A stretch of 64,000 nt of DNA from Pseudomonadota bacterium. GTDB lineage: Bacteria > Bdellovibrionota > FAC87 > UBA2466. The first letter of the stretch is position 1, and the number at the start of each line of letters is the position of its first letter. This document shows positions 1 to 64,000 of the stretch, in pieces. Under the pieces are notes generated by a model, which saw nothing but the letters and a program-made list of their open reading frames with translations, was not told the DNA's origin and did not search any database. Made by a program: the position numbers and the translations under genes. Where the stretch lies: NCBI GenBank assembly GCA_009927005.1, contig RFNV01000210.1, forward strand, positions 5,725 through 69,724. The letters are read 5' to 3'.

Positions 1-669
1 TAAACTTCTATCATCAAGTGTGAAAAGGTCATTGAAACTTCTAAGATAAATCGGAATCCATCTCGCGTCCCGACGGAGCTCGTGGATCCCCTCTTCGACT
101 AACTTCATATCGTAATCACTCGTTGTAATTTCCTTCAGAAGTTTACTAAAAGATTTAAGGACAAATTTTCTATCCTTCTTTTTCTTGGACCAATCGGTTT
201 CTTCGAGAGCTTCCTGAAGTTGTTTAAGCGGAGAGGATTCGGAATCTTTTCCGATGAGATGCTGGTCATCGAGAAATTTTTTTAACTTTTCTCGAGACGC
301 TTCTTCTTTCCCTTTTAAAAACGCTAGTACTTCTTTGGGGGCTTCTACTTTTTTCGAAAACTCAAGGGCCTCCCGAACATCTACCCAGCCTCCTAACTCA
401 TCCTCAAAAGGCTTGATATGGTCTTCGAAAAAACCTGATAAGGTTTCGGGGTACTCCGATTCATAAACCCGCAAGAGGGCTTCTAGCTCAAACAAATCCG
501 ATCGATTTCCATTTTGGATGAGGAGATCTAATACTTCGTCAGGATTTTTTTTGTTTAAAGCTCTCTGCAAATCATGAATTGGTTTTTGAAATCGTTGTTC
601 CTGGCGAGACTCTGCCCAAAGAGGCACACCAAAAGTGAGCATAAGAATGAGGGTAATGAAAGTGCGCAC
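1..669 (-). CDS. hypothetical secreted protein, partial (3' end lies beyond window start)
   Basis: Manually translated minus-strand frame is open from a TGA at 763-765 through position 1. Candidate starts are GTG 669 or ATG 642. The N-terminus (M)RTFITLILMLTFGVPLWA/ESRQ looks like a Sec signal peptide and the rest is charged and helical. It is absent from the ORF track because no stop falls inside the window. Confidence 0.5.
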   Translation of the reverse strand, partial: MRTFITLILMLTFGVPLWAESRQEQRFQKPIHDLQRALNKKNPDEVLDLLIQNGNRSDLFELEALLRVYESEYPETLSGFFEDHIKPFEDELGGWVDVREALEFSKKVEAPKEVLAFLKGKEEASREKLKKFLDDQHLIGKDSESSPLKQLQEALEETDWSKKKKDRKFVLKSFSKLLKEITTSDYDMKLVEEGIHELRRDARWIPIYLRSFNDLFTLDDRSL

Positions 670-797
670 CCACCTTAAAAGAGCAAGACCAGTGCCACTC
701 GATTTAATGTGCGGAAAGAAAAAAACCGGCCTGCCCCCCGCTTTTTCCGGAAATCCGAAAGATCAGCGGAAGGCAGGTGTCTAAAACATAGTCAGTT

Positions 798-1085
798 TTA
801 AGCGGCTTTTTTGACTGGCGATTTTGGTTCGCTAGCTTTTTTGGACTTAAATCCATTCACGATTTCTTGGGTCCAACCATGAGATTGGGCTGACTTATAA
901 CTAGAAGGCGCCCCTTTTGCCCATTCCGCTTCGCTGTTAAACCGATTGGCTACTTTGCGACACCGAGCCATTGTCCATCGTCTTTTTTCCTCTTTGGGCT
1001 GAACTGCTTTTACTTTGCTATCTTTTTCAGCACTGTTGGAAGCTGCTTCGTTTTTATTCGTGTTTGCCATAATTCCTCCAGCCAT
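798..1085 (-). CDS. hypothetical small lysine-rich basic protein
   Basis: 95-aa ORF with a K/A/S-rich low-complexity N-terminus and a KKASEPKSPVKKAA tail. No recognisable motif. Possibly nucleoid-associated or histone-like, but that is a guess. Confidence 0.4.
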   Translation of the reverse strand: MAGGIMANTNKNEAASNSAEKDSKVKAVQPKEEKRRWTMARCRKVANRFNSEAEWAKGAPSSYKSAQSHGWTQEIVNGFKSKKASEPKSPVKKAA

Positions 1086-1142
1086 CTTTTCGGATCTTTC
1101 TTGAGACGACTTGAGGGGAGAAGGCTTAAATGCTTAATATTA

Positions 1143-3044
1143 TTAATCTTGGCCTTCAATGACATCGACGAAATTGGGATACTTATGGCTTTTCATTTTG
1201 CCAGTATCCAATCGGTGCATGTAATCCGCATAGGCTTTCATCGTTTCGCGACCAAAAATCAGCATGATGGGAATATTTGCCCAAAGCATCACTCCAGTTC
1301 CCATAGCAGTAATAGCATCTAGCTCGATGTCTGTCTTAATCAGCCCAGCAGTCGAAATCAAAATTAAGGCGCAGTAAATTACTTTGTAAGGCAAAACTGA
1401 TTTCGGCCCCAAGAGATAAATCATTCCTTGCTCGCCGTAGTAGCTCCAAGAAATCAAAGTTGAGACCGCAAAGAGCCAACAGCAAATGGTCACAAGCCAC
1501 ATCCCAAGCCCCGGGGTAACTCTGTCAAAAGCATGTCCTGTCAAAGCCGCTCCCACAAAATCATTAAACACTTCTGGTCCAGACATTTCGGGAGGGTTTT
1601 TTTCCTGAGACTCAAACGGCTTCCAAGCCACTCTGAGGCTCTCTCCCACTGGAGTAATGATGCCATAAACTCGATAGAGATTTTTTCCTGTGTCTGAGTC
1701 GACAATTTGCTTTTTTGCCACCATGAAAATCGTATTGTTTGATGCCCACGGCCCCGTAATCCGGGCAGATTCACGATCCTTTGTGGGAATCTCTTCTGTT
1801 TCTGGAATCCAATAGGTCTGGCTTTTTAGCTCGCTCTTAACTGAAGACAAGGGCCATCGTCTGAGGAAAGCTTCTCCTACGCCTGGATTCCCATTTAAAA
1901 AATCGATGTATTGATCTGTTTTTTCTACGACTGTTCCCAAGAGGGTTCTCTCGGTATCTCCATCTCTGACAATCACTTGAGTTGCATTGATCAAGGAAGG
2001 AGTTTTTTCAAAGACTGCTTCGGGTCCACGATTCCAAGCTCCTGTCAGCAAGATCACCAGAGTCGTTAAAGTACAAACCACCAAAGTATCTACGAAAGGC
2101 TCGAGCCCGGCCACAACTCCCTCTCGAATGGGTTCATCGGTTTTTGCAGCTGAATGAGCGATGGGTGCGGAGCCCTGACCAGCTTCAGACGAAAAGAGGG
2201 CTCGCTTCATTCCCCATAAGAAGGAATAACCTGCAGTTCCTCCCAAGAAGGCCCCCTTGGATTCAGCTGGATTAAAAGCACAATTAAAAATGAGCCGAAG
2301 CATTTCGGGAATTTGGCCCACGTTCGAAAATAAAACATACATAGCTGCGATCAAATAGAGCCCACACATAAACGGCACAAGCCTTCCCGTTACTGAACCA
2401 ATGCGATGAATGCCTCCAATAATGACCATTCCGGTAATGAGGGTCATGACGATTCCTGAAAATATTTTGGGAACCGTCGGAAAGTAAGAATGGGTAATCT
2501 CGGCCACGTTCCAAGCTTGGAACATATTTCCACCCGTGATCGTCGAAATCAAAAGAGTCACGCAAAAGACGCCTCCAATGAATGAACCGAGTTTTGCCAA
2601 CTTTGGATTCATTTTTTTTAATCCCACTTTGGCAACCCACATCGGTCCACCATGAGGATTTTTGGGATCTTTCGTGTTTCGATACATCATGGACTGCATG
2701 ACTTCAGTGGCTTTTAAAGCCATTCCAAAGATCCCCACCATCCACATCCAAAAAACAGCTCCCGGTCCTCCGAGCGCAATCGCAAGTGCAACTCCTCCGA
2801 TATTGCCCAACCCCACCGTGGCGGAAAGAGCTGCTGAGAGAGCTTGAAAGTGATTGATAGCGCCAGGATCATCTTTTCTGTCGTATTTTCCTCGAATGAC
2901 TGCCACCCCGTGAGTGAGGGCTCGGTACTGACAAAACTTAGTCCAGAAAGTGAAGAGAATACCAGTTCCCAAGACAATGTAGAGAACATAGTCGTGATAG
3001 AGAATGTCGTTTGCCGACATGACTGCTTGAATGAATTTTTCCAT
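1143..3044 (-). CDS. alanine/glycine:cation symporter (AGCS family) with large hydrophilic insertion
   Basis: 633 aa. The N-terminal FQALSAALSATVGLGNIGGVALAIALGGPGAVFWMW segment is the conserved AGCS (TC 2.A.25) signature. Multiple hydrophobic TM segments are present. Residues ~337-500 form a hydrophilic insertion not found in typical ~470-aa AGCS members. Confidence 0.85.
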   Translation of the reverse strand: MEKFIQAVMSANDILYHDYVLYIVLGTGILFTFWTKFCQYRALTHGVAVIRGKYDRKDDPGAINHFQALSAALSATVGLGNIGGVALAIALGGPGAVFWMWMVGIFGMALKATEVMQSMMYRNTKDPKNPHGGPMWVAKVGLKKMNPKLAKLGSFIGGVFCVTLLISTITGGNMFQAWNVAEITHSYFPTVPKIFSGIVMTLITGMVIIGGIHRIGSVTGRLVPFMCGLYLIAAMYVLFSNVGQIPEMLRLIFNCAFNPAESKGAFLGGTAGYSFLWGMKRALFSSEAGQGSAPIAHSAAKTDEPIREGVVAGLEPFVDTLVVCTLTTLVILLTGAWNRGPEAVFEKTPSLINATQVIVRDGDTERTLLGTVVEKTDQYIDFLNGNPGVGEAFLRRWPLSSVKSELKSQTYWIPETEEIPTKDRESARITGPWASNNTIFMVAKKQIVDSDTGKNLYRVYGIITPVGESLRVAWKPFESQEKNPPEMSGPEVFNDFVGAALTGHAFDRVTPGLGMWLVTICCWLFAVSTLISWSYYGEQGMIYLLGPKSVLPYKVIYCALILISTAGLIKTDIELDAITAMGTGVMLWANIPIMLIFGRETMKAYADYMHRLDTGKMKSHKYPNFVDVIEGQD

Positions 3045-3062
3045 GAGAATAAGAGTATTTAC

Positions 3063-3626
3063 TTAGAACCCAATTGTAAACACACCCAGGAGTTGCTGGG
3101 TCTTGAGAGGCGAGTGAATGACATAGACGTAATTTAACTGAACGCTCTTAAAAAAACCTTTTCCATCTCCAAACTGATAACCAAAACCTGCTTTTGCTGT
3201 GGGATAAAATTTACGAGAACTATCGCCTGTCCAATATTGAACTCCGCCCCCAATTTCACCAAAAAGAGGAGAGTTAAATTTCGGCTTTTCAACAAACGTT
3301 AAAGAAAAATCCCCTACTCTTAATTCATCTTTAGCAAAGGCATTTCGAAAGACAAACCCAACGTTCCACCGGGCAGAAATGGTCCCATTGAAATGGTAGC
3401 TCGGGGCCCAAGCCATCGCCCCCAACCCTCGGACGTGGTCTTGCTTATTTAGCATGAATCCCCCACCGAATTGAAAAACAGCTAAGTCAAACCCTCGTTG
3501 ATCTCGGTAGCTGGAGGTGCTTGCGGTGCTTCTCGGCTGGGGCTTTTCGCTCTTACCTTCTTCTGCAGAAAGACACATTGCAGCGCTTAGTAAAAAAGGC
3601 GTGATGACCAATTTGAAAAGTCTCAT
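3063..3626 (-). CDS. outer-membrane beta-barrel-like protein (hypothetical)
   Basis: 187 aa. Signal peptide MRLFKLVITPFLLSAAMCLSA. Alternating hydrophobic/aromatic pattern with a C-terminal ...TIGF ending in Phe, typical of outer-membrane beta-barrels. Lies 18 nt upstream of the AGCS gene on the same strand. Confidence 0.5.
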   Translation of the reverse strand: MRLFKLVITPFLLSAAMCLSAEEGKSEKPQPRSTASTSSYRDQRGFDLAVFQFGGGFMLNKQDHVRGLGAMAWAPSYHFNGTISARWNVGFVFRNAFAKDELRVGDFSLTFVEKPKFNSPLFGEIGGGVQYWTGDSSRKFYPTAKAGFGYQFGDGKGFFKSVQLNYVYVIHSPLKTQQLLGVFTIGF

Positions 3627-3764
3627 ATCTTAGGTCTCGACTCTTTTAGTAAATAGCTTGAGAAAATCCCGTTCAAGGGAAAGTGAATCCCTGGCGCGTT
3701 GAGCCGTAACAAACTTTCTTTCATCTACCGATAAAGAGTTAAGATTATTTTGAGGAGAAACCCG

Positions 3765-4640
3765 ATGAAAAAAATTACACAAACCCTTCTAGTCCCTCTT
3801 GCTTTTACTTTTATTGTTAGCTGCACAGGCTCCAAACCAGTGGCGATGGTTGGAGATAAAAAAATCACAAAAAATGATGTTGAACTTCGTCTGAGTATGA
3901 TGAAAGTTTTCAATCCTCAAATGAACGAAAAAGCAGCTGTGGAACAATTGATTCGTTCCGAAACTTTGCTTCAAATCTTAAAAAATAAAGGTATTGAAGT
4001 GAAGGACCAAATGGTCGAAATGGAAATGACCAAATTAAAGGGGACTAGTAAAAACAATCCTAAATTAGAAGCTCTCATGAAGGATTATGGCTCTAAGAAA
4101 AAATTCAAAGATCTCTACATCGTCCCCACCTTAGTTGAGGGACTAGCCTTCAGAGAAGCTTTCCAAAAAGATACCGTTTTTCATAAAGAAGAAAATGAAA
4201 AGATGGAAAAACTTTTAGCTGCAGTTAAAAGCAATCCTTCTAAGTTGGAAGAATCTGCCAAACAAATGGGAGTTTCTTTGAAAAAAGGCGTGATTAAAGA
4301 CAAAGAGGGTTTAACTTGGGATTCCTCAGACCGAGACGTTGCCCATATGCCAGTTTTGCCAAGTGGAGTAGGCTTCGGCCAGTTCTTTAAAAAGATGGTT
4401 CTAGAAAAAACCCCCACGGGTAAAGTGAGCGAGAAAGTGGAAACTATTGGTCAACTCATGGCAGTGGTCAGAAATGATAGTTCCTCAAAAGACTCATCCA
4501 AATTTACAGTTGCGATGGTCGCCCGAAAAAACTTTGGAGACTGGTTTAACCAAAATAGTCAGTCCATCAAAGTAAACCGACTTGAGGAAGCCAACGCAAA
4601 TGCTCAAAAGTCGCCAATGCCCGCTACAAAAACGAACTAG
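3765..4640 (+). CDS. lipoprotein with SurA-N-like chaperone domain (hypothetical)
   Basis: Likely start is ATG 3765, preceded by a GAGGAG ribosome-binding site at 3752-3757; the ORF track extends it to a TTG at 3750. Lipobox FIVSC follows the signal peptide. MVGDKKITKNDVELRL...EQLIRSETLLQ resembles the SurA N-terminal / PpiC-type chaperone region. Confidence 0.55.
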   Translation: MKKITQTLLVPLAFTFIVSCTGSKPVAMVGDKKITKNDVELRLSMMKVFNPQMNEKAAVEQLIRSETLLQILKNKGIEVKDQMVEMEMTKLKGTSKNNPKLEALMKDYGSKKKFKDLYIVPTLVEGLAFREAFQKDTVFHKEENEKMEKLLAAVKSNPSKLEESAKQMGVSLKKGVIKDKEGLTWDSSDRDVAHMPVLPSGVGFGQFFKKMVLEKTPTGKVSEKVETIGQLMAVVRNDSSSKDSSKFTVAMVARKNFGDWFNQNSQSIKVNRLEEANANAQKSPMPATKTN

Positions 4641-4980
4641 TCTTTGGCTATTAGTCCTCTGGCTTCTCGGTTTTTCTAACTTGGGGCATGGGGCTTATCG
4701 AGTCTATAAATTGAGGGTGGTTTCTTATAATGAAAGAAATCGCCCTTCTACACAGACCGGTATACTGACTACCCTCGATCCCAATCAATACCAAAACTAT
4801 TATTCGGGTTACGGTCGGATGGACGTAAAACTCGTCGATACCTGGTACTGCCCGGGAGACACGAGTTTTAAGCGCTACTGCCCAAAGCCGAAAGATCGAA
4901 GACTGCAAAGAGGTCTCGCAAGTGAATTTGCTCCAAAACGAGATGCTCTCCCGTTCAACTTACAGCCAGTCATCCCGTAG
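4582..4980 (+). CDS. hypothetical small Cys/Tyr-rich secreted protein (questionable gene)
   Basis: 132-aa ORF overlapping the end of the upstream gene. A hydrophobic signal-like stretch SLWLLVLWLLGFSNLGHG is present. No homology recognised; the start is uncertain (ATG 4600 possible). A competing minus-strand ORF 4651-4908 exists. Confidence 0.25.
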   Translation: MRKPTQMLKSRQCPLQKRTSLWLLVLWLLGFSNLGHGAYRVYKLRVVSYNERNRPSTQTGILTTLDPNQYQNYYSGYGRMDVKLVDTWYCPGDTSFKRYCPKPKDRRLQRGLASEFAPKRDALPFNLQPVIP

Positions 4981-5323
4981 GAAACTTATAATCATTCCAG
5001 CTGATCATTCCCCCTTGAAGATTAATAGGGGATTTAAATCCAATTCTCTGACTAAAAAGACAGGCTTCTCTTGAGCGAACTCCGCTCCTGCAAATAAAAA
5101 CAATTTCCTGATCTCTATCCTGCGCTTCCAGAAAGGTCACCAAGTCGGGCCCCAAAGTAACCAATTGAGAGCCAGGGATATGTCTTAATTCTCCGGTAAA
5201 CTCATCAGGCCTTCGAACATCAATCAAAGTTACTTTTCCGAGAGCTGGTAGAAGTTGATCAGGGGTTACTTCAGCGACTCCATTGTTCAATCTAGGATTG
5301 AGAACGTTCTTTTTTGCTGTCAT
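4970..5323 (-). CDS. rhodanese-domain sulfurtransferase
   Basis: 117 aa. Single rhodanese fold with active-site loop CRSGVRS. Start overlaps the stop of the upstream SDR gene. Confidence 0.8.
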   Translation of the reverse strand: MTAKKNVLNPRLNNGVAEVTPDQLLPALGKVTLIDVRRPDEFTGELRHIPGSQLVTLGPDLVTFLEAQDRDQEIVFICRSGVRSREACLFSQRIGFKSPINLQGGMISWNDYKFPTG

Positions 5324-6078
5324 TTTTGATTCCTTCGATGCACCAAAGAAGTTGAAGCTTGATCCGTGGGATAAATAATCATTTCCTGAATGTTGACATG
5401 CTTAGGCCGCATCAGGGCCCATACAACAGCTTCCGCAATGTCCTTCGCAGATAAGGGGGTCATTCCCTCATAAATCGCTTTTGCTCTTTCTTGATCGCCC
5501 CCAAAACGCACCAAGCTGAACTCGGTTTCGACCATTCCTGGGGAAATTTCTGTGACTCGAACCCCAGTTCCCAAAAGATCCTGCCTCAAAGCTTCGGTTA
5601 AAGCGCTCACTGCCCTTTTCGTCGCACAATAGATATTTCCTCTAGGATAAATCCATCTTCCTGCGACGGAGCCCAAATTTACAATATGGCCACTTTTCTT
5701 CTGTACGAAGTAAGGTAGTACTTGGTGGGTCATATACAAAAGGCCCTTTACGTTAACGTCCCACATCGTATCCCAATCCTTCAAATTGCCTTCTTGGATG
5801 GTGTCTCGCCCAACAGCTAGGCCTGCGTTGTTTATCAGAGCTTCAACTTGACTAAGTTCCGAAGAAAATTGCGTTCCAAACTCTATTACCGATTGAGAAT
5901 GGGAAATATCTAGGGGAGCGATTTCAACTTTTACTTTATGAGCTGAGGAAAGATCTTTTTGAAGTTTTTGAAGTCTATCTAAACGGCGCCCGACTAAAAA
6001 AAGGTTTTTTCCCTGGCTAGCTAAAATCTCGGCACAGGCCTTTCCAATCCCGCTAGTAGCCCCAGTAATTAGGATCAT
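5320..6078 (-). CDS. short-chain dehydrogenase/reductase (SDR)
   Basis: Start set at MILITGATSGIGKACA, the TGxxxGIG Rossmann motif, with ATG 6076-6078 overlapping the TGA of the upstream gene. The YxxxK region is present. The ORF-track N-terminal extension was rejected. Confidence 0.85.
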   Translation of the reverse strand: MILITGATSGIGKACAEILASQGKNLFLVGRRLDRLQKLQKDLSSAHKVKVEIAPLDISHSQSVIEFGTQFSSELSQVEALINNAGLAVGRDTIQEGNLKDWDTMWDVNVKGLLYMTHQVLPYFVQKKSGHIVNLGSVAGRWIYPRGNIYCATKRAVSALTEALRQDLLGTGVRVTEISPGMVETEFSLVRFGGDQERAKAIYEGMTPLSAKDIAEAVVWALMRPKHVNIQEMIIYPTDQASTSLVHRRNQK

Positions 6079-6374
6079 CAGAGTTTCTCCTGAACACTCT
6101 TCACTTTGTCTTCCATGGACTGCGCTCGATCGGTTCGAGTGCCGAATTTTAAAGTAGATGAAATACGGGGAGCCCCCATCTGATGAACGACTTCGTGGCA
6201 CTTCTTAAGACTGGCAAAGACCTGATCCCACTCGCCTTCAATATTGGTGCCGTAGGCATGAAGATGAGTTTTTAGCCCCGCTTGCTCAAATATTTCTTGG
6301 CAAGCTGCAACATATTTTGAAACAGAGACCCCCACTCCTAGGGGAACTAGACAAAAATCGACGATGACTTTCAT
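6078..6374 (-). CDS. YkoF/MTH1187-family (UPF0045) thiamine-binding-like protein
   Basis: MKVIVDFCLVPLGVGVSVSKYVAACQEIFEQAGLKTHLHAYGTNIEGEWDQVFASLKKCHEVV matches the MTH1187/YkoF family pattern. Start trimmed to ATG 6374, because the longer ORF-track start would run into the tRNA. Confidence 0.7.
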   Translation of the reverse strand: MKVIVDFCLVPLGVGVSVSKYVAACQEIFEQAGLKTHLHAYGTNIEGEWDQVFASLKKCHEVVHQMGAPRISSTLKFGTRTDRAQSMEDKVKSVQEKL

Positions 6375-6383
6375 AAGAAAAAA

Positions 6384-6455
<72 letters not shown>

Positions 6456-6548
6456 ATGCTCAACTAATATTTCTTTTTGAGTCGATTTGGCAAAAGAAAT
6501 GTTAAAATAAAGGCGTTTTCCACGACTATAAATAAGGGTAACTCGCTC

Positions 6549-7229
6549 ATGGCTCAAAAGATGGTCCATCTTCGGGGGGTAGGGGTTCAATACTCGCCCA
6601 GTCGTTTTGCTCTCAGAGACGTGTCGTTTGACTTAGGCCGAGGTGAATTTGCCTATATTACTGGGGCAAATGGGGCTGGCAAAACGACTCTCTTGAAAAT
6701 TCTCTTCGCTATGGAACGTCCAAGTGAAGGAAATATCTACGTTAATAATCGAGAAGTCTCGACTCTCCCCAAAAATCAGATTTATCAATACCGACGGGAA
6801 GTGGGGTTTGTTTTTCAAGATTTCAAGCTCTTGCCCGACTTAACGATTTACGACAACGTCGCTCTTCCCCTGGAAATTAGAAAAATGACTCCTGGAGAGG
6901 TAGACCACCGAGTCCGAGGGGTTCTTTCCTTGGTCGGCTTAGGGGATCGAGCTCATGATTATCCTCAGATGCTTTCTGGAGGGGAACAACAACGAGTTTC
7001 TATTGCCCGCTCGATTATTGGCCGCCCTTCTCTCCTACTCGCAGACGAACCGACGGGGAACCTCGACAGCAACACGGCTCGAGATATCATGTCCCTCTTT
7101 TTAGAAATCAATGACATGGGAACTACCGTTCTCATAGCGACTCATGATGAAGGCTTGATGACCGAATTCCCTGCTCGAACCATTCGGCTCCAGGGCGGAC
7201 GCCTCGTCACTGAACGAGGTCGAGCTTAA
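6549..7229 (+). CDS. ftsE: cell-division ABC ATPase FtsE
   Basis: Walker [13 protein letters not shown] signature [13 protein letters not shown] and Walker [13 protein letters not shown] are present. Immediately followed by ftsX. Start is ATG 6549 or 6561; the ORF-track 6477 start is probably too long. Confidence 0.9.
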
Positions 7230-7233
7230 ATCC

Positions 7234-8124
7234 ATGAACCACCAACTCAGGCCCCTCAAAAAGACCTTAAAGAGTTTCAAAAGACAGCCCCTTCTTCATT
7301 TAGCCAGCATTGCGACGATTAGCGTATCGTGCCTCATCATGGGATCGTTCTTCTTGGGCTACCGAAATTTTGAAAGCATTGCGGAAAAGACGAACCCCCA
7401 CATGACGGGAACAGTTTATCTCAAGGAAGGGCTCAACGATAATCAGATAGCTCTTCTCAAAGAAAATATTTTAAGCCAAGAAAATGTTCTTAAAGCCGCT
7501 TTTAAGTCGAAAAGAAAAGTAGCAGACGAACTCCAAGTGTTTTTGGGAACCACGGGATCTGAAATTCTCCCTGGAAGCGAATTATTTCCGGATCTCATCG
7601 AACTTGAACTCAACCCCGAAACCACTTCTCAAGAAATTGCCGCTCTAAAGTCGATACTCGGCAAAGATCTGCAGATTGCAGAAGTGGACTTTTCAGAGGA
7701 TTGGCTCACTCAATACAAGAAAGTAAGAAGCATTCTCACCACGATTGGTTGGGTTTTGATCTCAGCTCTTGTCATTGGATGTGGGTTTATCATTGCGAAC
7801 TTCATGGGAATGCGTCATCAGTCCCGAAAAGAAGAAATGGAAATCGTTCAGTTGATTGGCGCTGAAACTTCTTTTGTCTTAGCTCCGTTCCTCTGGGAAG
7901 GAATCATTGAAGGGGTTTTGGGAGCTGGTTTTTCTATGACTCTTTTATTATTAGCAAAGTGGTTACTAGGAGATGTTTTGGCTAGCAACTGGGGTTCAGT
8001 GCTTGGCGTTTCCTCCTGGATGTTTCTTTCCGTTGCTCAGTGCTTACTTCTTCTATTTGTGGGAATTACCATGGCTCTTGTGGGTAGCATTGCTGTCTTT
8101 TTGAGAACTTCGGAGCACGTTTAG
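7234..8124 (+). CDS. ftsX: cell-division permease-like protein FtsX
   Basis: 296 aa. N-terminal TM segment, periplasmic domain and three C-terminal TM helices. Sits directly downstream of ftsE in the usual operon arrangement. Confidence 0.85.
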   Translation: MNHQLRPLKKTLKSFKRQPLLHLASIATISVSCLIMGSFFLGYRNFESIAEKTNPHMTGTVYLKEGLNDNQIALLKENILSQENVLKAAFKSKRKVADELQVFLGTTGSEILPGSELFPDLIELELNPETTSQEIAALKSILGKDLQIAEVDFSEDWLTQYKKVRSILTTIGWVLISALVIGCGFIIANFMGMRHQSRKEEMEIVQLIGAETSFVLAPFLWEGIIEGVLGAGFSMTLLLLAKWLLGDVLASNWGSVLGVSSWMFLSVAQCLLLLFVGITMALVGSIAVFLRTSEHV

Positions 8125-8126
8125 GA

Positions 8127-9284
8127 ATGAGTTTTCACTCTTTTTTGGCCCTTTTCATTTCAGTGTCCTGCGTTTGCTCTGCCCTGGAGCTTTCAGACAC
8201 AAAAGAAGTTCAAAAACGTGCGAATACCTTAAAAAAATTTCTCCAATCAGAAAAAGCTGATTACGAATCGAGAGAAACTCAAAGAAAAACTCTTTTAGAA
8301 TCGCTTGATGACCTCAACTCGAAGCAAAATCAGGTCCGCCAAAAACTACAGGCTCTCACAAACCACCAACAAGAATTAGAAATGAGCTTGGAGAACCTAG
8401 GCCTCGAATACCAGAATCAGAAGAAACTAGAGCAAGCTCAAAGGCAGCGTCTCTATCTCCTCTTAAAAGTGGTTTATAAAATTCAAAAAGAAGGGATGAC
8501 CCGTTTTGTTTTCTATGGTCAAAACCTCTCTCAACTAGCGGGAAGGATTCGAGTCCTTCTCTACACGCTTCGCTCTCATGCTCAACTGACTCGTCAATTT
8601 CAAGAAAGAACCCAGAAATTAGCTGAAGCCGAACTAAAACTGAAAGCGACTAAACTCAAATTAACCGGTCTTTCTGACGAACTAAAAGATCAACAACTTT
8701 TGTTGGCTAATTTGCTAAAAAACAAGAACCGCCTCGTTTCTCAGATTAATGAGAAGCAAAGTTCCTACCGTTTGGCTTCTAAAGAATACCAACGCATTTC
8801 TACTCAGCTAAGCCAACTCTTCAAAGAACTTCCCTCCGCGAAAAAGGGAACGGACAAGGGAGTTTTTGAACCCAAAGGAAATCTTCCGATGCCAACGGAG
8901 GGAGTTATCGTTCAGGGTTTTGGAAAAAGTGTTCATGAAAAATTTGGCACAGTTACTTATCACAAGGGCATTGAAATTGAGGCTGAGTTTAACTCGCCTG
9001 TTTCTGCAATCCTTCCGGGAGGAGTGGAGTTTGCAGGTTGGCTAAGGGGCTTAGGCAATGTGATTATTCTTCACCATGGCCAGGGGCTTTACACACTGAA
9101 TGCCCACTTATTTAAGTTCAATAAGAAAGTCGGAGAGAGTGTAGAAGCCGGAGAAGTCGTTGGGTTTGTGGGGGACACCGGCAACCGCGAAAAACCAAGT
9201 TTATATTTTGAAGTGCGATCGAATGGCAAAGCAGTCGATCCGCTAGCTTATCTTTCTTCAGGGCCTATAGAACAGAAGGGTTAA
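8127..9284 (+). CDS. EnvC-like murein hydrolase activator (coiled-coil plus LytM/M23 domain)
   Basis: Signal peptide, long Q/K/L-rich coiled coil and a C-terminal M23/LytM domain (HKGIEIEAEFNSPVSAILPGGVEFAGWLRGLGNVIILHHGQGLYTLNAHL). Conserved ftsEX-envC neighbourhood. Confidence 0.8.
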   Translation: MSFHSFLALFISVSCVCSALELSDTKEVQKRANTLKKFLQSEKADYESRETQRKTLLESLDDLNSKQNQVRQKLQALTNHQQELEMSLENLGLEYQNQKKLEQAQRQRLYLLLKVVYKIQKEGMTRFVFYGQNLSQLAGRIRVLLYTLRSHAQLTRQFQERTQKLAEAELKLKATKLKLTGLSDELKDQQLLLANLLKNKNRLVSQINEKQSSYRLASKEYQRISTQLSQLFKELPSAKKGTDKGVFEPKGNLPMPTEGVIVQGFGKSVHEKFGTVTYHKGIEIEAEFNSPVSAILPGGVEFAGWLRGLGNVIILHHGQGLYTLNAHLFKFNKKVGESVEAGEVVGFVGDTGNREKPSLYFEVRSNGKAVDPLAYLSSGPIEQKG

Positions 9285-11943
9285 CCACAAACTCTTCTTC
9301 AGCAGCTTCTTTCAGCATTTTTTCTGCCGTTTCAGCAATGCTTTCGGCATCTAAATGATGGAGTTCGAAAATATCCCAAGTCGTTCCCGACTTAGATGTT
9401 TTTCTCACAGAAAGGCTGTGGTGTTTTACACCAACAATCGACCCGATATTATCGAGAAGCCCTGGCTCTCCGTCATGAACTGACACAATGGGAACTCTCC
9501 CACTCTTAAGAGACAACCACTCTCCTCGATTTGAAATCTCTTTTGGGTTGATTGAATGCAGATAGAGATTTCCCGAAATACCCAAGCCCTCTTTGAGGTG
9601 CTCATAGGTATCGTGGTAAGCAAAGTTTCCTAAAAGCAGATCGGAACTCGTCACTACAAACACGTTTGCGTAAATCCCCTGCTCAAGGAGCTTATCCGAA
9701 GCTTTCAGAGCTTCTGGAACAAGCGCCCCCATGGCGAAAAGGTGAACGACGTTGTCCCCAGGACGGTAGTCTTCAAATCCTTGATAATCGATGAGCGCGT
9801 AAGCCCCTTTGAGGGTGTGCTGCCGAATCGTTTCAAGAATTTCACTATCCGTTTGGCCCTCGAAACGTTTTTGCTTTTTTAATCTCTCAAGTAACTCTTT
9901 TTGGACAATACCTTTGGTCACCCCTCGAATGAGAACCGACTCTCTATCTTGATTCTCCTGAGTGAAATGTCTTCTTAAGTGGTCGGCTAAAATCCACTCA
10001 AGCTCTTTAGCAAAACAGGGTTCCCAAGTAACACAGTTAGGAATTTGAAAATCTGATTTCCAAGAATGCTGGGCTCCCTCAGCGGCCAAAGTCACACCAC
10101 TCGGAGTTCCAATCGTGGCAAAAGCAGAGTGCCAATAGAGATTGTAATAGAGCTGATCATGCGCACGCTTAATAAAAAAGTCGTAGATCGTCATCGAAGG
10201 GAAAAAAGGAATTCCCGTAAAATAGAAGAACTTTCCAAAGGATCCTGCTGCTGACATGCAGTTACCTTCAGCGATTTCAAATCGAATATGGCCAGTACGT
10301 TTATCTAAGTGAGGAACCACATCGGGAGCTTTGGTGTCTTTTGCGCCATACTCTGCTTCGAAATCTTCTTGGCCAATATCTCCGTAGAGCTTTCCATTCA
10401 TGTTGGGGCTCGTATTTGTAGAGCTTCCCACATCAGGGGCCATGGTCATAAAGTACTTAGCTACTTTAGCCCATTGCTTATCATTCTCTGTTTCGGCTTT
10501 GGCGTTTCCATGCGCCAATCGATCAAGCTTCGCAGCAATTTGCCCCCACATCCATTGCGTGTGTGCAATCGGACTAAACTTTAGGGCAGTGATATCGAAA
10601 TCCGTTGGGAAATCCACTGCTCGAACCTCTTTAAGCCAGTTCTCTTTTCTTTGCTCAATCTGCTTAATGAGTTTTTCAATTCCCTCGGTCAGTTCTTTTC
10701 TTCGAGTGACAAGAAACTTTTCTTCGGCCGTGCTGCTATCAAAGTCCTGAAAAGGATCTTCGTGAGAAGTGCCGAGCCGCTTACTCATCTCGATAAGTTC
10801 ATCTTCTTCGGGCATAGCCGAGTGATTTCCCGAGTGTCCTGCACAGCGAAGACTGTGCCCTTTGATGGTATAAGCAACTAAGAGGGTGGGACGCTTTGGG
10901 TGTTTTTTTGCTTCTTGAAATACTTCTACCAAGCTCTCAATGTCATGGCCGCCAAAGTTGTAAAAGATTTTTCCGAGTTCATCATCACTGAGTTCTTTTA
11001 AAAACTTTTGAAGTTTTGCTGATTTTTTACCCAGCACTTCGCGAATCAACTTTAGGTTTTGAGAAGATACTAACGCTTGAAGTTCAAAATCTGTGATTTC
11101 TTCATCTAAAACTCGCTTGAGTTCCTCCCCCCCTGGTTTCTTAAAGGCTTTTTCGCGAATTTTTCCGTGTTTTAGCTTAACACTTCTCCACCCGTTGGCT
11201 TCTCCAAGACGGCAAATTCTGTCGGCATCGCTTCCACCCAGAGCTTCTTCGTTTAGGATTCGAGTGCCATCTAGATTCTGTCGGTTGTAATCAACTATCC
11301 AAACTAAGTTTCCTAACTGTCTTTCTCCTGCATCGGGCATTGCTTCCATTAAGGAGCCTTCTCGAAATTCAGAGTCTCCCATAATGCAGTAAAAAGTGGG
11401 ATCCTCTTGAAGATCGTACCCATGGTCTTTGGCAAAAGCGTATCCGAGACTTGTATAAAGGGCGTTTACTGGCGGAATCCCAACAGAGCCCGATGGATAG
11501 TACCGAAAAGAATCGGGATCACTCTCCGCGTGGTAAGACTGAAAAACGGGTTCTCCAGTTTTTGAAAAATGCCGCAGGTTTCTCATCGCTACTTGGCGAT
11601 CGGAGAGCTCCATCCGGTTGCCTTCTTTGTCTCGAAAATTATGGAGCAAAAAATTAAACGCGTGATCTAGGGGCGAAATGTGTGGCTTACAAGCCAAGTA
11701 GTCTTCTGGCTTTCGCATCACGAGATGAATGGCAGCTAAAATATGCTTGGAAGAAGCACAAGCTGTGGGATGGCCGCCCACTTTGGGTTCGCCCTTTTCT
11801 TTCAGAGGGCGGTGATTAGCCAAATGGATCATTTCGAGCGCTAACCAATAAGCGCGATCAGTAATGCGGTGCAGCACATCAAAGTTTAGGCCTTGAGCAG
11901 AGGTCGATTTTTCTTTGGTGTTTTTTTTAGTTTCTGTCCTCAT
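9265..11943 (-). CDS. aceE: pyruvate dehydrogenase E1 component, homodimeric type (AceE family)
   Basis: 892 aa. GGHPTACASS and FYCIMGDSEFREGSLMEAMPDAGERQLGNLVWIVDYNRQNLDG align with E. coli AceE (GGHMASFQSS...FLGDGEMDEPES...NLVFVINCNLQRLDG). No E2 or E3 gene is adjacent. Confidence 0.85.
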   Translation of the reverse strand: MRTETKKNTKEKSTSAQGLNFDVLHRITDRAYWLALEMIHLANHRPLKEKGEPKVGGHPTACASSKHILAAIHLVMRKPEDYLACKPHISPLDHAFNFLLHNFRDKEGNRMELSDRQVAMRNLRHFSKTGEPVFQSYHAESDPDSFRYYPSGSVGIPPVNALYTSLGYAFAKDHGYDLQEDPTFYCIMGDSEFREGSLMEAMPDAGERQLGNLVWIVDYNRQNLDGTRILNEEALGGSDADRICRLGEANGWRSVKLKHGKIREKAFKKPGGEELKRVLDEEITDFELQALVSSQNLKLIREVLGKKSAKLQKFLKELSDDELGKIFYNFGGHDIESLVEVFQEAKKHPKRPTLLVAYTIKGHSLRCAGHSGNHSAMPEEDELIEMSKRLGTSHEDPFQDFDSSTAEEKFLVTRRKELTEGIEKLIKQIEQRKENWLKEVRAVDFPTDFDITALKFSPIAHTQWMWGQIAAKLDRLAHGNAKAETENDKQWAKVAKYFMTMAPDVGSSTNTSPNMNGKLYGDIGQEDFEAEYGAKDTKAPDVVPHLDKRTGHIRFEIAEGNCMSAAGSFGKFFYFTGIPFFPSMTIYDFFIKRAHDQLYYNLYWHSAFATIGTPSGVTLAAEGAQHSWKSDFQIPNCVTWEPCFAKELEWILADHLRRHFTQENQDRESVLIRGVTKGIVQKELLERLKKQKRFEGQTDSEILETIRQHTLKGAYALIDYQGFEDYRPGDNVVHLFAMGALVPEALKASDKLLEQGIYANVFVVTSSDLLLGNFAYHDTYEHLKEGLGISGNLYLHSINPKEISNRGEWLSLKSGRVPIVSVHDGEPGLLDNIGSIVGVKHHSLSVRKTSKSGTTWDIFELHHLDAESIAETAEKMLKEAAEEEFVVNPSVL

Positions 11944-12003
11944 GAGGGCTAGCAGTCTATAAGCTTCTGGGGCTCTCGAAAAGAGTTTCCTTTTGTCAAA
12001 TGC

Positions 12004-12552
12004 CTACTCATCCCCCACTTCGGGCTCACTTCCCGAGCTTAGGTATCGGCCATATTCTTTAGTAAAAGCCAGGCGGGTCAGATCCGTGATTCTATCAATA
12101 TAAAGCTTTCCCAGAAGGTGGTCACATTCGTGTTGGATGACGGTGGCAGCAAACCCCTTCGCTTCAAACCCTACCCTTTCCCCTTTTTGGTCTAAAGCTC
12201 TTACTTTAATCCAATGAGGCCGGGGGACATCCCCTTGGAGACCGGGCACACTTAAACACCCCTCCGGAAAAGTAGAGGTTTCCTGAGTAAGGGGTTCAAT
12301 CTCTGGATTAATGAGCACTTTTAAATAGGGTTCAACCCCTGGATCAAAATCCCAAATCATCACGACGATTTGAAGGCTTACGTGAATTTGGGGAGCGGCA
12401 AGCCCGCGACCATCGTATTCGACCATGGTCTCTACCATGTCTTGGATGAGCGTTTGGATAGCTTCAGAAGATATCTCTGTTTCAGGAACCGGCTGGGCTA
12501 CTTGCCTTAGAATGGGGTGCCCCATCACTGCTACTTTTCGAATCGCCATCAC
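12004..12552 (-). CDS. def: peptide deformylase
   Basis: All three PDF motifs are present: GLAAPQI, EGCLSVPG and HECDHLLG. Confidence 0.9.
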   Translation of the reverse strand: MMAIRKVAVMGHPILRQVAQPVPETEISSEAIQTLIQDMVETMVEYDGRGLAAPQIHVSLQIVVMIWDFDPGVEPYLKVLINPEIEPLTQETSTFPEGCLSVPGLQGDVPRPHWIKVRALDQKGERVGFEAKGFAATVIQHECDHLLGKLYIDRITDLTRLAFTKEYGRYLSSGSEPEVGDE

Positions 12553-12558
12553 AATCTC

Positions 12559-13071
12559 CTACAAACTAACGCCCAGTTCTTTCATCTCTTCAATGATTTT
12601 AAGTCGATTGTAGAGATTCACTTTAGGACCTTCGAGAGGCTGGTACACATCTTTTGTGTAATAACCGGTCGTCAAATAAAGCCCTTTTGCACTGGTGACG
12701 CTTTTGATGAAATCTTTAAATTCCAAAATTGTGGCCATGGAAACATAGGGGTTTTCGGGAGTGGCTTGATGAAAGCCAAGCACATAGCTGCCCCAGAAAA
12801 GCTCATTCTTACTTTCAGCAACCCAATACACTTCTGTTTCGTCAATGGGGATAGTAGTTTTAAGAACTAAATCATTTTTTTCGCAAATTTTTTCTCCCAG
12901 TCGATAGAGATCATTCAGAGATAGAGCCCGAACCGCTTTAGGATCACGAGCCTCATCGTCCTCAGGAGGGGCAAACTGAATCGGCTGAGGAGGGCTGTTT
13001 TTAGTTATAAAAACAGAAAGGAGCATCCCTAGAAAAATAGCGCCAAATGCAATTGCTAAAATACTAAACAT
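12559..13071 (-). CDS. membrane-anchored hypothetical protein, possible restriction-endonuclease-like (Mrr_cat-type) domain
   Basis: 170 aa. N-terminal TM helix ILAIAFGAIFLGMLLSVFI. The C-terminal KGLYLTTGYYTKDV...VNLYNRLKIIEE segment resembles the C-terminal core of the Mrr_cat / PD-(D/E)xK restriction-endonuclease fold, and D...ESK may be the catalytic triad. Overlaps the upstream upp-like gene by 8 nt. The fold assignment is tentative. Confidence 0.45.
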   Translation of the reverse strand: MFSILAIAFGAIFLGMLLSVFITKNSPPQPIQFAPPEDDEARDPKAVRALSLNDLYRLGEKICEKNDLVLKTTIPIDETEVYWVAESKNELFWGSYVLGFHQATPENPYVSMATILEFKDFIKSVTSAKGLYLTTGYYTKDVYQPLEGPKVNLYNRLKIIEEMKELGVSL

Positions 13072-13975
13072 AAGAGTTATTAATCACTTCACCCAAGCCC
13101 CCCGCGCCGGGAACAATGTATTGCTTGGGGTTTAATCCCTTTTCCTGATCCCAATGAGTGCCTGGAACCGTATCTAAAATATCGGCAGAACTTAATCCCC
13201 TATCAAGCCGTAACGCATAGACGATGACACTGGGATCTGTTTGCCTTAAGAGCTTCAAGTACTCAGGAGTGATCACCAAATGAATGGCGATGAACTTTTT
13301 GGGCTTTCCGAGCTTTTGATAAATTTCAATGGCGGAAAGAATCGTGGAGCCCGTTGCCCCCATGGGATCGGGAACAATGACAATTCTATCTTGGACATCA
13401 CCGCCAATTTTGAGGCCGCCCAACTGAGTTCCAATCACCTGTTCTTTTGCATCCGTTTTTCGATTGATACTGATATGATCTTGCCGGACTCCATCGGGAT
13501 TTAAAAAATAATTGAAGGCATCAAAACAAATTTGAGACGGAACGGTTCCGGCCCGAGCGAGGCTTACACAAGTTACTTTAGTATCGGGATCAATGACCTT
13601 GGCTTTAAAAGCCCCTTGCGGGTGCTGGGCTTTCATTCGGGTTTCGACAGTCGCCTCAACTAATGGAAATTCCTGATTTACGACTACTTTTACGAGTTCC
13701 CGATAAAGCGTATTTAAAAGCGAGTTGATAAGAGGCTGCTTGCAATCAGGGCGGCCAAGCTTAGCCAAAGTGGTGAAGAGGTAGGGATCACTTAAAATAT
13801 GGATGTTTTGCCCGTATCGATGCTCGATTTGGGAAATCAGGTATTCTTGTTTTAAGTATTGATTATCTTGAAGCATATCAACGGCAAAACACTCTTTTCG
13901 ACGACTAATGTCAAGTAAATGGCGAAAATAGTTGCTGGGCTTGGGTTTTGCGACAACCTTGACCACTCTTTTCAA
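13064..13975 (-). CDS. upp: uracil phosphoribosyltransferase-family protein (extended)
   Basis: 303 aa. PRPP-binding motif IVIVPDPMGATGSTI and C-terminal YIVPGAGGLGE match the UPRTase YIIPGLGDAGD motif. It carries a ~55-aa N-terminal extension and an insertion before the C-terminal motif, compared with 208-aa E. coli Upp. Confidence 0.7.
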   Translation of the reverse strand: MKRVVKVVAKPKPSNYFRHLLDISRRKECFAVDMLQDNQYLKQEYLISQIEHRYGQNIHILSDPYLFTTLAKLGRPDCKQPLINSLLNTLYRELVKVVVNQEFPLVEATVETRMKAQHPQGAFKAKVIDPDTKVTCVSLARAGTVPSQICFDAFNYFLNPDGVRQDHISINRKTDAKEQVIGTQLGGLKIGGDVQDRIVIVPDPMGATGSTILSAIEIYQKLGKPKKFIAIHLVITPEYLKLLRQTDPSVIVYALRLDRGLSSADILDTVPGTHWDQEKGLNPKQYIVPGAGGLGEVINNSYV

Positions 13976-14007
13976 TGTTAGGTAAGAGAAAGTTTTGGGG
14001 GAATTTC

Positions 14008-14574
14008 ATGCAGCTATCGCTAGGCCTTGATGAACACGTCGTTTTTGACCTGGAAACCACGGGTCTTTCCGCTTGGGGCGATGAAATCATCGAAATTGGG
14101 GCAATCAAGATCTTAGGCAATGAAATTGATGAAAAAAATACATTTCATTCGTTGGTGAACCCCAAGCGACTCATTCCCCCCGAAGCCACGGCGATCAGTG
14201 GGATCACAAACGATATGGTCAAGGATGCCCCAAAAATCGATGAAGTATTGCCCAGGTTTTTAGATTTTGTCGGAGATGCCTATTGGGTAGCCCATAACGC
14301 CCGATTCGATATGTCATTTATCATGAAGCACTTGATGCAAATGAAAGTAAAACGACAAATTGAAGTTTACGATACAGTGATTTTTTCAAGACGAGCATTC
14401 CCGGGAGAACAACGTCACAATTTAGATGTGCTTTGCCAACGCTTGTCTTTAACTTTCGATCCGAAAACTCGACACCGTTCTATGACCGACGTCGAACTCA
14501 CTGCAAAAGCCTTCGTGCTTTTAAAAGAACGGCTCGGGGACAAGTGTCCTGCTCGCGAAAAATATTCGATTTGA
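14008..14574 (+). CDS. DnaQ-like (DEDDh) 3'-5' exonuclease domain protein
   Basis: Exo I motif VVFDLETTGL, Exo II YWVAHNARFDMSF and Exo III HRSMTDVELTAKAF are present. Start set at ATG 14008, because the ORF-track start at 13975 overlaps the divergent gene's start. Confidence 0.8.
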   Translation: MQLSLGLDEHVVFDLETTGLSAWGDEIIEIGAIKILGNEIDEKNTFHSLVNPKRLIPPEATAISGITNDMVKDAPKIDEVLPRFLDFVGDAYWVAHNARFDMSFIMKHLMQMKVKRQIEVYDTVIFSRRAFPGEQRHNLDVLCQRLSLTFDPKTRHRSMTDVELTAKAFVLLKERLGDKCPAREKYSI

Positions 14575-16392
14575 TCACAAGGGCAGAGTGACTGTGAATT
14601 CGGAGCCTTCGCCTTCTTGGCTCTTCACTTCAATTTTTCCGCCATGGGCCTGAGTCAGCTGGCGACAAATATACAGACCGAGTCCTAGACCACGACTATT
14701 CGGGGACCCCGAAGAAAATCGCTCGAAGATCTTTCGCTGTTGGGTCTTGGGAATTCCCAACCCCCGATCGCAAACGGAGAATCGCGCTTTTCGTTCTTTT
14801 TCCAAAAACTCAGCTTTGATCAAAATAGGTTTTCCATTTCCATATTTAAGGGCGTTGGAAATCAAATTACTGATAATCTGTTCTAGTCTTAAAGCGTCCC
14901 AATTTCCGACAATCGGGTCTTTGGGGCTCCACTCAATCTCAACTCCCTGAGCCTTTGCCTGTGAGTGGAAGCGCTTGCACACTTCACCGATGTGAAACAA
15001 CAAATCAGATTCCGTCCTTTCCAGTTGAACCTTTCCTATTCGAATCTGAGTGATATCAAATAGCTGGCCTATAAGATGCGATAGTTTTTGAATCTGCTCC
15101 CGACAAAACTCCGCAGATTTTATATTTTCGGGCTTCACATTCTGTCCCTCTTGAAGCTGTCGCTCCAACATCTGAACTTGAAGCTGAAGAGAAGTAAGAG
15201 GGGTCTTTAATTCGTGAGAGGCAACTGAAATAAAATCATCTCGCGTTTGAACAGCATTTTTAACATCTTCGTGTAGTTTTGCGTTGTTGAGCGCATTTGT
15301 ACACAACTGGGTAAACTCAGTGAGCATTCTAATTTTTCGTGAATCAAAGGCTTGTTCCTTTTTTAAGCAGTAGACGTAAGCGCCATAAGCCCCCCCTCTC
15401 AAGAGAATGGGAAAAATAGCCGCCTCTGAAAATCCGTTATCTCTCAGAAATAAATTTGTAAGAGCTTTAATGACTAAGACTTCAACTTTCCCCTCTCGAA
15501 TCTGGTCCCAATTTACTTCTTCCAAAAGCCCCAAGAGCTCTTCTTTGGCTTTCGAATCTGATTCGGCGATGTTTATAGTAGTTCCCCAATCAGCAAAGAG
15601 AGGCACTGGATGAGTTTCAGACATCGAGAGAATAGAATCAAAGTCGAGGGAGCTATTGAGCGTCGTTGTTGCTTCCTTCAAAAATTGTTGATCTTCGACT
15701 TGAACCATCTCTGCCTCGATATCGGTGCTTGTCCCACACCATAAGAGCACCTTTCCGCTTCCATCTTTTACGGGCGTAGCACGGTAGTGAAACCGTCGAT
15801 ACATTCCATCCTTTCCCTTTAAAGGAAATTGAACTTCAAACTCCGCTTTGGTTTCTAAACCATTTTTCCACTTAGAAAGAACCAAGGGAAAATAATCAGG
15901 ATGATGAACGTGTCGCCAATTGATTCCGGCCTTTTCTTGTGGCGAGCTACCAGTGTAACGGTACCAAGCATCGTTATACCAGAGTGCTTGTCCGTCTCCG
16001 TCTGCAACCGAGACAAGTTCTGGTATAGAATTAGCTAATAGTCGAAAGTGTTCTTCACTTTGTTTCAAATGGTTTTGGGAACGCTCTATTGTGTCTGCCA
16101 AGGTTGAAAGGAGAAATCGAGTTACCCAGGACATCCCCACGGCAAATAGGGTTGCCGCAACAATGAGCGCTACTGTGAGAAAATAGCTTCGCGGATATAA
16201 CTCCAAAAACAAAAGAACTCCCAGCCCCATGATGACCGGAGCCAAGATGGTGACCCACATGAGACCCCTAAAGGCTGACTGAGTTCGGATTTCTGGAATT
16301 TGTCCATCTAGAGTTTGGAAAAAGTTTTGGGGTTTACCCAGGGAGGTTAGAAACTTCTCGGATTCTCGAATTCTTCGAAACAGAAAGCGCAT
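14575..16392 (-). CDS. PAS-domain sensor histidine kinase
   Basis: 605 aa. N-terminal TM helices, PAS region (SIPELVSVADGDGQALWYNDAWYRYTG), HisKA H-box SHELKTPLTSLQL and HATPase_c motifs (NALKYGNG, GLGLGLYICRQL). No response regulator is adjacent. Confidence 0.85.
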   Translation of the reverse strand: MRFLFRRIRESEKFLTSLGKPQNFFQTLDGQIPEIRTQSAFRGLMWVTILAPVIMGLGVLLFLELYPRSYFLTVALIVAATLFAVGMSWVTRFLLSTLADTIERSQNHLKQSEEHFRLLANSIPELVSVADGDGQALWYNDAWYRYTGSSPQEKAGINWRHVHHPDYFPLVLSKWKNGLETKAEFEVQFPLKGKDGMYRRFHYRATPVKDGSGKVLLWCGTSTDIEAEMVQVEDQQFLKEATTTLNSSLDFDSILSMSETHPVPLFADWGTTINIAESDSKAKEELLGLLEEVNWDQIREGKVEVLVIKALTNLFLRDNGFSEAAIFPILLRGGAYGAYVYCLKKEQAFDSRKIRMLTEFTQLCTNALNNAKLHEDVKNAVQTRDDFISVASHELKTPLTSLQLQVQMLERQLQEGQNVKPENIKSAEFCREQIQKLSHLIGQLFDITQIRIGKVQLERTESDLLFHIGEVCKRFHSQAKAQGVEIEWSPKDPIVGNWDALRLEQIISNLISNALKYGNGKPILIKAEFLEKERKARFSVCDRGLGIPKTQQRKIFERFSSGSPNSRGLGLGLYICRQLTQAHGGKIEVKSQEGEGSEFTVTLPL

Positions 16393-16600
16393 AAGGGAAC
16401 CGTGGCCTTTGAGATTGAATAGCTGCGAGAACCGTACCAGCCGGTAAAATCCAGCTAGGCTCGAACTTTGATTAAAAGGCCCGACCGCTCTTCACGAATA
16501 CGCAGAGAAGTCGATTAAACTAAGAACACAGGACAAAAGAATGCTCACACGTAACTTGGCTCACTAATTCAATAGCTTGCCCGTGATGCCTCCGGAATAC

Positions 16601-16633
16601 ACGAATAAAAAAGTGACGAACTAAAAAGTTCGT
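16601..16633 (-). terminator. candidate intrinsic terminator downstream of the 16646-17188 gene
   Basis: Minus-strand RNA ACGAACU-UUUU-AGUUCGU forms a 7-bp stem with a 4-nt loop, followed by CAC and a UUUUUU tract. It lies 13 nt past the stop codon. Confidence 0.45.
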
Positions 16634-16645
16634 AAACTAAAAGGA

Positions 16646-17188
16646 TCAAAGACTTAGGCTCAAACTTACTGTGGGTGCGAATAAAAAGAACCCGCTCAAG
16701 CTTCCATACTTTGCTTCAACACTCAGATTCATTGTAGAGCTGACTGGAATCATCAGGCCCGGACGAAAAACCAACATAAAATCAAAACCCGGCCCCCCAG
16801 TAGGTTGGGCAACCCACCAATAGCCTCCAGCAGATAAACCGATAAAGGGAACCCAGGTTGATTTAGCATTCAAGTGATAAATCACGGTTGGAAGCAATTG
16901 AAGTCCCGTGGATGATTCTGTGGTGCTAAACGCCTTGCCCCAAAAATGAAGTCCCAGATCAGCACCGACGTAAAGCCTGGACGAGGGCTCGGTCTGCCAG
17001 AGCATCCCAAACGAAAGTCCCGCACCGGTTTCTCCAGGATCGACAAACATAGGAACTGCTAAACCAGGTGAAAAAAATATTTTGCCTGACTCAGCGGCTG
17101 TAGCTGTAGCTCTAGCTCCGAGTGCGGGTTGGCCGATTAACACAAAAGCAAAGCTTAAGAAAAGAAAAGACTTGTGAAGATTCTGCAC
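16646..17188 (-). CDS. hypothetical secreted or outer-membrane protein
   Basis: 180 aa. Signal peptide FLFLSFAFVLIGQPALGA. Gly/aromatic-rich amphipathic strands suggest a beta-barrel. No specific family recognised. Confidence 0.5.
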   Translation of the reverse strand: MQNLHKSFLFLSFAFVLIGQPALGARATATAAESGKIFFSPGLAVPMFVDPGETGAGLSFGMLWQTEPSSRLYVGADLGLHFWGKAFSTTESSTGLQLLPTVIYHLNAKSTWVPFIGLSAGGYWWVAQPTGGPGFDFMLVFRPGLMIPVSSTMNLSVEAKYGSLSGFFLFAPTVSLSLSL

Positions 17189-17275
17189 GAGAGCTCCTAA
17201 ATAAAAGTTTTTGTTAATTTAACAAAAGCTTTTGGAATTTAAAAGGAACTCTCGCGGCAGATTATCTACAGAACC

Positions 17276-17572
17276 TTAGTATTTCAGCATTACGCAGTGA
17301 ACTTCTTCGTCTGCTAGATCTTTCCAATCAAGGCCCTTATCGCAGGCTTTTTTACGAAGCTGGTTCATTGCAACGCAAGCATTCGACCCTTTGGCATAAA
17401 GAGGCTTCCTTAAAACTTCTCCTCCAACGGACAAGGATACGCACCAAACTGGCGCGACCATTTGAATGCACATGGATTGCTGATAATCAGAGCATTTATT
17501 TTCGGCAGATGCGTTCTTTGAAAATAATACCCCTACAGATAATAAGGTAATCACCCAAAATAATTTCTTCAT
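17276..17572 (-). CDS. small secreted cysteine-rich protein (hypothetical)
   Basis: 98 aa. Signal peptide MKKLFWVITLLSVGVLFSKNASA followed by 8 Cys residues. No homology recognised. Confidence 0.5.
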   Translation of the reverse strand: MKKLFWVITLLSVGVLFSKNASAENKCSDYQQSMCIQMVAPVWCVSLSVGGEVLRKPLYAKGSNACVAMNQLRKKACDKGLDWKDLADEEVHCVMLKY

Positions 17573-17656
17573 TTGTTTCTCCCCGTGACCCTGATACTAG
17601 CGAAAGAGTACGGGGCTAATTTGAGCCAAATGAGGAGATTTTTTCAAAGTTTGGGC

Positions 17657-17695
17657 AAAAAAAAGGACGGGAAAAAGAACATTCTTTTTCCCACC
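17657..17695 (-). terminator. strong orphan intrinsic terminator (minus strand)
   Basis: Minus-strand RNA GGUGGGAAAAAG-AAUGUU-CUUUUUCCCGUC forms a 12-bp stem with two G-U pairs, then C and an 8-U tract (plus-strand A-run 17657-17664). No annotated minus-strand gene ends here. Confidence 0.5.
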
Positions 17696-17995
17696 CCTCG
17701 AGAATCGTTACTAACTAGGTCTTCCTTTACGATGTTTTCGTAATTTTCTTGGGTCATTTTTGCAAATGTACCCTGAACTGAATCATCGCAACCTTTGGGG
17801 AACGTTGAAAAGGCGAAAAGCACTTTTTCAAAAAGACATATGGCAATAATCAGGGTCCGAATCATAGGGCGTTAACAAAAATCCAGTAAAGCATACACTA
17901 CTGACGCTAAGCGGGGTGAAAAAACAAAATCAAACCCCTAAAATCATCCTCTAACTGTTCGATTTATCAATTTTTAAAAAATTCAGGAGAACCTA

Positions 17996-18592
17996 ATGAA
18001 ACGTTTCTTTTCAGCCATTTTAATTGTGACTTCCCTTCCCGCACTATCTGCTAGTTGGGATATTGATGATGCTCACACAACTGCCAAGTTCAAAATTCGC
18101 CATTTGATGGTTTCAAATGTTTATGGCCAAATCACCGGTGCGAAAGGGTCGCTGGAAATGGATGACAAAGATCCGACGAAGACTACCGGCACGGTCACCC
18201 TAGATGTTGCAACAGTTAACACAGCGAATGAAAAACGGGATGCCCATTTAAAAGGGGAAGATTTTTTTGATGTCGCTAAGCACCCTACTATCACCTACAC
18301 CATCAAGAAGGTATCAAAAGGCAAAGGTGGCAAATATAAAATGGATGGAGAACTCACTATGAAGGGGGTTACGAAAGCTGTTTCTCTCAATGACGTAGAA
18401 ATTACTCCCACCGTAAAAGATCCGTGGGGCGGAATTCGAAGAGGATTCTCTGGAACCACTTCTCTCAGCCGAAAAGAGTATGGTCTTACTTGGAACAAAC
18501 AACTCGATGGCGGTGGAATGGTTGTGGGTGATACCGTTGACATTGAAGTCGCGGCAGAACTTAAAGAAAAACCAGCTACTGTAAAAAACTAA
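17996..18592 (+). CDS. yceI: YceI-family periplasmic polyisoprenoid-binding protein
   Basis: Signal peptide, then WDIDDAHTTAKFKIRHLMVSNVYGQ and the rest of the protein match the YceI family pattern. AGGAGA ribosome-binding site upstream. Confidence 0.85.
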   Translation: MKRFFSAILIVTSLPALSASWDIDDAHTTAKFKIRHLMVSNVYGQITGAKGSLEMDDKDPTKTTGTVTLDVATVNTANEKRDAHLKGEDFFDVAKHPTITYTIKKVSKGKGGKYKMDGELTMKGVTKAVSLNDVEITPTVKDPWGGIRRGFSGTTSLSRKEYGLTWNKQLDGGGMVVGDTVDIEVAAELKEKPATVKN

Positions 18593-18599
18593 ACTGCGC

Positions 18600-19907
18600 T
18601 TAGTGGACGGTTTCTTCTCCAAGAGAGGGTGCCGTCCACATTTTTTCCCCCTCTACCTTCGTCAACGTCAACCTCTTCAACATTTTTGATCGGGCCTCGG
18701 TGGCCACAGTAAGGGTGGGAATGTAATTCTCGGTATGCCCTTGCCAGACGTTTTCACTGCCTTTGCTGAGCTTTTCAAAAATCACTGCTTTTTCCTTTCC
18801 GAGTTGCGACTTTAAGAACTGCTCATATCGCTTGTCACTCAGATCTCTCAAGATCTTAGAACGCTCCGCAATAACCGCTTCGGGAACTTCGGGTTTTAAC
18901 TCTGCTGCAACTGTGCCTCGTCGAGCAGAAAAAGAAAACACATGTAGCTTTGTCCAATATGACTTCTCGAGAAGTTTTACAGTATCTTCAAATTCCTTTT
19001 CCCCTTCACCAGGAAATCCGACAATCACATCGACGCCAACAAAGGTGTCAGGCTGAGCCTCTTTCAACTTTGCGGTGACATCGGAGAATTCATGAGCTTT
19101 GTAAAGACGTCGCATCTTTCGAAGCACTTCATCATTTCCGCTTTGAAGCGCAATGTGGAAGTGAGGACACAAACGTGATTCGTTCTTTAATAAAGCTATC
19201 AGATTGTCGGGGATCTCAAATGGATCTAGCGTGCTAACTCTCACTCGGGGTCCATTTTTTATGTGGAAAATAGACTGCAATAGCTTTGCTAAGTCTGTGT
19301 TTTGGTCCCAGCCGTAGTGGGCCAAGTGAATCCCTGTTAAAACGATTTCCTGAAACCCTTGCGCATGGGCCGCTTCGACTTGTTTCAACACCGTTTCTAG
19401 AGGCAGGCTTCGACTTCTTCCTCTCGCCTCAGGAATAATACAGAAACTGCACTTGTAATTGCATCCATCCTGAATCTTGATCGTAGCTCGGGCATTACGA
19501 GAGCCAGGGAAGTGTTCCGGTAAAAAACCTTTCGCTAACTCCACTTGATCTTTTTCTATTTTTCCCGTGCGGAATGCTTCTTCGAAATAATCGAGGGTCT
19601 TAAATTTATTGGCGGTTCCCACCAAAAAATCCACTTCGGGTAGTTTAAGTAATTCCTCTCGGCCGACTTGGGCATAACAACCAACCAAAGCAACCAGAGC
19701 CCCTTGATTCTGTCTCTTAAAGCGATTCGCCTGGTGGCGAGCATCTCGATCGGCATTTTCAGTAACGGTGCAGGTATTGATCACGTAAGCGTCAGCAGGC
19801 TCAGTCTCAGAAACAGGAACAAATCCTCTTCGAACTGCTTCCAAATACAAAGCGTCGGTATCGTTACTATTTGCTCTACATCCAAATGTCTTAAAGGCAA
19901 TGCGCAT
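18600..19907 (-). CDS. MiaB/RimO-family radical-SAM methylthiotransferase (MtaB-like)
   Basis: 435 aa. N-terminal MTTase domain (FGCRANSNDTDAL) and radical-SAM CxxxCxxC (CNYKCSFCIIP). The size fits MtaB. Confidence 0.85.
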   Translation of the reverse strand: MRIAFKTFGCRANSNDTDALYLEAVRRGFVPVSETEPADAYVINTCTVTENADRDARHQANRFKRQNQGALVALVGCYAQVGREELLKLPEVDFLVGTANKFKTLDYFEEAFRTGKIEKDQVELAKGFLPEHFPGSRNARATIKIQDGCNYKCSFCIIPEARGRSRSLPLETVLKQVEAAHAQGFQEIVLTGIHLAHYGWDQNTDLAKLLQSIFHIKNGPRVRVSTLDPFEIPDNLIALLKNESRLCPHFHIALQSGNDEVLRKMRRLYKAHEFSDVTAKLKEAQPDTFVGVDVIVGFPGEGEKEFEDTVKLLEKSYWTKLHVFSFSARRGTVAAELKPEVPEAVIAERSKILRDLSDKRYEQFLKSQLGKEKAVIFEKLSKGSENVWQGHTENYIPTLTVATEARSKMLKRLTLTKVEGEKMWTAPSLGEETVH

Positions 19908-19909
19908 AG

Positions 19910-21031
19910 TTACTGGATAGACAAGTCCTCGATCCAGCCTCCCCCTAAAACTTTTTCACCTTCGTAAAAAACCATCGCCTGTCCTGGAGTAATGGCTCGT
20001 TGAGGAATCTCAAATCGAACATCCAGTTTTCCATCCGGTCGGGGCACTATTTCTACGGGACTTTCTTTGGCTCGATACCGAATCTTTGCACAAAGTTTTC
20101 GAGGCTGAGTGATTGGATCGTTGATCCAGTTCAAAGTAGAAACAAGGGCCGATTTTCTAAATAGATTTTGCTCGGGACCAACCACCACTTCATTGGTTTT
20201 CCCTCTCAAAGCCAAAACAAAAAGAGGCTCTTTACCAAAAACTCCTAAGCCCTTTCGCTGGCCAATTGTAAATTGATGGAGACCCGTGTGCTGTCCCAAA
20301 ACCCGCCCTTCCGGATCGACAATATTGCCTGGCTTCAGAAGTTCTTTAGGCACTTCTTCTTCAATAAAATCCTTGTAACTTTTTGCCTGTACAAAGCAAA
20401 TTTCCTGGCTATCTGGTTTATTAGCTACAAGTAACCCGTACTTCACAGCCAAATCGCGAACTACTTTTTTCTCAAAACCACCAATGGGAAATAGAGTGCG
20501 GGCAAGATCTTCTTGTTTCATCGCAAACAAAAAGTAGGACTGGTCTTTGTCGACATCTCCTCCTTTGAAGAGCTCCATCTGATTGGTTTCTGAATTGGGA
20601 ATCACAGTGGCGTAATGGCCAGTCGCCAAATAATCCGCCCCCAAATCGAGAGCCCAATCCATCAACTGTCTAAACTTAACTTTTTCGTTGCATCGGATAC
20701 ACGGATTAGGAGTTCGGCCGTTCAGGTATTCTTGAATAAAATCATCTACGACCGCCTGACGAAACTCTTCTTCCATGTTGTTCACATAAAAGGGAATCTT
20801 AAGTTTCTCAGCGACCCTTCGCGCATCCATAATATCGCTTAGGGAACAACACGTTCCAAATTCGTTTTCAATTTTTTCGGCCATGTCATGAAGTTGAAGG
20901 GAAATGCCGATCACTTCATGTCCCTGCTCTTTCAACCATCCAGCAGTAACAGAACTATCAACTCCCCCACTCATCGCCACGACGATGCGGGAAGGTTTTT
21001 CAGGAACAAAATTGGGGATAATACTACTCAT
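19910..21031 (-). CDS. mnmA: tRNA-specific 2-thiouridylase MnmA
   Basis: PP-loop VAMSGGVDSSV, catalytic Cys region and 373-aa length are typical of MnmA. Confidence 0.9.
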   Translation of the reverse strand: MSSIIPNFVPEKPSRIVVAMSGGVDSSVTAGWLKEQGHEVIGISLQLHDMAEKIENEFGTCCSLSDIMDARRVAEKLKIPFYVNNMEEEFRQAVVDDFIQEYLNGRTPNPCIRCNEKVKFRQLMDWALDLGADYLATGHYATVIPNSETNQMELFKGGDVDKDQSYFLFAMKQEDLARTLFPIGGFEKKVVRDLAVKYGLLVANKPDSQEICFVQAKSYKDFIEEEVPKELLKPGNIVDPEGRVLGQHTGLHQFTIGQRKGLGVFGKEPLFVLALRGKTNEVVVGPEQNLFRKSALVSTLNWINDPITQPRKLCAKIRYRAKESPVEIVPRPDGKLDVRFEIPQRAITPGQAMVFYEGEKVLGGGWIEDLSIQ

Positions 21032-22170
21032 GCTTTCCGTTTCCTGTCTCGAATCCGTGTCACGTGCTTTATCACAGCCTGAAGAACGGTGTCGACTTCC
21101 TCGCGGCTAGTTGTTTTTCCCCAAGAAAATCGAAGACACTCCTTGGCTTCCTGCTTGTTCAAGCCCATCGCTAGAAGAACATGGCTTGGGCTGATTGAGC
21201 CCGAGGAACAAGCGGATCCAGCGGATACGCTAATTCCTTCTAAATCTAAAGCACCTAGCAGAACCTCTGACGCAATCCCCTCAAATCGAATGCTCGAAGT
21301 ATTGGAAATTCTTTTAACATCTGCTCCATTAAGGCTGACACCAGGAAGCGTTTCTAACAGGGTCTTTTCAAAACTGTCTCTTAGGATTCTGACTTTTTCA
21401 ATTTGATCAGGGGTGGAAATCTCCGAAGCTGCCCCTCCAAACCCTAAAAGTCCAACCACATTCTCAGTTCCACCCCGCCGTTTAATTTCCTGAGCTCCCC
21501 CATAGTGAGTAGCGACTAGAGGCGTACCTCTTCGCACAATCAGAGCGCCTGCCCCTTTGGGCCCGAAAATTTTGTGTGCTGTAATTGAAATCAAATCACA
21601 AAAGTTCCATTCTTCTGGAGAAACTTTTCCGAAAGCTTGAACGGCATCTGTATGCAGGATGATTCCCCGTTGCTGGCAAATCTGGAAAATTTCTTTTAAG
21701 GGGAACAGCACGCCAGTCTCATTGTTCGCAGCCATCACTGAAACCAAAGTGGGACGAAATTCAGTTATTTGGCTTTCAAAAACCTCTAAGTCGAAAAGCC
21801 CAGACCGCTTAACTTGCAAATAATCCACAGGAACCCCTTGTTCCTGTAACAGGCCTGCGGTATCTCGCACTGACGAATGCTCTACGGTGGTTGTTAAAAG
21901 ACGCATTTGGGGGGCTTTAAGAAAAAAAGAGCCCATTAAGGCCAGGGTATTTGCTTCACTTCCTCCCGAAGTGAAAACGACTTCGAGTGGGAAAACCCCC
22001 GCCGCCCGAGCCACAAAGCACCTACTTTCTTCAATTATTTCATTGGCTTGTCTTCCGTGCGAATGGCTAGAAGAGGGATTGCCCCAAATCTCAAAGGCTC
22101 TGGCCATCGAGTTTCTAGAAACCACACTGAGGGGGGTTGTGGCATTAAAATCTGCATAAATCCGGTTCAT
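21028..22170 (-). CDS. cysteine desulfurase (NifS/IscS family, class V aminotransferase)
   Basis: FTSGGSEANTLAL, the PLP-lysine region SITAHKIFGPKGAGAL and the active-site Cys loop SAGSACSSG are present. Overlaps the mnmA start. Confidence 0.9.
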   Translation of the reverse strand: MNRIYADFNATTPLSVVSRNSMARAFEIWGNPSSSHSHGRQANEIIEESRCFVARAAGVFPLEVVFTSGGSEANTLALMGSFFLKAPQMRLLTTTVEHSSVRDTAGLLQEQGVPVDYLQVKRSGLFDLEVFESQITEFRPTLVSVMAANNETGVLFPLKEIFQICQQRGIILHTDAVQAFGKVSPEEWNFCDLISITAHKIFGPKGAGALIVRRGTPLVATHYGGAQEIKRRGGTENVVGLLGFGGAASEISTPDQIEKVRILRDSFEKTLLETLPGVSLNGADVKRISNTSSIRFEGIASEVLLGALDLEGISVSAGSACSSGSISPSHVLLAMGLNKQEAKECLRFSWGKTTSREEVDTVLQAVIKHVTRIRDRKRKA

Positions 22171-22273
22171 GACGCGCCTAATCTAACTGAAAAGCTTTCC
22201 AAGCGCTAGTCTTCGCCAGATTTCCCTTGGAAATCTAGACCCCGAGCGGCTTTCCGGCTAGTGTGGGGGCCCT

Positions 22274-24487
22274 ATGGCCAAGCTCCAAAAAGCAGAATCC
22301 AAGCGCAGAAAAAGAGAGCGAATTATTAGCGCCGTTATTTTTTGCCTCGTTTTGGCGTTCACTGCAGTGGAAGTCCATCTTTTTCGCCTGTCCTCGAAAC
22401 TGCCGTTTGTGAACAGTATTTTCTTCTTTGGTCTCATGAACCTCAACATCGTGCTCATCATGGTGTTGCTTTTCTTGGTTTTTAGAAACGTCATCAAGCT
22501 TATTTTGGACGAGCGCCGGGGAAGAATAGGCTCCAGACTAAAAACCCGATTGGTATTTTGCTTTACCCTTTTCGCCATTATTCCAACGGTTCTTTTGTTT
22601 TCGATTTCCGCCTTCTATATCAAAAGTAGTTTTGATAAATGGTTCAATTTAAGGATTGGAGAAACTCTCCAGAGAAGTATCGATGTCGTAAAGAACTATT
22701 ACGAAAACACTGAAAGTTCGGCTTCCCACTTTGCAAAAAAAATCGCAATTCAACTCAAGGATGATTCTTTAGATCCACAAAATGTTTCGAAAAAACTTGA
22801 AACTTCTCGTCTTGAATATGGATTGGATGCAGTGGAATTTTACTCAGATCCTATTTCCGCTCCGATTATTACGGCTTCAAAGGAAAAGCGTCAGTTTATT
22901 CCTCCGATAGCTAAGGATACTCTCATGGAGAGTTTCAAAGGTTCTAATCAGTGCCGTGTGCTCGGCTTGGGCCAAGGAGAACTGGTACGGTGTAGTGCCT
23001 TCTTGGGGCCCGGTCGAGGAGTCATTTTTGCTAATCACTTCATTCCTCTAAGCTTGGCTTCGCAGCTCTCTGAAATCAATGTGACCTACCAAGACTTTAA
23101 AGCAGATAATCCTCTCAATTATCCGATCAAATCGACTTATTTTACTCTTTTGACTGTGGTCACTTTATTGATCCTTTTCACGGCTTCTTGGACGGGCTTC
23201 TATGTAGCGCGACGTTTGACTGGCCCCATTGAAAGCCTAGCTCGCGGAACTACTGCAGTTGCAAAGGGAGATTTGGATTACACCATGAGTGCCTCGGGAG
23301 CGGATGAGCTTTCCCAACTCGTGAACTCGTTTAATGAGATGGTGACTCAATTAAAGAACAACAAACAACAAATTGAACTGTCACAGCATTCGCTAAGACA
23401 AATGACGGAGGAATCCAATCACAGACGAAGATACATTGAAGTGCTTCTGGAAAGCGTCGATTCCGGAGTTGTATCGATTGATGAATCGGGAAAAATCACC
23501 ATGATCAACCCAGCTGCTTCAGAGCTCCTGGGAATCGGCTCCCAAGAAATTTTGGGGAAACCTTTTTGGGAACTGATACCGGGAAGTCAGCAAAGCGATT
23601 ACCGTGAGTTGTTGTTATCGGTTTATCAAAGCTCAAAACCCGTCAAAAGAGAAATTCAAATCCAGAATATAAACAAAGAGAGAATTACCGTTTTGGTCAC
23701 CCTCTCTGTTTTAAGAGATGAATCAAAAAAGCCCCTCGGGGTTGTTGCAGTCTTTGCAAACGTAAGTGAAATTCAAAAAATGGAGCGAATGATGGCTTGG
23801 CGAGAAGTAGCCAAGAGAATTGCTCACGAAATAAAAAACCCACTCACTCCTATCCAGCTTTCTGTTCAACGGCTTCGAAGAAGATACCTGGACAAAATCC
23901 AGGACGACGGCACCTTCGATAAAAGCACTCAAATCGTTCTCACTGAAGTTGAATCGCTAAAAAACTTAGTAGGAGAATTTTCTGCTTTTGCAAGAATGCC
24001 GGAAATTAGACAAACCCCAGAAAACCTAAACTCGATAGCACTCGAAACGGTCAATCTCTATCGGGCTGCCCACGAGGGAGTAAAGTTTGATCTCCAATTA
24101 GATGATTCTCTTGCAGAGCTTCGTTTAGATAAGAGCCAAGTAAAAAGGGCCCTGATTAATTTATTTGATAATGCAGTAGCTGCTATGTCCGGCCAGGGAA
24201 CGATCACACTCTCGACCATTGATGATGCAAGTGCAGATGTTATTAGCCTTGCTGTTTGTGATAGCGGCTGTGGAATTGCTGAAATACATAGCCAACTCTT
24301 TGAACCTTACTTTTCGACTAAACCGGGAGGCACGGGGTTAGGCCTTGTCATTGTTCAAAGAATTATGACCGATCATGGCGGCACTATTCGAATGCTGGCT
24401 AACCAACCCAAAGGAACAAAAGTTGTCCTTGAGTTCCCAAGAAGTTTAAAGCTTTCAATTTCTGAGGAGATGCCGGCATGGTCTTAA
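22274..24487 (+). CDS. ntrY: NtrY-like sensor histidine kinase (TM-HAMP-PAS-HisKA-HATPase)
   Basis: 737 aa. N-terminal TM helices, HAMP region, PAS region (ESVDSGVVSIDESGKITMINPAA), H-box AHEIKNPLTPIQLS, and N/G boxes (NLFDNAVAAM, GGTGLGLVIVQRIM). Overlaps the downstream sigma-54 regulator by 10 nt. Confidence 0.8.
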   Translation: MAKLQKAESKRRKRERIISAVIFCLVLAFTAVEVHLFRLSSKLPFVNSIFFFGLMNLNIVLIMVLLFLVFRNVIKLILDERRGRIGSRLKTRLVFCFTLFAIIPTVLLFSISAFYIKSSFDKWFNLRIGETLQRSIDVVKNYYENTESSASHFAKKIAIQLKDDSLDPQNVSKKLETSRLEYGLDAVEFYSDPISAPIITASKEKRQFIPPIAKDTLMESFKGSNQCRVLGLGQGELVRCSAFLGPGRGVIFANHFIPLSLASQLSEINVTYQDFKADNPLNYPIKSTYFTLLTVVTLLILFTASWTGFYVARRLTGPIESLARGTTAVAKGDLDYTMSASGADELSQLVNSFNEMVTQLKNNKQQIELSQHSLRQMTEESNHRRRYIEVLLESVDSGVVSIDESGKITMINPAASELLGIGSQEILGKPFWELIPGSQQSDYRELLLSVYQSSKPVKREIQIQNINKERITVLVTLSVLRDESKKPLGVVAVFANVSEIQKMERMMAWREVAKRIAHEIKNPLTPIQLSVQRLRRRYLDKIQDDGTFDKSTQIVLTEVESLKNLVGEFSAFARMPEIRQTPENLNSIALETVNLYRAAHEGVKFDLQLDDSLAELRLDKSQVKRALINLFDNAVAAMSGQGTITLSTIDDASADVISLAVCDSGCGIAEIHSQLFEPYFSTKPGGTGLGLVIVQRIMTDHGGTIRMLANQPKGTKVVLEFPRSLKLSISEEMPAWS

Positions 24488-25839
24488 AAAAGATTTTGAT
24501 CATCGACGATGAGGAAAACATTCTTGCATCCCTCAAGGGCGTTCTGGAAGACGAACAGTTCGTTGTTGAAACTGCCAAATCTGGCTCGCAGGGATTGTTG
24601 AAAATCAAAAAATTTCAACCCGACATCGTTCTCTTGGATATTTGGATGCCAGAAGATGATGGCCTACAAGTTTTAGAAAAGATAAAGCGCGCTTTTCCGG
24701 AACAAGTCGTCATCATGATGTCAGGCCACGGAACCGTGGAAACTGCGGTCAAAGCGATTAAATTGGGTGCCTTTGATTTTGTTGAAAAACCGATTCACTT
24801 CGACAAGCTCTTAGTGATGTTAGAGCACGCTTTCGAAATGAAAGCTCTTAAGAGTGAAAATAAAATTTTGAGAGATGCCATCGAAGAAGATGAGCAGCTT
24901 ATCGGAACTAGCCTTCCCATGGTCCGACTCAAACAGCTTGTCCAGTTAACGGCTCCTTCGAATGGTTGGGTAGTGATTCAGGGTGAAAATGGCACGGGAA
25001 AAGAGCTCATTGCAAAGACCCTCCATCGAGAAAGCCCCAGAGCAAAAGAACGATTTGTTGCCGTCAATTGTGCTGCCATTCCCGATGAACTCATTGAGAG
25101 TGAGTTGTTTGGGCACGAAAAGGGAAGTTTTACCGGGGCCCACGAGAGAAAGATCGGAAAATTCGAATTGGCAAATGGCGGCACACTATTTTTGGACGAG
25201 GTCGGAGATATGGGTCCAAAGATGCAATCTAAGATCCTTCGGGCTTTAGAAGAGTGCGTGATCCAGCGAGTTGGGGGGCAGGACTTAATTGAACTTGATT
25301 TACGGGTGGTAGCCGCAACTAATAAGGACCTGAAACGAGAAATTAAGCATGGAAACTTCCGAGAAGACCTTTTCTACCGGCTCAATGTGATCCCAATCAC
25401 CGTGCCCACTTTAAGGGAACGCAGGGAGGACATTCCCCTTCTGGTTGAACATTTTATTAAGCGGTTTTCGTCTGGAAAACCGTTTCCGATGGCCAAGAAC
25501 GCTCTGTCTGTGCTGCAATCCTATCCCTGGCCCGGAAATATCAGAGAATTAAAAAATTGGGTTGAGCGAGCCTGCATCCTTTCGGGCGGAGATGTGTTAG
25601 ATTGGTCTGAAATTGCAAGTTTTGATGCCCCAGTCGTAGCTGAAGAGTCGACGGGCCAAGAGGATAAAACATTGCGAGAAGCTCGAGCCAGTTTTGAGAA
25701 GCAATTCATTTTGAAAGTTCTATCTGAGAACGGTGGCAATATCTCAAAGACTGCTCAGCATATTGGAGTAGAACGAAGTCATCTTCACAAGAAGATAAAA
25801 GCTTATGGAATTGATATTTCTGATCAAGGGGGAAATTAA
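24478..25839 (+). CDS. ntrX: sigma-54-dependent response regulator (NtrX/NtrC family)
   Basis: Receiver domain (DDEENIL...LLDIWMP), AAA+ sigma-54 activator motifs GENGTGKELIAKTLH, ESELFGHEKGSFTGA, GGTLFLDEVGDM, and a C-terminal HTH. Confidence 0.85.
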   Translation: MVLKKILIIDDEENILASLKGVLEDEQFVVETAKSGSQGLLKIKKFQPDIVLLDIWMPEDDGLQVLEKIKRAFPEQVVIMMSGHGTVETAVKAIKLGAFDFVEKPIHFDKLLVMLEHAFEMKALKSENKILRDAIEEDEQLIGTSLPMVRLKQLVQLTAPSNGWVVIQGENGTGKELIAKTLHRESPRAKERFVAVNCAAIPDELIESELFGHEKGSFTGAHERKIGKFELANGGTLFLDEVGDMGPKMQSKILRALEECVIQRVGGQDLIELDLRVVAATNKDLKREIKHGNFREDLFYRLNVIPITVPTLRERREDIPLLVEHFIKRFSSGKPFPMAKNALSVLQSYPWPGNIRELKNWVERACILSGGDVLDWSEIASFDAPVVAEESTGQEDKTLREARASFEKQFILKVLSENGGNISKTAQHIGVERSHLHKKIKAYGIDISDQGGN

Positions 25840-26909
25840 TGCTTAACTTAATTCAAGGAATTTCTAGAAGGCGAACCCGAGAAATTACTGTGGGCAAACT
25901 AAAACTTGGGGGCAGCAACCCAATTCGCGTGCAGTCAATGACCACACCCAAAACCGAGGACGTTGAAGCCGTTCTGAAACAAATTCAGGACCTCACCACT
26001 GCGGGCTGTGAAATTGTGCGCGTAACGGTCAACGATCAAGATGCGGCAAACGCCCTGCCCTCCATTCTTCAAAAAGTAGCCATACCGGTTGTTGCTGACA
26101 TCCATTTCGACTACAAAATGGCCTTGGAATCGCTCAAACATGGAGTGGATTGCGTTCGAATCAATCCGGGTAATATCGGTGCCGAATGGAAAACCGAAGA
26201 AGTCATCAAAGCAGCAAGAGATCTAGGCAAAGCAGTTCGAATTGGCGTTAACGCAGGCTCTCTCGAAAAACCTCTTTTGAAAAAATACGGGCATCCAACC
26301 CCCGAGGCGCTAGTAGAAAGCGCAATGAATGCAATCGAACTAGTTGAAAAACAAAATTTCTTTAACTTCAAAGTTTCGATTAAATCTTCAGACGTCATCA
26401 ATAACTACCGAGCTTATTCATTATTATCGGAAAGAACTGAAGCCCCTCTCCACTTGGGGGTGACCGAGTCGGGAACAAAGACCTACGGGTCGATCAAATC
26501 CGCGGTCGGTATCGGGTCCCTTTTATTGGCTGGAATTGGGGATACCATCCGTGTTTCCCTCAGTTGCGATCCAGTAGATGAAGTCAAAGCAGGGGTTTAT
26601 ATTTTAAAGAGCCTCGGGCTTAAGAACGACATGCCCGAAATTATTGCGTGCCCGAGTTGTGGACGAGCTGATATTGACGTCTACAGTCTGGCGGAAGAAG
26701 TCGAGCGACGAGCGTTGGGGCTTGGAAAAAACATCAAGATCGCTGTCATGGGTTGCGTTGTGAACGGCCCCGGAGAGTCGATGGAGGCTGACATCGGTAT
26801 CGCCGGCGGAAAAGGCGAAGGCCTTGTTTACAAGAAGGGAAAGCCAATCGGAAAAGTTCCTGAAGCCCAAATGCTAGATTTTTTGATGAGCGAAATTGAG
26901 AGGATGTAA
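25839..26909 (+). CDS. ispG: 4-hydroxy-3-methylbut-2-enyl diphosphate synthase IspG (GcpE)
   Basis: 356 aa. TIM-barrel N-domain and C-terminal Cys cluster (CPSCGR...GCVVNGPGE) typical of IspG. Start overlaps the ntrX stop. Confidence 0.9.
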   Translation: MLNLIQGISRRRTREITVGKLKLGGSNPIRVQSMTTPKTEDVEAVLKQIQDLTTAGCEIVRVTVNDQDAANALPSILQKVAIPVVADIHFDYKMALESLKHGVDCVRINPGNIGAEWKTEEVIKAARDLGKAVRIGVNAGSLEKPLLKKYGHPTPEALVESAMNAIELVEKQNFFNFKVSIKSSDVINNYRAYSLLSERTEAPLHLGVTESGTKTYGSIKSAVGIGSLLLAGIGDTIRVSLSCDPVDEVKAGVYILKSLGLKNDMPEIIACPSCGRADIDVYSLAEEVERRALGLGKNIKIAVMGCVVNGPGESMEADIGIAGGKGEGLVYKKGKPIGKVPEAQMLDFLMSEIERM

Positions 26910-26914
26910 AAGTC

Positions 26915-28342
26915 ATGGCAGATAGAATCACTCCTAGAGAAGAAGACTTTTCACAATGGTATTTGGACATCATCCAACACGCCAAGCTTGCCGATCAAGC
27001 TCCGGTCCGAGGCTGCCTTGTTTTGCGACCCAATGGATACGCGCTTTGGGAAGTGGTTCAGGCCGAATTAAACAAAAAGTTTAAAGAAACTGGCCACCAG
27101 AATGCTTATTTCCCGATGTTTATCCCTGAAAGTTTTTTGAATTTGGAAAAAGACCACGTTGAGGGATTTGCCCCACAGTGTGCTGTGGTTACTCATGGAG
27201 GCGGTAAAAAGCTGGAAGAGGCTCTTATTGTTCGCCCCACTTCTGAAACCATCATCAATAGCATGTACTCTAAGTGGATTAAGAGCTATCGCGATCTCCC
27301 TCTCCTTATTAATCAGTGGGCTAACGTTTGTCGTTGGGAAATGAGAACTCGTCCGTTCTTAAGGACGATGGAATTTTTATGGCAAGAAGGGCACACTTGT
27401 CATGAAACTGAGGATGATGCTCGAAAAGAAACACTCAGAATGCTCGACATCTATTTGAGTTTTGTCCGAGATGTTTTTGCCATTCCGGTCATTCCGGGCA
27501 AAAAGACAGAGAGTGAAAAGTTTGCAGGAGCTGAAGAAACCTACTGTTTAGAAGCCATGATGCAAGACAAGAAAGCGCTTCAAGCTGCGACCTCGCATTA
27601 CTTCGGCCAACGGTTTGCTAAAGTATTCGATATCAAGTTCCAAGATCGAAACAGCCAAGTTCAGTATGTCTATCAGACAAGCTGGGGTATCAGCTGGAGA
27701 ATTTTGGGCGCTTTGATCATGACCCATTCTGATGATCAGGGCTTGGTGCTTCCTCCCAAAGCCGCTCCCACTCAAGTGGTGATCGTTCCCATCTTACAAA
27801 AGAACAAAGACAATTCAGCAGTTTTAGAAGCTAGTGAAAAAGTAAAACAACAAATTCAGAAAAATCACACGGTTCATTTAGATGACCGTATTGAACATAG
27901 CCCCGGTTACAAATTCAATGAGTATGAACTGACTGGGATCCCCATGCGAGTGGAAGTGGGCCCACGAGATCTCGCCAATGGATTCTGTGTCTTAGCACGA
28001 CGAGATGGGACCAAAATCCAAGTGCCGTTGGATCAAGTGGGAGAAGAAGTTACAAAGCAACTGGCCGATTTTCAAAAAGCGCTTTATGCAAAAGCTTCGG
28101 ATCGATTGACTCAAAATACTCATATCGAAAATGACTACGGTAGCTTCAAGGAAAAGGTAGACACGGTTGGCGGCTTTTACCAACTTCACTGGTGTGAAAG
28201 CCGAAAGTGCGAAGATCGAATTAAGGACGAAACCAAAGCGACCATTCGATGCGTTCCCTTTGCTCAAATCCGCGAAACAAGTAAGTGTATTTCGTGCGGC
28301 TCGGAGTCTAAAGGCCGAGTCATTTTCGCAAAAAATTACTGA
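26915..28342 (+). CDS. proS: prolyl-tRNA synthetase, archaeal/eukaryotic-type class II
   Basis: 475 aa. Class II motifs are present. Size and the C-terminal zinc-binding region (CVPF...CISCGSE) indicate the archaeal-type ProRS, not the longer bacterial type that carries an editing domain. Confidence 0.88.
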   Translation: MADRITPREEDFSQWYLDIIQHAKLADQAPVRGCLVLRPNGYALWEVVQAELNKKFKETGHQNAYFPMFIPESFLNLEKDHVEGFAPQCAVVTHGGGKKLEEALIVRPTSETIINSMYSKWIKSYRDLPLLINQWANVCRWEMRTRPFLRTMEFLWQEGHTCHETEDDARKETLRMLDIYLSFVRDVFAIPVIPGKKTESEKFAGAEETYCLEAMMQDKKALQAATSHYFGQRFAKVFDIKFQDRNSQVQYVYQTSWGISWRILGALIMTHSDDQGLVLPPKAAPTQVVIVPILQKNKDNSAVLEASEKVKQQIQKNHTVHLDDRIEHSPGYKFNEYELTGIPMRVEVGPRDLANGFCVLARRDGTKIQVPLDQVGEEVTKQLADFQKALYAKASDRLTQNTHIENDYGSFKEKVDTVGGFYQLHWCESRKCEDRIKDETKATIRCVPFAQIRETSKCISCGSESKGRVIFAKNY

Positions 28343-28387
28343 CGCACCCGGCTCACTAAGTTTCTAAAGCGCTGGTATCCTTAGAGG

Positions 28388-29026
28388 ATGCGTTCTCTAT
28401 TTCTTTTCCCCCTGATTCTTAGTTTTGCCTTAACGTGCCTTGCAGCCGAGCCCGAGGACTACAAAAAGCCCGACCTCGATTTTGAAAATCCTGAGACCCT
28501 GATTGATCCGATTGAAGGGATTAAAAATAAGCACTTTGTTCGACGGGCCATCCTCTCCTCAATGGCCAAGAATACGAGCCGATTTGAATTTGAAAGACCG
28601 TACATCAATCACCTGATGGGCTTTAGTGCCGTCTTTCAAAGAACTCTCTTCAGTAAATATGTCACTGGCGTTCAGGCTCTGAGTGTGGGGTACATCACTG
28701 AGGGCGGACATGGGTTTGAAGGTGGGTTTGAGTTTGCGTCTGTAAGCAATATATTCGCAGGGTACCGCCACATCTTTCGACCTGAAACGTTTAGTCTCTG
28801 GCCCTTTTTGGGGGCTGGACTAGGAACTGAGGTCACTGGGTTGCGGTTTGCTGATGGTCCCCCACAGGCCCCTCAATACAATGGATTGCGTCAAATGGCT
28901 TTTGGAACCCTCGGCTTCTTGGTTCCCTTGGTGGATATTGGAATCAAAGCGGAAGCCAGATTCAATTTCTACGGAACCGACCGATTAGTGCTTTCCACGG
29001 GAGTGGGAGTTATTTTCTTCCTCTAG
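28388..29026 (+). CDS. hypothetical secreted or outer-membrane protein
   Basis: 212 aa. Signal peptide. Gly/aromatic-rich beta-strand-like pattern and a hydrophobic C-terminus. Confidence 0.5.
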   Translation: MRSLFLFPLILSFALTCLAAEPEDYKKPDLDFENPETLIDPIEGIKNKHFVRRAILSSMAKNTSRFEFERPYINHLMGFSAVFQRTLFSKYVTGVQALSVGYITEGGHGFEGGFEFASVSNIFAGYRHIFRPETFSLWPFLGAGLGTEVTGLRFADGPPQAPQYNGLRQMAFGTLGFLVPLVDIGIKAEARFNFYGTDRLVLSTGVGVIFFL

Positions 29027-30108
29027 AACCAGATGTGTAGGCCTGGCATAAAGGTATAAATCTGAGATTGAGAATTAATAAAAGCACGGCTCTCTAGCTT
29101 CAGATAGACATCGGAAATAGGAAACATCACAGAGAAGCTCGGAACGACATAAAACTTTCTTCCCTGGATGTCATTGGATTGGTCCCAATCAAAAGTATGC
29201 CGAGTTGACAGGACAGCCCCTCCGACACCAAACATAAACCGAAAAGCTTCATCGCGATCTGAGAAAAGGTATTTCACAGAGCCAACTGCCAAGTTATAGG
29301 CTGAAATTTCTGCAGCCCCTTCAACGTAAAATTTCCCCGCTACATTTGCACCTAGTTCAAGCGAGACCAAACTCGAGTTCCAAAACTTACCACTGGTTCC
29401 ATTACTTAAAGCTGCTCCCCAATTGAAAGAGGCGTAGAAGTTTGAATTGGCTTCTCGGTTGATCATCTCAACGGTTTGGTAGCTGGCAATTACTCGTGGA
29501 ATCGGTGATTGCAGAACGGGAGGACTTCCATCGCGCGGAAGGTCATAAGTTTGATCACTGATATACCTAAAGAGAGCTCGGCGAAAAGCAATTCTTGTAT
29601 AGTGCTCTGCCATCTTCACATCTAGGTCTTCCTGATTTCCTTCTACAAAAGCTTCACTGTGAGCGTAGATTTGAAAGGGGCTTCTCTTGTCGTAAATGTA
29701 GACATCCACATTTGAGGGAAGAAAAACAGTCGAAACCAAAACATCCGCTTTCGTATCAGCGACTGCCAACCTCAACATATCTAAGGAAATGCCCTTTAAT
29801 TTATATGGGCTTCTACTGACAGAAATATCGGAGTCATAAGCTTGCAATATTTCTTCCACTGTATTTTTGACAAAGTCTTTGGAAATCAAATTTGTGTAAT
29901 CAACAGGAGTGACGACTTTAATATCTACCCAATCGTCCTCGCCTTTTCGAAGCTTGGTCAATAAAGTCGCTTTTGCTCTTTGTTGAAGGGCGTAGAGTTT
30001 TTCTCGAGAGGCCTCATCTGCAGAACTCAGCCCACTTTGAAAAGCCAATAAAGCTAGCCCTGAAGCAAGAAAGCGAGAAAAGAAATTTGTGTTTTTTGGG
30101 GTTCGCAT
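29023..30108 (-). CDS. hypothetical secreted or outer-membrane protein
   Basis: 361 aa. Signal peptide FLASGLALLAFQSGLSSA. C-terminus ...PGLHIWF ends in Phe, consistent with an outer-membrane beta-barrel. 3' end overlaps the convergent gene by 4 nt. Confidence 0.5.
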   Translation of the reverse strand: MRTPKNTNFFSRFLASGLALLAFQSGLSSADEASREKLYALQQRAKATLLTKLRKGEDDWVDIKVVTPVDYTNLISKDFVKNTVEEILQAYDSDISVSRSPYKLKGISLDMLRLAVADTKADVLVSTVFLPSNVDVYIYDKRSPFQIYAHSEAFVEGNQEDLDVKMAEHYTRIAFRRALFRYISDQTYDLPRDGSPPVLQSPIPRVIASYQTVEMINREANSNFYASFNWGAALSNGTSGKFWNSSLVSLELGANVAGKFYVEGAAEISAYNLAVGSVKYLFSDRDEAFRFMFGVGGAVLSTRHTFDWDQSNDIQGRKFYVVPSFSVMFPISDVYLKLESRAFINSQSQIYTFMPGLHIWF

Positions 30109-30207
30109 CTGTATTAACTCATCGGACTACCTTCTTTTTCACTTGATAACGTGTCGCTTCTCAAGCTGATAAGATTTATGCTACGCTTCCTCAGTGGGTA
30201 ATTCTCA

Positions 30208-30879
30208 ATGCTGATTTGGAACTTTTTTGATTTCTCCCAATGGTCACTGGCGAGTTTGGAAGCTGCATCGAGCCAGAAAGCCGAAAGCTCTTACTCCCAA
30301 CGCCAACGAACCTTTCTCGCCGGAAGAGTGGCTTTAAGACACCTTCTACAAAATCAGTACTTGAGTGAGGAAGTTGTCCCCAACGAAAAGTTTGGGTTTT
30401 TAGAACTCAAGAACTGTTTCGGGTCGATTGCCCACACCGACGAAGTATCGGTCTCAGTGATTTCCTCTTTCCCCGTCGGAATCGATATCGAGAACTGCAA
30501 AAGAAAAGTACAGCATGTCCTGCCTAAAATTGCTTCACAAGGGGAAATCGAAAAAGTGGATGCTTTCCAAAATGAGTTTGAAACGCACGTAGCAGATAAG
30601 GGGCTTTTTCTTTGGACTGCAAAGGAAGCTTACTCAAAAGCCTTGGGGCTTGGGCTCAGAAATGGGATCCAAGATTTAAAAGTCAAATTGACCGGACAGG
30701 CCCCTTACCGAGCAGAAACCCACCTGGAGACTCCGATGAAGTTGAAAGCACCCCTGCTTTCGTTTCATCTTGCGGGAACCTATCTGGTGAGTATTTGCTT
30801 TGAAGGACTCTTAGGTGAGGGTATTAGGCCCCCTCAACCATTTCTATTGCCGGCCCACCCGACTGAGAGCCAGGAGTAG
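30208..30879 (+). CDS. 4'-phosphopantetheinyl transferase (Sfp/EntD type)
   Basis: PPTase motifs GSIAHTDEVSVSV (SISHS-like), GIDIE and WTAKEAYSKALG (the W/F-x-x-KE-A/S-x-x-K motif) are present. Confidence 0.75.
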   Translation: MLIWNFFDFSQWSLASLEAASSQKAESSYSQRQRTFLAGRVALRHLLQNQYLSEEVVPNEKFGFLELKNCFGSIAHTDEVSVSVISSFPVGIDIENCKRKVQHVLPKIASQGEIEKVDAFQNEFETHVADKGLFLWTAKEAYSKALGLGLRNGIQDLKVKLTGQAPYRAETHLETPMKLKAPLLSFHLAGTYLVSICFEGLLGEGIRPPQPFLLPAHPTESQE

Positions 30880-31276
30880 AGTCGGGAGTAAACGCTGGCT
30901 TTGTTACTGGCCATTTTTTACTGATTTCGATGAGGGCAAAAAGCGCCACTGCAAATCCAAAAATAGAATTGAACGCAATGAGGATTCGACCAAATTCTGT
31001 GATGTCAGTAAATTGAACGGGGGCGTTCCAAAGCAACCCTGTGCTCGTGGTTGCAGTCCAACCACCCCAAACTAAGCGAAGGCCTAAAAACAAAGGTCTT
31101 TTACTGAAGCTAAAAAGCAAAAGACAGAAGGGAACGGCGAAGAGTTCCGCTGTTTGTTGGTAAAACTTCAACCAGCTTTGCGGGTTCTCTTGGAGAATTC
31201 CAAAAAAGTTGGGACTAACTACAAAGATTCCCACCGCTAGGGCTAATTGGAACAAAAGAAGGATGGCAGATTTCAT
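30824..31276 (-). CDS. hypothetical integral membrane protein
   Basis: 150 aa with about four hydrophobic helices. Its 3' end overlaps the convergent PPTase gene by 56 nt, so the real boundaries are uncertain. Confidence 0.4.
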   Translation of the reverse strand: MKSAILLLFQLALAVGIFVVSPNFFGILQENPQSWLKFYQQTAELFAVPFCLLLFSFSKRPLFLGLRLVWGGWTATTSTGLLWNAPVQFTDITEFGRILIAFNSIFGFAVALFALIEISKKWPVTKPAFTPDSTPGSQSGGPAIEMVEGA

Positions 31277-31519
31277 AGCGCTCCTAACGCATCGCGTTTA
31301 TCGGATTTGCCGTTGTCCTTTCCTTATCGGGCCACTTGAATCGGATATTTACTCTCTTCCCGAGCGATGTTAATTATTTCCCCTTACCTGTGAGTCACCA
31401 AAGGTTTCCAAAATCTCTGGATAGGCGTGGAGCAGGTTAGCAAAAAGGGTCTCGGCAATAGTTTTTTCGGATGACTGAACCCCTTCTAGCTAATTAATTT
31501 TATTAAAGAAATCTGATTC

Positions 31520-33826
31520 ATGAGCAAACAAATCTTAGTTAATTCAAACCATTATGAGACCCGTGTTGCCCTGCTAGAAGACGGGGAAATCAAACAACTC
31601 CATATCGAACGAGAAGAGGATAAAAACGTCGTTGGAAATGTCTATTTAGGGGTAGTCAAACGAGTCCTTCCGGGGATGCAAGCTGCCTTTTTGGAATTGG
31701 GGCTTGAGAGAACAGCTTTCCTTTATGTGGATGACATTATCGATGAGCCCTTTGGCAGCGATGTCGATGTTCTCGATGAAGAGGAGTCTGAAGAATCAGA
31801 CGAAAGATATTCCGAATCAGAATCCAGAGAGCCTTCTGAAGGGTCAGCCACAGATTCTGAATCCGCTGGTGAAGAATCGGAAGCTTTGGTCATTGAAGAA
31901 GACACCACTAACGCCCCGATTTTTGTAGCTCCTTCCCTCACCTCACCGGAGGGCCAAGAAGAGGAAGAAGAGAGTGCCGATGAAGACGGAGGTGAAGATG
32001 GCGAAGAAGAGTTTGAAGAGCCGCTTTCCATTCCTGATAACGAGCCTGACTTTGAATTAACAGATGTCGAAACTGAATCTCCAGAGCCAGAGCCTATCGC
32101 AGCTAAAGCACCAGAAGCTCCTATAGAAACTTCTGCTGCTGGGCCAGCTCCTGCGTTTGAACCAATGCCCGAGGAGATTCGCCAAAAAGAACTCCTGACC
32201 GATCAGGTTACTGAAGAAGATGAAGGTCCCCAACCGGGAAACGAAAAGCCGGCTTCTGAACGCTCGGACTTTCAACGCGACCGTTACCATCAAGGCCGAA
32301 GGCGAGATTCTCGTGAACCCCGTCGGGGCCGTGGAAACTACCGAGGCTCCAGAGAGGGACGAGATCAAGACAGAAATGAATCCCGTCGCCACGCTCAAGG
32401 TGACAGTCGAGACTTTCGAGATCGCGATACCCGCAGCCGAGACAATCGGGATAACCGTGATACTCGAGACAATCGCGATAGAAACCGAGACAATCGCGAG
32501 GGAGGACGAGGTCCTCGACGAGGACGCTATGAAGCCAGAGAAGGTCGTTCGGCCCGCCAACGGCCTCGCTATGGAAATCGCAACAATCGAAGACGAGGCT
32601 TTAGCCGACGAAGAAGAAGCTCTGCCAATATTCAGGACCTCTTAAAAGAAGGTCAGGAAATTTTAGTTCAAGTCGCAAAAGCGCCTATTGGAACCAAAGG
32701 AGCTCGTTTAACGACTCATATTTCTTTGCCCGGAAGAAATCTGGTTCTCATGCCGACCGTGAAACACTTAGGAATTTCACGAAGAATCGAAAGCGATCGC
32801 GAAAGACGCCGCTTAAGAGACATTTTCACCAAGCGCTTACGAGTAAAGGGCGTTGGGTTCATCATTCGAACGGTGGCAGAAGGAAAAACTTTCCGAGAAC
32901 TCAAAGCCGATGCAGATTACCTCATTCGCACTTGGCAGCAGATCAAACGTGACTCCTCTCAAAAGAGAGCTCCCGCTTTGATCCACGAAGATCTGTCTCT
33001 CACTTATAGAACGGTTCGAGATTACTTTACTGAAGATGTGGATTCTTTAGTCATCGACAATCCGTCAGATCACGATGGCATTCAGGATTTCATTGGACAG
33101 TTCATGCCCCAACTTAAAAGTCGGGTAAAACTGTTCAAAGGACCATCCCAGCTATTTGAGCATTATGGAATTGAAGCTGAAATTTCTAGAGCTCTCAGTA
33201 AAAAAGTTTGGTTGAAGTCAGGTGGCTATCTCTTGATCGACCAATCGGAAGCGCTCACTGCGATTGACGTCAACACCGGAAGATATGTTGGTTCCAAGAG
33301 TCTTGAAGAAACGATTCTTCGTACCAACTTAGAAGCCGTAAAAGAAATTGCTTACCAGCTCAGAATCCGAAATGTGGGTGGGATCATCATTATCGACTTG
33401 ATCGATATGGAGTCTTCTTCAAATCGGGAAAAAGTCTTCAATGCCCTCCAAGATGCACTCTCTGGGGACAAGTCCAAAACGAATATCTTAAAAATTTCGG
33501 AATTGGGTCTTGTGGAAATGACTCGAAAGAGAACCCATGAAGACTTGATTCGATACCTCACAGAGAGCTGCCCACACTGCGATGGTCGGGGCTACACAAA
33601 AAGCAGAAGAACAGTGGCTTTTGAAATTTTCCGAGAAATCGAAAAGGAAGCTATTTCTCAAACTCAGAACATTGTGGTCTTTGCTGCACCGGGGGTCGTC
33701 AGCCTTCTTGCAAAAGAAGAAAGCCGACATGTGGGGCTTTTAGAGAAACGGTTTGGAAAAACCATTCTCATCAAGCCCGACAACTCCTTTCATACGGAGC
33801 AATTTGAGGTTTTTGGGAAGCATTGA
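31520..33826 (+). CDS. rne: RNase E/G-family endoribonuclease with large disordered insertion
   Basis: The S1 domain is split: VYLGVVKRVLPGMQAAFLELG... is followed by a ~290-aa acidic then Arg-rich segment, then ANIQDLLKEGQEILVQVAKAPIGTKGARLTTHISLPGRNLVLMP. The DNase-I-like region LIDQSEALTAIDVNTGRY and the Zn-link CPHCDGRGY are present. The core is about RNase G size. Confidence 0.85.
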   Translation: MSKQILVNSNHYETRVALLEDGEIKQLHIEREEDKNVVGNVYLGVVKRVLPGMQAAFLELGLERTAFLYVDDIIDEPFGSDVDVLDEEESEESDERYSESESREPSEGSATDSESAGEESEALVIEEDTTNAPIFVAPSLTSPEGQEEEEESADEDGGEDGEEEFEEPLSIPDNEPDFELTDVETESPEPEPIAAKAPEAPIETSAAGPAPAFEPMPEEIRQKELLTDQVTEEDEGPQPGNEKPASERSDFQRDRYHQGRRRDSREPRRGRGNYRGSREGRDQDRNESRRHAQGDSRDFRDRDTRSRDNRDNRDTRDNRDRNRDNREGGRGPRRGRYEAREGRSARQRPRYGNRNNRRRGFSRRRRSSANIQDLLKEGQEILVQVAKAPIGTKGARLTTHISLPGRNLVLMPTVKHLGISRRIESDRERRRLRDIFTKRLRVKGVGFIIRTVAEGKTFRELKADADYLIRTWQQIKRDSSQKRAPALIHEDLSLTYRTVRDYFTEDVDSLVIDNPSDHDGIQDFIGQFMPQLKSRVKLFKGPSQLFEHYGIEAEISRALSKKVWLKSGGYLLIDQSEALTAIDVNTGRYVGSKSLEETILRTNLEAVKEIAYQLRIRNVGGIIIIDLIDMESSSNREKVFNALQDALSGDKSKTNILKISELGLVEMTRKRTHEDLIRYLTESCPHCDGRGYTKSRRTVAFEIFREIEKEAISQTQNIVVFAAPGVVSLLAKEESRHVGLLEKRFGKTILIKPDNSFHTEQFEVFGKH
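32395..32525 (+). repeat. in-frame tandem codon repeats (RDN/RDT/RNR units) inside the rne insertion
   Basis: Nucleotide unit cgagacaatcg(c/g)ga recurs at ~24-nt spacing. It encodes RDNRDNRDTRDNRDRNRDNRE. Confidence 0.5.
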
Positions 33827-33918
33827 TTATAGACTAAGTAATTGATTTTACTAAACTAGAGTCCACCCCTCTTCCCTTGCTACCCGATTTGTGGTAGACA
33901 CGTCGCATCAAATTTGAG

Positions 33919-34437
33919 GTGTTCGATATGCGTTTTCTCTTATCTTTCGTTTGTTTCGTTTTAGTCGCTTCTTTTTCCAAAGCAGAAACTCACAAGTACT
34001 CAGTGGAAGAATTTCTCCATGTTACTTTTGAAGGAAGAGATGCAGTTACTGTCTATGACTCACTGGATCTTCCCACACAACAGCTCAGCGAAGGAAAAGG
34101 CAAAAATTTCAGAACAAACGATGGCAGTATCGAGCTCTCATGCTTCAACAGACATTACAACGCTAACGAGCCTTACGCTTGCCACTTCATTTTCGACTTT
34201 AGAGGTCTTTCCAATCAAGTTGTTCAGAAATCAGAAGCTAAAGGGGTTCGCTTAGTTCTCACGAATCCAGAGACTGCCACTCGACTGAATAAAGCTCTTT
34301 TGGTTCCCGTTGCAGTTTACAAAAGTAAGCTGATTAAAACCCTTGAGATAGACAACGGTGAAGTCGTAATCACTTGTAAAGAAGATCAGTTAAGACCCGG
34401 CCAAGCTCCCGAGTGCAGTGTTTTTATAAAACTCTAA
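33919..34437 (+). CDS. hypothetical secreted protein
   Basis: 172 aa. Signal peptide FLLSFVCFVLVASFSKA. Six Cys residues. No family recognised. Confidence 0.5.
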   Translation: MFDMRFLLSFVCFVLVASFSKAETHKYSVEEFLHVTFEGRDAVTVYDSLDLPTQQLSEGKGKNFRTNDGSIELSCFNRHYNANEPYACHFIFDFRGLSNQVVQKSEAKGVRLVLTNPETATRLNKALLVPVAVYKSKLIKTLEIDNGEVVITCKEDQLRPGQAPECSVFIKL

Positions 34438-35787
34438 TTAATGAGTTGGATACTCACCTGAGAAACACGCGTGGCAGAATCCCGGTTGGGATTTAGTGGC
34501 GCACACCTGCAATAAGCCGTCCAAGCTTAAGTAGCCTAGCGAATCGGCGCCGATAAAATTTCGAATTTGCTCCACACTGTTTCTGGAAGCGAGCAGTTCC
34601 TTCTGAGTAGGTGTGTCTATCCCATAAAAACAGGGATGCATCGTCGGTGGTGCCGAAATTCTCAAATGCACTTCAGTGGCGCCCGCATCTCTCAGGTGTT
34701 GAATCAGTTTCTTAGAAGTTGTTCCTCGCACCAAACTGTCATCCACTACGACGATTTTCTTTCCGTTGAGAAATCCACTTAACGGATTGAGCTTCAATTT
34801 CACCCCAAAATCGCGAATGGATTGGCTTGGCTCAATAAACGTCCGGCCCATATAGTGACTGCGGATAATTCCCATCTCAAAGGGGATTTTAGATTCCTCG
34901 CTAAACCCAATCGCTGCGTACACCCCCGAGTCAGGAACCGGAATGACCATGTCCGCTTGGGGGATCGGATGCTCTAGGGCCAAGCGCTTTCCCAACGCTT
35001 TTCGAGTTTCGTAGACACCTGCCCCATAGACAATGCTATCAGGCCTTGAAAAATAGATTTGTTCAAAAACACATTTCTTTTGAGCGATTTCATGAAAGGG
35101 ATAAAAAGAACGAGTTGCTTCTTTCCCTTTGAGATCCACAATCACCATTTCTCCAGGCGCTACTTCTCGCTCATACGTCGCGCCAATCAGATCAAAAGCC
35201 GTTGTCTCACTTGCGAACACAGTACTTTCTTGAAATCGCCCCATCACCAAAGGACGAAATCCGTGAGGATCTCTTACTGCGATCAAAGTGTCTTGGTTCA
35301 TCACGAGAAGCGAGTAGGCCCCTTCCACTTGTGCTAAAGCTGCAGTCAAAGCTTTGATGAGATCAGGTTCTCCAGTGCGTGCAATTAAGTGAACGATCAC
35401 TTCAGTATCCGAAGTGCTTTGGAAAATAGAACCCATTTTTTCAAGACGTGAAGTTAAGGAAGTGGCGTTGGTTAAATTTCCATTGTGGGCAACAGTCACC
35501 CATCCCGAGGCTGTACGGACCAGAAAGGGTTGAAGATTTTCGTCTTTGTCTCCCCCAGAAGTAGAGTACCTCGTGTGGCCGATTGCCTGATGTCCCGGAA
35601 GTCGAACTAATTCTTCCGTCGAAAAAATATCACCGACTAACCCTCGTTTTTTAAATGCATAGGGGGTTTCCTCATGACTCGATACAATTCCAGCTCCCTC
35701 TTGTCCCCGATGCTGAAGCGCATGAAGGCCGAGGTAAGTCACGTTAGAGGCTTCGGGATGTCTTGCAATGCCAAAAATAGCACACAT
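34438..35787 (-). CDS. purF: amidophosphoribosyltransferase PurF
   Basis: Start set at MCAIFGI, the N-terminal nucleophile Cys, with ATG 35785-35787 sharing one nucleotide with the purL stop. GATase type II domain plus PRTase domain (VVDDSLVRGTTS). Confidence 0.9.
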   Translation of the reverse strand: MCAIFGIARHPEASNVTYLGLHALQHRGQEGAGIVSSHEETPYAFKKRGLVGDIFSTEELVRLPGHQAIGHTRYSTSGGDKDENLQPFLVRTASGWVTVAHNGNLTNATSLTSRLEKMGSIFQSTSDTEVIVHLIARTGEPDLIKALTAALAQVEGAYSLLVMNQDTLIAVRDPHGFRPLVMGRFQESTVFASETTAFDLIGATYEREVAPGEMVIVDLKGKEATRSFYPFHEIAQKKCVFEQIYFSRPDSIVYGAGVYETRKALGKRLALEHPIPQADMVIPVPDSGVYAAIGFSEESKIPFEMGIIRSHYMGRTFIEPSQSIRDFGVKLKLNPLSGFLNGKKIVVVDDSLVRGTTSKKLIQHLRDAGATEVHLRISAPPTMHPCFYGIDTPTQKELLASRNSVEQIRNFIGADSLGYLSLDGLLQVCATKSQPGFCHACFSGEYPTH

Positions 35788-38024
35788 TAGAAAAGCCCTC
35801 TCAAGCGTTGATCCCATTTTGTTTTAAGTTGCGCCAGATCTCTTTGCAATACCTTCGCCCCGCCCTGCTTTACCACCAGTTGTCCCTGATCATTGACGCT
35901 TCCAAGAGCGGTAAATTTGACTCCGGCTTGATTCGCAAGCATTTCCACTTCTGTACTCTCAGTAGGATCATAAGCCACCAAAAGCCGGGGGACTGTTTCC
36001 CCAAACAAGAAGGCATCGGCATCCAGTTCTCTGGGAATAGAGATCTCAATTCCCAACCCATTCAAACGGGAGAAAAAGGCCATTTCCAAAGCAGCTAATA
36101 AAAGTCCACCGTCAGAAATGTCATGGATTGCATAGTCAAATTTCTTGGTTTTTATTTTTGAAAGAAAATTAAGCGCTCTCACCAATGACTTGAGATCCGT
36201 TTCCTCTGGCTGGCCACAGTCTCTTTGGAACCATTGGCTAGCAAGAAGACTTCCGCCAATCCCCCCTTCGGGTACACCGATCAAGGCGAGATCTAACGAC
36301 GAGCTATGAAATGAGGAAGGCCTGACTTTTTCTTTCCCTTCTGAAAGTCCCACCATTCCAATCATCGGTGTCGGATAAATGGGCTTTCCGTCAGTTTCAT
36401 TATACAGACTGACATTTCCAGAAATAACGGGAATCCCTAACGCTTCACAAGCAAGGGATATCCCCTCGACTGTCTCAGAGAACTGCCAAACAGTCTCAGG
36501 ATTTTCGGGGCTGGCAAAGTTCAGGCAATCGGTCAGACCAATACTCTGAGTTCCTTTGAGAGCTAAATTAATAGCTGATTCTGCCACGGCTCGTCTTCCG
36601 CCTTCTAAAGGCCAGAGCCAGGAGACTCTCGGATTTCCATCTACTGTCAGAGCGAGTCGTACATTTTTTCCTGGAATTTCACGAACTCTCAATACCGCTG
36701 CATCCTCAAGAGAGTCTCCCTCCGTTCGATTTCCCACCATCGAATCGTATTGCTGGATGAGGGGTTCAGGATTCGCAAAACTGGCCGCTTCAAAGACACT
36801 CTCAAACTTTTTTTCCAATGATCCAAGGAGCAACTTGTTTCGGTCAATAAACCACCTTTGTTTTAAATCACTGGGAGCCATGAGGGGTCTCTCAATTTTC
36901 GGGGGATCAGTCACTAGCTCCACGGGTAAATCCACAACGATTTCTCCGTTTTTCTCCATCAGCACGCGATCGCCCGAAATCACTTCGCCAATGACTTCTG
37001 CATGCAAATCCCACTTTTCATAAACTTGCTTTAACCGCTCTAAGTTTTTCGGCTCGCAGACTAAAAGCATTCGCTCTTGAGATTCCGAAAGTAAGAGTTC
37101 ATAAGCGGACATCTCAGTTTCTCGAGTCGGAACTTTGTCTAAGTCCAGTGATAAGCCAGTCCCAGCTCGATGAGCCATTTCGAAACTAGACGAAGTAAGG
37201 CCAGCAGCTCCCATGTCTTGAATTCCAACCATCAACTTTTCAGCCATAGCTTCCAGAGTGGCTTCTAAGAGCAGTTTCTCTGTGAAGGGATCGCCTACTT
37301 GAACGGTCGGTCGATTAAGTTCTTCTTCACTTGAAAATTCTTTTGAGGACATCGTAGCCCCATGAACGCCATCTCTCCCCGTTTTTGCCCCGACATAAAC
37401 GACGATGTTTCCAACCCCCGAAGCATTTCCTCGGTAGATATCGGTTGTTTTTACAATCCCTAAGGCAAAGGCATTTACGAGGGGATTTAAATTGTAACAA
37501 CTATGGAAAAGAGTCTGGCCAGCAACCGTGGGAACCCCTACTGCATTGCCATAATCCCCGATGCCCTTGACGACCCCCCTGACCAGTGACGGTGTTTTGG
37601 AATTTTTTGGGTCTCCAAAACACAGACTGTCCATAAGCGCAATGGGACGAGCCCCCATCGTAAAAATATCTCTTAAGATTCCGCCAACTCCGGTTGCGGC
37701 CCCTTGATAAGGCTCGATGAAAGAGGGGTGATTGTGGCTTTCCATCTTAAAAGCAACTGCATACCCATGGCCAATATCGACGATTCCGGCGTTCTCCCCA
37801 GGCCCTTGCAGAACTCGTTTTCCTTGAGTGGGAAACCTCTTCAAGTACTTTCGGCTCGATTTATAACTGCAATGCTCACTATACATGCTTGAGAAAATGC
37901 CAAGCTCAGCAACGTTTGGCTTTCTCCCTAGCTTTAAACAAATGAAGTCATACTCTTCACGACTTAAACCAAGTTCTTTGGCGAGTTCTAGAGTCGAAGT
38001 AACCGTGTCTGAAATCCACTTCAT
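35787..38024 (-). CDS. purL: phosphoribosylformylglycinamidine synthase subunit PurL
   Basis: ~745 aa with AIR-synthase-related domains. Start chosen at MKWISDTV, matching the usual PurL N-terminus, with ATG 38022-38024 forming an ATGA overlap with the purQ stop. The ORF-track start at 38060 is probably 12 codons too long. Confidence 0.9.
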
Positions 38025-38686
38025 GCATTTCCTCGAATCTGATGAAGAATTGCATTCCATATTTTCATTCCATCACGGCTCTTCAAATCGCTAGCTCGTT
38101 CTGGGTGAGGCATCATCCCACATACATTTTTTTCTTTATTCGTAATGCCTGCAATTTTCTCAAAACTGCCATTGACCTCTTCGACATAGCGTAAAACAAT
38201 TTGGCCATGCTTTTTCATTTCAGAAAAAGTAGTCGGATCGACTACATACCTTCCTTCACCATGGGCAATCGGAAGCTTGAGTTCTGTCCCAGAGGCCAGG
38301 GGTGCTGTCCAAGGACTGGGATCGGCTACTTCCAAAGTTACTTCTTTGCAGATAAATCCTAGTCTCTGATTTTTTACGAGTGCTCCGGGGAGAAGTCCTG
38401 ATTCACATAGGATTTGAAATCCATTGCAAATCCCCAGCACTTTGCCCCCACGATTCGCATACTCTTTCACTGAAGCCATAATCGGAGAGATAGCAGCTAT
38501 AGCACCAGTGCGAAGATAATCTCCATAGGAAAATCCTCCCGGCAAAACCACGAGATCTAGCTCGCCAAGCGAAGCGGTGTCCTTATGCCAGAGTCTAGCG
38601 ACTGTGACTCCCTCACATTGTCCAAGCGAAAAGGAACAATCCTCATCGCAATTAGAACCCGGGAATGTGATGACCCCTGCTCTCAT
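38021..38686 (-). CDS. purQ: phosphoribosylformylglycinamidine synthase glutaminase subunit PurQ
   Basis: 221 aa class I glutamine amidotransferase. The catalytic Cys is in GICNGFQIL and the C-terminal HPER motif is present. Confidence 0.9.
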
Positions 38687-38928
38687 GCCTCAATCGACTC
38701 CAATCGATACGATTCAATCACTGGGTTTACTAAAAGCTTTTCGCACATTTTTCCAATTTCAGTTCGAGCATCTTCAATTCGTTTTGCTTCGAGCGTGACG
38801 TCGATTACCTTTCCAATGCGAACGTCTTTTACAGATTTAAATCCAAGACGCTGCAATGATGCTGCGACCGTGTTTCCCTGAGGATCAAACACAGAGTCTT
38901 TGTAAAAAATATGAATTCTTGCTTTCAT
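38683..38928 (-). CDS. purS: PurS
   Basis: 81 aa. MKARIHIFYKDSVFDPQGNTV... is typical of PurS. Sits between purC and purQ. Confidence 0.85.
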   Translation of the reverse strand: MKARIHIFYKDSVFDPQGNTVAASLQRLGFKSVKDVRIGKVIDVTLEAKRIEDARTEIGKMCEKLLVNPVIESYRLESIEA

Positions 38929-39656
38929 AGGGCCCTCGAAAAATACTGAGTCAAACGGTGCGAGACTTCTTGATAAGCTTCATCCACTTTTCCCATATCA
39001 TGACGAAACCTATCTTTGTCCATCGATTCTCCGGTTGTTTTATCCCAAAGCCTGCAACCATCGAGTGTGATTTCGTCTGCGAGAAGCACGACACCCTCAC
39101 TGGTTTTTCCAAACTCTAACTTGAAATCAATGAGCTCAAGACCAATTGACTCAAAGACGGGTTTTAATAGCTGATTCACTTTGAGTGCCGCGGTTTTCAT
39201 TTGCTGGAGTTCAGCTGGGGTCGCCCATCCAAAATGAAAGATATGTTCTTCGGAGATAAGCGGATCCCCCAAACCGTCGTTCTTGAAAAAAGTTTCAACC
39301 AAGGGGGAGGAAAAGGGTTTTCCCTTCTCTAAGCCTAAGCGTTTGCAAATACTGCCAGCAGCTCGATTCCTAACCACTATCTCCACTGGAATAATCGAGA
39401 GCTTTTTAACGAGCATTTCTCGTTCGGATAATTTTTTTACAAAATGAGAAGGAATTTGGTTTTTTTCGAGGAATTCAAAGATCTGGGTACTTGTTAAGTT
39501 ATTGAGAAGGCCCTTGTTTACAATCGTGCCTTTTTTCTGAGCATTAAAAGCAGTTGCGTCGTCTTTAAAATACTGAATAACTAATTCAGGCTGATTCGTC
39601 TCAAAGATTGTTTTTGATTTGCCGTCGTAGAGTGGGGATTTTCGTTCAATTATCAT
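38925..39656 (-). CDS. purC: SAICAR synthetase PurC
   Basis: 243 aa. N-terminal LYDGKSKTIFE and overall pattern match PurC. Confidence 0.9.
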   Translation of the reverse strand: MIIERKSPLYDGKSKTIFETNQPELVIQYFKDDATAFNAQKKGTIVNKGLLNNLTSTQIFEFLEKNQIPSHFVKKLSEREMLVKKLSIIPVEIVVRNRAAGSICKRLGLEKGKPFSSPLVETFFKNDGLGDPLISEEHIFHFGWATPAELQQMKTAALKVNQLLKPVFESIGLELIDFKLEFGKTSEGVVLLADEITLDGCRLWDKTTGESMDKDRFRHDMGKVDEAYQEVSHRLTQYFSRAL

Positions 39657-40947
39657 TCCCTAGAACTTTCCCGTACAAGTAGTCTAAGTTTTTCAAAGCA
39701 CTTTGGGTATCAAAGAGCGCATTGAGTTCTACTTGTGGGAGCACTTTAGCGACTTTAGGATCAGCTTTCAATAGATCATGAAACGAAACTTTCTCATCGA
39801 GGGCTCGTAACGCATTGCCCTGCACAATCGCGTAGGCTTCATCTCGCGAAAGGCCTTTTTCAATGAGCTTCAAAAGGACTGTTTGCGAATAAGTAACCCC
39901 TGAGAGCAACTGAAGATTTTCGGTCATCTTCTGGGGATAAACCTCCAGGTTCGTCAGGAGCGCGTTCAATCTCCACAGGACGTAATCGGCAAGGATATTC
40001 GCATCGGGCCCAATCACTCGTTCGACGGAAGAATGGCTAATATCTCGCTCATGCCACAAAGCACAATTCTCCATGGCGGGAATCACCATGCTTCGCAAGA
40101 GCCGAGCAAGCCCAGTGAGATTTTCAGCGCTAATGGGATTTCGCTTGTGGGGCATAGCCGAGGACCCTTTTTGTCCCGAACTGAAGCCCTCCCTCACTTC
40201 TCCGACTTCTGTGCGTTGTAAGTGTCTTAACTCAACCGCTATCGCTTCAACTGAAGACCCAAGTAACGCCAAGGAAGAAAAATAAGCGGCAAACCGATCG
40301 CGTGAAATCACTTGAGTAGAAAGAGAATCTGGCTCAAGCTTCAGCTTTTCGCATACAAACTTCTCTACTTCGGGCGGAACATGGGCGTAGTTTCCGACGG
40401 CTCCCGATAATTTGCCGACGGCAATTTCTTTCTTGGCAGCTTCAACACGTCCATAGGCTCGCTTCAGACTGTCATGCCACAAGAGCCACTTCATTCCCAT
40501 CGTCATCGGTTCTGCGTGGATTCCGTGAGTTCTCCCCATCATGAGGGTATTTCTATCTTGAAGAGCTCGTTTTTTAGTGGTTTCTAAACACTCCCGAATT
40601 CCCGAGAGTACCAGCTCAGCCGATTTAGTTAATCGATAAGCAAAGGCAGTATCCACAATATCGCTTGAGGTAAGACCCAAGTGCACAAAGCGCCCCGAAT
40701 CCCCGATAGTTCTTTGAACCTCAGAAACAAAAGCAGCTACATCGTGTTTGGTCTTCTTTTCGGTTTCCCGAATGCGATCGATTTCAAACCCAGCACGCTC
40801 CTGAATATTTTTCATGTCCGCAACTGGAATCTTTCCGAGCTTTGCCCAGCCTTCGCAGGCAAGAACTTCGATATCCAACCAGGTTCGGTACTGGGTTTCT
40901 TCGGACCAGAGGTGCGACATCTCTGGTCGGCTATACCTTTCGATCAC
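39646..40947 (-). CDS. purB: adenylosuccinate lyase PurB
   Basis: 433 aa. Fumarate-lyase signature GSSAMPHKRNP. N-terminal MIERYSRPEM. Confidence 0.9.
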   Translation of the reverse strand: MIERYSRPEMSHLWSEETQYRTWLDIEVLACEGWAKLGKIPVADMKNIQERAGFEIDRIRETEKKTKHDVAAFVSEVQRTIGDSGRFVHLGLTSSDIVDTAFAYRLTKSAELVLSGIRECLETTKKRALQDRNTLMMGRTHGIHAEPMTMGMKWLLWHDSLKRAYGRVEAAKKEIAVGKLSGAVGNYAHVPPEVEKFVCEKLKLEPDSLSTQVISRDRFAAYFSSLALLGSSVEAIAVELRHLQRTEVGEVREGFSSGQKGSSAMPHKRNPISAENLTGLARLLRSMVIPAMENCALWHERDISHSSVERVIGPDANILADYVLWRLNALLTNLEVYPQKMTENLQLLSGVTYSQTVLLKLIEKGLSRDEAYAIVQGNALRALDEKVSFHDLLKADPKVAKVLPQVELNALFDTQSALKNLDYLYGKVLGNDN

Positions 40948-41912
40948 TTGGCCTCCTCGATACTGTCATCGGTTATCGAAAAAAGAGCTTCTAGGAGTGT
41001 CTTTCTCGCAAAATCATCTGCGAGACTCAGAGAAATCCCGAAGTCTGCGGCCGTATAATACCTGAAGTAACCCTCGCTATTGAAGTACCAAAGTCCTTGG
41101 ACTTCAGAAATATTGCGAACAAATGCGGCAGTTTTCTTCCCCCCAGCGGTCGTATCGTAGATCTTAGAAGGGGCTTCATAGCCATTTGGCATTTTTTCCT
41201 GATTAAATCGGATAATCGTTTCTTCAACTCCGTTTTGGCTCTTCTTTTCGTACTCATTTTTAATGAAGTAATTGAAAGCCGATACGATTCCCACAAAAGA
41301 GGGTCCCTTCACACTCAAGGAAATTAAAAAGGGAGAGCTCTCAACGGGTCCTGGAGGCAAAACTTTTCCCGTCTTCTCATCGACACGGTCAAAAAGAAGA
41401 ATCGATGGAATTCCGTGGTTTTGCTTGGTGTACCGACCATTGTCCAACATCCGAGCAGTCGCTTTATCAAAAGCCCCACGTATTTGGCTCTGCGATAGGC
41501 CGAGTGCTGGGAGGTAGCAAGAGCCATCTGCGATATACCATCGCTGTGTTCCGCTAGGAGCATAGACCGTTCGGTGATCAATCGGCCGAGTCGCGCACTC
41601 ACCACACTCTTCCATTTTTCCGATCAACGAATCTCTCAGTCGGCTGACGTTTTTTTCTTGGGCATCTAAAGCACTTGCAGCGGCTCCCGATTTAATTAAC
41701 GAAAGCAGTTTGTTTTTTTCTTCACGGTGTTTTAATCGCAAATCCTGAAGCTCAGTAGCGCACTGTTGGTTTGCTAACCTCGATTGGAAATATTCAGCTA
41801 CCGGCTTTCCTTGAGTAAGCCCCAAATCCAACTGAGCCTCCGGAATCACCGGACGTTCATTGGCCATAAGCTTCAAAGCTACCGTTAATCCCAAGAGCAT
41901 CTGTTTTTTCAT
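40944..41912 (-). CDS. hypothetical secreted protein
   Basis: 322 aa. Signal peptide MKKQMLLGLTVALKLMA. Coiled-coil-like N-region and a CGEC pair. No family recognised. ATGA overlaps on both sides: with the large lipoprotein upstream and with purB downstream. Confidence 0.55.
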   Translation of the reverse strand: MKKQMLLGLTVALKLMANERPVIPEAQLDLGLTQGKPVAEYFQSRLANQQCATELQDLRLKHREEKNKLLSLIKSGAAASALDAQEKNVSRLRDSLIGKMEECGECATRPIDHRTVYAPSGTQRWYIADGSCYLPALGLSQSQIRGAFDKATARMLDNGRYTKQNHGIPSILLFDRVDEKTGKVLPPGPVESSPFLISLSVKGPSFVGIVSAFNYFIKNEYEKKSQNGVEETIIRFNQEKMPNGYEAPSKIYDTTAGGKKTAAFVRNISEVQGLWYFNSEGYFRYYTAADFGISLSLADDFARKTLLEALFSITDDSIEEAK

Positions 41913-44386
41913 GGCGTTTCTCCTTTTTTAAAAATCATTTGAGCAGAATCAAGAATCGAGAGTAGTTCCCCTGAGCGATCCATTTCCAAAACCATGATTG
42001 CAATTTCCTGCATTCTTTCATTTTGGATTCGAGCTAAAAGATGCATTCCCTCATCAATCACTTTCTTTTCCGACAAAAGGCGAAATTCCTTGATGAGCTC
42101 CAAAAAGGAAATATGGCTTTTTCGCATCTTGAGAAGATCGCGAAGCTCTGAGAATCCATTGTTTTTAGAGAAGTTGATAGCCCACTGACTTTCTGAATCT
42201 GTGATTCTCCACTCGGTTTTAAAAAGACTTTGGACGAGCGTTGAAATCCTTGCCGGACTTTCTCGTTGGACAAGTTTGGTCAGAAATCCAAACAATACAT
42301 CAGCCCCATTTTGACCTGAGAGGTCTTCTCCGAGTACTGCATTTACTTTTTCTTGAAGAAGTCTCGCCTGAAGGGTTGAAAGCCCAGCGAAGCCTCTCAA
42401 GCCTCTGGCAATCTGATTTCCATTAAGAAGGAGTGATTGAAATCCCGGAAAGGCGGGAACTCCTTCTTCAGATTCATTAAACAAAGAAAGTTCAGAGAAA
42501 ATGCTTAAACTATTTCCCAGCTTGGAAATGTCAGGCGCGGCAAATTTCTTTATGAATGAATGATAAAAACTAAATACCTCATCTAAAGCGTAAATGCTTT
42601 GAACGTTTACTAGAACTTCGTTGACCCACTCAGCTACTTCGAGATCAGATTGAAAAAGACTGACCAGTAAGGCTCTGTCTTCCATCTCAAGTTCACCGAG
42701 TTTGAGATCCACAAAGATAAGTTTTCTTAGGTGCTCCCATTGCTTGCTACTTAGCTGGGCTAAAAACCCTTGAGCTTGGGCCAGCAAGTTGGGTGAGCTC
42801 TTCAAAAGCTCAAGACTCAATCCCCTTTCCGAATGACTCCCCACCAAGCTTTGGACCAGAGTGACCAAAAAGGGGGTGATATCCGCAAAAGGTCTCACCG
42901 CATGCGCCGAAGCGAGTGCTTCAGAGAACCCTTCAGCTAAAGTGAGCGTTTCGGAAGAAAAAGCCACTGAGTAACTGTTCTTTCCGCTATCTTGTTCTCG
43001 AACCAAACTTTCCAATCGAGAGAGAGTGGAAAGAAGGCCCAGGCTTTGAAGATCTTGTTTTACCGAATCAGAAACCGCATCTTTCGAGTCTTCCTTGGTG
43101 AGACTTAATCGAAACTCCTTCAAGGACAGAGGACTTTTCCAGAGCAGTTCTTCAAACGATTCTGGTCCCAACTCTTTTACTTGGGGAGCCGACTGACGAA
43201 CCGATTCTTCAAGAAAACGCGTGAGAAAAAGAGCATTGAGTTGGAGCGGCAACCGATAAGACCCGCCGTCGGCTTGAGCTTCCAGCCGCCGGGGATCAGA
43301 TATCTTTTGTATCCCCGAGTACAGAACCGAATAAAGTCGAATAAATTCTTGCGTAGGAGGAGCGCTGACTTCCCTCCTCGGAAGCGCTAACCAAAAGGCT
43401 CGGTCTAATGGGCTTCCATCTTCTGGCTTTAAGATGACCTGTCTAACGGTTTCTGAAAGTGACTGAACAAAAATCGGATCCCACTTCATCGTTAAAGCGT
43501 GAACAATATCCGGATTCGAGCGAAGACCCTCTTGAAGAACAGTCACCACTTTTTCAGCAGGACGATTAAGAAGTTCTGCCAATCGTAGGGCTTGGCTCAG
43601 AGAAGTTCGTTTTTCACCAAAACTTTTCGCTAATGCACTAAACCGATCTTCACCTGAGGCTTTTAAATGTTCGCGGCTCGCCTCAGCGAGTGGGGCTGCC
43701 CATTGGAGATCTGCTACAGAGTCTAAAAGTCCTCGAAGCTTTGAGCGGGTTGGCTCATTGCCCATGAGCTGAAACACTTCCTCAAAGATTTTTTCTGTTT
43801 TCAAATTCGGTTTCTCAGGCACTTCTAGGAATTGGTTTGAAGCAGACTGGAGAGGTTTCAGAACTCCATTCACAAAATTTGGATCCAAAAGCCCAACTGC
43901 TCGGGGGAGCAACTCCCAAACCGCTTCATCTTCGAGGACACTGGGTAGAGCACTGCCCAATTTCTGAATACTTTTTCTCAAACTCGAAAACCCTTGGGTT
44001 TTAACGCGAGACTTCACTAGTTGAATCAAGCCTCTTTTAGAAAGCGCGTCTTGATACACCCATTCGTTGAGGAAACGGCCCCAAGCGGAGAGTTCATCAT
44101 CAGAAAGTGCCCCGATTGCTTCGGCTAGGGAATTAAACTCACCCTTTTGGTTTAGGATTTTGAAAAGTTCTTTTAGGTCCTTAGCGCCCAACTCTCTTCC
44201 TAAAATCAGGTGGTCACTTGGCGTGGAAATGGGTCCAGGAAGAACAGGTCTTTGAAGCGGTTTACCGCACCCCAAAAGACCGCAGAGCAGGAAGAGAACT
44301 CCCCCAATTTGAATGGATTTCAACCGGAACACGGGCGGCACTTTACCCTTTTTAATGCGCCGAGTCAACACTCCGCTGCTATCCAC
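41909..44386 (-). CDS. large hypothetical Leu-rich alpha-helical lipoprotein or membrane-anchored protein
   Basis: 825 aa. N-terminal hydrophobic segment with lipobox-like LLGCG. The remainder is Leu/Ser/Glu-rich and predicted helical. No catalytic motif recognised. Confidence 0.55.
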   Translation of the reverse strand: MDSSGVLTRRIKKGKVPPVFRLKSIQIGGVLFLLCGLLGCGKPLQRPVLPGPISTPSDHLILGRELGAKDLKELFKILNQKGEFNSLAEAIGALSDDELSAWGRFLNEWVYQDALSKRGLIQLVKSRVKTQGFSSLRKSIQKLGSALPSVLEDEAVWELLPRAVGLLDPNFVNGVLKPLQSASNQFLEVPEKPNLKTEKIFEEVFQLMGNEPTRSKLRGLLDSVADLQWAAPLAEASREHLKASGEDRFSALAKSFGEKRTSLSQALRLAELLNRPAEKVVTVLQEGLRSNPDIVHALTMKWDPIFVQSLSETVRQVILKPEDGSPLDRAFWLALPRREVSAPPTQEFIRLYSVLYSGIQKISDPRRLEAQADGGSYRLPLQLNALFLTRFLEESVRQSAPQVKELGPESFEELLWKSPLSLKEFRLSLTKEDSKDAVSDSVKQDLQSLGLLSTLSRLESLVREQDSGKNSYSVAFSSETLTLAEGFSEALASAHAVRPFADITPFLVTLVQSLVGSHSERGLSLELLKSSPNLLAQAQGFLAQLSSKQWEHLRKLIFVDLKLGELEMEDRALLVSLFQSDLEVAEWVNEVLVNVQSIYALDEVFSFYHSFIKKFAAPDISKLGNSLSIFSELSLFNESEEGVPAFPGFQSLLLNGNQIARGLRGFAGLSTLQARLLQEKVNAVLGEDLSGQNGADVLFGFLTKLVQRESPARISTLVQSLFKTEWRITDSESQWAINFSKNNGFSELRDLLKMRKSHISFLELIKEFRLLSEKKVIDEGMHLLARIQNERMQEIAIMVLEMDRSGELLSILDSAQMIFKKGETP

Positions 44387-44405
44387 TAAGTTATTGTATT
44401 TATGA

Positions 44406-45380
44406 TTATTTCTGGCCTATCCGCTTTAGTATCTGGGCCGCCTGAACGGAGCCGGCAAGAATAGCCGCCCGTTTCTGGGAAAAATCGAGAGGGGATGCCT
44501 TTAACTCCACTTGAAAAGCTCCCTCAGCTTGCGCCAGTTCTTCTCGGATATTTTTTCGTAATGAAGCTAAAAAGACATTTCGAATGGTTGGCTTTTTAGG
44601 GCTCTCTTTCGCGCTTTTAGAAAAACCAATGTAGTCCGAATACATTTGCACTGCAAAAACCGGATACGCCCCTCTTTTTTTAGCTTCAGATACTCCCAGA
44701 GCTTGAAGATCAAATGCCTGAAGAGACGAAGACTCTTGTTCTGGAAAGCTTCGATAAAGCCCGGGAACAGCCAACGTTTTTAAAATGGGTTCCACCCATT
44801 CTCCAGAATCGAAGACCCCTTGTTTTTCCTTTTCCGTGTTGCCAACCACAAGAATGACTGGGGTTTGGGAATCCCTTAAATCTTTTTTCTTAAGAAAACT
44901 CTCGATAAGCTTGGAAAGCTCTCCTTCGTCTTCACCTTTTTTTAATTTACAAGCTTTCTCAAAGTCTTCGCTTTGAAGCCTCATGGCAAACCACTCAAGG
45001 TCATGTACCGATTTAAAAAATCCGTAACCCAGAGCAAAAACTGCTGGCCAACCAGTCGCTACAATCAAATCAATTTTTACCCCCTCCTTTTTTAATCGCT
45101 TAAGTAGGCCAACGGTTGCAAAGCTCGCAACTCCAGCACCGCCCAAAACAAGCGTTATCCCCGGTTTTTTAGCAAAAGAGCTTTCTGAGTTACCGGCTGC
45201 GGCGCCCGGAGTGATCGGAAACTCCATTCGGGTATCAGAATCGGTTTGTACTGGACTGGAATCGACGTTTTCTAAATCCTGAAACGGTTTGAAATCCGGT
45301 GTGGGCCGTTTGATAGCGCACGCAGAAAGACTGAGAATCAAATAGAAACAAAAAAGAAAAGGCAGTTTTCTAGCGCTCAT
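44406..45380 (-). CDS. patatin-like phospholipase-domain lipoprotein, probably catalytically degenerate
   Basis: 324 aa. Lipobox LSLSAC. LVLGGAGVASFATVGLLKRLKKEGVKIDLIVATGWPAVFALGY aligns with the patatin Gly-rich and GxSxG region, but with ATGWP where GTSAG is expected, so the nucleophilic Ser appears replaced by Gly. Confidence 0.55.
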   Translation of the reverse strand: MSARKLPFLFCFYLILSLSACAIKRPTPDFKPFQDLENVDSSPVQTDSDTRMEFPITPGAAAGNSESSFAKKPGITLVLGGAGVASFATVGLLKRLKKEGVKIDLIVATGWPAVFALGYGFFKSVHDLEWFAMRLQSEDFEKACKLKKGEDEGELSKLIESFLKKKDLRDSQTPVILVVGNTEKEKQGVFDSGEWVEPILKTLAVPGLYRSFPEQESSSLQAFDLQALGVSEAKKRGAYPVFAVQMYSDYIGFSKSAKESPKKPTIRNVFLASLRKNIREELAQAEGAFQVELKASPLDFSQKRAAILAGSVQAAQILKRIGQK

Positions 45381-46119
45381 AAAAAAATAAGTACTCTAGA
45401 TTACCACTCTTTTTACCTGGAAGAGGAGAAGTTTCGGGCCCCCCGTTTTTCTTAAAGCCCTGTTCCCTCATCCAGTCCTCAAATTTCTGAAGGCTCTTTT
45501 GAACGGCTTCCTCATTTTTCACTTTTCCCTTTTTTCCCAAGTTCTCGGGACCGACTTCAAATTGGGGCTTAAAGAGTAAAACCCATTCTTTGAGTGAGGG
45601 AAACTCTTTGGCTAAAGGCTCAATGACTTTTTCAATTGAGATAAAAGAGACATCCACAACGGCCAACTCGACTTTCGTCCCCCATTCGCCAAGCACTTCT
45701 TTCGTTAGATGGCGTGCGTTTGTCTTTTCCAAATTAATTACTTGGGGATGATTTCGAAGCTCAACATCGAGTTGTCCGTAGCCGACATCGATAGCCACCA
45801 CGTGGGAAGCTCCATTTTTTAGGAGGCAATGGGTGAATCCGCCAGTGGAAGCTCCAACATCCATACACACTTTATCGGTAGCTGAAATATGGAACCGGTC
45901 CAGAGCAAACTGTAGTTTTTGTCCCGCCCGGCTTTTAAAAGGTAGAGATCGCGATTTAAGCTCGATTTCGATGTCGACAGGATAAGCTGTTCCTGGTTTT
46001 TCTAGTCTTTGACCTTGCGAACCAAAAACCTCACCTGCCAAGATCAGCGCCTGGGCTTTCTCGCGGCTTTCACAGAGGCCACGTTCGACTAATAAAACGT
46101 CGAGTCGTTTTTTTTCCAT
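45370..46119 (-). CDS. tlyA: TlyA-family rRNA 2'-O-methyltransferase (hemolysin A-like)
   Basis: N-terminal S4 domain (RLDVLLVERGLCESREKAQALILAGEV) followed by an FtsJ-like methyltransferase (DVGASTGGFT). Confidence 0.85.
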   Translation of the reverse strand: MEKKRLDVLLVERGLCESREKAQALILAGEVFGSQGQRLEKPGTAYPVDIEIELKSRSLPFKSRAGQKLQFALDRFHISATDKVCMDVGASTGGFTHCLLKNGASHVVAIDVGYGQLDVELRNHPQVINLEKTNARHLTKEVLGEWGTKVELAVVDVSFISIEKVIEPLAKEFPSLKEWVLLFKPQFEVGPENLGKKGKVKNEEAVQKSLQKFEDWMREQGFKKNGGPETSPLPGKKSGNLEYLFFYER

Positions 46120-46121
46120 GA

Positions 46122-48080
46122 TTAATTAAGAACGAGAGAGGCTTCTGTAGAAGACCTGCGATTTTCTGGAACAGAAGAAGGCTTCGCTTCATTCATTTTT
46201 TCAATAACCCAAGCAGCAACACTCGCAGCATCTAAACCCGTTTCTTTTCTTTGAATTGCGGGGCTTGCATGATCGATAAAAAGATCGGGAAGTCCCAAGC
46301 AAAGAACTGACTGCTTCAAATCCCTTTTTTGCATGAGTTCAAGCACCGCGCTTCCAAATCCACCACATATCGTGTTTTCCTCGACCGTGACGACGAGTTT
46401 TGAACGACCGATCCATTCGATTAAGAGTTTTTCATCCAATGGTTTTACAAAGCGTGCGTTGATAGTTGCTGTGCTAAAACCTTCCCCACGAATTTTTTCT
46501 TGGGCTTCAAGAACGGTCTGAACGGCAAACCCAATACCAATCAACAGAACATCGACTTTTTCTTTGTCTGCTTTTAAAAGCTCTCCCTTTCCAATCGGTA
46601 GGGCTTTGAGTTTTTTATCCAAGGGCACGCCTACAACCTCACCGCGAGGATAACGGAAAGCAATGGGTCCCTTTTGATAATCCACAGCGGTTTTGACCAT
46701 GTGTCGCAGTTCATTTTCATCTTTAGGGGCCATAATCACAAAATTAGGAATGGCCCTTAAGTAAGTCAGATCAAAAGCTCCTTGATGAGTCACCCCATCC
46801 GCCCCCACCAACCCCGCTCGATCCATTGCAAAAATCACAGGAAGGTTTTGAATACCAACGTCGTGAATGCACTGATCGTAAGCTCTTTGCAAAAAAGTAG
46901 AATAAATAGCAGCTACTGGCCGATAGCCTTCAGTTGCAAGCCCAGCCGCAAAAAGAACTGCATGGCTTTCCGCAATTCCCACATCGTAAGTTCTTTTTGG
47001 AAACTCTTTCTGAAACTTATTAATTCCAGTTCCACTCGGCATTGCCGCAGTAATCGCAACGATTCTGGGATCTTCTTTTGCCAACTGAATCAAAGTTTCC
47101 GCAAAAACATCTTGGTAATTTGGTTTCTTGGGCGTTACCGCTTGAATTCCGTCCTTAATAGAAAAAGGAGAAACTCCGTGGTACTTCAGCGAATTTTCTT
47201 CAGCAAGTTTATAGCCCTTCCCTTTTTTGGTCACCACATGAACCAAATAGGGTCCGCCTTCTGAGCCAGTTTCTTTTACAAATGAAAGAGCTTCTACCAC
47301 TGCATTGATGTCGTGACCGTCAATGGGTCCCATGTATCTAAAGCCAAAACATTCAAAGAGAATTCCAGGCGTGAAAAAGTTCTTCATGCTTTTACGCGCA
47401 CGAGAGGCAAAAGTAGAAAGGTCTACCCCGTGGCTTGCCATCGAATCTACGGCTGACTTAATTTCATTTCGCAAGCGATTGTAGCCTGGATGAATCAAAG
47501 CATGATTCACGAAACGGTTCAAAGCTCCCACATTGGAGTCAATGGCCATATCGTTATCATTTAAAATCACGACTAAGTTTTTTGCAGGAATGTGGCCAGC
47601 ATTGTTCAGGGCTTCAAAAGCAAGCCCACCGGTCATCGAGCCATCGCCAATAATCGCAAGAGCCATATGATCAGAACCGCTGAGTCTTAATCCTTCGGCG
47701 ATCCCTAAAGCAGCCGAAATAGAAGTACTCGCATGGCCTGCTCCGAAGTGATCGTACTCACTTTCTGCCCGACTGGTGAATCCGCTGATACCACCGTGCT
47801 GCCGAATCGTGTGAAACCGATCTTTTCTCCCCGTAAGAATTTTGTGCGGATAAGCTTGATGTCCAACGTCCCAAACTAATTTATCTTTGGGGGTATCAAA
47901 TACATAGTGAAGCGCGACGGTTAGTTCTACGGTTCCCAGATTGGATGAAAAATGTCCGCCTTTTTGGGAAATCACTTCCAAAATAAAATCTCGGACCTCA
48001 TCACAAACCGTTCCCAATTCCTTTGCTTTCAGGCGACGAAGGTCTTGCGGTAAATTAATTTGATCAAGTAGTTTTCCCAC
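46122..48080 (-). CDS. dxs: 1-deoxy-D-xylulose-5-phosphate synthase
   Basis: 652 aa. ThDP motif GDGSMTGGLAFEALNNAG. Transketolase-like pyrimidine and C-terminal domains. Classic xseB-ispA-dxs order. Confidence 0.92.
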   Translation of the reverse strand: MGKLLDQINLPQDLRRLKAKELGTVCDEVRDFILEVISQKGGHFSSNLGTVELTVALHYVFDTPKDKLVWDVGHQAYPHKILTGRKDRFHTIRQHGGISGFTSRAESEYDHFGAGHASTSISAALGIAEGLRLSGSDHMALAIIGDGSMTGGLAFEALNNAGHIPAKNLVVILNDNDMAIDSNVGALNRFVNHALIHPGYNRLRNEIKSAVDSMASHGVDLSTFASRARKSMKNFFTPGILFECFGFRYMGPIDGHDINAVVEALSFVKETGSEGGPYLVHVVTKKGKGYKLAEENSLKYHGVSPFSIKDGIQAVTPKKPNYQDVFAETLIQLAKEDPRIVAITAAMPSGTGINKFQKEFPKRTYDVGIAESHAVLFAAGLATEGYRPVAAIYSTFLQRAYDQCIHDVGIQNLPVIFAMDRAGLVGADGVTHQGAFDLTYLRAIPNFVIMAPKDENELRHMVKTAVDYQKGPIAFRYPRGEVVGVPLDKKLKALPIGKGELLKADKEKVDVLLIGIGFAVQTVLEAQEKIRGEGFSTATINARFVKPLDEKLLIEWIGRSKLVVTVEENTICGGFGSAVLELMQKRDLKQSVLCLGLPDLFIDHASPAIQRKETGLDAASVAAWVIEKMNEAKPSSVPENRRSSTEASLVLN

Positions 48081-48970
48081 TAGTATTTCCTGTGTCGGAT
48101 GAACTCAGCAATATCCCTGAGCGCTTGGGATTTGTCACCCCAAGGTTCTACAGATTCGATAGCCGTTTGAATTAATTGGTCTAAAAGATCCTGCATTTCC
48201 ACTCGGTTCATGAGCTCACTGTAGGCCGGGCGAGCCTTTTTTCGAGGTCCCCGGGCATATCGGCCACTGGATTGGGCATCTAAAATATCGTCTGAGATTT
48301 GGAAAGCTAGTCCCAAAGCACTGCCGTAACGCTTTAATAATAAAGATTTTTTTTCGTCGAGACCCCTGAGCCGAGCCGGCAAGAGTACTGAAGCCACGAT
48401 CATGGCTCCGGTTTTATGAATATGGATGAATTCGACTTCGGGCAAATTAAACTGGGGCTGTTCCAGCGTGATATCGATAAATTGGCCGCCCACCAGTCCC
48501 CTCACCCCAGCAGCTGAGACCAAAAGTTCCAAAGCCGATAAGACATGAGCTGGGGTAAATTTTTTCTGCTCTTGGAGTCGCCCGAGAAGGCCAAAGGCTT
48601 CAGTGAGAAGGGCATCTCCGGCCAAAATCGCAACTGCTTCTCCAAACTTTTTATGGCTTGAGGGCTTTCCCCTCCGAGTATCGTCGTCATCAAGAGCGGG
48701 TAAATCGTCGTGGATTAAAGAATAAGTGTGGATGTACTCCACAGCCAAAGCTGCTGGCAGAACATCCTCCGCATCGATTCCCAAACATTGGGCAGTCGCA
48801 AGCGTCAGGAGTGGCCGAAATCTTTTGCCCCCTCCCGAGAGACTGTATTCCATTGCCTCAATCAGAGGTGCAAACCGTTGAGAAGAAGTTTTTCGAAAGT
48901 GATTGAGGCTTTGCTCAATGCCGGCATCAACTAAAGTCACCCACTCGGAAGAATAAGTCTTTAAATTCAT
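48080..48970 (-). CDS. ispA: farnesyl/geranyl diphosphate synthase IspA
   Basis: First Asp-rich motif LIHDDLPALDDDDTRRGKPS and second DD motif FQISDDILD are present. Confidence 0.9.
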   Translation of the reverse strand: MNLKTYSSEWVTLVDAGIEQSLNHFRKTSSQRFAPLIEAMEYSLSGGGKRFRPLLTLATAQCLGIDAEDVLPAALAVEYIHTYSLIHDDLPALDDDDTRRGKPSSHKKFGEAVAILAGDALLTEAFGLLGRLQEQKKFTPAHVLSALELLVSAAGVRGLVGGQFIDITLEQPQFNLPEVEFIHIHKTGAMIVASVLLPARLRGLDEKKSLLLKRYGSALGLAFQISDDILDAQSSGRYARGPRKKARPAYSELMNRVEMQDLLDQLIQTAIESVEPWGDKSQALRDIAEFIRHRKY

Positions 48971-49215
48971 TGAGAAACATTAAAAGGAGTGGTTTTGAGG
49001 TCCCCTTCTGGAGTCTGCATGAGCAATTCCACTTTTCGCTCAACTTCTTCCAATTGCTTTAAGCACTCACGGGATAACGCCACCCCTTTTTCAAAAGCCT
49101 TGAGTTGAGCTTCCAGGGGAATGTCTCCGCCCTCAAGCTGGCCCACGATTTTCTCAAGTTCCTTCAAAGAGGTTTCAAATGTGTTGTTTTCTGTAGGTTT
49201 GCTCATAGGTTCCAA
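48967..49215 (-). CDS. xseB: exodeoxyribonuclease VII small subunit XseB
   Basis: 82 aa. FETSLKELEKIVGQLEGGDIPLEAQLKAFEKGVALSRECLKQLEEVERKVE is the typical XseB pattern. First gene of the array. Confidence 0.85.
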   Translation of the reverse strand: MEPMSKPTENNTFETSLKELEKIVGQLEGGDIPLEAQLKAFEKGVALSRECLKQLEEVERKVELLMQTPEGDLKTTPFNVSQ

Positions 49216-49302
49216 AGAATAGGTGACCCGGGCTCAGACTGTCAATCCGAGCGCTGTTTAAATTGACATTACGGATAGATAGCCCCAAACAGATAAGAAA
49301 CG

Positions 49303-50454
49303 ATGAAAGTTCTCTTATCCTTTTATTTTGGTTTGGCTTTTTTGGTCTCGGGCTGTTTTGAGCGTTCAAACCCTAAAACCCTCCCTTTGGTTGAAAATGA
49401 AATTCGGTTGGGGGAGTTCGGTGCCATGACTGGTACCGAAAGTGTTTTCGGGACCGACACTCACAAAGGAATTTGGATGGCGGTGGAAGAAGCAAATCGC
49501 AAAGGCGGCATCCGAAAAAAAAATATCAAGGTCATTACCTACGACACTGAAGGAAAAGCTGAAAAGGCTATTTCTGCAGTGACTCAGCTTATTAATCAGG
49601 ATCGCGTTCATGTCATTTTAGGAGAAGTAGCAAGCTCTCTATCTTTAGCAGCAGCTCCAGTTGCTCAGTCTTATCAAGTACCCATGATAAGCCCCGCAAG
49701 CACGCATCCCAAAATCACCCAATTAGGAAATTATATTTTTAGAAGCTGTTTTATCGAGCCCTTTCAAGGCTCAGTGATGGCAAAATTTGCAATCAACCAT
49801 TTAAATTTAAAAAAAGCCGCCATTCTGAGAGATCAAGAAAGCGAATACAGCCATGCCCTCGCGAATTTCTTCTCGGATGATTTCAAAAAAATGGGGGGGC
49901 AAATTCTAATTGATCTCAATTATTCGTCTCGGACAGAGAACTATCGCACCCAGCTTCAAAAAATTAAGACTACCAAAGCAGATATTATTTTTATTCCAGG
50001 CTACTATCGGGAAGTAGAAAAAATTATTCCCTTAGCGAAAGAAATTGGAATTCGAGCCGTTCTCTTAGGGGGAGATGGTTGGGACGGACTGAAATTAAGG
50101 CCTCAGGATCAGAGCCCGCTCTTACCAGCCTATTTTAGTAATCACTTTTCAGCTGATGATAAAAATGAAGTGGTCCAGGGCTTTGTCTCTCGCTTCGAGG
50201 AACAATACGGCCACCGACCCAATGGACTTGCGGCTCTTGGTTACGATGCCGCATCGATTGTGATTGATGCCATTCAGAGATCTTCCGACCTAAGTCATAA
50301 GAATATCCGAGAAGCGGTCGCTTCTACACGAAACTTTCAAGGAGTTACTGGAGTGATTTCTATTAATTCTGAACGAAATGCTATTAAGCCGGCTGTTGTT
50401 TTAAAAGTGGAACCTTCCGGAACCTTTTCCTACGTAGCTAGCATTAATCCTTAG
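49303..50454 (+). CDS. type-1 periplasmic binding-protein lipoprotein (LivJ/LivK-like ABC substrate-binding protein)
   Basis: 383 aa. Lipobox LVSGCF. LIV-binding-like pattern (IRLGEFGAMTGTESVFGTD..., ILGEVASSLSLAAAPV, ...MISPASTHPKIT). No permease or ATPase gene is adjacent. Confidence 0.8.
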   Translation: MKVLLSFYFGLAFLVSGCFERSNPKTLPLVENEIRLGEFGAMTGTESVFGTDTHKGIWMAVEEANRKGGIRKKNIKVITYDTEGKAEKAISAVTQLINQDRVHVILGEVASSLSLAAAPVAQSYQVPMISPASTHPKITQLGNYIFRSCFIEPFQGSVMAKFAINHLNLKKAAILRDQESEYSHALANFFSDDFKKMGGQILIDLNYSSRTENYRTQLQKIKTTKADIIFIPGYYREVEKIIPLAKEIGIRAVLLGGDGWDGLKLRPQDQSPLLPAYFSNHFSADDKNEVVQGFVSRFEEQYGHRPNGLAALGYDAASIVIDAIQRSSDLSHKNIREAVASTRNFQGVTGVISINSERNAIKPAVVLKVEPSGTFSYVASINP

Positions 50455-52318
50455 AAAACGTTACTCTTTCAATTCGGTAAATTTTATTTTTGTGATCTAA
50501 GCGGTTTGCTACTTTGACTCGGATTCCATCCACTACGGCTTCCCAATTGTCTCCAGGAGAAATGAACCCATTGGCGCGATAAGCTTCTTCGTAAGCACGT
50601 TGAAGAAACTCGGTTACTTTTTCAGGGTTTTCTCCATCTAGGACCACCCAGGTTTTGCCTTCATTTCCCTTATATTGGAAAGTAAGTCTTTTAAAACCTG
50701 GCGCAATTTCTTCTTCTTTCTGGATGCTTCCTTTGCCCTCAAGACTTTTACGGAATTCGGAATTCAGAAGAGAACCCCCATAGGGGGTGGTCTGGGCTTG
50801 TTCGCCCAAAAGAGTAATCGACATCTGAGGCAATTTTGGTTTGAACGGGTCTTCGCTTACTGAAGATCCCAGCCCCGCCTCTGATGATTCACGGTAGCGC
50901 CTGAGATCGGAAAGCAACTCACTTGCGTTCCACCCGCGACGCTTAAACTCAGCCACATCCGCAGGCATTTCTTTGAGTTCCTTAGCTAACCAATATTTTC
51001 TGCTCTCGTAATATTCAGGGTCGAGTTCCTGCATTTCGGTCAGGACTTTTTTCCAAGTGAGAAATTCAACACTCTTCCATTGATCTAAAACGCGCTCTGC
51101 ACTGGCTTCTGTTTTTAGCAGCTTCCTTAAGTTGTTTTCTCCAACCCAATCCAGGAATGCTTTGTTGTTTTCGGCAAGAAGAGCCATTTCAAGCCTTGCT
51201 GTTTTTTTGTTCTGCTCTGCAGTTTTAGAATATTCAATACCGGCAAAATCAAGAAGAAGGCGATTAAGCAAAGGACCGCCCCTTTGATCTCGAGACTCAA
51301 AAATAAAGTGCCCATATCCCTCGACAACATCAATTTCTGCTTGGGGGATTTTGTCTTGAGTCCACTCCACAGCATCTTTAAAAGTGTGCTCCGGAGAAAT
51401 TCCCAGTTTTTTCATCAATCCAGCATTTCCCAACTGATTGGGATAAGGAGCCGAAGGCTTTACTCGGTTGACTCCTCGGGGAAGTTTTTCGCCAGGTCCA
51501 GGAGCTGGCCACCACTCATCTTTTTCTCCCACCACTAATTTTACTCGTAAGTCAGGAGAAATACCTCGTGTGTGCCAATCGCTTTGCTTGGCCATTTTAC
51601 CAGCCCAATCCCCTCCCGCAGGGTTATCTTCTACTTTTTGATCTCCTCCGATGTAGGACATTCCCGGAGTTGTTACGTTTTCATACATCCACTCGTGAGA
51701 AGGACTTTTTCCCCAAGCACCTGAAATGAGGAACAACCCTCCCCCATTGAGATCTTTTGGATATTCCGAAGCGAACTGGAGTGCGAGCTCTGGACCAAAA
51801 CTGTGGCCCACTAGGTAAATAGGTTTGCCTGACTTCTTAACTTCCCCAACGACTTCCCTCAGCCATTTTATGAACTCAGCTCGGTCGTTTAATCGAGCTT
51901 CGCCTTTGTTTGACGCATGAAAGGGAAGATCAATAGCTACTCCAGAAATTCCCTGCTGGGCTAACCAATTCATGTTGTGAATAAAATTTCGCCCACTCGA
52001 TTTTGCAGTCCCCGATCCATGGAAAAAAAGTGCGACTGCTTTCGCGGAGGGATCGACTAAAGGAGATTCACCAATGTGGTCTGGTTCAGAGGCCGTGTGA
52101 TAGAAAGTTGTTTTTAGTTTTGGATCCCATTTTTTTACCAGAAGTCCCTCTGAAACAGTGGCATCTCTTCCTTTTAATAATGCGATGGGATCTTTAGCCA
52201 AACGCTCCAGCAGAACTGAAATTCCAGTGCGTTCCAGAACCTTTTTGCAATCGGATTCGCCCTTAGCCCAAGACAAGACGACCGATGTCAAAATGAAGTA
52301 AATGACAGTGAATTTCAT
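50444..52318 (-). CDS. secreted alpha/beta-hydrolase (esterase/lipase-like) with ~290-aa C-terminal extension
   Basis: 624 aa. Signal peptide. Nucleophile elbow GHSFG (GxSxG) in an alpha/beta-hydrolase context (residues ~90-330). The C-terminal half is not recognised. Confidence 0.65.
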   Translation of the reverse strand: MKFTVIYFILTSVVLSWAKGESDCKKVLERTGISVLLERLAKDPIALLKGRDATVSEGLLVKKWDPKLKTTFYHTASEPDHIGESPLVDPSAKAVALFFHGSGTAKSSGRNFIHNMNWLAQQGISGVAIDLPFHASNKGEARLNDRAEFIKWLREVVGEVKKSGKPIYLVGHSFGPELALQFASEYPKDLNGGGLFLISGAWGKSPSHEWMYENVTTPGMSYIGGDQKVEDNPAGGDWAGKMAKQSDWHTRGISPDLRVKLVVGEKDEWWPAPGPGEKLPRGVNRVKPSAPYPNQLGNAGLMKKLGISPEHTFKDAVEWTQDKIPQAEIDVVEGYGHFIFESRDQRGGPLLNRLLLDFAGIEYSKTAEQNKKTARLEMALLAENNKAFLDWVGENNLRKLLKTEASAERVLDQWKSVEFLTWKKVLTEMQELDPEYYESRKYWLAKELKEMPADVAEFKRRGWNASELLSDLRRYRESSEAGLGSSVSEDPFKPKLPQMSITLLGEQAQTTPYGGSLLNSEFRKSLEGKGSIQKEEEIAPGFKRLTFQYKGNEGKTWVVLDGENPEKVTEFLQRAYEEAYRANGFISPGDNWEAVVDGIRVKVANRLDHKNKIYRIERVTFSKD

Positions 52319-52336
52319 ATATGGTCTCAGAATAAC

Positions 52337-52786
52337 TTATCGGTCAGACGAGCCAATTCCATGAATCAGGGTGCGCTCTTCATCGCGGAACAAGACAACT
52401 ATTTTTCCATTGTCTTTTACTTCTTCCACAATTCCCAAACCGAACTTACTGTGACTGATGACATCCCCTAGTTTGAAGAGTTCCTGAGTTTTGTAGGGCT
52501 TCATGGGGAGCTGTTTTTTAGTTGCCATTTTTTGTTCCCAATACTCAGAGTTTTTAACAAAGGTTTTAGTTGCTCGGGGTACTTTGGGAGAAAGAGAGGA
52601 GGTTTTTTTTACAGAGGCGCTACCTTCTCCCAATCGATAGTTGTGCGGACTTTGACAAGTTTTACAAATAACCCGGGCAGGCTTGGTCCCCATCATGGCC
52701 ACAATCACGTGGGCCAGATCTCTTTTGCATTTCCCACAGTAAGCTAAGATATCTCCCCCCACTTTCACTGGCCCATACAAATTCAT
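52337..52786 (-). CDS. zinc-ribbon protein (hypothetical)
   Basis: 149 aa. N-terminal CGKC...(15 residues)...CKTC four-Cys zinc ribbon. C-terminal small beta-rich domain (GDVISHSKFGLGIVEEV). Confidence 0.5.
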   Translation of the reverse strand: MNLYGPVKVGGDILAYCGKCKRDLAHVIVAMMGTKPARVICKTCQSPHNYRLGEGSASVKKTSSLSPKVPRATKTFVKNSEYWEQKMATKKQLPMKPYKTQELFKLGDVISHSKFGLGIVEEVKDNGKIVVLFRDEERTLIHGIGSSDR

Positions 52787-52834
52787 GGTTTCTTCTCCCC
52801 AAGCAATGTTATCCTTATCTTAACCTCTTTTTCT

Positions 52835-53374
52835 ATGGCTCTTAGCAAAAAAATCGTTATTGCTATCCCCGTCATTGCCATTGTGAGCCTGGTTGTCTTT
52901 TTCACCCTGGTTTCCAAGGATATTGAGATCGAAGGCTCTCTTGAAAAAGATTTTAATTTGGCACCCAAACTCGAGTTTCGCTTGCCTAATGGCAAGACAG
53001 CTAACTTGCATGACCTAAGGGGAAATGCAGTCCTACTCAATTTCTGGGCGACTTGGTGTGAACCTTGTATTGAAGAAATGCCGTCGTTAAGCGTTCTGGA
53101 AAAGAATTACAGGAGTCATGGCCTGACCGTTCTTGCCGTGAACATTCAAGAAAGTCCCGAAGCTGAACTGCGAGATAAATTAGAAGGAATCCGTGTTCCC
53201 CAAAATTTAATTTTCAATGTTAAAAGATCTCAAATTTCCCAATACAAACTTGAAGGCATTCCCGTCACAATTTTTATTAATCGAGAGGGACGGCCTATAA
53301 AAACCTTTGAAGGTCCTCGCGATTGGTCATCTCCCGAAATGTATCGACAAATTGATGAGCTCTTGGCCCGTTGA
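52835..53374 (+). CDS. TlpA/ResA-like membrane-anchored thiol:disulfide oxidoreductase
   Basis: N-terminal TM anchor. Thioredoxin motif WATWCEPC and TlpA-family context (LLNFWATWCEPCIEEMP). Confidence 0.85.
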   Translation: MALSKKIVIAIPVIAIVSLVVFFTLVSKDIEIEGSLEKDFNLAPKLEFRLPNGKTANLHDLRGNAVLLNFWATWCEPCIEEMPSLSVLEKNYRSHGLTVLAVNIQESPEAELRDKLEGIRVPQNLIFNVKRSQISQYKLEGIPVTIFINREGRPIKTFEGPRDWSSPEMYRQIDELLAR

Positions 53375-53405
53375 CGAAAAAAGTAAAAGCTGATGAGATC
53401 AAAAA

Positions 53406-54041
53406 ATGTTTGCATCTAAGAATTGCAGCTTTGCTTATCGTCTAGGGATTTTCGCATTGTTCATGAGCGCCTATGGAATCCTCTATGTGATTCCCAATTT
53501 CTTTTTAAGTGTTCCGCCTCAGGAACTGCCGCTGCTTTGGATTGATGAGGCCATTCCTTTGATTCCGTGGACTTTTCTCGTCTACACTTCGGACTACTTA
53601 GTTTTTGTTTTGGCGATATTTCTTTTGTCTGAAAAAGAAAGGTTCGACTCCTTCACGCGAATGATGTTTGGAGTTCTTTTTGTTTGCGGGGCTTTCTTTT
53701 ATGGCTTTCCCACCACTTATCCTCGGCCAGACTATCCCGCGGAGGCCCATTGGTTACTAGGAGCGGTTATGCGGTTTGTGGCCTCAGCTGATTCTCCTCG
53801 AAATTGTTTTCCCAGCATGCATGTGGGTTTGACTGCAGTCGCCACTTGGTCCCTAAGGCACTTTGGGCTTCGGACGGTGACGGCATTTAGTCTCTGGTCC
53901 TTGGCTATTTTTGCCTCTACCCTCACGACCAAACAGCACTATTTCCTAGATATTGTAGGGGGACTTTTCGTGATGGGCTTTATCGCTCTTCTGGAAAACC
54001 GGCTTTTTTCCCCAGCGATTGTCGAACGCCAACAGCTGTGA
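53406..54041 (+). CDS. PAP2-superfamily membrane protein
   Basis: 211 aa with about five TM helices. PAP2-like motifs: an RP-containing loop, PSMH (PSGH) and SxxxxxxHYFLD (SRx5Hx3D with the Arg missing). Confidence 0.6.
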   Translation: MFASKNCSFAYRLGIFALFMSAYGILYVIPNFFLSVPPQELPLLWIDEAIPLIPWTFLVYTSDYLVFVLAIFLLSEKERFDSFTRMMFGVLFVCGAFFYGFPTTYPRPDYPAEAHWLLGAVMRFVASADSPRNCFPSMHVGLTAVATWSLRHFGLRTVTAFSLWSLAIFASTLTTKQHYFLDIVGGLFVMGFIALLENRLFSPAIVERQQL

Positions 54042-54056
54042 TAGTGCTGAGCGTTA

Positions 54057-54905
54057 ATGAATGCCTTCAGTCTTAGCCAATTGATCCAAGATGAGCTCGA
54101 AACCGACCAGTTTTCTCAAGATGTAACCGGAAACCTGCTTCCGTCAGCTCAAAACAATGTGGTCCAAGCATTTGTTTTTAATAAAGAAAGTGGTGTTTTT
54201 TCTGGGGTTTCAGTCTTAGAAACCTTTCAAACTCTCTTCACGGGTCAAGTCGACTTTCGGTGGGAAGTTTCTGAAGGAGTTGAGATTTCTTCCGGGACCC
54301 AAATCGTAGAATTAACCGGTCCCCGCAATACCCTTTTAGCGCTCGAAAGAACCCTTCTTAACTTCTTAGGGCTAACGTGCGGAGTAGCGTCTCTTACCCG
54401 AGCTTATCTTAATGCGGTAAAGCCCCATTCCGTTCAAATTCTAGCCACGAGAAAGACACTCCCGGGCCTACGAGCCCTCCAACTCAGTGCGGTTCAAGCT
54501 GGGGGGGGTAAAATTCACCGACGCTCTCTCTCAGATGGTATTTTGATTAAAGAGAACCATATCGCTTTAGAAAGTGAAGTTGCTTTACTCCAAAAGGCTC
54601 ATGGAGCTCGCTCTCCTCTTCACGGAATCGAAATTGAAGTGCAGAATTTTGATTCGTTAAACAACGTCTTATCGAGTCCTTATTCTCCTGACGTCATCAT
54701 GCTAGATAATTTTTCAGCAAAAGATGTTCAAACGGCAGTGGCCCTAATACGACAAAAATTGCCCACTTGTCGAATTGAAGCCTCGGGAGGGGTGGACTTA
54801 CAGTCGGTGAGAGCTTTAGCTGAAACAGGGATTGATTACGTCAGCGTGGGAAAACTGACTCACTCAGCGCCTGTATTAAATCTATCTTTGGATTTTAGAT
54901 TATGA
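54057..54905 (+). CDS. nadC: nicotinate-nucleotide pyrophosphorylase (quinolinate PRTase) NadC
   Basis: 282 aa. ILATRKTLPGLRAL, GGGKIHR and IMLDNFS regions are typical of NadC. First gene of a nadCBA operon. Confidence 0.85.
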   Translation: MNAFSLSQLIQDELETDQFSQDVTGNLLPSAQNNVVQAFVFNKESGVFSGVSVLETFQTLFTGQVDFRWEVSEGVEISSGTQIVELTGPRNTLLALERTLLNFLGLTCGVASLTRAYLNAVKPHSVQILATRKTLPGLRALQLSAVQAGGGKIHRRSLSDGILIKENHIALESEVALLQKAHGARSPLHGIEIEVQNFDSLNNVLSSPYSPDVIMLDNFSAKDVQTAVALIRQKLPTCRIEASGGVDLQSVRALAETGIDYVSVGKLTHSAPVLNLSLDFRL

Positions 54906-56494
54906 AGTCTCTAGCCTCATCAAAACCGATTTTGATCATTGGCTCTGGAATCGCCGGCCTCTCGGCAGCGATATCCTTGGCAGAGCAAGGGTTTAAGTCT
55001 TTAGTCATCACAGCTGCTGCTGATTTGCCAGAGACGAATACTGCCTATGCCCAAGGCGGAATTATTTATCAAGGAGACGACCCGGATTCGGATTCGCGGG
55101 CTCTTGAGAATGACATCATTAAAGCTGGAGCAAACGTTAACTACCTCCCGGCAGTAAAACAGCTGATTGAAGAAGGACCTCGGCTCGTCGAAGAAGTTCT
55201 TCTGAAAAAAGCAAAAGTCCCTTTTGATAAAGACGAAAACCAGGCTCACTATCACTTAACCCGGGAAGGCGGACACTCTGCCACGCGAATTATCCACCGA
55301 GCTGATGAGTCAGGAAGAGCGATTGAAGAAGCTCTCTTAAGCTACGCCAAGACCTTACCCGAAATTGAATTTTTAAGTGGAGCAACTGCTGTCAATCTGC
55401 TCATGACTTCTTTTCATGCAAGCGATCGCAGCATCCGACACGGCGAAGCTCGCTGCTTTGGGGCTTTTGTTTTTTTCCAAAAAACTCGGATGGTAGAGCC
55501 AATTTTTTCAGCTCACACGGTTTTGGCGACCGGGGGAATTGGCCAACTTTTTCTCCATAGCACGAATGGAAAGTTTTCCAGAGGAGATGGTATTGCACTC
55601 GCTCATCGGGCAGGTTGCCGATTAGAAAACTTAGAATATGTTCAATTTCACCCAACAACTTTTTTCCAAGCCACTGGACCTCGGTTTTTAATTTCGGAAA
55701 GTTTACGGGGCGAGGGGGCCTATCTCATCAATCAAAAAGGGGAGCGCTTCCTGACCATGCGACTTCCGGGATTAGCCACTCCTGAACTAGCCCCGAGAGA
55801 TAAAGTGGCTCAAGCAATTCACGAGGAAATGTTAGCGACCGGTGCTCCTTGTGTTTTTCTCAGCATTAGTCACAAGCCCGCAGCTTGGATCAAAGAACGC
55901 TTTCCTTTTATTTATAAAAGCTGTTTGAGATTTGGAATTGATATGACTAAGGAACCCATTCCGGTCGTTCCAGGAGCGCACTACCACTGTGGGGGTATTT
56001 GGACGGACCTCTCAGGAAGAACTTCTGTTGCCAATCTTTGGGCAGCTGGCGAAGTAGCCTGCACGGGTCTCCATGGAGCCAACCGCCTAGCGAGTACGTC
56101 TCTTCTGGAAGGGTTGGTTTGGGGATCGAAAGCAGGCGAATCCATCGCAACTGCGCTAGAAAATGAGAGCGCTCCCATCATTCCTGAAATCGAACCGTGG
56201 AAAAGTGAAACGGGAAGTATCGAACCTTCTTTTTTGACCCAAGACTGGCTAACTTTGAAGCACACCATGTGGAATTACGTGGGGTTGATTAAAACAGATT
56301 TGAGATTGGAAAGAGCCCAAGGAATTTTAGGAGAACTTTCCAGAGGCATTGACCAGTTTTACCGTCATGCAGCTTTGAGTGATGAACTGATTGGCCTCAG
56401 ACATGCTTCATTGGTCGCAAGGTTAGTTGTTGAGGCAAGCTTAAGAAATAGACGGTCCTTAGGCTGCTACTTGCGAGATGAGAATAGTGTTTGA
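54902..56494 (+). CDS. nadB: L-aspartate oxidase NadB
   Basis: 530 aa. FAD-binding GSGIAGLSAA. Fumarate-reductase/succinate-dehydrogenase flavoprotein fold with active-site region HYHCGGIWTD. Start overlaps the nadC stop. Confidence 0.9.
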   Translation: MKSLASSKPILIIGSGIAGLSAAISLAEQGFKSLVITAAADLPETNTAYAQGGIIYQGDDPDSDSRALENDIIKAGANVNYLPAVKQLIEEGPRLVEEVLLKKAKVPFDKDENQAHYHLTREGGHSATRIIHRADESGRAIEEALLSYAKTLPEIEFLSGATAVNLLMTSFHASDRSIRHGEARCFGAFVFFQKTRMVEPIFSAHTVLATGGIGQLFLHSTNGKFSRGDGIALAHRAGCRLENLEYVQFHPTTFFQATGPRFLISESLRGEGAYLINQKGERFLTMRLPGLATPELAPRDKVAQAIHEEMLATGAPCVFLSISHKPAAWIKERFPFIYKSCLRFGIDMTKEPIPVVPGAHYHCGGIWTDLSGRTSVANLWAAGEVACTGLHGANRLASTSLLEGLVWGSKAGESIATALENESAPIIPEIEPWKSETGSIEPSFLTQDWLTLKHTMWNYVGLIKTDLRLERAQGILGELSRGIDQFYRHAALSDELIGLRHASLVARLVVEASLRNRRSLGCYLRDENSV

Positions 56495-56507
56495 TAAGGA
56501 ATAACCC

Positions 56508-57572
56508 ATGGACTTAAACCGAATCGCTGAACTGGAAAAATTTCCGGAAGAAGACTTAGCAGAACGCATCCGTCTGGTGAGGAAAAGTCAGGGAAAAGAT
56601 GTTTGTTTGCTGGCTCACTTGTATCAGCGTAAGAAAATTACGGAACTCGCGGATTTTGTTGGGGACTCCTACGGCTTATCAAAATCTGCTGCAAACTTTG
56701 AGGGCGGCAAATACATTGTTTTTGCGGGCGTACGCTTTATGGCGGAGAGCGCGAGAATTCTCGCAAGACCTGAGCAAGCAGTTCTTCATCCCGATCCGGA
56801 AGCAGGCTGCCCCATGGCTGATATGGCCTCGCTCCCCCAAGTGAATGCAGCCTGGGATTTTTTAAAGTCCGGACCTACTACAACGCCTATCACCTACATG
56901 AATAGCACTGCGGACATCAAAGCTTTTTGTGGCGAAAATGAAGGAACGATTTGCACTTCGAGCAATGCCATGAAGACATTTGAGTGGGCTTTTCAAAAAT
57001 CAAAACGGATTTTCTTTTTACCTGATGAACATTTAGGAAGAAATACGGCGCTTAAATTCGGCATTGATCCCTCCGAAATCGCCGTTTGGGATCCCGAACA
57101 GCCAGATGGCGGAAATCCAGAAGATTACGAAGCGGCAAAAGTCATTCTCTGGCGAGGCTATTGTCCAGTTCACATGAAGTTTACTGTCCGAGACATGGAA
57201 CATGTTCGAAAGTTCTATCCAAAAGCAACAATTTTAGTTCATCCTGAATGCACTTCTGATGTAGTAGCAAAAGCAGATTTCGTGGGCAGCACCGAGGCTA
57301 TTAGGCAGTATGTTGCTAAAGAAACAAAAGCAGGCGATCAGATTTTTATTGGGACTGAGATCAATCTCATACAAAATCTCGCAGCCCAATATCCCGACCG
57401 AATGGTTACTAAACTTCACCGCTCTCTTTGCTTAACGATGTATCAGATAACGATGGGACGGCTCCTCTATACTCTAGAAAATTTGGAAAGTTTTGAGAGA
57501 GTGGAAGTTCCAGATTCGGTCCAGCACTATGCTCGATTAGCACTTGATAGAATGCTCAGTTTACAAGGCTAA
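56508..57572 (+). CDS. nadA: quinolinate synthase NadA
   Basis: 354 aa. Conserved Cys ligands (CPMA, CTSS and HPEC regions). Completes the nadC-nadB-nadA operon. Confidence 0.85.
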   Translation: MDLNRIAELEKFPEEDLAERIRLVRKSQGKDVCLLAHLYQRKKITELADFVGDSYGLSKSAANFEGGKYIVFAGVRFMAESARILARPEQAVLHPDPEAGCPMADMASLPQVNAAWDFLKSGPTTTPITYMNSTADIKAFCGENEGTICTSSNAMKTFEWAFQKSKRIFFLPDEHLGRNTALKFGIDPSEIAVWDPEQPDGGNPEDYEAAKVILWRGYCPVHMKFTVRDMEHVRKFYPKATILVHPECTSDVVAKADFVGSTEAIRQYVAKETKAGDQIFIGTEINLIQNLAAQYPDRMVTKLHRSLCLTMYQITMGRLLYTLENLESFERVEVPDSVQHYARLALDRMLSLQG

Positions 57573-57701
57573 TTTGACGCCGAGCACCCGACACCAAAGC
57601 CAACCCCTTAATAACCGTTAAAGGCTTCCCGTTCCCCTCCTAAGGCATCCTAAAAATAGTGTCGATAAGTAAGCATGTGTCAACTCAAGGAGGGGCTCTT
57701 C

Positions 57702-58994
57702 ATGAAATTCATTGGTCTATCATTCATCTTTTCTAGTCTTGTTTTTGCAAGTTTACCCGCTCGCTTTGATTTACGAAGCGTAGAAGGAAACTCTTATGTT
57801 TCGCGAGTCAAAAAACAGAACGGGGGAACGTGCTGGACGCATGCCACGATGGCAGCTCTCGAAAGCAATCTCCTGCTCACTGGAGAATGGGCAAAACATG
57901 AGGGCAGTGAAGAGACCGATTTAGCGGAATATCACCTCGACTGGTGGAATGGATTTAATCAACACCATAATCCAGATGCTTCTGGAGGTGGATTAACAGT
58001 ACACCAAGGCGGAGACTATCGAGTGGCAAGTGCTTATATGGCTCGAGGGGGGGCAGTTCGAAACAAAGACGCCCAAAGCTACTCCAGCGCTCCAAAGCAA
58101 TTTTCAGATACTTACCACACTTTCTATGCTCGACATATTGAATGGCTCGATGCAGGTCCAAATCTTGAAAACATAGATGCAATCAAAACTGCTTTAATGG
58201 ACCACGGAGCGATGGGAACTGCGCTTCATTGGAGCAATTCTTACTACGATTCTTCATCCAACAGTTTTTACCAATCTCCTTCAAGCTCCAGAGATGCCAA
58301 TCACGCAGTGGCTATTGTGGGCTGGGATGACACCAAAAAAACGGATGCCAAAAATCCCGGTGCTTGGCTCATTAAAAACAGCTGGGGAACTAGCTGGGGA
58401 GATGACGGTTACTTCTGGATTTCCTATTACGATAAAGTGGCAGGTCATCACAAAGAAATGGGAGCGGTTTCATTTCAAAACGTGGAACGACTTAATTACC
58501 AACGAATCTACAGTCACGATATCCACGGATGGAGAGATACTAAAACTGACACTCTCGAAGCTTTCAATGCTTTTACTTCTGGGGCAGTCCCTGGAAGCCG
58601 TGAAACTCTTCGTGCAGTAAGCTTCTACACAACTGAAGATGCAACCGAGTATGTTGTAAACGTCTACGGAAGCTTCGAAAACGGAGAACTAAAAAATCTT
58701 CTCAGTAGTCATTTGGGGGTTCAGGAACGCAAGGGCTTTCACACAGTAGACCTCGACGCTCCCATTAGCTTAGAATCGGGCCAAAAGTTTTACATCGAAG
58801 TAAAACTCTCACGAGGCGGGCAAGCATTTGATAGAACTTCAAACGTACCTGTCCTGTTGGGTAGCTCAAGCCGAGTCACAGTGAAGTCAAAAGCAGCTAA
58901 GGGCGAAAGCTATTATCGAAAAGAGGGCGCTTGGGTCGATCTAAATTCCTTTAACGACTCTGCTAATTTCTGTATTAAAGCGCTTACTAATTAA
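57702..58994 (+). CDS. secreted papain-family (C1) cysteine peptidase
   Basis: Start ATG 57702 with AAGGAGG ribosome-binding site 8 nt upstream. Signal peptide. Catalytic Cys context KQNGGTCWTHATMAALE (C1 Q...C-W motif). His in NHAVAIVGWDD and Asn/Trp in NSWGTSWGDDGYFWISY. C-terminal ~180-aa extension. Confidence 0.8.
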   Translation: MKFIGLSFIFSSLVFASLPARFDLRSVEGNSYVSRVKKQNGGTCWTHATMAALESNLLLTGEWAKHEGSEETDLAEYHLDWWNGFNQHHNPDASGGGLTVHQGGDYRVASAYMARGGAVRNKDAQSYSSAPKQFSDTYHTFYARHIEWLDAGPNLENIDAIKTALMDHGAMGTALHWSNSYYDSSSNSFYQSPSSSRDANHAVAIVGWDDTKKTDAKNPGAWLIKNSWGTSWGDDGYFWISYYDKVAGHHKEMGAVSFQNVERLNYQRIYSHDIHGWRDTKTDTLEAFNAFTSGAVPGSRETLRAVSFYTTEDATEYVVNVYGSFENGELKNLLSSHLGVQERKGFHTVDLDAPISLESGQKFYIEVKLSRGGQAFDRTSNVPVLLGSSSRVTVKSKAAKGESYYRKEGAWVDLNSFNDSANFCIKALTN

Positions 58995-60210
58995 ATTCGC
59001 CAAAACAGTAAGGCAGCGATTCATACGAAGTCTGGCTTAAGTGGCACACTCGAAACTGTTTTCCTTTTTCGAGTGTGCCCAATTCCTTTTCAAGCCCTAG
59101 TGCCGCAGCTGCATTATAAGTAATAGCCGCCAAGCTTTCAGGAACCGTCATTTGCATTTGGCTGCAAGCAATCGTCGTCATTAGGGGTAAATTCCGGCTA
59201 GGACAGGTACCTGGATTAAAATCCGTTGAAATGGCAATTCGCGCTCCTGCATCCAAAAGCTTTCTAGCGGGTGCGTAAGCGGTTCCAGTAAAAAGTGAAG
59301 CCCCCGGACAAAGCACCCCCACCGTCTTTGAATTGGCCAAAGCGTTGATTCCTTTTTCAGAAATCTGCTCCAGGTGATCGATGCTCGTCGCTCCTAACTT
59401 CACTCCGAGTTCCACTCCGCCCAAATCTGTAAATTGATCTGCGTGAAGCTTTAGACTAAAGCCTGCTGCCAAAGCACACTCCAGCAACTTTTTGGTCTGG
59501 GCCAAATTGAAAAACCCTTCTTCGATAAACACATCGAAAAAACGAGCGAGTTTCAATCGAGATACTTCTGGAATCCATTCGCGGCAAATGACCTCTACAT
59601 ATTCATCGGTTCGGCCTTTAAACTCCGGAGGTGTCATGTGAGCAGGCAAAAAAGTTGGGACTAAATTGACTCCCGATGTTTCTTGAAGAGCTCTCACGGC
59701 CTCCAGCATTCGGCACTCACTTTCTAACGTCAGGCCATAGCCGCTTTTTACTTCAATGGTACCCACTCCATATCTTTGAAAGCGCTCTAATTCCGCTTGG
59801 GCATTGCTGACCATGTTCATGAGTGGTGTTTCTCTGATCGCTTTAAGAGTGGTAGCAATTCCCCCGCCCTCTTCTGCAATTTCTTGATAGGTCTTTCCCT
59901 TTACCCGAAGGGCGTAGTCGTGAGATCGGTCGCCCGCATGCACTAAATGAGTATGGCATTCGACAAGTTCAGGAATCCAAAGCTCTTCGGAACCCGCATA
60001 GGCGTTTACAATTTCTCCATACTCAAGAGGCATGAATTTAGAGGGCCCGATCCATTCTATTTCATTGGTTTCACTATTAACGACAATGTTTGCATTTTCA
60101 ATGAGTCCCAGATCAGATTCAGTCGTGTGTCGGCCCTCTTTTTTAGCGACTCCTTCAAGAGTCAGGACTTGGTCAATGTTGTGGTAAAGGACTAAATGAT
60201 CAGTTCTCAT
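58987..60210 (-). CDS. hutI: imidazolonepropionase HutI
   Basis: 407 aa amidohydrolase. Metal-binding ECHTHLV motif. Last gene of a hutH-hutU-hutI operon with overlapping junctions. Confidence 0.9.
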
Positions 60211-61874
60211 GTTTTTAACATCGGAATTTTTACGTGCCGTTCTTTCGCTACTTGTTTTGCTTTTTCGTAACCCGCATCAGCGTGTCTGATGACTCCCATG
60301 CCGGGATCAGAAGCCAGCACTCGTTGAAGTCTTTTATCTGCTTCGACACTTCCATCTGCAAGCACGACCATTCCCGAGTGAATCGAATAACCAATCCCAA
60401 CTCCGCCACCGTGGTGAACGGAAACCCACGTGGCACCATTTACTGAATTAATCAGCGCATTGAGAATGGGCCAATCTGCTACCGCATCGCTACCATCTTT
60501 CATCGCTTCAGTTTCTCGATTGGGAGAAGCAACACTTCCGCAATCCAGATGATCACGACCAATCACGATAGGTGCTTTCACTTTCTTTTCTCCGACAAGC
60601 TGATTAAAAGCAAGCCCTGCTTTTTCTCTTTCCTGGTATCCCAACCAACAAATTCGTGCCGGCAATCCTTGAAAGTGAATCTTTTCTTTGGCTAAAGTCA
60701 GCCAGCGATGGAGTTCCTTTTTATGGGGAAACAACTCCATCAACACTTTATCAGTAACGTAGATATCTTGGGGATCTCCACTCAAAGCAACCCACCGAAA
60801 CGGCCCTAGGCCTTCACAGAAGAGCGGTCGGATATATTCCGGAACAAATCCTGGAATTTTAAAAGCATCGGCAACACCCTGCGCTTTGGCAACTGCCCGA
60901 ATATTATTTCCATAGTCAAAAGTAGGAATCCCTTTTTTCAGAAATTCCAAAAGACCTTCGACATGGGCCGCAATAGATTTCTCAGACCGCTTTATATATT
61001 CTTTTGGATCTTTGTTTCTGAGCTCAACTGCCTCAGCCATCGTTAGCCCAACTGGGTAGTAGCCCATCAGGGGATCGTGAGCGGAAGTTTGATCCGTCAC
61101 CATATCAGGTAGAAAATTTCCCTTCGCAATTTTAGGAATGAGCTCCGCTGCATTTCCAACAAGCCCGATTGAAATTGCTTTCTTTTCTTTGAGCGCTAAC
61201 TGAATTTCCTGAAGTGCTTTGGACAGATCGGTCTCCATTCTATCCAAGTACCCGGTTTCCATTCTTCGCTTAATGCGAGTGACATCAATATCGATTCCCA
61301 GAAAACAAGCTCCGTTCATGGTGGCAGCAAGCGGTTGGGCTCCCCCCATGCCTCCCATACCGGCCGATAAAACCCATCGTCCAGTGAGATCCCCACCAAA
61401 ATGTTTATTAGCTGCAGCTGCGAAGGTCTCATAAGTCCCTTGCACGATTCCCTGGGTCCCGATGTAAATCCAACTGCCTGCGGTCATCTGGCCAAACATC
61501 ATCAGCCCTTGAGCTTCTAGTTCGCGAAACTTTTCCCAATTTGCCCACTGGGGAACTAAGAGTGAGTTTGCTAAAAGAACCCGTGGAGCATCTGGGTGGC
61601 TTTTAAAAACCCCTACTGGCTTTCCCGATTGGATTAAGAGGGTTTCATCGTTTTCTAAATCCTGAAGCGCCTGAACAATGGCATCAAAACAATCCCAATT
61701 TCTCGCTGCTTTTCCAGAGCCTCCATAGACAATTAAGTCCTCCGGTCTTTCAGCTACATCAGGATCTAAATTGTTCATCAGCATTCGAAGAGCAGCTTCC
61801 TGCTGCCAACCTTTCGTGTGCAGTTCGGTTCCCCGGAAGGCTCTGATATTTTGATGTGAAATTTTTACTGCCAC
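60207..61874 (-). CDS. hutU: urocanate hydratase HutU
   Basis: 555 aa. NAD-binding [12 protein letters not shown]. Highly conserved urocanase pattern throughout. Confidence 0.92.
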
Positions 61875-63385
61875 AGTCCCTCTTTATTGCCTTTTTGATA
61901 AAGTTCGCCGGAATTCAAAAGATTAAAAGCTGTCTCAATATCTGGGTGGAGGTACCGGTCCACTTCCAGGACTGGGATTTGCTTTCTTATTTCGTGATGT
62001 AAAAAAGCAGGGCCTCGGCCGGGTTTCAGCGGCTTTCTAAAATCCAGAGCTTGGCACGCAGCCAAGGCTTCAATCGCTAGAACGTAAGTTGTATTTTGAA
62101 GTGCCGTTTTGGCCTTTCTCGCTGCTAGAGGTCCCATGCTGACATGGTCTTCTTTTTCATTCGAAGTTGGAATTGAATCGGTCGATGCTGGGTGACTCAA
62201 AAGTTTGTTTTCAGAAACAAGGGCAGCAGCTGCGACATGAGGAATCATAAACCCGCTGTTCACCCCTTCATCTTTAACTAAAAATGCAGGAAGCGAACTA
62301 AATTGGGGATCAATCAACTTTGCTGTTCTTCTTTCAGAAAGACTCGCCAACTCGGAAAGTGCCATCCCCAGAATATCCAAAGCAAATGCGACTGGTTGAC
62401 CATGAAAATTTCCTTGAGAAATCAATTCACCCGTTTTCGAGTTTACTAACGGATTATCAGTGGCAGCATTCAGCTCTACACTAAGGGTCTCTCGGACAAA
62501 TCTGAGTAGTTCTCGGATAGCTCCATGCACTTGAGGGGCACATCGAAACGAATAGGGATCTTGAACTCGGTCGCAACTCTCATGGCTTTTTGCGATTTCG
62601 CTTCCATCCATAAACCGTCGCACGAGTTCTGCACTTCGTTTCTGTCCTTGATAGGGCCGTGTTTCCTGAACCCAAGCGGCAAAAGCCTTTTCCGTTCCCA
62701 AAACTCCATCTAAGCTCGCAGATGCAATTAAATCTGCAAGATCCGCAAGCTCTTCCGCCTTTTTAAGATTGAGTACCCCCAGCGCTGTCATTTGCTGGGT
62801 ACCGTTGATGAGGGACAGTCCTTCTTTCGGAGCGAGCTCGATTGGTTTTATTTCCGCTTTTTCAAGAGCCGCTTTTCCAGTCATGCGCTTGCCCTCAAAA
62901 AAAGCTTCGCCTTCTCCAAGAACAACAGCAGCCAAATGAGCTAAAGGAGCTAGATCCCCACTCGCCCCCACCGACCCCTTGGTGGGAATGACGGGGTGAA
63001 CTTTTCGATTCAACATTTCGACAAGAAGTTCTACTAACTCTAACCGAACCCCGCTAAATCCCTTTGCGAGTACGTTTGTTCGAAGCAGAAGAATCGCTCT
63101 GCTTTCGGTCTCTGAGTGAACCTCTCCGATTCCCGAAGCATGACTTCGGATTAAATTCACTTGAAGCTCTTTTAACTTTTCGTTCGGCACTGTTACTTTG
63201 CTGAGGTAACCAAATCCAGTATTGATACTGTAAACTCGGTCTCCCTTTTTGATAGCTGTATCTACAATCGCTCGAGCAGCTTGGATGTTTTGTTTTGCTT
63301 CCTCAGATAAAGCGACTGGTTCCAAACCTAAGACAATCTGATGAAAAGATTCGACCGTTAAGCTGTTTCCATTCAAATAAACCAT
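61865..63385 (-). CDS. hutH: histidine ammonia-lyase HutH
   Basis: 506 aa. MIO-forming [15 protein letters not shown] motif. Confidence 0.92.
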
Positions 63386-63388
63386 GAC

Positions 63389-64000
63389 CTAACGATTCCC
63401 CGCAGCACTTCTTAATTTTGAAATTTGTGAAGAATAGTCTTTTGATGAAAAGAGGCCAGTACCCACCACTGCAATGTCTACCCCTGCTTCGGCAACTTCC
63501 GCTATGTTTTCCAATTTAATTCCACCATCCATCTGAATTTTTACGTCGGAACCGATTAAATTCTTTTTGAGTTCTTTTACTCTATCAAGCATCGGCCCGA
63601 TGAATTTTTGTCCTCCAAATCCAGGGTTCACACTCATCACTAAAATGAAATCACAATGTTTAACCACGCTCTCTAAACTAAAAAGAGAGGTGCCTGGATT
63701 GATCGCAACCCCTGCTTTCATTCCCAAATCCCGAATTCGAGTGAGGGTTCTTTGGATGTGAGGACAAGCTTCCACATGGACGGAGAGCCAATTGCAACCC
63801 ACACGAGCAAACTCGTCTAAATACTTGTCTGCGTCTGAAATCATCAAATGGGCATCAAAAGGCAACTGGGTATGTTTGCGAACGCTTTCAAGAACCGTCG
63901 GTCCAAAAGTAATATTCGGTACAAAATGGCCATCCATGATGTCGAAATGAAGTACGTCGGCCCCTGCTTTTTCAAGCGCTATCACCTCTTCTTTGAGGCA
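63389..64000 (-). CDS. rpe: ribulose-phosphate 3-epimerase, partial (N-terminus beyond window end)
   Basis: ALEKAGADVLHFDIMDGHFVPNITFGP and the rest match Rpe. The frame remains open upstream of the GTG at 63983-63985 out to position 64000, and about 20 N-terminal residues are missing, so the gene continues off the window. Confidence 0.85.
   Translation of the reverse strand, partial: CLKEEVIALEKAGADVLHFDIMDGHFVPNITFGPTVLESVRKHTQLPFDAHLMISDADKYLDEFARVGCNWLSVHVEACPHIQRTLTRIRDLGMKAGVAINPGTSLFSLESVVKHCDFILVMSVNPGFGGQKFIGPMLDRVKELKKNLIGSDVKIQMDGGIKLENIAEVAEAGVDIAVVGTGLFSSKDYSSQISKLRSAAGNR

Follow-up and report, generated by a model that had tools for sequence, protein, structure and literature searches.

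The genes at the locus and their surroundings

The locus lies in a DNA stretch of 64,000 nucleotides, which we call the window, and consists of a co-directional block of genes on the reverse strand that faces one divergent gene. The block begins with a UPRTase-like gene (UPL), which is followed by a gene for a protein of 170 residues (p170), by def and by an aceE-like gene. The genes and features discussed below are the following:

13975..14574, (+), divergent: gene of an RNase_T/DEDDh-type 3'-5' exonuclease (Pfam RNase_T, 1.3e-43)
13877..13974, 98 nt: divergent intergenic region, miscalled as UPL codons 1-33
13064-13975, (-): UPL as given by the ORF lister, 303 aa
13064..13876, (-): UPL, corrected, 270 aa, ATG at 13876
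13343..13372, (-): PRPP-binding loop PDPMGATGST, UPL residues 169-178, invariant in 22 of 22 aligned members
13067..13120, (-): C-terminal motif of UPL, YIVPGAGGLGEVINNSYV, residues 253-270, nearly invariant
13064..13071, (-): overlap of UPL and p170, ATGTTTAG, 8 nt, with the p170 start codon within the last UPL codons and stop
12559..13071, (-): p170, 170 aa, predicted to span the membrane once and to carry a degenerate Mrr_cat-fold domain
13006..13062, (-): predicted transmembrane helix of p170, residues 4-22, mean Kyte-Doolittle value 2.7
12955..12969, (-): acidic juxtamembrane motif PPEDD, p170 residues 35-39
12574..12924, (-): Mrr_cat-type PD-(D/E)xK-fold domain, p170 residues 50-166, catalytic motif replaced
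12004..12549, (-): def, peptide deformylase (Pfam Pep_deformylase, 3.5e-51), likely start ATG 12549
9265..11943, (-): aceE-like gene of a 2-oxo-acid dehydrogenase E1, with which the co-directional block ends

Among the relatives that carry p170 the gene order is fixed, with the RNase_T-like gene pointing away from UPL, p170, def and aceE, and the core-gene surroundings (def, aceE and ftsEX) are constant across the clade and vertically inherited. All related loci that extend far enough carry the RNase_T gene in divergent orientation, and this holds for the loci without p170 as well. The aceE-like gene, whose orthologues match Transketolase_N and PDH_E1_M, is 64-95% identical in all related loci that are long enough, except L026. 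In 27 of the 32 related loci def comes after p170; one locus ends before def and four are without it (L028, L029 and L031 run straight to aceE, and L026 has neither gene).

The 8-nt overlap between the two genes, which had been noticed in the sequence beforehand, is present at 13064-13071. Together with the adjacency of the genes it recurs in about 30 species-level relatives, all of them MAGs of Bdellovibrionota. The junction reads ATGTTTAR in 28 of the 31 related loci listed (29 with L023), and in L026, where the p170 gene is intact, the overlap shrinks to the 4 nt ATGA if the start is the second ATG, as a tblastn match suggests. Even at a p170 identity of 38% the overlap and the order of the genes are strictly preserved, which would be expected of interacting partners and counts against our best explanation given below. 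Since the ATG of p170 lies 5 nt before the UPL stop and has no good Shine-Dalgarno sequence, the layout of the junction suggests that ribosomes probably reach p170 by termination-reinitiation, with the amounts of p170 and UPL in a fixed ratio. The def start follows 9 nt past the p170 stop, and the AGGAG before it overlaps that stop.

We were not able to find regulatory elements that stand out at the locus. A promoter and terminator scan gave matches that were not above the level of shuffled sequence (11 terminator-like sites in the region, with 7.3 +/- 3.0 expected), and it found no consensus sigma-70 site in the 98-nt divergent region. From the start of UPL to that of aceE the coding strand has a single terminator-like hairpin, which falls within the UPL coding sequence (13346-13360). 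Rfam gave no match in the operon and the intergenic regions, including the 98-nt divergent one. Overall, the locus looks like a housekeeping operon of a freshwater, uncultured lineage of Bdellovibrionota, with one uncharacterised passenger.

A divergent protein of the UPRTase family

The assignment of the first protein to the UPRTase family stands, with a match to Pfam UPRTase PF14681 at 6e-17 and 62.2 bits (cutoff 27), while the length of 303 aa that went with it has to be given up in favour of 270 aa. The longer form starts at TTG 13975, a position that is also the first base of the ATG of the divergent RNase_T gene. Its residues 1-33 show no protein-level conservation beyond very close relatives. 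In distant relatives the homology sets in only at residue 34, and among the relatives listed no other length is nearly as frequent as 270 aa, so that we place the real start at ATG 13876. The atypical extensions that had been described are real in this form too, which is still about 62 aa longer than canonical Upp; the extra length falls on the N-terminus (about 22 aa), an internal region (about 19 aa) and the stretch before the C-terminal motif (about 21 aa).

UPL scores below both NCBIfam equivalog cutoffs for upp (59.9 vs 208.35 bits for TIGR01091 and 61.9 vs 114 for NF001097). On the other hand, its AF2 model (pLDDT 83.8) and the Foldseek search with it show the type-I PRTase/UPRTase fold: some 25 UPRTase chains from 10 organisms were found with E between 1e-16 and 1e-13 and a target-normalised TM-score of about 0.8, and over the UPRTases this score ranged from 0.79 to 0.85 at 18-24% identity. 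Only in the PRPP loop is the sequence significantly similar to that of solved UPRTases, where the loop aligns to DPMLATGGS of 1i5e and 2ehj. The Asp-Pro in this loop is specific to UPRTases.

The C-terminal motif YIVPGAGGLGEVINNSYV is the counterpart of the canonical base-binding loop YIVPGLGDxGDR. The loop itself reads YIVPGAGGLGEV in UPL, compared with Y-I-x-P-G-L-G-D-x-G-D-R in the canonical enzymes. Note that the HMM alignments end before this loop, and that it was mapped onto the UPRT of T. gondii by eye. In the T. gondii enzyme the base is contacted by I229, G234, D235 and F236, and the side chain of D235 contacts O2 of the base (PMC10970046). According to the by-eye alignment the main-chain contact positions I229, G234 and F236 are kept in UPL as I254, G259 and L261, and so are both glycines of the loop, whereas the position of D235 is taken by an invariant G260. 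Residues 255-270 have a pLDDT below 50 in the monomer model.

Because the UPRTase fold, the invariant PDPMGATGST loop and the base-contact positions apart from D235 are all kept, sequence and model together suggest that UPL is probably a divergent but active phosphoribosyltransferase of the UPRTase family. The replacement of the base-loop Asp by Gly260 could accompany a changed base specificity. Between relatives UPL is 61-95% identical, and it is conserved about as well as its neighbours aceE and def.

A membrane-anchored protein that has lost the Mrr nuclease residues

We collected 80 homologues of p170, 65 of which have between 165 and 177 aa, and found 19 invariant residues; homologues shorter than 165 aa are probably partial gene calls. 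With a dN/dS of 0.04-0.05 the gene is under strong purifying selection. The 27 genome loci with a p170 relative all come from MAGs, most of which are named Bdellovibrio-like, and the names under which the remaining ones were deposited are broad or older (Deltaproteobacteria, Pseudomonadota or "bacterium").

The single N-terminal transmembrane helix proposed at the outset agrees with all that we see. The hydrophobic segment at residues 4-22 is conserved in the family, with mean Kyte-Doolittle values of 2.6-3.3 in the 32 full-length proteins among the 34 aligned members, and the AF2 model has a helix at residues 4-24. We considered a signal peptide and rejected it: the N-terminus is without a charged n-region and without an AxA-type site, and its hydrophobic core has 19-20 residues. 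Within the subfamily there is no K/R in the three-residue N-terminal tail, and there are one to five directly after the helix; distant relatives with a transmembrane helix and an Mrr_cat domain mostly have two to four at this place. Because of this distribution p170 is probably a single-pass inner-membrane protein with its domain in the cytoplasm. This topology comes from charge counting only, and the acidic stretch after the helix could, on the contrary, favour export. The suggestion that prey nucleic acid is broken down at the membrane fits poorly with it, as prey nucleic acid would be in the periplasm, whereas the K/R distribution puts the domain in the cytoplasm.

The domain itself is predicted to have the restriction-endonuclease-like core (AF2 pLDDT 82.9, alpha-beta-beta-beta-alpha-beta), and the predicted fold matches Mrr-type nucleases. 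The p170 of the window stays below the cutoff of Pfam Mrr_cat PF04471 (15.4 bits, E 0.021, with a cutoff of 21) and matches profile positions 59-113 only. In the family as a whole, Mrr_cat matches are found in 30 of 34 members, two of which pass the cutoff (P0017 and P0069, with 24.9 and 25.8 bits over profile positions 8-113). The C-terminal resemblance to Mrr_cat pointed out in the initial annotation therefore holds at the level of the family, with the window protein itself subthreshold. A profile search against the PDB sequences gave chance-level matches, except for a weak alignment with AspBHI in which "FALEAK" of the enzyme is aligned with "YIVHCL" of the p170 family, that is, E-A-K with H-C-L.

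As to the catalytic residues, the D...ESK core read from the sequence at first does not survive: K88 is not conserved, and E86-S87 are at the end of strand beta2 and not on beta3, so that we rejected E86-S87-K88 as a catalytic motif. In a joint alignment with the distant relatives the position of the Mrr Asp (the acidic residue of beta2, E-x-[DE]-I-x-A) is Y82, conserved to at least 90%, and beta3 reads Y-V-L-G99-F-x101. The (E/Q)xK positions thus correspond to G99, where 31 of 34 aligned members have Gly or Ala, and to residue 101, a variable position with His in the window protein and Lys in no member of the p170 family nor of the wider family. In summary, p170 keeps the Mrr_cat fold without the Asp and the (E/Q)xK nuclease residues of a PD-(D/E)xK catalytic core, and from alignment and model we infer that it has no nuclease activity. 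Of the readings offered beforehand, the one favoured by this evidence is that of a degenerate REase fold used for something else.

Several invariant polar residues are specific to the subfamily, namely those of PPEDD, of E117-F-K-D120 and of Q144-P-L-E-G. In the PPEDD linker (pLDDT 66-72) E37 and D39 are invariant and P35 is nearly so. They may belong to an interface or to an active site of an unconventional kind. We regard the p170 family as a modestly interesting case, a real and conserved new subfamily of seemingly inactive REase-fold membrane proteins with a hypothetical functional link to uracil salvage.

Possible roles of p170 and known systems

The pairing of the two genes is kept in all loci with p170. 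It is missing from a sister clade, in which the RNase_T gene (rnt) is followed by UPL-def-aceE with no p170 at the locus (L039 and L041). The UPLs without p170 form a clade of their own, and a single position, D30N, discriminates them from the UPLs with p170; we looked here for an adaptation of UPL to an interface and found no signal. Since this operon is otherwise the same in the sister clade, UPL does not seem to depend on p170 at the locus, and the arrangement looks like an ordinary housekeeping operon rather than a new salvage-nuclease machine. The fold family does not seem to have a UPRTase-specific role either, as the distant relatives with a transmembrane helix and an Mrr_cat domain adjoin unrelated genes, with a PRTase neighbour in none of six contexts. 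Because of the sister clade, these unrelated neighbours and the lack of a match to any defence model, a dedicated salvage-plus-nuclease module is unlikely, and the proposed coupling of uracil salvage with nucleic-acid breakdown loses its ground where an almost unchanged UPL does without p170.

In our best explanation the locus is a housekeeping operon with a probably active UPL, and p170 is a membrane-tethered, non-enzymatic Mrr_cat-fold module; we put its probability at roughly 0.55. The protein would be a clade-specific inner-membrane protein with its domain in the cytoplasm, translated by reinitiation after UPL, in a fixed ratio to it, and it may bind a protein or a nucleic-acid or nucleotide ligand or act as a scaffold for it.

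It is possible, if unlikely, that p170 serves UPL specifically, as a receptor in the membrane or as a regulator, and holds it at the cytoplasmic face of the inner membrane, where the dead-nuclease domain or the PPEDD linker would bind UPL, and imported uracil or a prey-derived base would be phosphoribosylated and so trapped on entry. This would agree with the overlap and adjacency in every p170 locus (about 30 lineages at the species level, with p170 as little as 38% identical), with the strong purifying selection on p170 and with its invariant surface-type residues, which are specific to the subfamily and missing from the wider family. The invariant C-terminus of UPL is predicted to be disordered in the monomer and could need a partner; for animal UPRTs there has been a proposal of a cofactor or of a partner that binds uracil, a precedent for the idea only (PMC4536494). 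On the other hand, the adjacency is not specific to the pair, because the whole neighbourhood is syntenic, and no nucleobase transporter gene is found within the block. The sister clade, with its near-identical UPL, and the six distant contexts speak against a receptor as well. The stronger version, in which a dead nuclease fold and a PPEDD tether make p170 a purpose-built receptor that docks UPL for membrane-localised base trapping, we consider quite improbable.

We give very little weight to an active membrane nuclease with an unconventional site (e.g. E80 together with E117, K119 and D120 from helix alpha2) that feeds the salvage enzyme. The fold is that of Mrr-type nucleases, and the acidic E80 near the usual site and the E-F-K-D on the next helix are conserved, the latter invariantly. 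Migration of catalytic residues is a known phenomenon among PD-(D/E)xK enzymes; in this fold, however, helix alpha2 and the active site are normally on opposite faces of the sheet. Also against such an activity are the replaced Mrr positions (Y82, G99 and the variable 101), the predicted cytoplasmic location of the domain and the fact that a UPRTase takes free uracil, several enzymatic steps away from the products of a nuclease. The diversity of the PD-(D/E)xK superfamily has been described elsewhere (PMC3424549). Least credible of all seems a defence or conflict module that combines a PRTase-type effector with a REase-fold sensor, comparable to some retron or anti-phage systems. PRTase-family and REase-fold domains do both occur in anti-phage systems, and JGI labels some distant relatives "restriction system protein". 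However, neither p170 nor UPL has a match in PADLOC (E up to 0.1), the locus shows no composition anomaly, the context of core genes (def, aceE, ftsEX) is fixed and vertically inherited across the clade, and UPL is conserved like housekeeping genes.

In a conservative reading, with p170 taken as a non-enzymatic module, the value of these results is mostly one of annotation. UPL has a corrected start and 270 instead of 303 aa, "hypothetical protein" can be replaced by [quoted passage not shown], and a restriction-enzyme label for the p170 family in databases is unwarranted. p170 would be a further case of a REase fold reused non-enzymatically, here on a membrane anchor and in an operon of core genes. 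If p170 were a receptor after all, it would be a testable case of a pseudo-nuclease that recruits a salvage enzyme to the membrane, would bear on the capture of nucleobases by Bdellovibrio-like bacteria, and would be a modern version of the old "group translocation by PRTases" idea in a lineage that is believed to feed on the nucleic acids of its prey.

A literature search found nothing relevant on Bdellovibrio together with UPRTase, nor on membrane-anchored inactive Mrr domains, and we compared the two proteins with the systems that come closest. UPL shares with canonical Upp (TIGR01091/PRK00129; 1i5e, 2ehj, 1o5o) the fold and the D-P-M-x-A-T-G PRPP loop and, according to the by-eye alignment, the Y-I-V-P-G-x-G base loop. 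It differs from it by its insertions (270 aa compared with about 208 aa) and by the replacement of both Asp residues of GLGDxGD (G260 and E263).

The Mrr_cat enzymes (PF04471; E. coli Mrr, MspJI, AspBHI, AF1548/1y88 and the nuclease domain of LlaBIII) have an Asp on beta2 where p170 has Tyr82, and an (E/Q)xK motif on beta3 where p170 has Gly99 and the variable residue 101. Unlike these restriction enzymes, p170 comes as one small protein of 170 aa that has no partner domain for DNA recognition or ATPase activity, is anchored to the membrane and is encoded in a housekeeping operon. Non-catalytic PD-(D/E)xK domains are known as well (the N-terminal domain of eukaryotic RPB5, PF03871; RecC; "inactive REase" domains such as Pfam NA-iREase1). 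They have no detectable sequence relationship to p170 (NA-iREase1, for example, has no match among the aligned members) and differ from it in taxon and in the architecture with a membrane anchor. The closest likeness is to the wider family of proteins of 160-195 aa with a transmembrane helix and an Mrr_cat domain, which are detectable homologues of p170 (E 1e-4 to 1e-18, 15-24% identity) annotated as hypothetical or as "restriction system protein". They have the same length, an N-terminal helix followed by K/R, the domain and no catalytic Lys. Many of them keep the acidic residue of beta2 that p170 is without, whereas PPEDD and EFKD are features of p170 that they lack, and their neighbours are cytochrome b/c genes, glnD or mqnA-like genes and not a UPRTase gene.

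Gene layout and the identity of UPL

On the minus strand of the window, the ORF listing gives a tight co-directional block that comprises the ORF of a UPRTase-like protein (UPL), a 170-aa protein (p170), def and an aceE-like gene:

13064-13975, minus strand, UPL ORF as listed (303 aa, TTG start)
12559-13071, minus strand, p170 ORF (170 aa)
12004-12552 as listed, minus strand, def, with its start 9 nt past the p170 stop
9265-11943, minus strand, aceE-like E1 gene (892 aa)
13975-14574, plus strand, DEDDh/RNase_T-type 3'-5' exonuclease gene, divergent from the UPL gene
13877-13974, divergent intergenic region (98 nt), before the corrected UPL start

The UPL and p170 ORFs have 8 nt in common (ATGTTTAG), the AGGAG ahead of def overlaps the p170 stop codon, and the base composition of the region is flat. 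Judging from positions, overlap, neighbours and composition, the observation of the initial annotation (two ORFs overlapping by 8 nt, followed by def and an aceE-like gene) is therefore real.

The length of 303 aa had to be corrected. The TTG at 13975 is the same base at which the ATG of the divergent gene begins. In distant relatives, protein-level homology starts only at residue 34 of the 303-aa ORF, UPL homologues align from MLxDxQY onward, and among the 120 closest of them no other length is nearly as common as 270 aa. On these alignments and lengths, the true start is the ATG at 13876, which gives a protein of 270 aa. The TTG start of the ORF lister adds 33 codons and abuts the divergent ATG (window 13877-13975); the gene calls of most relatives give 270 aa, and a similar over-extension is seen in several public gene calls (289-311 aa).

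With 62 bits, UPL clears the Pfam cutoff for UPRTase (27) but lies far under the NCBIfam upp equivalog cutoffs. Its sequence identity to solved UPRTases is only about 20%, the PRPP loop being the one segment of significant similarity, and its AF2 model (pLDDT 83.8) superposes on PDB UPRTases from 10 organisms with a target-normalised TM-score (TMt) of about 0.8. The PDPMGATGST loop is invariant in the family alignment and carries the Asp-Pro that sets UPRTases apart from other type-I PRTases. The C-terminal base loop, YIVPGAGGLGEV, was mapped by eye onto the base contacts of T. gondii UPRT, where the side chain of Asp235 touches O2 of the base (PMC10970046); in this mapping, both glycines and the positions of main-chain contact are kept in UPL, but Asp235 falls on the invariant Gly260. 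Judged from sequence and model, UPL is probably an active, divergent enzyme of the UPRTase family, and one whose base specificity is uncertain. It does have the atypical extensions ascribed to it, but they are shorter than claimed, with about 22 aa added N-terminally, about 19 aa internally and about 21 aa ahead of the C-terminal loop. Residues 256-270 (window 13067-13111), PGAGGLGEVINNSYV, are strictly invariant. They have the lowest confidence in the AF2 monomer model (pLDDT <50), even though canonical UPRTases have their active-site loop at the corresponding place. The p170 start, which overlaps the final 8 nt of the gene, puts a further constraint on these.

Anchor, fold and catalytic positions of p170

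p170 is a real gene under selection, with a dN/dS of 0.04-0.05 against close relatives and 19 invariant residues in an alignment of 34 family members. Searches detect 80 close homologues, of which 65 measure 165-177 aa; the others are shorter and are likely to be incomplete gene calls. Where a source name is given, as for a few of them, it is "hypothetical". Residues 4-22 are strongly hydrophobic in all full-length members. The N-tail of three residues is free of K/R, whereas one to five K/R come right after the helix (two to four in distant relatives of the same TM+Mrr_cat architecture); by the positive-inside rule the domain would thus be cytoplasmic.

In the AF2 model (pLDDT 82.9), a lower-confidence linker with the invariant motif PPEDD connects the TM helix to an alpha-beta-beta-beta-alpha-beta-alpha-beta-alpha domain, for which Foldseek finds MspJI and RPB5. 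The window protein scores below the Pfam Mrr_cat threshold (15.4 bits, threshold 21); Mrr_cat is matched by 30 of the 34 family members, two of which pass the cutoff (profile positions 8-113). The Mrr_cat fold proposed earlier is therefore correct.

In Mrr-type domains, catalysis relies on an Asp that opens beta2 and on (E/Q)xK in beta3. A full-library profile search recovered the distant TM+Mrr_cat relatives; in a joint alignment, many of them have E-x-[D/E]-I-x-A in beta2 and ...[Q/H]-C-x in beta3, and the p170 subfamily has E80-V-Y82-W-V-A and Y96-V-L-G99-F100-x101. A weak HMM alignment, which agrees with the Pfam coordinates, places F-A-L-E-A-K of AspBHI on Y-I-V-H-C-L of the family. From these three sources, the catalytic Asp therefore maps to Tyr82, the E/Q to Gly99 and the Lys to a variable residue, His101 in the window protein. 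The motif Lys is absent from every member of the wider family in the joint alignment. We rejected "ESK" (86-88) as a catalytic motif: it sits where beta2 ends, and the family does not conserve its Lys. The suggested D...ESK core thus did not hold, and p170 is, on its sequence, best described as a pseudo-nuclease. Residues invariant specifically in its subfamily (PPEDD, E117-F-K-D120 and Q144-P-L-E-G) are the best handle for experiments.

Conservation of the pairing and its exceptions

Relatives of p170 occur at 27 loci in GTDB species-representative genomes. All are MAGs, mostly named Bdellovibrio-like and otherwise placed under broad or older names, from sources that include lakes, groundwater and glacier-fed streams; the nearest relative is in 'Bdellovibrio sp. 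ZAP7'. The pairing is not absent from these p170-bearing genomes: UPL (61-95% identical) lies directly upstream of p170 in all loci long enough to judge. An ATGTTTAR junction gives the same 8-nt overlap in related loci, except for one shorter overlap, apparently ATGA (locus L026). Nearly all loci keep the order rnt (the divergent RNase_T gene) / UPL-p170-def-aceE; of three distant contigs examined that far, two continue with ftsEX and an M23 peptidase gene in convergent orientation. Since the whole neighbourhood is syntenic, the adjacency of UPL and p170 is not specific to the pair.

Going by synteny with loci L001 and L002, the genes that run towards the aceE end in the window (6477-9284, plus strand) are ftsE/ftsX and an EnvC-like M23 peptidase gene; L001 and L002 have the same trio after aceE, and L041 has an M23 gene there. 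L028, L029 and L031 (about 4486-4633), which belong to the most divergent genomes with p170, lack def in the block, and aceE comes directly after p170; def is therefore not a fixed operon member. Every related locus that covers the position, whether it carries p170 or not, has the DEDDh/RNase_T gene (13975-14574, plus strand) in the same divergent place. Among PADLOC models, this gene fits a generic 'DEDDh, CAS-associated' one best, but its context is housekeeping.

Two loci, L039 and L041, have UPL homologues (64-66% identical) in the same synteny with no p170, and def starts 7-9 nt past the UPL stop. In a midpoint-rooted NJ tree, the UPLs of these loci group as a separate clade next to the p170-bearing one. 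The two groups can be told apart at only one UPL position, D30N, so nothing in UPL points to its having adapted to a partner.

None of the six contexts examined for distant TM+Mrr_cat relatives has a PRTase neighbour. In four, cytochrome b, Rieske or cytochrome c genes lie within a few kb (L035:1542-2054, P0213; L036:5001-5495, P0214; L037:5001-5522, P0211; L038:5001-5510, P0217), and a recurring association of the wider family with bc-type respiratory gene clusters is possible. The wider Lys-less proteins are 160-195 aa long, and a 55-64-aa ORF precedes three of the four cytochrome-linked members. In another of the six contexts, the gene of the distant relative P0210 (L033:452-949) shares its first 7 nt with the end of an upstream gene (L033:3-458) whose C-terminus looks, by sequence, like the ACT domains of GlnD-type uridylyltransferases; tight upstream coupling thus recurs in the family with a different partner.

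Possible role of p170

The syntenic neighbourhood, the p170-less loci and the unrelated neighbours of distant relatives argue against a dedicated UPL-p170 module, and the coupling of salvage to a nuclease that the initial annotation envisaged is not borne out. The best reading overall, to which we give a probability of about 0.55, is an ancestral housekeeping operon with a dead-nuclease membrane binding or scaffold protein, co-made with UPL and dispensable to it. p170 would have been either gained by one clade or lost by its sister clade. It would be a small inner-membrane protein whose cytoplasmic, catalytically dead Mrr_cat-fold domain has a binding or scaffolding function. Termination-reinitiation at the overlap would keep its synthesis in a fixed ratio to that of UPL, but UPL would have no need of it.

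The conserved overlap and adjacency would also fit a true membrane receptor that localises salvage by the divergent UPRTase at the membrane; with p170-less loci and only D30N between the groups, we consider this rather unlikely. That p170 is an unconventional active nuclease, as was hoped, agrees with the fold and is very improbable given the replaced motif positions. Least probable of all is a defence module, despite the restriction-endonuclease-like fold, as neither UPL nor p170 matches a defence-system model.

Mrr_cat has been grouped with 1y88 in a superfamily that includes inactive homologues and the RPB5 domain (PMC3424549). The wider TM+Mrr_cat family is already in databases, unnamed and sometimes labelled 'restriction system protein'. 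Inactive REase-fold domains are thus already known, and p170 adds to them a member with a well-conserved, functionally uninterpreted operon context.
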